A stretch of 63,683 nt of DNA, counting the filler, from Sluysia triapertura (Eukaryota), in NCBI GenBank assembly GCA_046118255.1. It is 5 parts of 5 records of this genome, joined end to end, with 100 filler letters (N's around TTAATTAATTAA, not from the genome) between each part and the next. Parts side by side here need not be neighbours in the genome. Positions count along the whole stretch, not along the records: positions 1 to 16,945 come from JBJNIA010195044.1; 4 more parts are not named here. One strand, given 5' to 3'. The notes under the pieces are model-generated. The model was not told the DNA's origin, did not search any database, and saw only the letters and a list, made by a program, of their open reading frames with translations. The position numbers and the translations under genes were made by a program. Positions 1 through 63,683 of the stretch are shown here, piece after piece (position 1 is the first letter of the stretch; each line of letters opens with the position of its first letter).

Positions 1-59
1 TATATATATATAAATTAACAAAATTCAATTATGACAATAAGTTACAAAAGCACTTTTGA

Positions 60-634
60 TTTTTGAATCAAAATCCTGCGGATATTTGATTCTTGTAATA
101 TATTTAAATTTAATTTAAAATGTTCCCCTCATTATATCGGGGCTGTAAGATTTCCTTAAGCTTATTTTACCTATATTTTATGTTTCAACTTTACAATAAT
201 AAACTTACCAAACAACTAAAAAGTAATTAGAATAATTCCACAAGATTTTCTTGCACTTGAATCGTAAAACCGTGTCCGTGCTTAATACATCTTCTTGAAA
301 AATGAATCACAAGAATAATATTAAATAAATTTGTACGAATGACTTGAATAATAAGAGTAAATGCTTTATTATATAAATAATGATTGTTGTCTGACTAATA
401 ATTGTGTTGAAAATTGAACTGATGCTAGTTCATACACTAGTCATTAGCCAATAGAAATCGGTGGAATGTTCTAGAACATTCTAGAAGCTTCTATTCTATT
501 TTTAGAAGTTTATTTTCTTTTTGGGAAATAAATGTTTTAGTCGTTTGGAAGCTTTTAAATATTTTTTAAATGATTTTTTAAATTTTGTAATGATGTTTTA
601 GATAATTTTAAAGGGTTGTTATTGCAACCTAACA
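60..634 (-). mobile_element. LTR-like repeat family B copy (starts TGTTAGGT on minus strand) carrying an HSE array
   Basis: Terminus ...ACCTAACA (627-634) recurs at 38372-38379 and, inverted and slightly degenerate (TGCTAGGT), at 49623. All three copies share the GAA/TTC array. Segment 66-90 resembles the reverse complement of ~50175-50200. The distal boundary is approximate. Confidence 0.55.
463..492. promoter_or_regulatory. Heat-shock-element-like array, six perfect alternating nGAAn units
   Basis: gGAAtgTTCtaGAAcaTTCtaGAAgcTTCt matches the HSF consensus exactly. A CCAAT box lies at 448-452. Confidence 0.65.
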
Positions 635-1279
635 TATATGTTGGTAAAAGCTTATCTTTTTTATGAACAAATATGAATATGAATATTATTATTTGGGTTC
701 GCCTGCATATCGCGGTTTATGTCGTAAAGAGGACGCAATTATAGGACTCACTTATAAGAATATTTCTACAAGAAAAGCTGTCCCACAAGTTTATGGCAAA
801 TAACTTTAACAATGAGGTTATTCTTATATCGCTTAGAAATAATTCGTTTTGCTGTCAATTGTCTTATTTTCTGAGTAAGCTTTTAATACTAATTTTCTCT
901 TATTTTAATGCTTTCAATAAACTAACTTCTTTAATATTCAAATTACTTGGTAATGAGTTATCTTTTTAAATCTTTGTAAAGGTGTACAAAATTTTTGTTT
1001 TTTTTGTATTTTATGTTTTTGAATTTTGTATTTACGTAATTTTAAAAAATATTATAAAAATTATTAAAATTTATATATATTAATTTAATTTAACTATATT
1101 AAGATTAAAATTATTATTATTATAAATCAAAAACATTACAAAAGAAACTTCTAGAAAGAAGTTTATTTAAATGAATAAAATTTTAAAATGTCTTTAAAAT
1201 AAAGAACGAACCATTTTTTGCAATTAGAAGCCTTTTTTAAAATCAACACGGCATTTATACTCATCATTAAATTACAAAA

Positions 1280-2265
1280 AAATCGTCATCGCCAGTAAAT
1301 CCAACCGTATTGTAAAGATATACAACAAGTGGTATTCTTCAGTTCCAGTAACTCTACCAACAATTCCTATCATAATAATTGTGTGATCCCCGCGCATCCG
1401 ACTAGAGGGGTAACACATCTGCAGCAGCAATAATCGAATTTGGAAATCGATTCTTGGACAATCATCATCGAAAAATTAATTTATTATAAATCCGTAAGTT
1501 TGGTTATATAAGTGTTAACTTTCGATAAAGTAATAAAATATACTTAAATTACTATTTTTTACGGTTGGTCATTAAGGCCAATCACAAAATCAAACCAAAA
1601 TCTAAAATCTTGAATCTTTAGTTGGCCCTTAAGGTCAATTACAAAATCAATATCACAGGACAGAGTCTTTGGCTAGGTCCTTATTACAGTTTAAATATTA
1701 TTTATATTATAGTTTTATTATTATTATTATTTTTGTTTATTGTGTGTTATTTATTATCATTTAACATTTGTTTTCAATTTTGTGCAATTTTGAGTTTTTT
1801 GTCTTATAAATAAGAAGTTTAAATTGAGTTCATAATTATTGTTAACTACGGAGTAACTCCTAATTAATATATATTTTATTTTGTTTGTTATTATTAATAA
1901 ATAAGAATTACGTTCAATTTGATATTAATTTTATAAAAATCTTAACGGTCATAGTAATAGAACTTGGAGATAAGAGCGCATTCCTATATTACAGTTATTT
2001 ACTTAATTTTAATTCAAATACCTGTTAAGTTAACGTTGGTCTTAATTAGTTTTTTAAGTTATTAGTTATTAGTAATTGTTGACGATTTTGTCCATTATTG
2101 TTAGGTTAAGGCGACGATTATTTTTGTACGAGTTAGTTTTGGTAATTACTTTCACGTAATTTTTACATGTACGTCATTGGTAAGTCGTATACTGTAAACG
2201 GACTTATAATAATTAACTATTTTGCTCTAGGTTAGGTTTTTAGGTTAAGAAAAACACCAAGCACT
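1280..2265. repeat. ~1 kb composite dispersed repeat (second copy ~60560-61670), Helentron/DINE-like end
   Basis: Collinear shared blocks: CGGTTGGTCATTA..CAATCACAAAAT, GAGTCTT.GGCTAG, ACGTTGGTC, GACGATTTTGT, TCACGTAATTTT, GTAAG.CGTATACT.TAAACG, GTTAAGAAAAA. This copy contains TAGGTTAGGTT. Class assignment is inference. Confidence 0.6.
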
Positions 2266-3510
2266 TTTCTTCAATCCTTTTAAAACATTAAATCATGAAT
2301 TTTTTGCCTTGTAATTGAAAATTTTATAGTTTTCTTTACGATAAATTAGATTAAACAAAAATTTTATTTCTTTCTTTTGCAATAAAGCTCAAAAGTTTTA
2401 TTACTTTCTTTCCACTGTTTTAATTTTGAGGAAATTTCTAAAACAACTATTTTTAATTATTTTAATTCTCTCTATTTTTCTAATAATTATAATTACTTAC
2501 AATTTAAGAAATTTGTAACTCTAATATTTACAGTTATATATAATTTAAAAAGTTTAACAATCTTAACCCTACACCTTTACACTTGCATTAAAGTTAGTAT
2601 TTTGATTTTCAGAGTGAATAATTTCAAATATCAAACCTAACAAGTGGTATTTTTGCAATAAATATAAATCGTACTTGTTAGGCGAACTTACCCGTAGATA
2701 AATCGTTTTGTAGGTGCAAGTTTGTTTAAATTAAGTTCAATAAATAAAGAAAGCACTTGCAATTTATTATTTGATTTGATTTTTATTACGGGGAAAGTTA
2801 CTGAAAGTGTAGAAATGTAAAGATGAAGATGAAAGAATTTGAATTTATCGTTTCTGTACAGAAGCTTAAAATTGTAGTGTATGAAATCACCATAAACATG
2901 TTTTTAAGATTATTGAAGAAAACGTTAGCTTAAATAATTTTTAATCATAAAATAGGAAATGATACTTACTGTTCCGATTTATTTAATAAATAAATAAAAT
3001 TATTAAATTAAAAAAGCACACTTTAAAGTGATGGAACACTCTTTCTACCAAAGATAGATTTTAACATTTTAATTTGAAATTATCTTTCTAAGTTTAACCA
3101 TTTTTTCTCAATTCATGTTTTGGTTTTTCGTATAAAAATTGTTAAATTTATTTAGCCGTATAATTTTCCTTTAGCTCATCCTAGATCCAAATATAGATGC
3201 TTGGTATACAAATAGGTATACACAAAATCGTGATAGAAATAGTGTTAAATAATTAATTCAGTTACAAGCTGTTACAGATCGTATTTTGCAAATATATAAA
3301 ATCATAAAAGTTTAGTCATAAATCTAATAACTAATCAAACAAAATAGTTTGATTTTTTATATACACTATTAGTACATTTGTTAGCATCAGATTAAATATC
3401 AAATTAACACAAGTTTAAACAAGAACTACATAGCCTACTTAAATTATTTTTAATGCTTCATCAAGCAATTCATCTGCATTAAAACAGCTTACATTTGAAT
3501 TGAAATAAGT

Positions 3511-3756
3511 ATGAAAATTGAAATTTTCTTATCATTCATGTCCATGATTATAACATGTGTCTTTTCACTGACTACAGATGATTTAGAAAATTATCCAAAA
3601 TTAAATATATATAACACTGGATCGTTTAATATTGGTATGCATGCTGGTATTGTTTTGGTAATTTGTTATTCTATTTTGGGTTTTGTCTGTGGACTCGTTA
3701 ATTTAGTATACGTATTGAAAGGCAATAAAAGACGGGTACGCTCTAGAATTGAATGA
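3511..3756 (+). CDS. Small single-pass membrane protein (signal peptide, short ectodomain, TM helix, basic tail), paralog 1
   Basis: Intact 81-aa intronless ORF with hydrophobic N-terminus, TM segment AGIVLVICYSILGFVCGLVNLVYVL and tail KGNKRRVRSR. AATAAA at ~3824. Ungapped alignment to 4086..4328 gives 26/59 identities (hand count). Confidence 0.7.
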   Translation: MKIEIFLSFMSMIITCVFSLTTDDLENYPKLNIYNTGSFNIGMHAGIVLVICYSILGFVCGLVNLVYVLKGNKRRVRSRIE

Positions 3757-4085
3757 ATTTTGGTAATTAATTTTTATTTAACGTGATATATATATAATGT
3801 CTATTTATTTTATATAATTTAATAATAAATTTACTTTTTATTCTTTATTCAAATTTATTTTTATTAAAAATAAATTATTATTTTGTTAGATTTAAGTTAG
3901 AGCCGTTAGACGCTTAACAGAAATATACGATGATAATATAATTTTTTGTACTTTATGTTTTTCGTCGGTTATGTACGCATTATTATACTAAAACAATAAT
4001 AAAATAAACATTAAATTTCATATTAAAAATTATTTAACCAAAAATTTGATTTAAAATTTTTATATTTTCTCAAACCATTTTAGCA

Positions 4086-4328
4086 ATGAAATTGATTTTG
4101 TTTTATACATTCATTGGAATTGTTTTATCAATTACAAAAGATGAATTAGGTGCATATCCGCAGTACAAAAAATATGATACTGATACATTCGATATTCCAT
4201 GTCATATCGCGAAGGCACTGTTTATTTCGTTCAGTATTTTTACTTTTGTTTGGTGCGTTGCAAATTTGATTTTCAAATTAAAGGGCTATAAAAGACGCAA
4301 AAGATTGAAAGTTTTACGTGAGAATTAA
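4086..4328 (+). CDS. Small single-pass membrane protein, paralog 2
   Basis: Intact 80-aa ORF with the same architecture as 3511..3756. Shared motif T-x-D-[DE]-L-x-x-Y-P-x4-Y-[ND]-T-x-[ST]-F-[ND]-I-x-x-H and NL-x3-LKG-x-KRR-x-R. AATAAA at ~4357. Confidence 0.7.
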   Translation: MKLILFYTFIGIVLSITKDELGAYPQYKKYDTDTFDIPCHIAKALFISFSIFTFVWCVANLIFKLKGYKRRKRLKVLREN

Positions 4329-4679
4329 TTATATTTTCATAAAAATCAAGTTTAATAATAAATAATTTGTCTTCTTTTAAATATTGTAGACTTACTGTGT
4401 ACTAAAAGTATTATGATTATGATATGAAAGAAAAATTATTTGTAAATCTTACGTAAAGAAATTTAAAAGTTTCTATCCTCAAATATGTTTGGATGTTATT
4501 ATTATGATAATTATTTATTACCAAATATTGTTTCAAGTATTACAAAGTTTTGCATTATATGTTAATTGTTATGTAAAATGTTACAGGATCCAAATCGTAC
4601 CAAAATGCTATGGTGAAATATTGTAGTAGTAACTTCAATTTATGCCACTGACATTTCCTTGTTTAAGTGGACTCTTTTT

Positions 4680-5750
4680 TATTCCTTCTTTAAACTTTCA
4701 TATGCTTAAAATTCCAAGTACAACAAGCAATAAAAGAAATGCATATGAATAAAGAATGTAAAGATACGAAATTATAAAAATAAAGCAAATAAATCATTAA
4801 GATTCGACAAAGCATCATACAAATACAAATTTTATATTTGTGCGATTCATCGTTTAAACTGATTATCTAAGATTGTTAATTGTAACAAGAGTATCCGTTC
4901 AGTCCAAGATCACTAAACACAAAATGATTTCAATGTTATGTATATAAAACTAAATTATAAGTGAAAACATATTTCAAAGAAAATTCACTCATGTAGTATG
5001 GGTTTAAGGTAGAATAGTCAAGAAATCTGAATATATTTAAATTTAACATAGGTAATATTGACAAAACGGTGCATTTATTAAATTTACATGCGAAGATTTT
5101 GAATCTATAATTCTTAATTTATTTATGATTTATTATATTTTATTTATACTTCAAAATATATTAAAATCTCATTAATGAGCATTCCCAGCTCAAATAAAAT
5201 AACATGACTTAAAATATGAAAATAAATTTGGTTTTTATGTAAAATGTTTTAAAAAGCGAAACAAAGTACTCTCGAATATGTAGGAAATTTTTCATGAAAG
5301 TTAAGCTACATGCGTGTCGACTTCATGATTTTCAGTGGTAACAAATTGTTGAGAGATATTTCTGTGTCGGAAGAGTTATTAATAGATGATCCTGAGAACC
5401 TTACTTTCGCGACAAACCGATCTAAGGCTATACTGTACCACAAGTCGAGTAGTAGTAAGAGTGATGAAAATTTTAATGTTTTTGCAGATTATAATCTCGA
5501 GATTAAGCAGCTAGGTCATTTAAACATAATTGTAATCTGAATAATAGGAAAAAATTATAAATATAAAAATAAGCCTGGTAAAGGCAATAGCACTGTTAAA
5601 ACTTGTAAATCATCAAATATGGATTTCTTAACCACATGGCCAATAATATTGTAAGGAGATAGAACATGATTCTAAATATTGTAAAGTAAAGTTTGTCAAT
5701 TGTGCGAACATATAAATATAAAAATATAAATATAATGCAAATATAAAAGG
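4680..5750 (-). pseudogene. Possible decayed rhodopsin-class (peptide-receptor-like) GPCR
   Basis: The minus strand gives ICK followed after a frameshift by ...WYSIALDRFVA (TM3 Cys and DRY-type motif, ~5405-5490), IILCLVILD (~4900-4930) and HFFYCLL (~4720-4745, TM7-like end). Many stops and frameshifts; boundaries approximate. Confidence 0.35.
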
Positions 5751-6561
5751 CATATACTTACCTAAATGTAATATTAAAATTAGTGTTCGTTAAATTAAAT
5801 TAATAACAATGACTCTATAACAAAATTAAACAAATTAAAATCTCAATATATTTAACTTTATTACAACGAAATTTAGAATATCAAAATTAATTATAATTCA
5901 ATAATAAATCAATATCAATTAGTCGTATTTTAAAATAAAAAAAAACAACTTATACAAATGTTAGTGGCCACATAACAAATAAATTTATAAACACAATACA
6001 TACTTAAGACCCAATTAGCCAAGATTAAAAAATTAATTAAAAATAAAAGTTTGTAAATTACTAAAAAATGAAAGCTTCAATCGCAATGTTTGACACTGAT
6101 GAGTTGAAAGAACTATCTTAAAGAAGTCTATTTATTATTGCAATACAACTCATACTTCAAAACCATCATAAGCACTTTAATATAAATAAAATTTCACTTG
6201 ATTTTAAATGTAAGAAATAAGATAATTAAAAGATATATTATACACTAAAGAAAATAAAAGAATTTATGCATTATGTATATTTTTTAATTATTATTACTTT
6301 ATTTTCCTATTTTATTATAATTATTATTTGTTAACCATTTTCGTATTATTTTTATTAATTTTATTTTTATTTATTTATTTATTTCATTTTCATTATTTAT
6401 TTTGCGTTAGTCACCAATTATCATTATCACTACTTTGTTTTTGTTGTTGCTACCACTACCGTTCCTAACAGTGGTGACAATTTGATATAGTCATACATTA
6501 GCTCCTGTCTTTTGTTGACAATCAATTTTAATTGAGAGTCTGTGTTTAAAAAGTTCATTGC

Positions 6562-6577
6562 GATTGGTCATCCAATC
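6562..6577. promoter_or_regulatory. Back-to-back CCAAT palindrome GATTGG-N4-CCAATC
   Basis: Seen directly, ~200 bp upstream of ORF 6782. The same motif recurs at 20823, 20875, 35954 and 36005. Confidence 0.45.
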
Positions 6578-6781
6578 AAAAGTTATCAGATTCTGTTGCT
6601 AAAATTAAAAACATAATAGTTGGTAAAGAGTTAAAGGACAAAAATTTTTTCATAATCCAAAAAGCAATATAGATTAAAAATTATTTAGTATAGTTTAAAA
6701 AATTTTCATCACAAATTAACAAAGAAAAGTAACAGTAACAGTTCATTTAGGAGACGAATTACAGGTACACTGAATATAGCA

Positions 6782-7228
6782 ATGTTTTCTAAGCAAAGAC
6801 CACATCCAATTATTTATAATGATGCGACAGATCGGAATGGAATTAAATTAAACATGAATGAAAACGTAAATCAAGAAATATCAAATCATTTGGAAACGTC
6901 TTATGATAAAGTAATAAAATCTTCTAATCTTCAATTCATCGATTCATATTCAAGATGCAATATGTCGTTTTGCCATTCTTGGACTATGACGAATTTATTT
7001 TCCAGACCATATTCTGCTTTAGGCAAATACAAAGTTCTATTTCATATTAAATTAAATGCTAATCGCTCATTTCTTAGTATTTTGGTTTCATCTTCAAAGC
7101 TCAAAACACATTGCGACAAACAGTCATCATCAATTATGTCTCTAGATGATATTACCAATTTCAATCAGTATACTCTACGAAATCATGAATTACCATCAGA
7201 AAATGTTCATTACTTCATAAATTGTTGA
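6782..7228 (+). CDS. Hypothetical intronless protein (148 aa), no family recognised
   Basis: Longest ORF in the supplied track, higher GC than its flanks, ATG start, downstream of the CCAAT module. May be a truncated pseudogene. Confidence 0.35.
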   Translation: MFSKQRPHPIIYNDATDRNGIKLNMNENVNQEISNHLETSYDKVIKSSNLQFIDSYSRCNMSFCHSWTMTNLFSRPYSALGKYKVLFHIKLNANRSFLSILVSSSKLKTHCDKQSSSIMSLDDITNFNQYTLRNHELPSENVHYFINC

Positions 7229-7434
7229 GCCATCGCACGCTAGTAGAAGTTATTATTGTAGATTAATTTTTATATTTAGCAGAATTAAGATTACTATTAT
7301 TTTTTTTATTCATATTATCACGAGGAATTTTATTTATGTGAAAACTAGAGTTATGACAAAATTGGTGCTTAAGGCACTCGAAACGTTCTTTATTAAAGAA
7401 AACTTTTAAATTAAAATAAGATGAGAAATTTTTA

Positions 7435-8669
7435 TTATACGCAAATAAGACGAATTATATAAGACTTACATTCATTCGTCTTCACTCTTTTAAAATTATT
7501 TACAAGGTCAGGTTCGACAGCCGGCTTATGAGAACACGTTATCCGAGTAAGATTATTATAATAACGATACATCGTATAATAAATGCGGACAACAGCAGTA
7601 AAGACATCAAAAATTAAATCGAAGGTGACGTTACAAGCTTCTATGTCTACTAACTCGTCATCGGTACCAAACAAGTAATGTTCTTGTTTGATTTGATTGC
7701 TCTTTAACAAATTAATTATAAAACTTAAATAAACAGTCTCGTACACTTGATCTATTTCACAAGTTTTGTAGTCTGAACCTCCATTTAGAATAGGAACATT
7801 ATTGTTTGGCCAATGATAGTTTCAAATCTTGAGTTTGGTCTATTATCCCAGAATTATCATCCCTATTTCTGTCAAGTTTTATATTAAAATTATAGGTTAC
7901 AGAAAACAATATGTTCACAAACGTCACATTTATTTTAAAATTCTTAGCAATCTAAGAATGATATTCTTCCTTACATGGAATAAACTTATTTGCGTACAAA
8001 AAATCTACTAATTCTAGTATTTTAATTATTTCTTCCTTTAATGGCTGATTCGAATTTTCTGGAATCATCAAACATTCAGACCAGGTTTCTGGAACAGAAC
8101 CGTGCGAATTTATAAACGAACGTCGGTGTCTTGTTGATCCGAGCACAGTTCGTGTTTTAAATGAATCAACATTTGTTTCCAAAATTGATTTATTCTTATA
8201 ATAATTATTGTCTTCAATACCACGTTCAACAGTTGTGCATCATTATTTTCTAACTTCTCGTAATCAGCTGTTAAATCTCTTCCTAAATTATTATCAATTT
8301 TATTAGCTACAAGCATTTTATAGGCACCATATGCGCCATCATGGTCCAATCGAATAATCCACTGTTTAACACTTTCATAAGACCGTAGATTTGTTATGCC
8401 ATAAACTACAAAAACACCCTCTGCTTGGATATAAAAAGCTTTAGCAATTGCCATGTACTTTTCTTGTCCGGCTGTATCCAAAATCTGTAATTTAATTTTC
8501 AGTACATCAACATCAACTGTTTTTATTTTAAAATCGACTCCAATAATAGCTAAAAAGGTTGAATTAAATTGATAATCTGTATAAGAAGCAGCATACTTGT
8601 TTTACCAACACTCGAGCCTTCAATAAGTAATAGTTTGATTAAATGATCATATTGCTTAAATCCATCCAT
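7435..8669 (-). pseudogene. Intronless Rab GTPase pseudogene (Rab1/8/10-like N-terminus) with a long decayed C-terminal extension
   Basis: ATG at 8669 gives MDGFKQYDHLIKLLLIEGSSVGKTSMLL, then a 1-nt deletion at ~8584, then YTDYQFNSTFLAIIGVDFKIKTVDVDVLKIKLQILDTAGQEKY...VANKID. The G1 Gly is replaced by Glu, WDTAGQE has become LDTAGQE, and no G5 (SAK) box is found. ORF pieces 7952-8182 and 7435-7746 continue on the same strand through frameshifts. Confidence 0.8.
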
Positions 8670-8967
8670 AATAGGTTGAAAACATTTAAAATAATTAATG
8701 AAATTTAAAAATTAAATTGAATCGCTTTTGTTTCGTTAATTGACCTATATTTCTAGCTTATTATTAAAATAAAATAAGCATAAGGTACATTACAAAAATT
8801 GCATTTTGAAACAAAAACAAAAACTAATAAATTATTCTTTCAAAATCACATTGAATAGGCGCATTTATAACAATTATTTATAATCTATATAAACTTTAAT
8901 TTCTATATTTCTTTGTAACTTCTTTTTAAAAACTTTTATTTCTCTTTTTAAAATACAGGCAAAAGGA

Positions 8968-10012
8968 ATGTATCATAACGATGGCAAGACGACAATGTGC
9001 TGTGTTTTATTTTGATCTAAAAATGTTAGCAAAAAGGATTTTATTAGACATCTGATATTTTATAAGAATGAGTGTTGTGATGTTGTAAATGATATAGATG
9101 AGACTCGTTATAATGTAATCTTTTGTAATGAGGTTTGTGTCAGTGGATGTTATGATTGATGTGATATATAGGTAGTTGTAGGCTGGATCACCACAGTTAT
9201 GCATAAATTATTGTTTAAGAACAATGACTCAACTGATCATAATGTTTACAGGTTTCTCCAGTCTTTGAAGGACTTTATTCAAGAAATTAAAAATAATGTA
9301 AAACTTTTCATCAATGATCTCAATCTCATGATCATGTTAGAATTAATGTTCAGAGAAACAAATAGACTAGTGATCAACTCCAATTTAGATATTAAATGTT
9401 ATGTTACACTATGTTTTATCCCCTCAACGAATTCCGTGCTTGCAAACATGATGCTACGAAAAATAAAAGTAATAAAGCGAGTGCAATTTCGTCGTATGTC
9501 AATTTGTATGACATCAAAACTCTTGATGGTAATATCGCATCAGATCGTACAATAGAATCCGCTGTTTCAAACAATTCCGCCACTCAATCATACCATCTAT
9601 TAACTATGTTGTTTCAAATCCAAAACAAGAGATTCTAATGTAAGAACAGCAAAATATCAATTCAAATCCAACAGACTCGGTCAATACAGCAATCATGTAA
9701 ATGTTATCATTCCATTAGTGAAATTAACAATGTTGATACACGATCGAAATATCTACACGTCTCGACAAGCTCATTAACGATATTCATTCCTGCACAGATC
9801 AAAGCAAGTCGATATGTAATATGAACAATGATAATGATCATGTAATTACTCAAACCATCGCTCATACTACTGTTCTTGGACTTAAAGTAATATTATTGTT
9901 TTATTTTAGAACGCCATTTAATCCTGATAACTTTTATTTCAGGAATCTTAATCCACAGAAGATTTTGGCGGTTCAGGTTGCAAATGTACTGCGGAACCTC
10001 ACTAATGAGTAA
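8968..10012 (+). pseudogene. Decayed intronless coding region of unknown family, interrupted by a family A repeat
   Basis: Overlapping frameshifted ORFs 9199-9555, 9396-9638 and 9821-10012 on one strand with raised GC. A repeat fragment at ~9040-9195 separates them from an ATG at 8968. Confidence 0.35.
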
Positions 10013-22277: not shown

Positions 22278-25200
22278 CACAATAATTTCATTAGTTCGTC
22301 TGGGATCCATATTCGTCTGATTATTTGCTATACTTGGAGAAGTTGGCCGTAAAGTAGGTGCAGACGGTTGAGTTACAGGACCAGAAGCTGCTGTAAATCC
22401 ACTTGTTACACTACTTAAACTAGGACTAGCAGCCCCTCCGGCTTTGTTTTCCCAATAATTCCGATTTAAATATCGTGCTAATTCAGGATCCATTTCAGTA
22501 GTATCGAGAGTAGCATACATACCACCGTTTACGCTTGATTGCGGCACTTGAGGATGCTGTTGAAAAGCTTTTGATTTTTTCATCTATAATTAAATTAAAT
22601 TTTACATTAAGATATAAATAGATTAATAAATGAACACACTTCTCTTCAAGTACAATGAGAAATTTATAAAAGGTAGAACTAGTTAATTCTCTTCATATTC
22701 TGCGCAATATATTTTAATTATGGAATTTGTGTAAATTTATTAATAAATACAATATGAAATATAATTCATATAAAAAATGGAAACTAATAAAAGGTTTTCA
22801 ATTTTCCTTTAAATTTTAAAGTCTTGAAGGATATTTAATAGTAATAAAATATAAATAATTCCCTTTTGCTATTAGAAGGAATTAAATAAAAAATTTATTC
22901 GAAATTCTGTGTATGTAATATAGTTCCAGTTTTAACTTTACTCTCATTTATTTTATTTTACATGCAAGCTATCAAATATAGATGATACTCGGTATACAAT
23001 TAGTAAAATAAAGATCACACACGAAAGTTTAATTATTTCAAACCATCTCAATGTAAAACAAAAATTTGACGAATATTTAATATTTCAAATATTTAAACAA
23101 TATCTTAATTTTACTACTAATTTATAATATTCAGTAAAAACACTAAATTTTAATCATTAAGCTAAAATGTATAAATCAAAATTACTTTTAGGATGTAAAA
23201 ACTTACATAATAAAATAAAAAGTACGGAAAGTATAGATTCAAAAATTTATAAATACTAACTCATTTCATACCATGATTTCCAAATTGGCATACACGAAAA
23301 ATACTTTTGGAATATATTCGTAACTTTATATTTTAATGGCACTAAAAACTATATATTTCAAAAATGTATTAATTTCTTGTAAATTAATCATGCCGGAGAT
23401 GAAGTGGGATAATTAATTTAGCAAAAGGTAAAGGGAACTGTAACTTGAAATAACTTGGAAGTGTAAACTTACATTTTGTGTTTCAGCTTCGCTGGCACTT
23501 AATGCCAAAGCTAATTCCAATTCTTCTTTTTCTTGTAATTCCAAATCTTTTTGACGTTTAGCTTCATCTAATTCCTATTTTATTAAAATTAATTAAAAAC
23601 TCAAAATTACTTTTGTATCCTTTAGTTTATTAAGGAATTCTGTATTTTCATTAAATTGCACTTTATGTCTAAAAAAATAATATAAAAAAATATAATTCTT
23701 AGTGTTTTGAGCTTCATATAATATTAGTATCAAAAATTGTAAAATTGTCAGAAATTAAATGTAAAAATTTATGAAGGTAATATTTATTTTAAACAACTCT
23801 AAATTAGAAATCTTAGCCGTCATCATAACATTATACGGTTTATTTATTTTTGTAAAACTAAAATTTGTCACAACATAAAATAGTGTGATCAAGAATACTC
23901 AAGTAATTCGTTCAATCTTTTTACACACTTTTAGTAATTAATTTTAAAATATTAATTTAAATGAAATTTTTAGAATATAACAAAGTTTTACTATTAATTT
24001 TGTGTATTCGTGTATTTAATCTATTAATATTATAAAGGGGTTGAGAAATAAAATTCAATTTTTTAAGACGTTACACCAGAGACGAGTAGTAACTTGACCT
24101 CCAAATTGAAGATTACGTTAACATAAAAGAGCAAGACTTTAATTAAGTGTGAAAGTAATTCATAACCAAACTTATAAAAGAATAAGATATTAGTGGGGAA
24201 AAAAGCAGAAGTAAGATCACATAAATTTATATTTATTTTACACATACGTAATCAATATTCTATGCACATTCAAATTTGATTTTTATTTAGTATAGAATAA
24301 ATTTGAAAATTGAATAGGCAGTGCACCAAAATCCATGCATAACTTTCAAGTTATTATACGTAACATCATAATTATTGTAAAATTAACTTTTTAATAACTA
24401 ATTTATTACAAAAATTTAAATCAGTTTAGTCTTTAGAATTCTTTTTTGTATAACATATGGATATATTTTAATTTTTTTAAAAATCACAGCCCGACATTAT
24501 CACTTGATATTCTACGTTTCAAAAATTTCACGTACCTTTTCTACTTACTTACCTTTATTTTTATTCAGTGTTATGAGAATTAATAGTTGATTATCTTGAT
24601 TTATTTTCGTACATAAAAATGAAAAGATTTATTAAAGCTATTTTCATATTTGTGATTAAATTTTTATTCACATAATTAAAACATTCCATTTAATAAGTTA
24701 AAATTCATATATAATAAATTTAGCTCTGTTTACTTTTATTCTAAAATTTAATAAAAATGATCTTGGTTATTATTTCCTTTAAAAATATGCTTCTATTACG
24801 TTTAGCTCTAGATGTAAAAACAATTTTACTAAATTTTTGTTTTTATTAAATTACTATAACTCATCGCAAGTATTATAAACTTTAAACTTTACGAAATGAA
24901 AAGTAATCTTTATGTTACACGAATTTATAATAAGTCTCTATAATACAAATTTAGTAATTTAGTAACGTTTCAAACCTACAACAAAAGCACTAAACATATT
25001 CATTTTATTAATAAGTATATTACTAAAGTGAATATAACATGCAACACTTCGAAGCATAAAAATGCAATATAAAGAGACTAAATGACATGAAATTTATTTT
25101 ATTTAATTTTTAAACTCAAAACTGGCCGCTAAAAATTCTTAATCGACTGTTTGATGGCAACACAAAGTTATTCTGTCAAAAAACGTACTACTACGTCAGA

Positions 25201-28188
25201 GGCTTCTGGATTTCGAAAACAAATTACTACGTAAACGGCCAGTAACGAGTTAAATATAACTATAAAAGATTTATTCCCATAAATATTATATGCGGCTAAT
25301 AAATTTTTCAATTTCATTTATAATTAATTTCTTTCTATAGTTAAAAACATAATATTTATGCATCATAAGTTATCATGCAGACAATTTCATTTATAGAGTA
25401 ATTAATTTTTTATATAATACTGGCTTGATAACATTATTATGAATTTAAACTTTTATTTAGTAACTCTGTTCGTTTACATTAGTCTACATTTGTTAGTATT
25501 TTTTATTTCAATTTTAACAAAATCGTAAATATTATAGTCCTTCCGATTCCTAATTAGGGCTGTTTCTGGTGCAGCAGATAAATTTTCTGCACCGGTTTTC
25601 GATTTAGGTGCACCTGATCTTATGAACATGATCAGCAAATAAATGACAGTATAATGTTCCTAAAAATAGTGAATTTTCATTATCCTTCTTGAAATAAAAT
25701 TTTAGAATATTTAAAATAAATTTCTACTTGGGAAATCAATGTTTAATATTGCAAAACAAGTCTCATTTTGTAATAATATTTGATCGTAGGTGTTTCATTA
25801 TATACTATATATATGTATAATATGTACATCTGGTCTACCTTTATTTTATTAAAAAGCCATCGATATTCATAACGTTATGTTGTAATTTTATTCGTTTTTA
25901 TTGTTCCCGGTGTATGGTGCAGGAAAATCCTTCAAAGTCCCAGCCATATACCTAATCTTATCTACTTGTTAATTAAGTATGGTGAGCTCAAATCCATTAG
26001 TTACACTTTGTTTTTCTTCGTTTATTTCTTGATTTCAGAATATTTTAACGTTTCTTTTAAATTGCTAAGATATTTTAATCTGCAATTTCTATAAAATTAT
26101 TCTCATTCATACAAACAAAACTCAGAAATTACTTATTCCAGACAATTAAATCATGTACAACCCTGTAATCAATCTTCGCTGTTTAATTACATTACATAAT
26201 TGTAAATTAATTTCAACTTTCAACGTTATCTTTACATTATATCCAGTAAAGTTATAACTTAATTAGCTTTATTGTATTGTTCAACGATATTCTTCCTACT
26301 GCAATTCAGTGCTTAATATTTAGCTTCAAGTAGGTCAAAGAGCAAAACAAAAGAAAATTCTAAAATCTAATAAATCAGTTAAGTTATTGTTTATGCTATG
26401 ATAAGTCAACATGTTTTCATGAACAAAGTAATAAAATTATAAAATTAACAATTCCTTTTTCCAAATAACATCTTATCAATAAAAGCAATGAAATTCTTCT
26501 GAGAAAGGTTTCATATTGAATTAAAAAATTCGAAAGTAGAAATTTTCAAAGAATATTTATAGTGTCAAGTTTGTAGTGACCGAAATAATCAATTTTAATA
26601 AAAGCATATCTTGAAATCGCTAAAGTCAAATATTTTAAAATATATAAATTGTTTTTTTTATTAAAGTCATTGTTTTGTAACATTTAAAAATAGCTTCTTA
26701 TCCAAAATCTTCGAAAACTAGTTTATAATAAATTTCAATGCATTTAATACAAACCCTTTTTTGTTTTTCTCAGAACTACAAAATATTAATTTTTTGATTA
26801 TACCAAAACATACTTTATTCCTTTTAAAGTATCATAACAACCATCACAAACTCGAACTTCTTTGTCAATGCCATATTTTAAAAGAGAACATCTTTTTTGA
26901 GTGCAATCATTACAGAATATATTTCCACAATTTCGACAATGATGCTGAAATTAAATTAAATAAAGAGAATTATTCGTATTGTCAGGTCGTAATCGTATCG
27001 TAATAAACATCTAATAACAATATGTTTCAAATGTACCTATTTTATCCTTGTTTTTATAAATGTTTTTATAATTATTATTATCGCTATTTTCATAAAATTA
27101 ATTTCAAAATCTTAATATTTAAAAAGTTTAACTGAAAGTAATTAGAAAAAATGTATTGATTAGCAAGGTATAAACTAAAATTTTAACCACTTATTTACCT
27201 AAATGACAGCATCAACACGTCTACTTAAATTTTTATAGGCACTATTGATGGAAAAATCCTATAGTAAGCCACTTGCTATAGTAAACCCATAAGAATTATT
27301 TATTTTACCTTATTTATTAATTAAGTATTCAATGAAAACAAATTTAACAATTGTGATAAAATAAATCGCATTAATGGTACAAGCATTTATAATATAAATT
27401 TTAATAAAAAATTTATAATGAAAAAATAACTTAAAAAAACATAAACTTTATTATACTCAAACTTTAATGTTAGCTTTAGTCAACTTCCCCAAAATTCCAG
27501 CCTAAAAATACTTACTTTTAAATTTTGAACACATAAAATTATAAAATCATACTTTCCGACGCAATGTTGAAAATTCTACTTTGCAGTGAAAACAGCAATC
27601 TGAATCTTGCCATTCCGGGGCACTTTCTGACATAAACATTGCATCTGACTCAACTAGAGGGGGAAAAGTTACTCCATTGCTTTTTAAATATTGGTAAGTC
27701 GATTGAACAACATTATATTTTGGTTGATTTCTAAAAGCATTTGCCCATAACTGAATTAATTCTAATGCTTTAGTTTTTATAGGTTCTTTGCCGCGAACCA
27801 AACCTTGCATCTGATTCATAAAATCGTTAGTAGCTATTTCATCGTGAATAGTTGGGCCACAATTTTTTCCCATTCCTTCAATAAGCTAAATTGGACTAAT
27901 CATACACAAAAAAACATACATTTAGAGCAAATATCACAACATGAGGATTATCATGACTCAATTTCTTCCTAACTACCTGCATAGCGTACTTACCCCTACA
28001 TATTTTATAATCAAATTTAATGACTTACGTTACTTCTCCTTGCCTAATCATATCGCATACCATCAAATTAACATTCCAGTCTGGTTCTAACAAAAGATGA
28101 CTGGTTGCTTTCTCTAAAAAAACATTAAAAATTTAAAATACATACCCACTAATTTTTCAAAGTTCGGATTTTTTCCGAAAAGGCTCAT
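22278..28188 (-). CDS. HGS: Hepatocyte growth factor-regulated tyrosine kinase substrate (Hrs/Vps27, ESCRT-0), 5' part, multi-exon
   Basis: Exons 28188-28146, 28113-28029, 27995-27920 and 27885-27553 (VHS: [18 protein letters not shown]...NPHVVIFAL...[10 protein letters not shown]), 26944-26814 (FYVE: RRK|[11 protein letters not shown]...EVRVCDGC), candidate 25618-~25519, 23574-23473 (UIM: [17 protein letters not shown]) and 22583-22278 ([13 protein letters not shown]). Splice sites are GT-AG with consistent phases. The coiled-coil/GAT exons were not found before the gap. Confidence 0.95.
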
Positions 28189-28562
28189 TTAACAATAAAT
28201 AAATAAATGTCTCAGACAATTATAGGAAATAATTAAAACGATTTAAAAATGATTAAAAAATTAAAATACATTACATGCAGCAAAATTTATTAAAGTAAAA
28301 ACAATCCAAGCAAAAATATATTTCTATTTTTAGTAGTCAAGATTAAAAGTACAATATCATAAATAGACTTAATATTATTTTATTTAACCAAACAAGATCA
28401 AATTTATTTTTTGCAAAAAATTGGTTATTGTTTAATAAAAGGATAACTAGTGATTTAAATCAATTAGTTTATATTTAAATTAATTTTTTTCCTGCATTCT
28501 AAATAATCTAAGAGCGAGTTCAAGTACAAAATAGTTTAAAGTAAATCATAGTTCGTCTATAA

Positions 28563-28634
28563 CAGTGGTGTCAAACCTTTTTGCTTTACAGGCCGCATGA
28601 TTTGCCTCCGCGGGCCGTCACTTTGACACCACTG
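28563..28634. mobile_element. 72-bp hAT-type MITE
   Basis: Perfect 13-bp TIR CAGTGGTGTCAAA/TTTGACACCACTG and perfect 8-bp TSD GTCTATAA (28555-28562 and 28635-28642). Confidence 0.92.
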
Positions 28635-29169
28635 GTCTATAATCTACTGAAAAGCTTCGTTTTAATTAAACAATTTTTTCATGTTAAATGTATTGTAAAA
28701 TCTCTAAATAGTATAAATTGCTTCATTATAATGAATAACTTATTTCTGAATAATTATCACGCATTTCAATTCATCTCATATCTACTTTTAATAATATTGT
28801 CCGATTAAGGAAACGATATTTAGATTTAATAAAAAAGCACTTCATTAATTGTATTTCACTGATACTTAATTTTTCAATTTTTATTTCTTTTATACTTCAA
28901 TGAATAGACGACTTTCTTATATATTTCTTATGTATTTATGAAATATATAAATAAATTACTTACCTTAATTTTCTATGGTAAGCAGCAGATTTGTAATATT
29001 TATTTGTTTAATTAGCTTGCTAGGACGCAGTACGAACCCGAAATGTATCATCTGAGAGACAAATACAATGTAACTGGGTAGCAAAAGCAATATGTTAGTC
29101 GTCGTAGCCCCTATGATTCTTAGAACGCAAAACAATGATTTTCATAAATATAAAATTTAACTTAATTTT

Positions 29170-29240
29170 AAAAGTCGGGACTTTTGAAAAACGTCGCAGG
29201 ACGCGGGACAAATTGTGAAAAATCGGGACTCTCCCACCAA
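29170..29240. mobile_element. Possible hAT subterminal remnant with CGGGAC repeats
   Basis: Three CGGGAC motifs within 60 bp of AT-rich DNA, resembling hAT-Blackjack-type ends. No TIR or TSD seen. Confidence 0.35.
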
Positions 29241-29547
29241 AATAACAATCAAACTCTTATCGCTAATTTAAAGCAGTATTGTTTGATTCGCCATTAATAC
29301 AATAATAGTATTGTATTTTAATTACAAATTCGTTTGTACGTACATGTGATAGTCAATTTAATTCATCAAATAAAAGCTGAATAAATAAATTATTTCGATT
29401 TGATTCTTAATATATTAGTGGGTTATATCGATTACTTTTAATACAAATGCTGGGTTCTTTTTTATCCTAAAAGCTTCTCTACAGCAAAATATAACTAATA
29501 TTTAATAGTTATGAGTCCGTTTACAGTATACGACTTATCTGTGGCGT

Positions 29548-29647
29548 NNNNNNNNNNNNNNNNNNNNNNNNNNNNNNNNNNNNNNNNNNNNTTAATTAAT
29601 TAANNNNNNNNNNNNNNNNNNNNNNNNNNNNNNNNNNNNNNNNNNNN
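29548..29647. other. Artificial contig spacer
   Basis: 44 N + TTAATTAATTAA + 44 N. Confidence 0.97.
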
Positions 29648-29784
29648 TTACTGAAAGTATCCTCAAGTGTTGGAGTATACTTTTCCACAAAAATATGTTG
29701 TAAAAATTGACGATTAATACTTGCTTTAGCATCTCGCTCACAACCTAAGATATTAATTAATTCAGTTTTACTTGTTGGATACAT
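29648..29784 (-). pseudogene. N-terminal fragment of a Ras-family GTPase (Rap/DIRAS/RASD-like) with a degenerate P-loop, cut by the gap
   Basis: NILGCERDAKASINRQFLQHIFVEKYTPTLEDTF. The effector loop FVEKY.PT.ED is Ras/Rap-like, but the GxxxxGK[ST] motif reads GCERDAKA. Confidence 0.65.
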
Positions 29785-30019
29785 TGAACAATATTCGGTA
29801 CAAATTGGAAATAATATAAACTACTCGATCAGTGGCAGTAGCAGTAGTTGTAGTTTATTATTTATTAACGTAGTAACAAATAATAATTTTTATCACCTGT
29901 GTGATTTTTATAAGTTCATTTTGCAATGTTCAAAAAAGTTAGACAAAAATTTGGTTTCTTTTTAAATTGAGAGAATAATAGTGTCTGTTTAATATGGCTG
30001 AATGTTGTTTTATTTGTCT

Positions 30020-30260
30020 AGTCAGTTGTTAATTGATTGGCAAAATTTACTTTGTAAATTTATTGTATCCAATTACTTTTTTGTTGTGCCAATTATTGCT
30101 TTTTTCTAGTCTACCCAATCAGAGTATATTTTATTATTGTCAATGCTTTTAACTCTGATTGGGTAATGTCGTCATATATTGGTTTTATAAAATTTTTGTG
30201 TGTATTCATGATTTTTAGAATAACCAATCAAAAGAATCCAAATTTAAATTTGTCATCGTA
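30020..30260. promoter_or_regulatory. CCAAT-rich module with a perfect 14-bp inverted repeat
   Basis: TACCCAATCAGAGT (30112-30125) and ACTCTGATTGGGTA (30152-30165). At least seven CCAAT/ATTGG in 240 bp. Segment 30190-30255 resembles 20895-20965. Confidence 0.5.
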
Positions 30261-30818
30261 TCTGGATAAATAATAATTTCATTAAATTGTCCATATTGAA
30301 GGCTCATATTACAGAAAATAATGTAATTTAGGATCTAATTTCAGGAAACTAATAAAAACAAACATTACTTTTGAAATTCAATCGATATTCATTAATTAGT
30401 TAATTTCATTGATTGTAAGAGTATTGAATTTCATCAATGTAATCAACAGTAACTTGTTATACCAAGTCAATGAAGAGATAAATTTTAATTGTACACCATC
30501 ATCAGTAATGATTGGTGATTAAACTAATTATTACATCATAATGTGATTCACATTGTAATGATTATTATGATAGTGAAGTAATAGTAATAATAGTGCATAA
30601 TAATAAGAATAATAATAATAATAATAAAATTGGCGAGCAGTAATAACAATAGTAATAATAATAATCATCATCATAATAATGATAAGGAATGATAATAATA
30701 AAAGAGAAATAATTTTAAAAAATTAATGCATAAAGGTCTTCATTTCTATTAAAAACATGATCTGTTCTTTATGTCTTTTCCTTTCTTACATATATGGTAT
30801 AAGCAGAAATGAGATGAA

Positions 30819-31402
30819 TGTTGTACTGTGAAGGAACGACGACTTTACAGTAAGATAACAAAGTCTTTGAAATTGTCTGACTTTTGTTTTGGATGTGTAG
30901 AAAGATTAAAATGCTGTTTAAGAAAGGAATTGAGGTTATTTTGACTCTAATTGCTGATTGCGAAATAATTTTTTACGTGCTATAATGTTTTTGCAATTGG
31001 TTATGAATGGTGAGTATGGTTGTGTGACGTGGAATTAGATTGTTGTTGTTGCTTGAAATTTTAGGTAGAATGGTATTGTTTCTAAAATGGTTATTAGTAT
31101 GATTTGAATATTCTTGTGTTTATGATTTATGAGGTTTATGTGATGGTTCTGACTTGTTTGATGAAGTGTTTGATGAATGGATGTTATGAATTATTTGGAG
31201 TGCCAGTAGTGGTTTATTGAGTTGTGAATGTTTGAGATAGGGATTATTTCGTTGGTGAATGTGAGTTGGAAAAGTGTTATGATTGTGTATTGTTGTTTTA
31301 TGCGGTGAATTGTGTGGTGATTATATCTACATAGTATGGTTGTGATAAATTTTATTTTAATGGAGTTGTTTTAATTCTTAACTTATGGAGTTGGCCACTA
31401 CA
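30819..31402 (-). mobile_element. LTR-like repeat family A copy, 584 bp, TGT...ACA
   Basis: The minus strand starts TGTAGTGGCCAAC and ends TACAACA, as expected for LTR termini. No TSD recognised. Confidence 0.6.
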
Positions 31403-32449
31403 ATTAGAATATATTCTACTGTGGTTTTCTTATCACCTAACCTACAAGAAAATAAAAATTGAGCAATGTCAGGTTAGAGTAATCGACCTATGACGTAGAG
31501 TGGGCGTTCCTGTAACTATGAATTAACAAATCTTGCCATTAAATACGTCTTTAGCTTAATATATCTTCCATTTAACTTTAAAATTTGCTGAGGTTCATTA
31601 TTAGTAAAACTTAATTTAAAATTTAAATTCTGTTTTAGTGAGGAATATCGTTATTATTATTATTATTATTAAAGTTATGAATATCATTGTTATTATCATT
31701 ATTATTGCTAGTACTATTATTAACAATATCATTTATTATGGTTATTATTGTCACAAGAGGATAAAAGAGATTTGTATTTGTCTAATTTGTGTATTCTTTT
31801 CCCGACACCATTTTAGTGAGGGCTTTAAATTTATTGAAAAGTTAACAAAACGAGTGTAAATAATTTTTAGAAAGATAACAATTAAAACTTAATCTCTTAA
31901 ACTAAATGATTTAATTAACAAACTAGGATAAGTCCTTCTAAAACTATAAAAGATTTTAATATCAATAAATTATTAAATTATTATAACAATTTAGAATTAT
32001 TATAATAATTTTTACTATTTGGATGGTACGAAAATTATTATGAGAGTGATTATTTTTGTGACAGTAATTATGATAACAATTACCATAAATTTATGGTAAT
32101 TATGTATTGTGATTGTGTTTATGTTTTGAATGAATCAAGTAACTTGTTTAGCGTTTTATTTATGTATGAAGTGTTCATTTGTGATGAAATGTGTTTGTGA
32201 TTGTGAAGTGTAAATGCGGAGTTCTCTACAATCCTTTTTAACTAAACTATCAATACCTAATGATTATTTTCACTGTTTATTACTGTATCTTGTGTTCTAA
32301 AGGGTCTGAATCGGTAACTTACGCGATTTATTGATCTCAGTCACTAGCTAATCCGACCTTTTTTAATATCAAACTTTAGTGCAGTTAAAAAACAAAATTA
32401 AATAAAAAATACAACATTCATATTCTCAAAAAGGCAATAAATTATTCGG

Positions 32450-33500
32450 TAGACTATTATAAGAAATAAATAACAGTCTCATCACCTGCTTAACCCGTGC
32501 AAAAGGGTCGGTAGAGTAATGGTAAGATTTACAATTTCCCTTAACCAACCCTAAGGAATATTGAATTTATCATACAAGGACGTTAACCAAAAGCTCTTCA
32601 TATCTTCTGCATCTTGAGCTGTAGTTAAGTTTTCTTCATTCAGATCATGGACTTCCTTATAAAAGTTCTTCACGCGTGTCCTAGGTCTAAGAATCTCGAT
32701 TGCTATTATTTTATGCCTATCATTTATGTCAAGAACATGATTGAAGGATTAACCGTGTTTCATCAAAGATGGGTAATAAAGGTATGTAGTAAGGCATTCC
32801 TGCCACATAACGAAGTGTTGGACATCTGTGTCGCATAGTGCGATCAAGCAAGTTCTTGACTGTAGAATAGGAATACGGATTGATCCATATAATAATAATA
32901 ATAAAAAGAATACTCTAAAGCAATTAAATATTTTAAAAATGATTTTATGTCTAGTGTAAAACTAAACTTGTTGTTTGAGATTTTAAGTCGTACTTTTGTA
33001 TCTCCTAATAGAGTTGGAACTTAACATAAAAAGCTTATTGATAATTCTAAAATTTCAGCCATCCGTCGAATAAAATTTTTTGTTTGAATAAGCTGTATCC
33101 AGATTTAATCAGGATGCAACCAAATTACACCGAACGTAGTTCAATTAATTACCAAATGGGTTGATTTCCACCAAATAATTTGGCTTAACTTCAAATAAAA
33201 AACCAATTGAAGGATATTCTTACGTTTCGAATCTTTGACAAAATGGTCTAGCCTCGGGGATGAATATTGATAAGTGGATAAGGTCCAAAATTATAGGACT
33301 ATGATCTAAGGAAAATACTGATAGATCATTGATTGTTATAGAAGTAAGACTAAAGAACAATAAAAATAAGTGAGTTACTAGATTTTCATCTACATCAGAT
33401 TTAATAGAATTGGGGGTGCATCTTAAGTGCAAAAAGAGAGAATCCATATTAATTCGACAGAGATTGTCAATACCGTTGTAAAAAGACTTGATTTATATGA
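32450..33500 (-). mobile_element. Decayed, internally deleted LINE (Jockey/I-like)
   Basis: INDLSVFSLDHSPIILDL (~33275-33335) resembles the SDH-x-P end of an APE endonuclease. LRYVAGMPYYIP...IFDET (~32755-32815) resembles the LR..GAPWY motif downstream of RT. Confidence 0.45.
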
Positions 33501-33599
33501 TGATCTTTCCTGGAATATTAATAAAAAATTATTAAAATTTTTAGAAATATAAATATATTAACAAAAAAATGTATTTTGGTAAGTTATATATTATTATTA

Positions 33600-35944
33600 T
33601 CATTATGTACAATACCTGATACAATAAATTTACAGAGAAATGGAGAAACCTGTTCTCTTAAGAAAAGGGTTAGGTTTAAGGTTGCGAGTCTTTTTGTAGA
33701 GACCATTGGCTTTATAAGACCTTTTCAACTGACGCCTCCGCATTTTCCTATTTTGCGACTGAGTTTATTAAGATAACATTTAACATCATTGTAAAAATCA
33801 TAACAAATTTATATTCTTTATAAATCCAATTTGATTAAAAGAACTAAAATAAGACGTTTTTAATTTATTAAACACAAATATTGGACAACGAATTCGATGG
33901 TAAGACAATAATATGTAATAACAAGAAAGTATCTTACTATCTTAATTCAGGTTCTACGAAGATCGACTTAGCTGGATCAAGAAATGTCTTGATTGAATTG
34001 ACATGAAATTTATTTATCGTCTCTTCAGTGTGTAACCTATGACCTGCATTACCGAGGACACAATACATCATCAGTTCTTTGCAAGGAATATAGTCTGAAA
34101 TCTTATCCACTTTATATACTCATCTTTACCTGGCTCCGCACACGTATTCTGATCTGTGTCCGTCCGTCATTGCTTTACAAAAATCATCGTCAGTCTGTCT
34201 GAACATGCAATCTTATCTTTGTCAGCATGATCTTTACGTACCTTAGAGTTAAACTTATTAATATAAGTCACAAAATCTTTATTGAATATAAACTTTGCAT
34301 GCTTCAACTTTAATAACAGCATTGATACGAGTATTATAAATTGATAACAGCATTGAAATATTAAGATTTATTTTGCGCCAAAACTATAATTGCAAATTTT
34401 CGGTCGTTAACAATCTTGTCTCCTAAAGAGTATTTTACGAAAGGAATTTTTAAAAACTGTTATAAACTCTGAAATAATAATTGTGAACACTACTCATTTT
34501 AGTGGAGTATAAATATGATTAATCAAAGGCAACTTTTTACGTTGCAGTAAATTATTTAATAAAATTTATTTTTAATATTATTATACTGAACTTTCATGCT
34601 TATCTTTAATTTCATTCGAATCTGGTGTTCCGATTACATTTTTATCAACTGAACAAGTAGCTGATTTTATTAAGTTTCTGGTATCATCATTGAATACTTC
34701 ATAAGCCTATTGTGTGTCGACATTATTTTTATCGCTTGTAATACATTATCAAGAGAATCTGGTTTAACAGTGTACTTGCACTTTAGTTGTGTTTTATTAT
34801 GCTTGAGGTTGTTGATATTTAAAAAAATTTATTAAATCTTTTATGACGTATTACAATTGAGAGAGCATGAACAACAATTGAAAAATAATCAATAAACAAA
34901 ATTTTATTTCTAAGTATGCCAGATAGCCAAGTCGATGATTTAACGTCTAAAATAAAGTAAGGAATTAATTTATAAATTGAGCAAGAAAAAGAATTAATTA
35001 CATTATAATTGACCACAATGTGCAGTTCTAATTGACTATGATTTCTGCTTCAGAACGTTGCTTGAACTTGTTGTAATACATGATATCATTGCCTTTATTA
35101 ATAATTGGATGCCTTTTCATATTTTGACATAATATAGATTCATGTCTGATGGTAACATTCTTATTTCTTGAAAGCATAATATTCTCATTCGGTTTAACCA
35201 ATAAATCTTTGATTCTTTTATTTTACATGTGATATCAATTTTCGGCATCTCGTGCTGTTCGTAATTCTGTTCGCTTCATTAATTCTCGTTCTGTTTGGGG
35301 TATATACATAAAATACATTGGTTTATTCTGACATTTATTATGTAGACTATATTGCTTGCATAATTGACGAATATTTACTCTAATCGCTGTAACGATATCG
35401 AGAAGTTCTTTTAGATTTTGTTCGGTGTTCTTGTAGGGTTGGAAACGTGCATGTTCCGTTGAAATAATCACATATACGATATACTTCACGATTAATTACG
35501 CTTTCATAGCTGATCGTATCGTTAAATGTAATTTCATTTATATTATGTGGTTCTTGGCAATGGCAGTTACTAAGTAATTTTGTTATATTTCGTCTGATTT
35601 TCATAGATAAGCAACATTGACCATGGTCTAAATTTAATCCGCTCTCTGCGCTGATGTTAATGAAATATATTCAATTGTAACGAAGTCTCGTTCATTCACT
35701 AGTCTTGTAAATTTACGTGTTTGGTGATGGTAATTTGTTCGACTTCTGTAATTTAGCACAAGCTGCTTCCACTTCCGACGTTGTTTTGCGAGGATCGCGA
35801 ACAAATTGGGCAAAATAATTCATCTTTTTCTTTAACATTACTGACATAGATAAACTCCTTTGGTGTTTTTATTTTTACAAAGCTGTAATTTAATAATAAA
35901 TTTTTCAGACAAAATTTTACTTTTGAAAATTTTTGTTGTATCAC
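33600..35944 (-). pseudogene. Long (~2.3 kb) decayed intronless coding region, family not recognised
   Basis: Chain of same-strand ORF fragments (35753-35944, 35380-35604, 35235-35489, 34819-35016 and readable pieces to ~33900) with raised GC, starting directly below the CCAAT module. Confidence 0.4.
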
Positions 35945-35949
35945 ACGAA

Positions 35950-36130
35950 ACTGATTGGACGTCCAACCAGAAAACGTATCAAGTTAATAATTAAAATATC
36001 ACTAATTGGACGAACAATACTAATGATTAAAAGTTAGTTATTTGAGAAAGGAACCACCATCAATGTTGATGTAAATTTATATACAGTAATCAGTAGTGTC
36101 AACATTGATGGTAGGAGTTACTGATTTTCG
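35950..36130. promoter_or_regulatory. CCAAT-palindrome module (reverse copy of 20698-20895) plus a perfect 14-bp hairpin
   Basis: ATTGG-ACGT-CCAAC (35954) and ATTGG-ACGA-ACAAT (36005) are 51 bp apart. CCAACCAGA(G)AAACGTAT is shared with 20860-20880 (reverse complement). Inverted repeat ACCATCAATGTTGA (36056-36069) and TCAACATTGATGGT (36099-36112). Confidence 0.55.
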
Positions 36131-36199
36131 ACATAATGTGTTAAAGATTTATAAAAATAATGAAATGGTTATATTATTATTATGATGAATGTTAGAATA

Positions 36200-36619
36200 A
36201 AATTATATAAATAAAATAAAATACATAAATGTTAGAGGTAAGGAAGTAACGTGATGTTTTATGATTAACTTACAAGTTTTGGTGCTACATCATCCTCATG
36301 TTAAGATAGTATTAAAAGCTGAAATGTTATTGAAATGTAGTTGATTGAGGCCTAAATACCTTGGAATATTATTATTCCTGTGTTGTTTTGAGATGAGAAG
36401 TACAACACTTTAGATACTTTTTAATGTAGTTTAATTATTTAGAATGTTATTGTGGTTTATATGTTATGGGACTGTGGATATAAATTGACTTTAGTAGATG
36501 AATTGTTTTAGTGAATGCAGAGGAGATAAATATGATAATGTTAAAATGATTTTATGTAGAATCTGTTGGTTTGATGATTTTGTAATATTATAAAAATTTG
36601 AAGGGTGGACACCACCACA
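36200..36619 (-). mobile_element. LTR-like repeat family A copy
   Basis: Terminus TGTGGTGGTGTCCACC on the minus strand; interior homologous to 20050-20270. Confidence 0.6.
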
Positions 36620-38049
36620 TGCACTATAATTTTTCAACCACGTTATGATCTAAGTCTGAACACGAATAGAACCCTGTAACAAACATATGGTGTGGAAAAT
36701 TATTTTAAACATGCACTACTAACATTTTCATTAGCATTACCTGTAGTTGCTATTTGAGCTGCTATGTATTCATAAGCTTTATTTTCAGCATCATCAATTT
36801 CTAAAGTTATTATTTTTGATGACGTCATTTAATGTTATCTTAATCAAATTTGAAGATCCGAACAACTTTATAAGAATCTATTTCATTGTGCATTTCATAG
36901 TAATATATTCGAACAAGTATATTTAGTCAGAAAGATTTTGATTTTCCATGTAACTTCAAATTTTTGTCAAAACATTTCTTTACCGATAATAATCCATGCG
37001 GAGTTATGAACATATTTTCTTTTAAAATCACAAATACTCTTATTGATACAATTCAATAATGCATGTTCTTGTGATGGGTTTCAACAAACTCTTTGTTTTT
37101 TATCAGAACTTCCACTTACCTCAGAATTTGATTTCTGCCTATTATAACGAAAATTTGTCTTAAGTATAAGTATGAAAGTTTCGAAATACTCAGATTTAAG
37201 ATAGATGCTATCAAGATTGCACAAATTCATATCGTCATAAACTAAGTGCGATAGTGTGGATAGTATAACAATTAGTGATAATAAATTTTATGCTGTTATA
37301 TTATTTAGTCATGTAAGTTAACTTAATAGAAATAACATTTACTCCTATCACATTAACACTACTAAACTTATGCTTTATGTAATTACAAAGTGATATGAAT
37401 TACCTTACCTTATCCTTATAGTTAATAAGATGAAATTTATTACGTGATTGAAATCTTTATCGGTTTATCCGCTATCGAAAAGCGCCATGAGTTATATTGA
37501 ATTATGGGGAAAACTATCTTTTATTTTATAGTTTTATAAAAATAAAAGTATTTTATATAAAAAAAGTCAAATTATAAGGTATAAAAACAATAGAAATGTA
37601 CTTAACATTAAATTTATTGTACATATTAAGTTTTCTAATGTTTTCTGGAATGATTGCTACTTCATGAATCGTGATCCTGGCAGGATTTCTGTATGATCAT
37701 AGATCAACTCGTTATAATCCGCTTCACAGTAATTCCACTCTTCCTTGTACATATAAGAATCAGGAACAAAAACAAATGTAGAATAAGGAATCACTGCTTT
37801 ACTCATTCGTTCTGGGTTGATTTTACTAATGTACTACTAAAAGTACTTAGCAAATCTACCTTAAAAAACTTAGAAAAACTAATGAATTTAAGACAAAAGT
37901 TTGATTTTTCGAAAAATAACTGTCCAAAGGTAAACTGATTAACAATATATTTAAAAGTGTAGTTTTATTTCGAAAGTGTTGTCATATATATATATATATA
38001 TTAATTTAAGGTTGACCTTAGACTGTTTTTTAAAATAAATTATTAAATT

Positions 38050-38379
38050 CCGTTTTAAAAAATTAATTTTATAATTTCTGTTAATAATTTTGATAAAAAA
38101 ATTAATTACTCACACAAAATTAAATTATAGTATTCCAATTATAAATCCAAAACGATTAAATAATCAACAAATAAATACTGCATGCTGCAAAAAAATCAAT
38201 AAATACATTAACAGTCAATCATAAAAATAGTATCACTACACACATACACCAGCAGCTGGAATGCTACAATGTTGTAGAACATTCTAGAAACTGCTTTTGC
38301 TATTTGTAGGCGATAGTTTTCTTTTTTCGAAAATTAAGATTTTTAAATGATTTCAATGGGTAGCGATGACGACCTAACA
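38050..38379 (-). mobile_element. LTR-like repeat family B copy with a partly decayed HSE array (38267-38289)
   Basis: CAAtgTTGtaGAAcaTTCtaGAA followed ~90 bp later by ACCTAACA, the same order as in 463-634. The distal boundary is approximate. Confidence 0.55.
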
Positions 38380-38977
38380 ATCCTGCATTATAAATAATGA
38401 AAGAATTTTTAAATATTGTTATTATTATCATTATTATGATTATTGCCGTTCTTATAGTTATTGTTATTCAGAGTCAAACCAGCATTATTTGATTTCTTAA
38501 TTACGTGGCTAGTGGCAGCGTACCTGGGATCAGTGTTCCTTTTTATTTCTGTAAGTTTCTTTTGGTACCACATAATTTCCTTCATTAATAATCATAATAA
38601 TTTTTATGTTGATATTTTAATTTAGAAATTTACATATTTATCACGATTAATTCTTCAAATTTCTATTGGTCCATTTTCCTCCAATCATGGTTTGCCTAAT
38701 GGTATCGAAAAATCAAAAAAAGTTTTATAATTCATGAATTCATATAAATGTATATTATTAAATATAAATGTTATCAATTATATATACTTTTATTTTTATT
38801 TTTATTATTATTATTATTGGAGTTTTTGGAGTTTTTCTGTTAATTTATATTTGACATAACTTGATTTAAGAACAAATTATTGACCAATTAGAATGCAATT
38901 AAAAATTGATTTGATACCAAATCATCAGTTATTTTTTATTTAGCATTAGTTAAAGAAAATTATTTTCACTGTTTGTC

Positions 38978-39020
<43 letters not shown>

Positions 39021-39477
39021 TAATTATTTTCATTGCACTGTACATTGTGTATAAATGCTACTATGACAACATCTTAGTTTATGATATTGAAAATTTAAAA
39101 TTATTATCCTTATTAATAATATATCGATAAAAACAAAAGCTAGTGTGAGTAGTTGTTGGTTGTTTTACTATTTTTACCAACCAATCAATATATAAAATGA
39201 TTATCTCAGTGGCAGTTATTTATTGACTATCCATTAGACACTTATATGTATAGTAAAGATATAATAACACTGAATTCGCTCTGCTCGATAATGCAATTGA
39301 ATTGTTATTGGCACATTCGTATTATTGCGTATGTATAGCATATAAATAGCATGCTTCATTTCGAATTTAAATTTATTTAGTTATTAAATTAACGTCATTA
39401 TTGAATTACGTATTATTATGATGAATTAAATTTTAAAAAATATGAGACATGTTATTATTGCAGTCAAAACCTTGGTG

Positions 39478-39810
39478 TGTGTTTTATCATAAAAAGTTGC
39501 CTAACAAATTTTATTCTAAACTGTGAAGAGTTTACCTATAGTGCAAGACTGACTCAGTTAAGAGCATGCCTATAGGATTTTGATTTTAAGGTCATTAATT
39601 TATTTCTATGCTACTTAATCTTACCAATTGTCGTTGTAATCTTAAATAGATTTTGAGATTGTAGGAAAATATTTTATAGGCTTCTCTAAAATAGCATTTT
39701 TTGTCTGCAACATTTTATATACTTTATAGTTGTCAAAGTTACTGACAAATAATCACCACAAAATATTTATTATAATAATGTTAAAATAAAATCGAGAGAA
39801 CAATAAAGCA
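39478..39810 (-). repeat. Dispersed repeat family F copy
   Basis: The reverse complement aligns with 15960-16315. Confidence 0.75.
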
Positions 39811-40585
39811 AAATAAATTAAACAGAGAATAGATTAATATGTAAGAGAATTTAAAATACATGTAAGAAAAAGTGGTATAAAATAGCTGAAATATGGTAAT
39901 ATATCAATTAAATATTCCTAGAGCAAGAATAATGAGTAATAAAATGTTTATAATCATTTTGAAACCGAATAACATCTTGGAGTATCAAAGAACTTTGTAG
40001 GGTATTGAGCCCGTTATAGAGAATTATGGCCTTCGAGTAACCTTGTGAAATGTTTGGGATCTTTAAAATGTTCAAGATTTAAAATCATGTTAATATTAAA
40101 GACTAATTTGATGCATTACTAATTAAAATAAGAAGTAAAAAAGGAATCAGAGTGGTGAAGGTGAAAATATCTATAGCTTCCTGAGTAACTTATAAAGTAT
40201 TTATCAACTTTATAACCATAATTAAAATTTTAATTAAGAAAAATTACGTTTGTATGAATAACTTTTGAATGAGGAATGCGATGTTAAAATTACAACTTTG
40301 CATATGTGTGTTTTATAGGGATCTTCTGATGAAGGTAAGCTTTGATCGAGTTCATGCGAGGAAGACATATTGAGAAAAATCGAAATTTAATTAAAAATGC
40401 TGAAATTTTCATATTTAGAATGATGAAGCGATGATGAATTGGATATGGAGTGATTGCCATGAAATAGCAGAATCCGAAATTGAGATTGAAATACCTGTGA
40501 AGTGGAAAATTGAGTATGAAGAATTGAAAATTAAAATTAAAACCTAAAATTAAATTCATTATTTTTAAGTATATCAAAAATAATA

Positions 40586-40653
<68 letters not shown>

Positions 40654-40753
40654 NNNNNNNNNNNNNNNNNNNNNNNNNNNNNNNNNNNNNNNNNNNNTTA
40701 ATTAATTAANNNNNNNNNNNNNNNNNNNNNNNNNNNNNNNNNNNNNNNNNNNN
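40654..40753. other. Artificial contig spacer, flanked by (AAT)n/(ATT)n
   Basis: 44 N + TTAATTAATTAA + 44 N. Confidence 0.97.
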
Positions 40754-40761
40754 AATTAATA

Positions 40762-40831
<70 letters not shown>

Positions 40832-42159
40832 TACATATATTGAAAAAGAAATATTTTCTTCGTTTCAATGATGGATTTCAAAAATATTTATTGAATGTAT
40901 TATAACAAGAAAGTTGTAATAATATTGATAAGATTAATGTGTTATTTCACCTTACTTTACTTTATCAAGGTGCAGTTTTTCTTCAGTGAAATTATTTGTC
41001 TTCATATTACTCATAATTATTATGTTAAAATTTTTTCAAAATATAAAATGTCATTTTAAATTTTAGTACATTTAATTTTTAGTTAATAGTAAAATCTGCC
41101 AAATAAATGAATTTCACTTTCGTTCCTCAAGAAATCATAAATGTGACACATTGTTTATTTCAAATATGGTTAAACTTTGAATAGTAGCATTTATAAAACT
41201 GTGCTAAGCTTTGTAACATAATGTATTATGCCTTTAGACCGGAGCCATTAGTGCTTGTAACACTATTTAGCAGAATATTTACTCATTAAAATATTTCTCA
41301 AATAATGAATGACTATGAGTACATTTATTTAAATTCAAAATGATTGTTTAAGTTCATTGTCGTATTAGCTTTAAAACGTACTGCGTAGGCTACGAGATAT
41401 CGTTTAAGGTATGTTTATTTAGGATTGTAAATTAGATCAGAATTTTAGGTATTATACAATTTATTTTTTTAATGACCTTTTCTATTTGTACGGAAATTTT
41501 TAATAAATTACACGATTTTAAGTTGAAGCAGTTACCAAAAACCTCTGAAACTACTTTTAATTAGTAAAACTAAAAAACATTTGTTATCATTTGATAATAA
41601 ATCTTACAATGAACATATTTACATATTTTATTCTAAATGTCAATTATTTTAATTTAGTCTTAAAAGCATTCTTGTCATAAACAAAAAGTTTTGAATATTT
41701 TGAAAATACTAAATTAAAACAGTTAAAATTGAGTTTACGTAAACGTTTTTAATTCGTGTAAAACCATAAATTAACTTGTATATCATATTGAATAATGCTT
41801 AAAAAGTCTCGCGACTAATTTTTAACGAGTTTGTTTTTGGTGGTATTGGATCGATTGTTAACAACTTTAAACAAAAGGTTATGAATAGGTTTAGATGAAA
41901 TTTTCTGGTAAGATTAGGAAATGAAACAATGATGAAATGATTGGATTTTGAAAATTTGAGCTGCTCCTGTATTTGATTTTTTTAATTTTATAAGTTTTGA
42001 TATTCTAGGTTTATGTATCTTTTGTTAATTTCATATTCATGCATTATAATATTATATTACTATTTTTGTTGTCTATTCTTGTTTACGTTTATTCAATTTT
42101 TTGTTTATTCAACTTTCATTTAATGTTAAGATATTATTTATTAATTATTTTGTAATTAG

Positions 42160-45100
42160 TTTTAAAAACACTGGAAATCTTAGTTCCTGGATTCTCACAA
42201 TACTTATCTCACGATACTCCCGGTAATCCGGATTCGTCAGTTAATGCATCCAAAGAGCAGATAGGAAGTTCTGGCAACAAAATCGTTTCCGCTCAAAATA
42301 ATAGTGTGGCAAATATTTCAGTAGTGGGTTCATCTTCGAACACAAATGACGAAGAGCTATTCAATATCTTCGATTCTATGGAAGTTACTGATCCACGTGT
42401 ATTTAGTTATTGTACGAAACTTAATACTATGACTCCGAAGGATATATTTATGGAATGCATGAATCGTCATTGTATACCGGATCACAAGGTTGAATATAAG
42501 ATCGAAAAAAGAGACAAATATAACGTGTTTAAATTTATAGTTGGTGACAAAGAAGTAGAAGTATGTTTTATTAGTTAAAGTCTGAATTGAGTGTCCTAAA
42601 ATTTCTGTGTTTAAACGAGGAATCCACGTCCACATCTCTTAGTTTCAAATTACCGAAAGACGAGCGTGTATTATCAAAATTAATTTCTTGAAAACCAATA
42701 TTATCTTCATATTCATTACTATGACAATATATAACTACAAAATTCTAAATTCAGTTTTCAAATACAAATAGGACTCTCGCCTCTGATGTAACTATATATT
42801 TTCTTTTGACTTTAATATCTAATTATTTTCAATAAATTATTAATAGTTCAAGCTAATAAAAGTGTTTTCCGTTTTAATTTTAATTTTATTTTTAATAAAA
42901 AATTTAATTTTTATTCAAATGATTGTTTTTAAATGTACATTTGTTTTAATCTATAAACACATCAAATATTGCTCATTTAATTTATTTTAGATACATATAT
43001 TTAAAATTCTAATCTCGGGTGTTACTTTCTACTAAGACAATCATAACTCTAATACGATTAATAAGTATCAAAAGTATAAATATAAAGGCGAAATTTTATA
43101 TGATTAAATAGTTATCGATTTTTATAACTTCTCAGTGTTTCAGCCATTCTATTCTTAGATATATTTTACCACATCTAACGTCTAGGTACTTTTTCTGATG
43201 TTAGAACCCCCATTTTAAACATTTACTTAACGATTTTAACTAATATTTTCAAAAGTTTTAGAATAAAAAATTATTAAGTTATAAAGAAAATAACATAATC
43301 TGTACTATATTTATTTTACAACCTAAAACTATCAGAAAACACTTTAACAAATAATATATCTTAAATCCCAAAAATCACTTAGCACCTTTAAACAGAAATT
43401 AATATAAAAAAGAAATTAATATGAACACATGAATGGAGATGGCAAGAATCTGTTACATTCAATTATCATTCAAAAATATCTACGGATTAAACGTAAATCC
43501 GCTGAAAATAATACTAAGAATGAAGATAGGTGAATAAAATACACATGTTATAATTATTATATTGCAGAAAAAAATGCTTAGCCAAAACAATAACATTTAT
43601 TTTGTACAGAAAGAACGGCGTTTACAAGGCATAGTATAAAATTATTGTACAATTAAATTGGTTAGGTTGTGAAATATTAAACTGAAGGAAGTTAATTATA
43701 GGGAAGATGTACAATGAAAATTGGATAATTATTTTACATCATTTATTAACGAGAGAAAGACAGTATACAGAGATAAAAATTTTGCAGGAATGACATAATT
43801 ATTTGGAAAATTTAATTATTAGATTTAGTTTGTACACTTAATTACCGTAGATAAAGTAAATGCTGTTGGATCTGTGAATTACTAATAAGTTAGTATTATC
43901 AAAAGTTCAAATAAAATTTTCGTGAATTAATAATTTAAATGCTTATTAAGACAGCATTTTATAAAATATGTCAAGTTTTAAGTAAATATAATTGATAGAC
44001 TAGAGAAAAGAGTTAAAAGCTGAACTCGTATTTCTAAATTACATTTCCATCTCTATCTAACAAGAAATGATTATAATTTTATAGATTATTCTTAAGGTAT
44101 CAAATCAGAACAATGCTATAAACCAAAATAAAGTAAAATAATCATGAAAATTGTAATAAAATCTTAAAATTAAAGTTATTTTTTTTACAACACTTATATA
44201 AAATTCAAGATTTTCTAAGGATTTTAATGTATTTCTGCTTTAAATATTTTATCTTTTTAATCAATACTAAATTTAAATTTCGATAGATACTTTCTTTTCA
44301 AGAGATTCTGATGTTAACGTTGACATTATATTTTCACGAAATTTTGATAAATTATTGAATGCTTATTCGAGTAATTAATCGTGTATTTTCTTTATATATT
44401 AATTTTTGGTGATACACTTATTGATAATTGATAGATAATACTTATTATGTTTTCTTGGAAATAAAATCTCTGTTGTGTAATTAATATTATTTTTATTAAA
44501 TTGATGCTAAATGTATTCAACAATTTGTAATGTAATTTTACTGTTATTTATTATTTTATCTATTCTAAATATTCAGGTATATCACACTTAATCGTATAAC
44601 TTTATTAGGTTGCTCAAAATTATTTATTCTCGACTTATTAAGTACGTAATATTTTATCTTATTAAGATTACTAAAATATCAAAATATTTTGAAATACGAT
44701 GGATAATTTAGTTATTCTATAAAACATTATGATCTCAATAGTTAAATTTGAATATTGAACATTATATTTGAACTTTAATATTGAGCAGTATATTTTAATT
44801 TTTATTATTATTAATTTTTTAAGATATAGTTTGCATTTTTTGATTGCTTAGTTTTGTGCTACTTACAGGTACATATTTTATATGCTGTTTACTTTTGTAG
44901 GCTTTGGTTGAAAGTATTTCTTTATTGATTTTACATATATTATATGTTTTAACATAGTAAAATGTGATTTTCTTAAACTGTTTACTAAATATTTATTTTT
45001 AAAATACTGCATCTCGTACTCAAAAGTACTAAAGTAATTTTAAAATTAGACTTTATTTAGGTAAAGTGTGCCAATAAACGTGAAGGACAGCAACTGGCAG

Positions 45101-45736
45101 CTCAAAAAATGTTGGCTGAAATGCATCCACATATTCAGTCATGGGGTGGTGTAATGCGTTTATATGGACCAGGAAGTAAACCTGTAAAAAGATTTGATAT
45201 GCAAGAAATGCAAAGCCTACTTTTGGAAGATCGTGGTGGTGTTAAAAATAATTTAATTCGTCTTTTACGCAAGAAAATGCTGGAATTGCATGATGAATGG
45301 GTATGTATTAAACTTTAAAATGTATTAAAACAAATGTATTAAGATTAAAGATTTTCAGCGATTATTTATGTGGTCCGCTTTTACTTTGCCTTGTGCACTA
45401 TCTCTTCATTTGTGACACAATTTTTTTATCACATTTCAAAAAATCATAAGTATTTCAAATTCGCAACATGTTAGAAATAAAAAATAAATATGTGCATAAT
45501 ATTAAATTTGGTTAAATAGATATGATTTAATTCTTTTTGAGTACGATCTGAAATAAATTTATCTTAAACTGTTAATAATATTTAATAAACTATTTCATTA
45601 AATTTGAATTAATTTTCTTCACATATTTCAGAATAATTCAACGGACCAATCGAAAGCCAAATTTAAAGTTCCTTTTGAAAACATTCCTGTTATTGTTTTT
45701 CATCCAGATTCAACTACAAATGATTCTACTAATTGA
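42160..45736 (+). CDS. DGCR8: Microprocessor subunit Pasha/DGCR8, last three exons
   Basis: Exon 42160-42560 (LKTLEILVPGF...EELFNIFDSMEVTDPRVFSYCTKLNTMTPKDIFMECMNRH...), exon 45061-45300 (VKCANKREGQQLAAQKMLAEMHPHIQSWGGVMRLYG...NNLIRLLRKKMLEL) and exon 45632-45736 (ends TGA). Splice sites are GT-AG and in frame. Matches DGCR8 motifs as recalled: [47 protein letters not shown], and the Drosha-binding tail helix. Confidence 0.92.
43420..44100 (+). mobile_element. Heavily decayed RT remnant (RTE-like LINE) in a Pasha intron
   Basis: YGLNVNPLK (~43480) and LNWLGCEI (~43652) occur in the order of the GL.IN..K and KYLG motifs. Many stops. Confidence 0.35.
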
Positions 45737-45999
45737 TTATATTATTAATTACTAATATTCTAATCATTTTAAATAGAAGTGTTTACTCTGAAATGCATTT
45801 TAAAGTTGTTATCTTCATATCAGATTGTTTCTTATACTTTCAATTTCTTTTATGTTTACCATAGAGAATCAATTAAAATGTGATGCTTTTTATTTATTTT
45901 ATTAATGAAAACGCAATTCGATTTTAGTTTTATTATAAATGTCATGATCAACTTCTAGGTTTTTATTCGTCTAAAATTAAAATATTATAGAATAATATT

Positions 46000-47100
46000 A
46001 ATCAATGGGATATATAACTGACAGTGAGAGATCAAGAGTTATATTAATAACATATAGTATTCTAATACCAATGTTAATCATAGTTATTTTTAAAAGCAAC
46101 ATGGAAATGATGTGGTTTGTAGCTGGTAATGCTGCTCAAACGATATCGACAATTTTATCACTTTTCATAATTATTTTGATCCAGCTTACGTTTCTATTTG
46201 ATACTATAGTTCCTGTTCTCCAGTTAATAACTATAATTCTGTTTTCTTTTCTAGTCTAACAATTGTTTGTAGTGAATCTCTAATTTCTTAGCTTCATTTG
46301 TTTCCTTTGAAAGTTATATTCCATTGCGATTATCTAGTTCTATAATTATCTTAAGACGCGCTTTTATTTATATCACTGTGATTATTTTATTGGTTCTGGC
46401 AAGTATTTACGTTTATCTATTATATCTTTTGCTGTTATATCATATTCAAGATTGAATTTGGAATATTTATTGATTCTTTTAATTCTACTAAAATTTTACA
46501 GCTTCAATGATTATTTTATTAGAATGACTTGTTAGAATGTAGTTATTACTTTGGATGGTGATCTGATTAATATTTGTTTCTTTGCTAATAAAATTTTAGA
46601 TTATACTGATTGCTTTATGAAAATTTTAATTCTGACGTATTGCGACTGGCATGTAAATCAAATTCAGATATTACCAATGCGAAATTTCTCTTTATTTTTG
46701 AAGTCTGAATTAGGGTCTACAAGTCTCTATATAAACTAACACGATCTAAAACGTATAAAATATTTTTATCCCGTAAATCTTGACATTTGTAGTGCAAGAA
46801 TTTGTGATTTTATAAACATGACTTATAATATAGTTCTGGTAGAACTCTTATAGATTTAATATGTTGTGATTTCTTTTTCTATACGTCTAAAGTTGTTTGT
46901 ATGCTTGATTTAGAACATTATGGTATTTGGTTGATATAATTTTTTCTGATTGTATTTTTATGTTTTTGCCGAGGAATTATTCAGCTATTATGCTGTCATT
47001 TGCCTTATTTCATTTACACAATTGTACCATTTCCTTTTAGGGTGTAATTATAAGACGAATTATTTCGTTAAAACGTTATTTGACAAAGTTGTTTTATAAC
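46000..47100 (-). mobile_element. Possible decayed LINE ORF1/endonuclease region
   Basis: Strongly A-biased minus strand with a knuckle-like KWYNCVNENKAND (~47000-47030) and KFRIGN (~46670), which resembles the start of an APE domain. Very degenerate. Confidence 0.25.
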
Positions 47101-48244
47101 GCAAGAATATTGTCAAAATTTACTTTCTTTTTACTTTTATTCTATAATAATATATCTTACGTGAGTCCTCTCTGATACTGGGTTTACGCACTCAGGGGCC
47201 AGCGCATAGATGTCAGCATCGAAAGAGATATGGAAAGATTGGAGATACTGTATTATATTTTTTGATTGCCTAACTTTATCTCTAATGATTTACTATATTT
47301 CTTAACGAAAGAAAAATTATAATTTATACAATGTTATCAAACGAATTTAAAAACAGAACTCGGTTATACAATTATTTATTAGTAAAACTTACAATGTAAT
47401 ATTCAAGGTAAATGGTAATATTTAAAAATTATTAAAGTTGTAATTCAACACAAAAATTTTTTCGGCAACTTTCAATTATACCAAAATATTCAAAGAAAAT
47501 CAATAATAACATATGACATACCAGCATTTAATAGAAAAAATCAATGTTAATGTAATGTTCCAATTTATGTCAAAATATTTAAAATAAAAATCAATATAAT
47601 GTGCCAATATCCTATTTACAATATTAATCTCATAATTAATATTATATATTATATTTTGTTAGTAAATATTATGTAGTAATAAAATTTACGAAGAATTTTT
47701 TGATTTTATTTTTTGTAGAATTTATCTTCTTATATAATGAAAAAACTCTTAATTATAAATATACTAACGATTATTATACAAAAACAGTGATTTAGTAATC
47801 CTTGACCCCATGATTGTTTCAATTAATTATTATACCCAAAAACAACTGCTTCAAATTAAGTCAAATTATTTAATAACGTTCTTCAAAATTATAACTTGAA
47901 ATTTATTTCAAACAATGTTCTTCAGGCAATTCTTCATAAAATTGCAACTTCTACAAAAATTTTTAAATTATAAAAATTGATTAACTTGTTTATGAATTTC
48001 AGCTAGTAATAGAAATGATTGATTTAAATAAACAAATAAACAATTTTAATAGTGTTTATATCAATTAAAACAATAATAATAAAATAATTTCACAATAATA
48101 ATTTCAATTTTATTTCAAATTTGATCAAATTTGATTTAATTTAATAATTTTCATGAAATTTTAAATTATTAAAAATTTTGCTTTCAAACTTATTAAAACA
48201 ATAATAATTTCAATTTTTTCAATTTCAATTTAATTTAATTAATA

Positions 48245-48307
<63 letters not shown>

Positions 48308-49622
48308 CACCATCTTATTTTATTATTATTTTATACAAAATGCGTTTACAATATTTACGTGGAGGGATAAGAAGAATGGATAAAAGTAATTTGAAATTTT
48401 ATTTCAATATTTTGGTTTATTTGTGAAAAATTTGCCAAATTGTGATATAGTATTTTACATTTAATGTTTTAATATTACAATGCTTAGAAGATTGTGGTTA
48501 GAATTTTAGGGTTTATTTTGTTCTGATGATCTGTAGTAAAACTTAGAGTTTCAGGTTGAACCACCACAAACGCAAACAATTATGAAGCAGAACTAATCGA
48601 TTAAAGCATTTGAATGCGAGAAAATGCGGCACAATGAAGTACTATTTCATTTACAAGTATTTAATTGCATTAACCTTTTCAAAATTTTATGTACATGTGA
48701 TCTTTGTTTGCTTTTTATGTATAAAATTTTACATATTTATTATATCTTAAATAAGGTAATTGAGCTTCCGAAAATCCGAATAATAATGTTTGCATTATTT
48801 AAAAATAAACATAGATTTTTTATAAATAACAAAAGTATCAGAGTCAGTATTCGTGTTGAAATTAGCAGCAAACGAAACTAGTCTCATAGCGAATTTTAAA
48901 TATAATGAACTATTGCTAAATGATAAAATTCATGAAGATATAATGTTTAACATAGAGCATAAAGACGTTTATAAACGATTATCTAATATAACTTACAATA
49001 ATCATAAATAATGTAAGATCTTGAATAAAAACATCCTCTTTCATTCAAAAACTATAATCCGACTTGATTACGTGCAGATAATCGCATAATCACATTAATG
49101 TATTCCATCCTTATTATTGCACTAAAAAGAACATTCGGCATCATGATGAAACCGTCCATGATCTGAATAACATAAGAAATATTAGTTTAGACTCATTCAT
49201 CAACATACTCATCACACAAATTAACATTTTCACAAAAGTGAATAAATTAAATGTAAAATGTGCAAATGACTATTTAGTGATCTAAGAATGTGTGATTACA
49301 ATTGCTAAATCTTTAATGAGTTGCAAAGCAATGGTGTGATGATAAGATAGCAAAATTAAACATTATGAATTTAGCTACTACACGAGCCTCTTTGAAGACT
49401 CGGAGCAATGATATCAATGAATTTTATAAAGTTATATTTTCATGTTACATATGCCATATTTGCTGAGAATGGTTGCCTTATTACTAAACATGAAGCTTTT
49501 CTTTTATATATTATAATCAAATATAGACTAAATTCTAAGTGCTTAATACATCGTTATATTATGTCCGCGCTTTATATAAAAATAACTTGTGAAAGAAACT
49601 ATGCATTTGTGAAATATATATT

Positions 49623-50210
49623 TGCTAGGTTATCATCACAATCCTTTAAAAAATACAAAAACAGCTATAACAACCAACTTACAATATTAATATATCTTAA
49701 TTTCTCAAAAATAAATCTTAATTTCTTAAAAATAAATCTTATTTTCTAAAAAAAGAAACTAAAAATAGAAAAGTTTCTAGAATGTTATAGAACATTCTAG
49801 AATTTTACTTGCTTATGATTGGTTGCTAGCTTATATAAATAGCTGCAGCTAATCATAAAGAAAACACAATATTAAATACAATTTCAACTCATTAATATAA
49901 AGACAATCTTCTACGCCATTTTTTCTTAGCACAGTACCAGTGGTTTTTCTATCTATTTGTTGATAAAATTAAGTGCTTCTCCAAATCAATTAAACGATTT
50001 CTTTGGCAGGACAACATGACTAATTTCAAATTATTTATTTCAATCCATGAATATAGAAAGTTGCTTTTGTTAAGAAGTTTTTATTTTCCCCGAGTAAGTA
50101 AAAATATTAAAATCTTACTAAAAATTGTTGACATGTAATGAGGGAAATAATCTATAACTAAATTCATAGTAATAAATTAAATATCCTATTCGGATTTTAA
50201 TTTTAAATTA
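49623..50210 (+). mobile_element. LTR-like repeat family B copy with HSE array, CCAAT box and TATA box
   Basis: TTCtaGAAtgTTAtaGAAcaTTCtaGAA (49775-49802), ATTGG (49818-49822), TATATAAATA (49832-49841). The start TGCTAGGTT..ACAATCCTTT matches the reverse complement of 610-634. Confidence 0.6.
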
Positions 50211-52390
50211 TTAATTTAATTTTCTTTTTGTACTTTATTTACGTTGTACAAATTTTTCTTTTGTAATTCAATATATCTTAAGTTCCTAATTTGTCCTTAA
50301 TCTAATCAACACTAATTTCATTGATAATTTACAAACATATCACTAACAAGCGGTGAAACCTATAAAATTAACTAAAATCAGATTGATTAAATTGAATAGA
50401 AAGTTAAAAGACACTCTAATTTACGTTAAGGAGAATAATTATTCAAATAGTACTTATTGTTATAAGAATTTTTATTAAATTTGCATTAAGATTTGCTTAA
50501 GTGTAGTTACAGGAACGCCCTCTTTGCGACATATGACGTTTACTGTAACCGGACCCTACTAAATTTTATATTGCCGTAAGCAAGTATTAAGAAAACAACA
50601 GCATTATGATTTCTTTCTAAAAGTAACTTTTGACATTTGGTTAAATTTAATATTTTATAAATTAAAATTAAAATTATTTTTGTCTTTAATTAAAATCAAT
50701 AAATAAAACCAAATCACAAAATATATATATAATCAATTGATAAATAGAAAATAAATTTTATTTTTAAAAATTAACATACATAATTTATTATGTTTCTCGT
50801 CATAGAACTTTGAAAAATTTTATTAAAATAATATTTTAATATTAAAAAACATTTCTATAAATTTTAGAATGTAAATTGTACGCAATAATATAATAAATTT
50901 AACATATTTTTGTACAACTCATTTAATTGTAATTGATAATATGAATAATTTAAAATAAATTAATAACTTAATTCAATGATAATTAATAAAGCTTAAAACT
51001 TTTTAATAGTATAATGGTTTTAAAAATACAATTAATTTTTTTTACAAAATTCATTAAATGATTTGTAATCAAAATATTTTATAAATATTTAAATAATTTG
51101 CTACTTATCTTAAAATCATATACAATACAAGCAATTGGTTATCATAATTATACTTCCTAAAAGAAATAGAAAAATTACATTTGCAATAATCTTTATTGTA
51201 AGTTTTATAATAGTCACTAAATTTACAACTAAATTTACAACTAGATATGTCAAATAAGGAAAGGGTAAGTAAATAATTTTATATTTTAAAAATCAGATAG
51301 AGTAATGTCAGCAAGAAAATGTCAAACTTAAAGCTTAAACATGTTTTAAATAGTATAATTAAGATCTTGAAAGTTAGGTCATATAAAATATTTTATTACA
51401 AATTCTATTCTTTAATAAAAAAATGTATATTAAAAATAGTAATAAAAAATAATAGAATAATAAAAGTTAAAAAATTACTAATAATATCAATAATTACGGA
51501 AATTATTAAAATTAATAATAATAGTTCAATATGTAATTATTAATAGTAGTAATAATAATAATAATTATTGTTATACAATATTGCCTTTACACTAAACTAA
51601 TTGAACTTGAAACTAATAAAATTACAAAAATGAAAGAAATGAAATCTCTAGTGAAATTACAAATGATTTCTGGTCACAGTGTAGAAATGGTAAAATTATT
51701 TTATTTTAGAATTTTAATTTTATGCTTTTTATTAACCCAGTTGATAAAAAAAGAAAAATTTGTAATTGAATTACAACTTGAATGAAAATTGAAACAATCA
51801 ATAAAAAAGGATTTTAATTTTTCAAATTCGAATATAACAAACATATAATTTTGACTAAATGTAGTTTCATTGTTAAAAAATTGATTATAGGTAACAGGCA
51901 CAATAATTCAAAAATAAATTGATATTGAATGCACAAGTGTCAAATAACGTTTTCGAAAATGATAAACAAAATAAGCTGTTTTTGATTTATAGTTTATCAT
52001 TGTTATTTTTTAGAAATACTTTAAACCTGTTCAAAGTCAATAAAAGAATTGCATGGCCTAAAAAAGTGGCCACTATAATATTGCTAACATAAGACCTCCT
52101 ATAAATTCTCAAGGTATTTATGATAGATATGATTATAATAAACTGTTATAATCAAACAAACACGAGTAATCGCACATGTTTTTCTGATAGAAATAAACAT
52201 ACAATTGCTTGTTCACTCCACAGCTGCATTTTGGGAAATAATAATGATAATAATATTAATTAAAAAATTAAAATAATTATTTACAAAATATTATCTACTT
52301 ATTAATGTAAGTGGATAATAGAATATGAATAATAAAATTATTTTTGAAAATATTTTAAAATTTATTTTAAATTTACTAAACCATTAGTGT

Positions 52391-52490
52391 ACGTATGTTA
52401 GATACATCTAAAATTTAAATTAATGGTCAAAATAGACGTATGTTAGATACATCTAAAATTTAAATTAATGGTCAAAATAGACGAATGCTA
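52391..52490. repeat. Tandem duplication, 45-bp unit x2 plus a partial third
   Basis: ACGTATGTTAGATACATCTAAAATTTAAATTAATGGTCAAAATAG occurs exactly at 52391 and 52436. Confidence 0.9.
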
Positions 52491-52775
52491 CATATATTCT
52501 ATTATTTATAAAATTTAATTCAAAAAAATTATAAGATTGTTAAATAAATAAATTTTTGTCACCCAAAAAGTATTAATTTTAAACACAAAATGTGAACTAA
52601 ATTGATTGGTAAAGAATCAGTATAAAAGCTTATTCTTGGTCATTACAATTTCATAAATGTAGGGACCTCATCACATAAAAACATTTCACATATGCACAAA
52701 TTATTAAACAAATTACTAAACTCATTCAAAAAACAAACATGATCATCGCATCTAATTATCATGAACTACCGCTAT

Positions 52776-52875
52776 NNNNNNNNNNNNNNNNNNNNNNNNN
52801 NNNNNNNNNNNNNNNNNNNTTAATTAATTAANNNNNNNNNNNNNNNNNNNNNNNNNNNNNNNNNNNNNNNNNNNN
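52776..52875. other. Artificial contig spacer
   Basis: 44 N + TTAATTAATTAA + 44 N. Confidence 0.97.
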
Positions 52876-54975
52876 TGTGATAGATTTTCATTTGTTTTTA
52901 GCAGTCGTTAACAATTTCGTCTTTCAGACAATTGTTATTTTGTAGATTACTTAAAATATATTAGTGTTGTTGTTTTTGACTTCATTATTGACTAATAATA
53001 GTAATAATAATAATAATATTGACTATCGACTTTATTCGACCACTAGAAAAGATTTATCGCTGTAATAAAATATTGTTGACAATTTCTATTATTAATTTCA
53101 TATTTGCTAATAATAATTCTTTTAGTATTCTAATATAATATCCCAACAATTTTATTCATATAATTTTATTATTTATTCACATGGACACAATTTTATCTAT
53201 TATTTTATTATTAACAATTTTATTCATTCTTTTTATTTAAATATTATTTTTATTATACAAATTAAATTAATAAACATTATAAACTGAAATAGATTTCAAA
53301 AAATTATAAAGAAATAAATTTCAAAAACTTTTGTTTAAATAAATCAATTGATAGGATTTGTTGATTAATTAATTAAAAATATCACGTAGGCAAATATGGA
53401 GAATAAAAAGATGTATAAATACAACAGAAATTAAGCTAAATGACAATAATAATTACGGTACAATATTTTTACAAGAGAAAATAATTCGTCAGAAGATACT
53501 GGGAATCTCCTAAATCCATGCAGAAGTAATATTTTTATTAAGTTTAAACTAAACCCTAATTTTAAGAACATAGGGTATTTAAAATCATCACTCAAAATCA
53601 TTTTATTTAATCCTATACCGTAACTGGCTAGATCAAAATCTCTATAAAATCAAATTTTTCCACGATAAACACTAGGCTTAAGTCAGTAAAATATTTATTT
53701 ATATTATAGCGATTTTATTTTCTTTTGTAATATTGCTATTTAATATTGCTATTTTGTAATATTGCTATTTTGTAATATCTTCTATTTAATAAAGTTATTA
53801 TTCATCTAAATTTGTTAATATTGTTATTAAAAATCATTCATATTTGGCCAGACCGTAAAAAGGCTGAAATCAAAAAATGATTATCATACCGTAAGAAGGC
53901 TGTCTTAACCTACTCATATAGACGTAACTTATATAAACGTAAACTTAGATAATTTTTGACAATTTTTTTTGTATAACACACCTAAGTTACTTGAAGTGGT
54001 TCTCTATTTTGTCTGCAAATCTAATTAGGACGTCTTCGTTCTGATTTAAATCGTGCCTAATTGGTCGAACTGACCTTCGGAAATATTTTGCTAGTTAAAA
54101 TATTAGTTAAGATTAAAACATTCGCAATTATATTATGTAACATTGTATTGTGCAACATAGTGCTCGAGTATTTAACAAGAAAATTATTAATATAGCATAA
54201 AAATAAATGCATTTTATGACAATTCATGTATTGTATTCATTGCTATTTTAATTAAATACTTCAACGAACGAATCATTTTAATTTCAATCTATTATAATGA
54301 CTCAATAAATTAAAATTATAATTAACGCAATTAAATATAAATCAACACAATGCAATAAAAATACGTTTAATAAATTGTAACTATGTGAAGTATTAGAAAC
54401 ATGCAGATGAAATAAAATAATAATGTGAAAGTTGTCACTACGCTAAAAGAGTAACTTTATCAAGTGTAAGTAATCAGATTCTTAAAAATAAATTTATTCA
54501 AGTGCAACATTTAAATACAATTAAAAACATTCATCAATATTAATTTTTTGCATTATTATATAGAAAAATTCTCTTTAGTAGTTTATCAAATCGTATGCTT
54601 TCTATTAACGCAATCAAACTAAAATTATGTACATTTGAATTATTCGTATAAAATATTCACGAAAATATACATAAAATACAAAATATCATCGAAGAACAAA
54701 CATTACAATATATAAATTTAAATGTTTAAGATGTGATATTTCTAAATTATTTTGTACAAATTTAGAAAACAATGTTCCTAATGCTTCATCGTTTAATCAA
54801 AATTAAAATAGATAAAACATTTAATAATTAAAAAATAGTTTTTAATAAGATAATAAATAATTATTATATTAAAAGTTTATTTATTCAATATTGTTTAATT
54901 GAACAATTTATGATAAGAAGGTGTATAAATATTAGTTTAAATTCATTAGTATTTTTTAAACATAATATTTCCATA

Positions 54976-55957
54976 ATGGCTTCGAAAGATAGTTGGAAAA
55001 ATGCGAAGTCGATTTATGAATTTAATGCACTTGATATTGACGGTCAAGATGTTTCACTATCAAAATATAAGTAACAAATCTTAGAAAAATAATTTTATTT
55101 TAGAGGCGAGGTGTGCTTGATTGTAAATGTTGCAACTAATTGAGGGTTAACTAATTTAAATTATACTCAGCTTGAGGAGTTGTACAAACTTCTCGCTGAT
55201 AAAGGATTGCGAATTCTTGCATTTCCTTGCAATCAATTTGGCAATCAAGTGAGTTTTAATTTAATGTACAAATATATCGTTTTCGAATGAATTTATTGCT
55301 GAATTTGGATAAATTCATTTTTATTCGAGACAAGGGGAACGATAAATTTGTAATTATGTTATCACAAAATTTTTAATAAATAACGTAGATATTCAGAATC
55401 TTAAAAGTTTAAAATGATCCCAAAGAATAAAAGTTAGTGCAATTTTAAAATGTAATTAGAGGCAACTAAATCAGCATTGACGATTAACTAATTAAGTGAT
55501 ATATATGTAAGAAGATGCAAGGTCTAATGAAGTTGATATGTGTGGAGTGAGATTATTGATATGCTTAAGTTAGCAAAATGTTTTTGTCTCGTGTTCTGTG
55601 AATTTTAGTATGATGGCTATAAATAGCTCCCAAAGAATGTCACATCATTTATTTCAAAAGGAACAAAATAACTTACAAAAATTACGTATTTTTAGTACCT
55701 TAGAGTACTTATTATCATAATAGGTATTAGCGCTAAGTACTTTCTAATCTGCTATGATTATTTGAATCTATTTTAGATGTTATTCATTTTCATTTCATTA
55801 ATTTTTAGGAGCCTGGTACAAATGAAGAAATAAAAAAATTTGCCACAGAAAAGTTTGGTGTGACTTTTGATATGTTTAGTAAAGTGAATGTCAATGGAAA
55901 CGATGCTATTCCTTTGTATAAATATTTAAAAAGTCAACAACACGGATTTTTAGTAGA
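54976..55957 (+). CDS. GPX4: Selenocysteine-type phospholipid hydroperoxide glutathione peroxidase (GPx4-like), first three exons
   Basis: Exons 54976-55070, 55104-55248 and 55809-55957 encode [45 protein letters not shown](TGA 55141-55143)[10 protein letters not shown]...[17 protein letters not shown]...[11 protein letters not shown]...[14 protein letters not shown]. Splice sites are GT-AG and in phase. The WNF exon and SECIS were not found in the window. Confidence 0.93.
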
Positions 55958-56057
55958 GTTAGTTTTATTATATTTATCATTGACATTGATAAAAGAGGGC
56001 GAGTTTTGTTCATTTCATGTGACAATTATCTATGAAATTAGATGTGTTTGTTTTTGT

Positions 56058-58396
56058 GAGACAATCCTGTTCATTATGAACATCCAGTTGCTTAACAATA
56101 ACAAAGATTTCTAGAAAAATTGTATTATACAATTTATTTTCCTTGAATTTCGCCAATCAAATCCCATATTTCGTTTACCTTATCAGGAATATTAGCTTGA
56201 AGGTATTTTTCAAGTTTTTTTGCTTACTCAGACTTCGTATCTTGTTATTACTGTATCTTCAACAGAATCATCATTTGTTTCCTCTTTTTCATACTTCTCT
56301 ACTAGATCGAATAAGAGATGTTCATCAAATTTTGGATTAATCTCAAAACATGGAAAATCATCACATTCAGCATTCACTTCTTTAACATACGCATATTCGA
56401 AACACTTGATAAAACAATTAGAGATAGTCGCTGGTTTTACACTATTCCATGCTTTTGTAATCCAAACCACTGCTTGATACAAATCAGCCTTTTTGCACCA
56501 TATCTCTTGTTTAACATTATTGTAATGAATTATACATACCAAACATTGTAATGAATTATACGTATTATACACACATTATGATTTGATTTATGAACTGGTT
56601 TATGAATTATTATATTAACGTTGTTAATTTGTGAATTATTGATTTTTTTTAATTTTGGAATTTTATAAATAATTGATCTTTTAATTACTGATTTTGGATA
56701 ATTTATTGATTTTTAATTACAAAAACTAACGTAATTTAATTATATTTAATTATTAATTAAATATAAATTTTATATAAATTTTTAAAAGTTAATTTTAATT
56801 TAGTTTTATAATTAAAATAATTGTTTAAATTAAAATAATTTGTTTTAATCTGGCCAAGGTCCGATTAAACAACTATAAATAGTGGTGTAATTTGTTAAAC
56901 AGTTCCACAATTCGTATTATCAGTTTTTGAGACAAAATTTGTTTTGAATTTGACATAACACTTTCAAAACTTTTTGGAGCCATTTGCTGGATACTTTTTA
57001 TCGAATTTTAAAAATAATTACGTTAGTTTATTTGTGTTAGGATCGGATGTACATTTAAAATATATATACGAAAATATACTAAAAAACATTTTAATATATC
57101 TCCACTAAAATACTATTGACTCAGGAATTAACTTAATTCCTCGTAAATTATCATATATTTTATACTGTAAATTCCTTTATTTTTGTATTTAATAAAATTT
57201 TAAGTAATCGTTCAAAAAAATCAGTAATCAGAAATTAATAACGTCAATATAATAATTCATAAACCAGTTCATAAATCAAATCATAATGTGTATATAATAC
57301 GTATAATTCATTACATTATTATCTAAATTAAAAATCATTGTCATGCTCAAAAACTTCTTAAAACTTTTTATAATACTTTGGTTAAGAGGTTGAATAAGAC
57401 ATGATGTATTTGGTGGGAAAAATAATAATTCGATGTTGCTCAATTCGAAGTCTTTTGGTCGAATAGGTGCAGTGTCTAACAATAATAAAATTTTTCGCTC
57501 CTCTGCTTTCATTATGCTGTTCAAATCTTTTAATCAATCTTCAAAAATTGTTAACGGTAATAAACGGGTAGTTTTTTCGATCTTCCTAACACTAGAGGTT
57601 TTAACTTTTCTTGTAACATATTTACTCCCAAGAGTATAGTAATTCGATCTTTAGAAAAATTACCATTTGCCTTATCCTCTTTAGAAATTGTATATGTTCT
57701 GTTTAATAAACATTGTCAGAATGGTCCGGTCTCGTCACAATTATAAACATTTCTACATTCATATTCTTTTAACTTTGACATATACAATTCCTTAAAATAC
57801 CTTTAATCCACAGTTTTTGATCCCATATAATTCTTTTGGACGATATCATATGCTTGGCAAGAAAATAATTAAGCTAACCGTTTGATGCTTTAAAATCATG
57901 ATTTCCTAAGTGCTAATTCTAACGACTCTGTTGTAATATATCACCACTAATACTGATATTTCTTGTTCTCTAAATCTGGAACAATTCATACAGAATGGCA
58001 TCAACTTGATATCTGCTTCTTAAATATGTTTTTCTTTTCTGTTTGATATTCAAGTTTGACTTCAAAATGGAGTCCCTAGATTTCATAAGATTGTATTTTG
58101 ATGAAAGAAAGCGTTGAGAACAAATAATTTTACCAATTTCTGTTTCTCCTCGATGCTTAAATCCTTTCTCTTTCGTTTCGGATTTGTATTTTTCATGTTT
58201 ATAAAAGACAGTTAAAATGAATATTTATACAAAAAAATGGGAAATTATTAATTTGTTTTAATTTATTAATTTATTTAATTATTCTTCATTGTTAATATTA
58301 TAAAACTCAATTTTCCACGAAAACCATATGGTTTTCAATAATTTTTGACTTAAATCTTCATACTAAACTCTGTTCATATTAAGCAGGGTTTACAGC
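56058..58396 (-). mobile_element. Decayed Tigger/pogo DNA transposon in GPx intron 3
   Basis: Minus-strand fragments in the expected order: KRKRKDLSIEEK (HTH), FKASNG*L (CENP-B HTH), VYNCDETG, KILLLLD...LLFFPPNTSCLIQPLNQSIIKSFK, AWNSVKPATISNCF. Degenerate TIRs at ~56060-56080 and ~58373-58395. Confidence 0.85.
56521..57315. mobile_element. Non-autonomous TIR element (TGT...ACA ends, 4-bp TSD; Ginger-like) nested in the Tigger transposase
   Basis: ~75-bp inverted repeats (56547-56621 vs 57240-57315, 2 mismatches) and TTAT on both flanks (56517-56520, 57316-57319). Removing the element rejoins the Tigger frame as NLDNNVKQEIW. Confidence 0.85.
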
Positions 58397-58482
58397 TATT
58401 TTTCACAAATTATTTTTACATTATTTATTTAAACTATTAAGCAAAATCTGTTTTTTCTCATAAAACTTGTTTATCACATAAA

Positions 58483-58550
<68 letters not shown>

Positions 58551-60559
58551 GGCTTATTAATTTATCATGATTCCGATAATAGTTCCCCTTTCTGAAGAAT
58601 TTGTCAACAAATATAAGATATTAGTGAGAGTCATAAAAATAAGCAAAAGAATCTTAAATCGACAATAGTATAATTAATAGTAATCGTCATTAAAGGCACA
58701 GGAATAAATCGTTGAGCCAAAATCTAAGTCCACTGGTAAGTCATCGGAGTGGGTTGGACATCCGGTGTGAAAATCGACGTGATGATAAGATAACCGGAGT
58801 GGTGATTGATGATCCTGAATGAGGGAGCTATAATGAACATGTTCGGTGTAAGGTGAGGAGTTGGTTATATAATAAAATAAAAGACTTTAATGTACTGTTT
58901 ATATAGCTATATGAATGAATATTATTATATTAAAAAGAAATTTCTTCCCCTACTCAAAGATTTTAATAAGATTTTTATATGAGCATTAGACTAGTTGATT
59001 TTAATCCTTAAACTTAAGGAGAAATCTTATGTAAATAAAACTTACGAAATCAAGCAAAAGTATTTATGAATTAGCAACTGAATTTCCACGCAATAGTTTT
59101 ATCCCAATCACGTTGATGAATAATACGCAAAATTATCCCATTCAGAATATTCAACGAATTCAAATATATGGCATTCTCCAAAAGCAGTTGTAATCTTGAC
59201 CAAATTTTCTAAGTATTTTAAATAACAGTGTATTGAATCTTTTGTTCGTAAATCATTTGTCCGTCAGTTTCGTATTATCCTTAAAGCTTTTAATGTGTAT
59301 TTGTTATTATTGTTGTTGAATCAATTATAGCGTTAACAATGCTTTTATAGTTTTAATGTGATACATCCTATAAAATTAATGTCATTTTTATTTTCTTTAG
59401 TAGGCGTTAAAGTTTAAGGACCTTGACAATATTCAAACTTTTTTGATGATTCAAAGATTTAATAGAAACATAATTTGTTCAATTTTATTTGATATAATAT
59501 CTTCGAGTTATTTCATGAAATTCTGATTTGGAAATACATTTTTATGAATTGTAAAAAAAATAATTCATTAAAGTTTCCATGATTAACCAAAAACAGCATA
59601 TTTTAAGCTGGTTTTAAAGAATTGGCACGAACACCTAGTGCTTTAAAGTTCACATAAGTTTGAGAGAGCTTATTAGTAGATTATAATGTATTAGTTTTTA
59701 TCATCTTAAGTTCAATTTGGTATTAGTAAATTGGAAATTGATTTAAGATAAATAGTAAGTTTATTTTAATCAGAAAGATTAAGTAAGATCAGATATTACT
59801 TAATCTGACATCCTACTATTATGTGTTGCATATCCGTGAAATTTCCAGGATACTATGTTTGGTGAACTCAAAATTTAAACCAACACAATCTAACATGGAT
59901 CTTATAAATAAAATCCAATACAGAGTCGAAACCTAACTCAAAATAAAGGAACAACAAATAACATATATGAAACACAAACACAATTTTTATAATACCATGC
60001 ACTTTAAAATGTCGCAGTTTATAAGCAAAATTTGTAACATTCATGTAACATCTATTTAAAATTATTGATATTATGCACATTGCTATTGTCGATGTCATTA
60101 CTGTGTTTTTGTTATTAACGTACTATTGTAACTGCTCCGTTTACTTTTTTGGTATTTTTCAACTCATGTAGGTACACATGTATATATCTTTTTGTATGAA
60201 TAATAAATTGTCAAAAACTATGACCAGAATAGAATCTTTTTTATACAGATTTTCATCAGTAGCTTCAGTTACATATCAAGTTGTAGATATGGTATCTTTG
60301 GATTTTACCTTTTGTAAAGGTGTAAAATTTTATTTTTATTCTTGTTTTTATATTTTATATTTTAGTTATATTTAATATTTTCGAAAATTGTAAAAAGTAT
60401 TAAAAAATTACAAAAGTTATAAATAAATTTTAATTAAAAGGAATCTAAATCATCAAAAAAATATTCGAGACAGAAAATTGTTTTAATGAATTAATTTTAA
60501 TATATGTATGTTAATATGTTAATATACGTATAATTGTATAAAGACAAACAAAGGATAAC

Positions 60560-61670
60560 AGACGCCATTGTTAATTTACCACTTCAATAATCGTTATTTC
60601 ACCATTTCTAACAGTCACCATTTCATCAATTAGCTTCAATTATTTGTTCAGTTTCTTCTTGGCAATAAACAACCTTAACGCATCATATCAATTACAAAAT
60701 GGAAATTAGATCTCGAGTATTCGATTAGAGAGATCTCAACTCCAAATCCTCTTCAATCAGATCAATTAATTAAACAAGAGACAGTCCCCTGATCTCGAAT
60801 ATTCGACTATCAATTATTACATTATTAATTAAATTAGTAAGTTTATTTTAAATAAAGTGAAAACATTCCTAATTTTCGGTTGGTCATTAGATCAATCACA
60901 AAATTATCATCTTTTACAAAATCTTTATCAGCATGTAGAGTCTTCGGGCTAGATCTTTTATTATAAATAATTTAATATCGTTATTATACTTGTTATTATT
61001 TAATTTCCGTCGTTTGTGTTCTCATTTTTATAAACTTATAGCTGTTTTATTTTAATCTTATTAAATTTATCAATTTTCTAATATAATAAATATTTAGACA
61101 TTTTTGAGTTTTAGCTTATTATAATTTCAACGTTAAATTTGTAACATAAATCGAATATATCTTCTTTACATTACAGGAAACTTAAAATTAGATTAATTTT
61201 TCATTGAAAGCAATTTGATTATTAACCTTTACACTGTAAACTCATTAATTCCTCAGAGGATCGAAAAACTAAATTCTATATATAGTTTCTATAAAATAAT
61301 ACATGCAAACTCGTAAAATTCACGATTATTATAGTAAGACTTAGTAAATAACCGCAGTTTTAAAGGTAAAAGAGAAATATGTCTTTATACGAATATTGTC
61401 AGCCTTATTCTTACATAGACTTAAATACAGACGCCCACGTTGGTCGTTGTTAGCTTTATATTTTATAAGTTATTCAGTTATCTGTTGACATAATCGACGA
61501 TTTTGTTTAAGTTAAGACAAGGAGTATTTTGATATAGTTAATTTTTTTAAATGGTTCTCACGTAATTTTACAGTTACGCCATTAGTAAGCCGTATACTCT
61601 AAACGAACTTAGAATAATAATTTATTTTGCTGATAATTAAGTCTCTTGTGTTAAGAAAAAGACCAGCACT
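60560..61670. repeat. Second copy of the ~1 kb composite repeat at 1280-2265
   Basis: Collinear shared blocks in the same orientation. Confidence 0.6.
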
Positions 61671-61832
61671 TAATTTATTTAGGAAACTAATACATTCACC
61701 ATTATTATCTGATCACATCATTTTTATGTCATATGAGACCCCAGTTCACACAAAATTAATTCAAATTTTTATCCCTCAAACAAGAAACATTTAATATTTC
61801 TTGTAATGAATTAAGTATAATATACATTATTA

Positions 61833-61972
61833 CAGTCAAACCTGTTTTGTGCAATATTTTTTTGATTGTTTTGCAAAACAAAATATTTTAAAGGTATTCT
61901 CGAAGTTTTGGAATATTTTATTTATGCGTTTTTATATGGTCCCTATCCCCCACATAAAAACAGGTTTGAGTG
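61833..61972. mobile_element. 140-bp Tc1/mariner-pogo-type MITE
   Basis: TIR CAGTCAAACCTGTTTT vs AAAACAGGTTTGAGTG (15/16), with TA on both flanks. Confidence 0.85.
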
Positions 61973-62099
61973 TAGTAATCATCGAATATGCCTCTAATTT
62001 AGTTGATTCTAAGATTTGATACACTTTAAAATTCGTATTTACATTTTTGTAATAAAAATTTCGAATTATTACGCATACAACCAGTGGCTTTATTATTTA

Positions 62100-62142
<43 letters not shown>

Positions 62143-63010
62143 ATTATTAGATTACATTATTTATTATATTTATATTTAATTATTATTCACTTGCAATAAT
62201 AATTGCATTCATCACAAAGCTTCCGATTTAAATAATCATCATGTTTAAGAAGCTTAGCAATAAATACATTAACCACATAAATACATTAACTAACCATTTA
62301 AATAGACAATCGGTCATATTTTTATTCATTTTGAATTCTTTGAAATTAAAAACATTAAAAATTAAATATTCAAAATTTAAAGCGTGACTAAATCCAAAAT
62401 CGCATATGTTCATTAAAATTTCAAAATGTAACTGTAATGGAGAATGACTCATAAATATTGATTCTTTTGAACAGCAATTGAAAATAGTTTGCTTTTTTGT
62501 AAATGTGACATTGTTACATCTCAAATAAATAATTTATCACCGAAATCGTCAAAATTGAAGTTTATATACTTTAAATTTACTATAAACATGAAGATCATGC
62601 CACATTGGTCGCTTCAGAAGATTACATGAATTTTTGTTTATGGTATTACGGTATTAAGGTTTAATACATGTGAAGGTTTTTATCTTATTACCGATTTTAG
62701 CTAATCTTTATAAGCTAATGTTCTGTAGAGATATTGATGAATTATTGCTGTTTAATGCTTCAAAAGTACTAATAATTATACCGTTGCTTTAGTTATTGCT
62801 AGTGGTATTGGCGAATGAAAAAATGCACAAGCTGTTGGTGTAAATGTTATTCTTATGTTGAATATCTGAAAAAATTGTTAAGGACTATTATTTTTGAGTC
62901 GTTATTTTGATATGGAAACAAATTAAAAATATATGCTAAATGATTTTAATGTATTTTATTTTTTAATGCTTAATTAACACTTTCACAGCCTATTATTTTA
63001 ATTGCATATA

Positions 63011-63483
63011 TACTTAAACCACCGGCATTTATTTGCATTATTTTAATTTGGAATTTTCCAAAAATTGTTCGACATAGTTCATTGTCATCAGTTTGAGACC
63101 AGTCTTTTCAACATCATGTTTGTCCGACCCGGTTCAATAGATGTATCGAGAGGTTGATTTGTTTTACGTTTTTTGGTATAATTTCAGAATCTTCACTATC
63201 TTCGTCTTCAGAATTTTCTAATTAACTCCGTTCTTTATTGCAAGATAAATCATCTGTATAGATTTCTTCATCGTGGCACATAGACATTTTTTAAAAATAT
63301 TTTATAACTATTATTTAAAATAATTATGAAAAATAAATCGTGTACGTAAACTCATACATAAATGTACACAAAGAAACTGAATGTGCATAAAAAATGGCTA
63401 TATCAGTATTATTTAATTGACGAGATACATCAATACAGATGCGTTGTTAAAAACATGTTAATGCAATCCCGGCGATTTAAGTG
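63011..63483 (-). mobile_element. piggyBac-like deletion derivative
   Basis: Imperfect TIR ACTTAAACCACCGG vs CCGGCGATTTAAGTG followed by TTAA. The minus strand encodes an acidic N-terminus (ENSEDEDSEDSEIIPKKRK) typical of piggyBac transposases. Confidence 0.5.
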
Positions 63484-63608
63484 TTAATACAACTAATTTA
63501 ATTACTTGTTTCATCGTCCTTTATTATTTATCGAACCTAATTGCACCTAAAATATATCTATCATTTTATATTTTCTATGTGAAACTAATAAATTTTTTGA
63601 CCATTTAC

Positions 63609-63610
<2 letters not shown>

Positions 63611-63683
<73 letters not shown>
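63611..63683. repeat. (ATT)n microsatellite at the window end
   Basis: Perfect run to the last base. Confidence 0.95.

What the first reader, a model, noticed from the sequence alone, without database searches (positions are those of the whole stretch)
3511..4328. Tandem pair of intact, deeply diverged single-pass membrane microproteins
Seen: two 80-81 aa intronless ORFs 329 bp apart, aligning without gaps over 59 residues with 26 identities and many conservative changes. Each has a signal-peptide-like start, a ~25-aa ectodomain (D-x-L-x-x-YP-x4-Y-[ND]-T-x-x-F-x-I-x-x-H), one TM helix, a KGxKRRxR tail and a downstream AATAAA. Most neighbouring ORFs are broken, so two open frames after this much divergence point to purifying selection (inference). 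I recognise no family. The topology loosely recalls FXYD-type pump/channel regulators or small surface proteins, but that is analogy only.
Basis: partly seen in the sequence, partly recalled or inferred. Interest (0 to 1): 0.7.

Follow-up and report, generated by a model that had tools for sequence, protein, structure and literature searches.

The report
Flatworm-wide single-pass membrane microprotein pair
Two neighbouring 80-residue genes are real, selected members of an unnamed family of tiny single-pass membrane proteins found across flatworms, including major parasites; what the family does is not known.

Summary
ORFs at 3511-3756 (81 aa) and 4086-4328 (80 aa), 329 nt apart on the + strand, are paralogs: 38% identity, E 7e-19.

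They are not chance ORFs and not transposon ORFs:
- The 619-Mb, ~24% GC genome holds exactly eight copies. All are open, and no broken copy was found.
- The locus DNA is single-copy.
- A codon model gives omega far below 1.

A profile search of 1.84 billion proteins found 39 relatives. Every named one is an uncharacterised flatworm protein (Macrostomum, Protopolystoma, Schistosoma, Fasciola, Echinococcus, Taenia, Hymenolepis, Mesocestoides). The genome is therefore most likely a flatworm, and the family is phylum-wide.

The shared layout is:
- a signal peptide with A/G/S at -1;
- a conserved ~24-aa ectodomain, [VI]TLEE..P.K[YF]I.YD...FN...H;
- one long membrane helix;
- a G.K..RR basic tail.

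Nothing known matches. Pfam, NCBIfam, PDB sequences, fold searches and the ESM Atlas give no match, and the FXYD model PF02038 hits none of the copies. No paper mentions the family.

My best reading, an inference, is a small accessory subunit of a larger membrane protein.

The parts
3511..3756 (+). Gene 1 (W1): complete intronless CDS, 81 aa plus stop
   Evidence: ORF list. Matches the family profile at E 2.8e-22. CDS GC is 29% against 20% in the flanks.
3511..3567 (+). W1 signal peptide, residues 1-19, predicted cleavage CVFS|LTT
   Evidence: N-terminal hydrophobic peak. Across the family, the column before the conserved [VI]T motif holds A/G/S and the -3 column holds V/A/T. This fits the von Heijne -3/-1 rule, which I apply from my own knowledge. 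No SignalP was run.
3568..3642 (+). W1 short ectodomain, residues 20-44, carrying the family motif (here LTTDDLENYP...IYN...FN...MH)
   Evidence: Column conservation in alignment A2. In the AlphaFold model this part has only two 3-residue helical turns and no globular fold.
3631..3720 (+). W1 transmembrane helix: model helix at residues 41-70, hydrophobic core about residues 45-69
   Evidence: AlphaFold2 on A2 gives helix 41-70 with block pLDDT 94-98. Kyte-Doolittle mean is 2.53 over 19 residues.
3718..3753 (+). W1 basic cytosolic tail, KGNKRRVRSRIE
   Evidence: 6 K/R against 1 D/E. G, K and RR columns are conserved across the family. The cytosolic side follows from the positive-inside rule, which is an inference.
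3757..4085 (+). 329-nt AT-rich spacer between the two genes
   Evidence: No Rfam match. The RNA fold is not unusual, z -0.96. Only low-complexity tandem repeats are present.
4086..4328 (+). Gene 2 (W2): complete intronless CDS, 80 aa plus stop
   Evidence: ORF list. Matches the family profile at E 9.1e-20. CDS GC is 29% against 18% in the flanks.
4086..4130 (+). W2 signal peptide, residues 1-15, predicted cleavage IVLS|ITK
   Evidence: by the same reasoning as for W1.
4131..4205 (+). W2 ectodomain, residues 16-40 (ITKDELGAYP...KYD...FD...CH)
   Evidence: Alignments.
4206..4280 (+). W2 transmembrane segment, about residues 41-65
   Evidence: Kyte-Doolittle mean 2.16 over 19 residues. Aligns with the W1 helix.
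4281..4325 (+). W2 basic tail, KGYKRRKRLKVLREN
   Evidence: The stretch after the hydrophobic peak (KLKGYKRRKRLKVLREN, which starts two residues before this part) holds 9 K/R against 1 D/E.

Best explanation
Shown or well supported (about 0.9): W1 and W2 are two real, intronless protein-coding genes made by an old local duplication with a 575-nt start-to-start unit. They belong to an unnamed family of 77-96-aa proteins that has eight copies in this genome. The family is conserved across Platyhelminthes, from free-living Macrostomum to flukes and tapeworms. The genome is therefore most likely a flatworm. Each product is probably a type I single-pass membrane protein. A 15-20-aa signal peptide is cut after a small residue. 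This leaves a ~60-aa mature protein that starts at the conserved [VI]T[LM][EQ]E motif. It has about 24 residues outside the membrane, one long membrane helix and a 12-17-residue K/R-rich cytosolic tail.

Inferred (about 0.4): the protein has no domain of its own. Its strongest conservation lies in the juxtamembrane stretch YD...FN...H[AG] and the outer half of the helix. I therefore think it works as a small accessory subunit that packs its helix and outer collar against a larger membrane protein, such as a pump, channel, transporter or receptor. The basic tail would fix its orientation and might touch the partner or lipid headgroups. The several paralog lineages per genome would supply tissue- or partner-specific isoforms, as the FXYD, KCNE and phospholamban-type proteins do in other animals. 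The partner is unknown.
For: Paralogy: E 7e-19.

Copies in this genome: eight, all open, and no broken copy at E <= 0.1.

Selection:
- Synonymous sites are saturated, pS 0.66 against an expected ceiling of about 0.68, while pN is 0.39.
- Codon ML gives omega about 0.03, and fixing omega at 1 costs 72 lnL units.
- CDS GC exceeds flank GC in 7 of 8 copies.

Not a repeat: the locus DNA is single-copy, with no terminal repeats.

Conservation across the phylum:
- 39 profile hits at E < 1e-3, and every named one is a flatworm protein.
- The alignment has near-invariant Y, D, F, N, H, A, Y, L, V, G, K and R columns.
- Schistosoma and Fasciola share a 39-41-nt phase-1 intron at the same codon, as real spliced genes would.

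Topology:
- Two hydrophobic peaks, an acidic loop and a basic tail.
- Conservation starts exactly after an A/G/S column.
- The model has one helix at residues 41-70 with pLDDT 94-98 and no globular ectodomain.

Subfamilies: W1, W2, C228527 and C59669 form one clade with support 97/89. The other four copies fall with other subfamilies.
Against: - There is no expression evidence here.
- No partner is known.
- Conservation along the helix shows no significant one-face periodicity: 944 of 5000 shuffles reach the observed moment at 100 degrees. The expected packing stripe is therefore not demonstrated.
- No sequence or fold link exists to any known accessory subunit.
- The omega value is unreliable in size because dS is saturated. 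The fitted tree length of 63 is unrealistic.
- The flatworm origin of the genome rests on this family alone. A Rab-like exon found no named relative.
Confidence: 0.4

Rival explanations
1. The genes and the type I topology are real, but the protein acts on its own. It could form a homo-oligomeric helix bundle, that is a small pore or membrane organiser. Alternatively it could be a short surface tag whose conserved 24-residue ectodomain is recognised by another cell or by a secreted factor.
For: The ectodomain motif is as conserved as the helix, so it may be a binding epitope. The helix carries conserved polar residues (H, Y, and N in this genome's copies), which pore-forming bundles often have. 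Other small type I proteins of flatworm surfaces exist, such as Sm13/Sh13 of the schistosome tegument (PMC1523344).
Against: A ~24-residue ectodomain without cysteines or a fold is short for a ligand. There is no periodic conserved face. The family is also present in free-living Macrostomum, so it is not a host-interface invention. No similarity to any known pore former was found.
Confidence: 0.3
2. The genes are real, but the N-terminal hydrophobic segment is not cleaved. The product would then be a two-helix hairpin with both ends in the cytosol and the conserved motif as a short outer loop.
For: AlphaFold models residues 2-16 as a confident helix, with block pLDDT 82-89. No dedicated signal-peptide predictor could be run.
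Against: The N-terminal segment is the least conserved part and varies in length from 15 to 32 residues. It is always followed by a small residue at -1 just before the conserved block. This is the pattern of a cleaved signal peptide, not of a functional helix.
Confidence: 0.1
3. The ORFs are precursors of secreted or amidated peptides. They would be cut at the basic cluster that follows a conserved glycine.
For: The size, the signal peptide and the conserved G.K..RR near the C-terminus loosely recall flatworm neuropeptide precursors. This is my own knowledge, not tested here.
Against: The segment in front of the basic cluster is a 25-30-residue strongly hydrophobic helix and would not be soluble. 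The glycine is separated from the first basic residue, G-x-K, whereas an amidation site reads G-K/R-K/R. Nothing peptide-like follows the cluster.
Confidence: 0.05
4. The ORFs are not functional genes. They would be chance open frames, decaying duplicates or remnants of a mobile element.
For: AT-rich genomes do throw up occasional 80-codon frames: 17 frames of at least 77 codons in this piece against 2.4 in shuffles. No transcript evidence was obtained.
Against: - Eight of eight copies are open at saturated synonymous divergence.
- Omega is far below 1.
- Relatives occur across a phylum at E down to 2e-17.
- The DNA is single-copy and carries no repeat structure.
Confidence: 0.02

Closest known systems
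FXYD ion-transport regulators (Pfam PF02038: phospholemman, Na,K-ATPase gamma subunit, CHIF)
   Same: Both are small single-span proteins with a short ectodomain whose conserved motif sits directly above the membrane helix, followed by a basic juxtamembrane tail. Both occur as several paralogs per genome. The family core [YF]-I-x-Y-D-x3-F-N-x-[GW] resembles F-x-Y-D-Y-x2-L-R-x-G in residue type and spacing. The FXYD side of this comparison is from memory.
   Different: The PFXYD signature with its seven invariant residues (PMC12860976) is absent. There is no invariant P-F, no GG pair and no terminal Ser, and the helix is about 9 residues longer after the YD. PF02038 gives no hit at E <= 10 to any of 35 members or to any of the eight loci in a six-frame scan. 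A link to Na,K-ATPase is untested.
Sm13/Sh13 tegument antigens of Schistosoma
   Same: They are small type I membrane proteins of flatworms with a signal peptide and one C-terminal membrane helix, and they have no described function (PMC1523344).
   Different: Sm13/Sh13 are 104 aa, with an ectodomain of about 60 residues and only 3 cytosolic residues, and were reported without homologues in other organisms. The present family has a 24-residue ectodomain and a 12-17-residue basic tail, and is phylum-wide. The sequences were not compared directly.
KCNE, phospholamban/sarcolipin/sarcolamban-type and SMIM microproteins
   Same: They are the same kind of molecule: proteins under 130 aa with one membrane helix, known or thought to act by docking onto channels or pumps.
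   Different: Phospholamban-type peptides are tail-anchored and have no signal peptide. KCNE proteins are longer and glycosylated. There is no Pfam match to any of them. The ESM Atlas gave SMIM9 only 0.80, below the level the tool calls meaningful.
Unnamed flatworm 'hypothetical proteins' (e.g. EmuJ_000365600, BOX15_Mlig019061g1, FGIG_10795/D915_010704, TsM_000066600, UniProt A0A5K4FAM4)
   Same: These are true homologues with the same length, layout and motif. Profile E-values run from 1e-8 to 1e-21.
   Different: W1 and W2 belong to a fast-evolving clade found only in this genome. In that clade P.K[YF]I is reduced to YP....Y. The trematode copies carry a 39-41-nt intron that the copies here lack.

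Membership tests
FXYD (PF02038, ATP1G1_PLM_MAT8) | Match to the family model at or above its curated cut-off of 26.9 bits | tested here: not met
   No PF02038 hit at E <= 10 for 35 family members. A six-frame scan of the whole genome with PF02038 hits none of the eight loci.
FXYD (PF02038, ATP1G1_PLM_MAT8) | 35-residue signature beginning PFXYD with seven invariant residues (PMC12860976). From memory the seven include two Gly and a Ser in or after the helix. | tested here: not met
   Column counts in A2 show that Y-D is conserved (30 and 23 of 35). The position before it is I, not an invariant F, and P lies 3 residues further upstream. The G column after the motif holds W 15 and G 9. There is no GG pair and no conserved terminal S.
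FXYD (PF02038, ATP1G1_PLM_MAT8) | Single-span membrane protein with the N-terminus outside | tested here: met
   Hydropathy, charge distribution and the signal-peptide pattern, plus a single confident helix at residues 41-70. This is prediction only.
FXYD (PF02038, ATP1G1_PLM_MAT8) | Physical association with the Na,K-ATPase alpha/beta subunits and modulation of the pump | not testable with these tools
   Needs co-purification or electrophysiology.
Unnamed flatworm microprotein family (alignment A2) | Significant match to the family profile over its whole length | tested here: met
   W1 scores E 2.8e-22 and W2 E 9.1e-20 over profile positions 1-81 and 6-80. A profile built only from this genome's copies finds flatworm proteins at E down to 2e-17. 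The A2 profile includes W1 and W2, so the result is the independent one.
Unnamed flatworm microprotein family (alignment A2) | Layout: signal peptide, [VI]T[LM][EQ]E...YD...FN...H motif, one helix, G.K..RR tail, 77-96 aa in total | tested here: met
   W1 has YN for YD and W2 has FD for FN. Both keep the H, the helix and the KG.KRR tail.
Sm13/Sh13 tegument antigen | 104 aa, ectodomain of about 60 residues, helix at residues 80-101, 3 cytosolic residues (PMC1523344) | tested here: not met
   The architecture differs: a 24-residue ectodomain and a 12-17-residue tail. The sequences were not compared because no Sm13 sequence was available from a tool.
Transposon or viral ORF | Multi-copy DNA, terminal repeats, or a match to a mobile-element protein family | tested here: not met
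   The 1.4-kb locus is single-copy in the genome. There are no flanking repeats beyond AT-rich noise and no Pfam hit.

The most novel reading that the evidence does not exclude
This family could be the flatworm counterpart of the vertebrate FXYD, KCNE or phospholamban class. It would then be a phylum-wide set of type I single-helix regulators of a P-type pump or an ion channel. The partial [YF]IxYD...FN.G motif might be either very remote FXYD homology or convergence on the same docking site. The conserved exposed ectodomain would then be a parasite-specific handle on an essential transporter in Schistosoma, Echinococcus and Taenia.
Probability: 0.15. Interest if true: 0.75.

Novelty: new variant of a known kind. 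Interest (0 to 1): 0.5.

Why it matters
Microproteins of this size are often missed or mis-named by annotation. UniProt's automatic names for members of this family include 'Epithelial membrane protein 1', 'Protein S-acyltransferase' and 'Cytochrome d ubiquinol oxidase subunit II'.

This work defines a coherent family that is conserved from free-living flatworms to the flukes and tapeworms that infect people and livestock. Among the named relatives found, none lies outside the phylum, and no paper mentions the family.

A conserved, flatworm-restricted membrane protein with an exposed motif is worth a functional test, by RNAi in planarians or schistosomes and by partner identification. If it does regulate a pump or channel, it would fill a gap, because to my knowledge invertebrates have no recognised FXYD-type regulators. 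If its role is mundane, the result still adds eight genes to this genome's annotation and a family definition that can be reused.

Tried and rejected
**Searches that found nothing**
- The word-indexed search with the six-copy alignment found nothing at E <= 0.01. The exhaustive profile search was needed.
- Pfam, NCBIfam and PDB sequence searches gave only scattered sub-threshold membrane-helix noise. No Pfam family was hit by more than 2 of 35 members.
- The PDB profile hit to a phosphodiesterase (5vyd/7d7p, E 0.007) covers the enzyme's Y..PFHN..HA stretch. I take it for coincidence, because in our family that stretch runs into a membrane helix.
- The ESM Atlas gave best scores of 0.77 and 0.83, below its own threshold.
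- Foldseek against PDB found no match. VIA-align gave only single-helix matches at Z <= 4.4, including PsbX, NaV beta1, glycophorin B and syndecan-2.
- Paper searches on six gene identifiers and six UniProt accessions of family members found nothing.

**Tests that were blocked or uninformative**
- Conserved-face test on the helix: not significant.
- Nothing stood out by eye upstream of the eight start codons; a common splice acceptor or promoter motif was not tested.
- Nucleotide similarity of the W1 and W2 flanks cannot be separated from the AT-rich background.
- The inter-gene spacer has no unusual RNA structure.
- Organism identification by the Rab-like exon failed, with no word-sharing candidate. 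Protopolystoma xenopodis, which I recalled as having an assembly of similar size, is unlikely. Its family member P0016 was in alignment A2, but none of the eight hits in this genome corresponds to it.
- A direct profile-profile comparison with FXYD was not possible, because no tool supplied FXYD sequences that I could use.

**Things to declare**
One used the window as the target of my family HMM and the other made ORF-length statistics.
- Contig C169306 carries a canonical FXYD exon. It may be vertebrate, possibly human, contamination. After one composition check and one translation I did not compare or search it further.

Full report
**1. The observation.** The piece is very AT-rich, with GC 21-32% in 1-kb windows. 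The ORF list shows 3511-3756 (+), 81 aa, and 4086-4328 (+), 80 aa, separated by 329 nt. BLASTP of the two products gives 38% identity, 61% positives and E 7e-19, with one 4-residue gap inside the N-terminal hydrophobic segment. Both proteins have an N-terminal hydrophobic peak, an acidic 23-25-residue middle part, a second strongly hydrophobic stretch and a K/R-rich end. The downstream AATAAA is not evidence, because the hexamer occurs 77 times on this strand of the piece.

**2. Chance, decay or mobile element?** A six-frame search of the window's own genome (619 Mb, 263,945 contigs) found further copies on six other contigs. The search used first W1, then a six-copy profile, then a 35-sequence profile. 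In all there are eight copies of 77-85 aa, each with its own ATG and stop, none with an internal stop, and no broken copy at E <= 0.1.
- At this base composition a 77-codon open frame has a probability of about 1.3e-3.
- Pairwise synonymous differences are at the ceiling. pS is 0.55-0.82, and about 0.68 is expected at equilibrium for this composition. Non-synonymous differences are 0.39-0.57.
- A GY+F3X4 codon model gives omega near 0.03. With omega fixed at 1, lnL falls from -1982.1 to -2054.5 for the eight copies and from -1047.4 to -1083.3 for the four closest. Kappa was also fixed in the null.
- With dS saturated the size of omega is unreliable, but its direction is clear.
- CDS GC exceeds flank GC in seven of eight copies.
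- The 1.4-kb locus is single-copy as DNA and has no flanking repeat structure, no Rfam match and no third, decayed copy in the window.

The ORFs are therefore genes under purifying selection.

**3. The family.** No Pfam or NCBIfam model matches, and the word-indexed protein search was blank. The exhaustive HMMER search of 1.84 billion representatives used a profile of six of this genome's copies. It returned 39 proteins at E < 1e-3, five of them below 1e-10, and nearly all 64-153 aa long.

Every hit that carries a name is an uncharacterised flatworm protein. The named species are:
- Macrostomum lignano
- Rodentolepis nana
- Mesocestoides corti
- Fasciola hepatica and F. gigantica
- seven Schistosoma species
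- Hydatigera and Taenia
- Echinococcus multilocularis and E. granulosus
- Hymenolepis diminuta
- Protopolystoma xenopodis

One hit, on a 308-nt contig labelled Neisseria meningitidis, is cestode-like and surely a contaminant. I infer that the window comes from a flatworm. This rests on this family alone, since a Rab-like exon gave no named relative.

**4. Anatomy across the family (alignment A2).**
- The N-terminal 15-32 residues are hydrophobic and unconserved.
- One column then holds A, G or S in 28 of 35 sequences, with V/A/T two positions earlier.
- Conservation begins directly after it: [VI]-T-[LM]-[EQ]-E-[AG]-x2-[DN]-P-x-K-[YF]-I-x-Y-D-x2-P-F-N-x-[WG]-x-H-A-[GA]-I-A-L-x-I-[TSC]-Y-[SGA]-I-L.
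- The rest of the helix follows, and then K-x2-G-x-K-x2-R-R.

This is the pattern of a cleaved signal peptide followed by a mature type I protein of about 60 residues. AlphaFold2 on this alignment (mean pLDDT 85) gives one long helix at residues 41-70, with block pLDDT 94-98, and only two 3-residue helical turns in the ectodomain. Conservation along the helix does not show a significant single-face periodicity.

**5. History of the pair.** In a maximum-likelihood tree W1, W2, C228527 and C59669 form one clade with support 97/89. No sequence from elsewhere falls inside it. The other four copies group with different subfamilies that include sequences from other organisms. The pair is thus an old tandem duplication inside a lineage-specific, fast-evolving subfamily. 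No tandem partner lies within 10 kb of the Schistosoma, Echinococcus, Macrostomum or Fasciola genes. The Schistosoma and Fasciola genes share a 39-41-nt phase-1 intron right after YD[TI]. The Macrostomum gene and all eight copies here are intronless.

**6. Comparison with known families.**
- The family core resembles the FXYD signature in residue type and spacing. The FXYD side of this comparison is from memory.
- The defining PFXYD signature (PMC12860976) is not met.
- PF02038 hits none of 35 members at E <= 10 and none of the eight loci in a six-frame scan of the genome.
- That scan did find one canonical FXYD exon, on a 520-nt contig with 37% GC. I take this contig for vertebrate contamination, possibly human, and left it alone after one composition check and one translation.
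- Sm13/Sh13 of the schistosome tegument is another small type I flatworm protein, but it has a ~60-residue ectodomain and a 3-residue tail (PMC1523344).
- Foldseek and VIA-align found only generic single helices, and the ESM Atlas found nothing above its noise level.
- No paper mentions any of twelve identifiers of family members.

**7. Mechanism.** What is shown: these are real genes under selection, they belong to a phylum-wide family, and they have a single helix with a conserved collar and a basic tail. What is inferred: a 60-residue protein without a domain, conserved most strongly where the chain enters the membrane and present as several old paralog lineages, is most simply a docking subunit of a larger membrane protein. 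I give this about 0.4. The rivals are autonomous action as an oligomer or surface tag (0.3), an uncleaved hairpin topology (0.1), a peptide precursor (0.05) and a non-gene (0.02).

**8. Limits.**
- Expression could not be tested.
Two local scripts did read the whole window file, for an HMM target scan and for ORF statistics.
- All three word-indexed searches and the single exhaustive search were used, so the family's absence outside flatworms rests on one profile iteration.

Noticed in passing
G000 contig C169306 (locus L019), 170-250 (+): A canonical FXYD exon (PF02038, 44.3 bits, over the cut-off) lies on a 520-nt contig with 34-39% GC, against about 24% for this genome. It is probably vertebrate host or handling contamination and possibly human-like. 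I left it alone after one composition check and one translation.
   Followed up: partly
window 8203-8481 (-), inside the GC-richer block at about 7000-10000: This is an exon of a divergent Rab-like small GTPase. It matches Pfam Ras at E 6e-16, and its best PDB matches are Rab1 and Rab8 at E 3e-12. The word-indexed search found no candidate sharing words with it, so it is unusually diverged.
   Followed up: partly
L024 10110-10150 (Schistosoma) and L034 10119-10157 (Fasciola): The trematode members of the family share a very short (39-41 nt) phase-1 intron directly after the YD[TI] codons. The Macrostomum gene and this genome's copies lack it.
   Followed up: yes
Proteins P0047, P0045, P0039, P0008, P0059 and P0032 (database names): Automatic names given to family members contradict one another and look wrong. 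They include 'Epithelial membrane protein 1', 'Protein S-acyltransferase', 'Cytochrome d ubiquinol oxidase subunit II' and 'G_PROTEIN_RECEP_F1_2 domain-containing'. One cestode-like member sits on a 308-nt contig filed under Neisseria meningitidis.
   Followed up: no
Proteins P0015 (182 aa) and P0002 (locus L017): P0015 is a family member with a ~100-residue cytosolic extension rich in G, Y, D and P. The 153-aa call for P0002 reads through a TGA codon. The real product starts at an internal Met and is 82 aa with the usual layout.
   Followed up: partly
PDB 5vyd_A and 7d7p_A against family profile positions 31-61: The family's Y..PFN.W.HA stretch matches a Y..PFHNWRHA stretch of these two phosphodiesterase chains at E 0.007. 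I judge it a coincidence, but it is the only PDB sequence hit.
   Followed up: no
window 10721-10849: An (AAT)n microsatellite of about 43 units lies here. Other AT-rich low-complexity arrays lie at 6270-6402 and 3803-3869.
   Followed up: no
locus L006 114-1367 (contig C14533, next to one family copy): A 331-aa ORF and a cysteine-rich C..C...C..C ORF that looks like a zinc finger lie within 400 nt of the family copy on contig C14533. They were not characterised.
   Followed up: no
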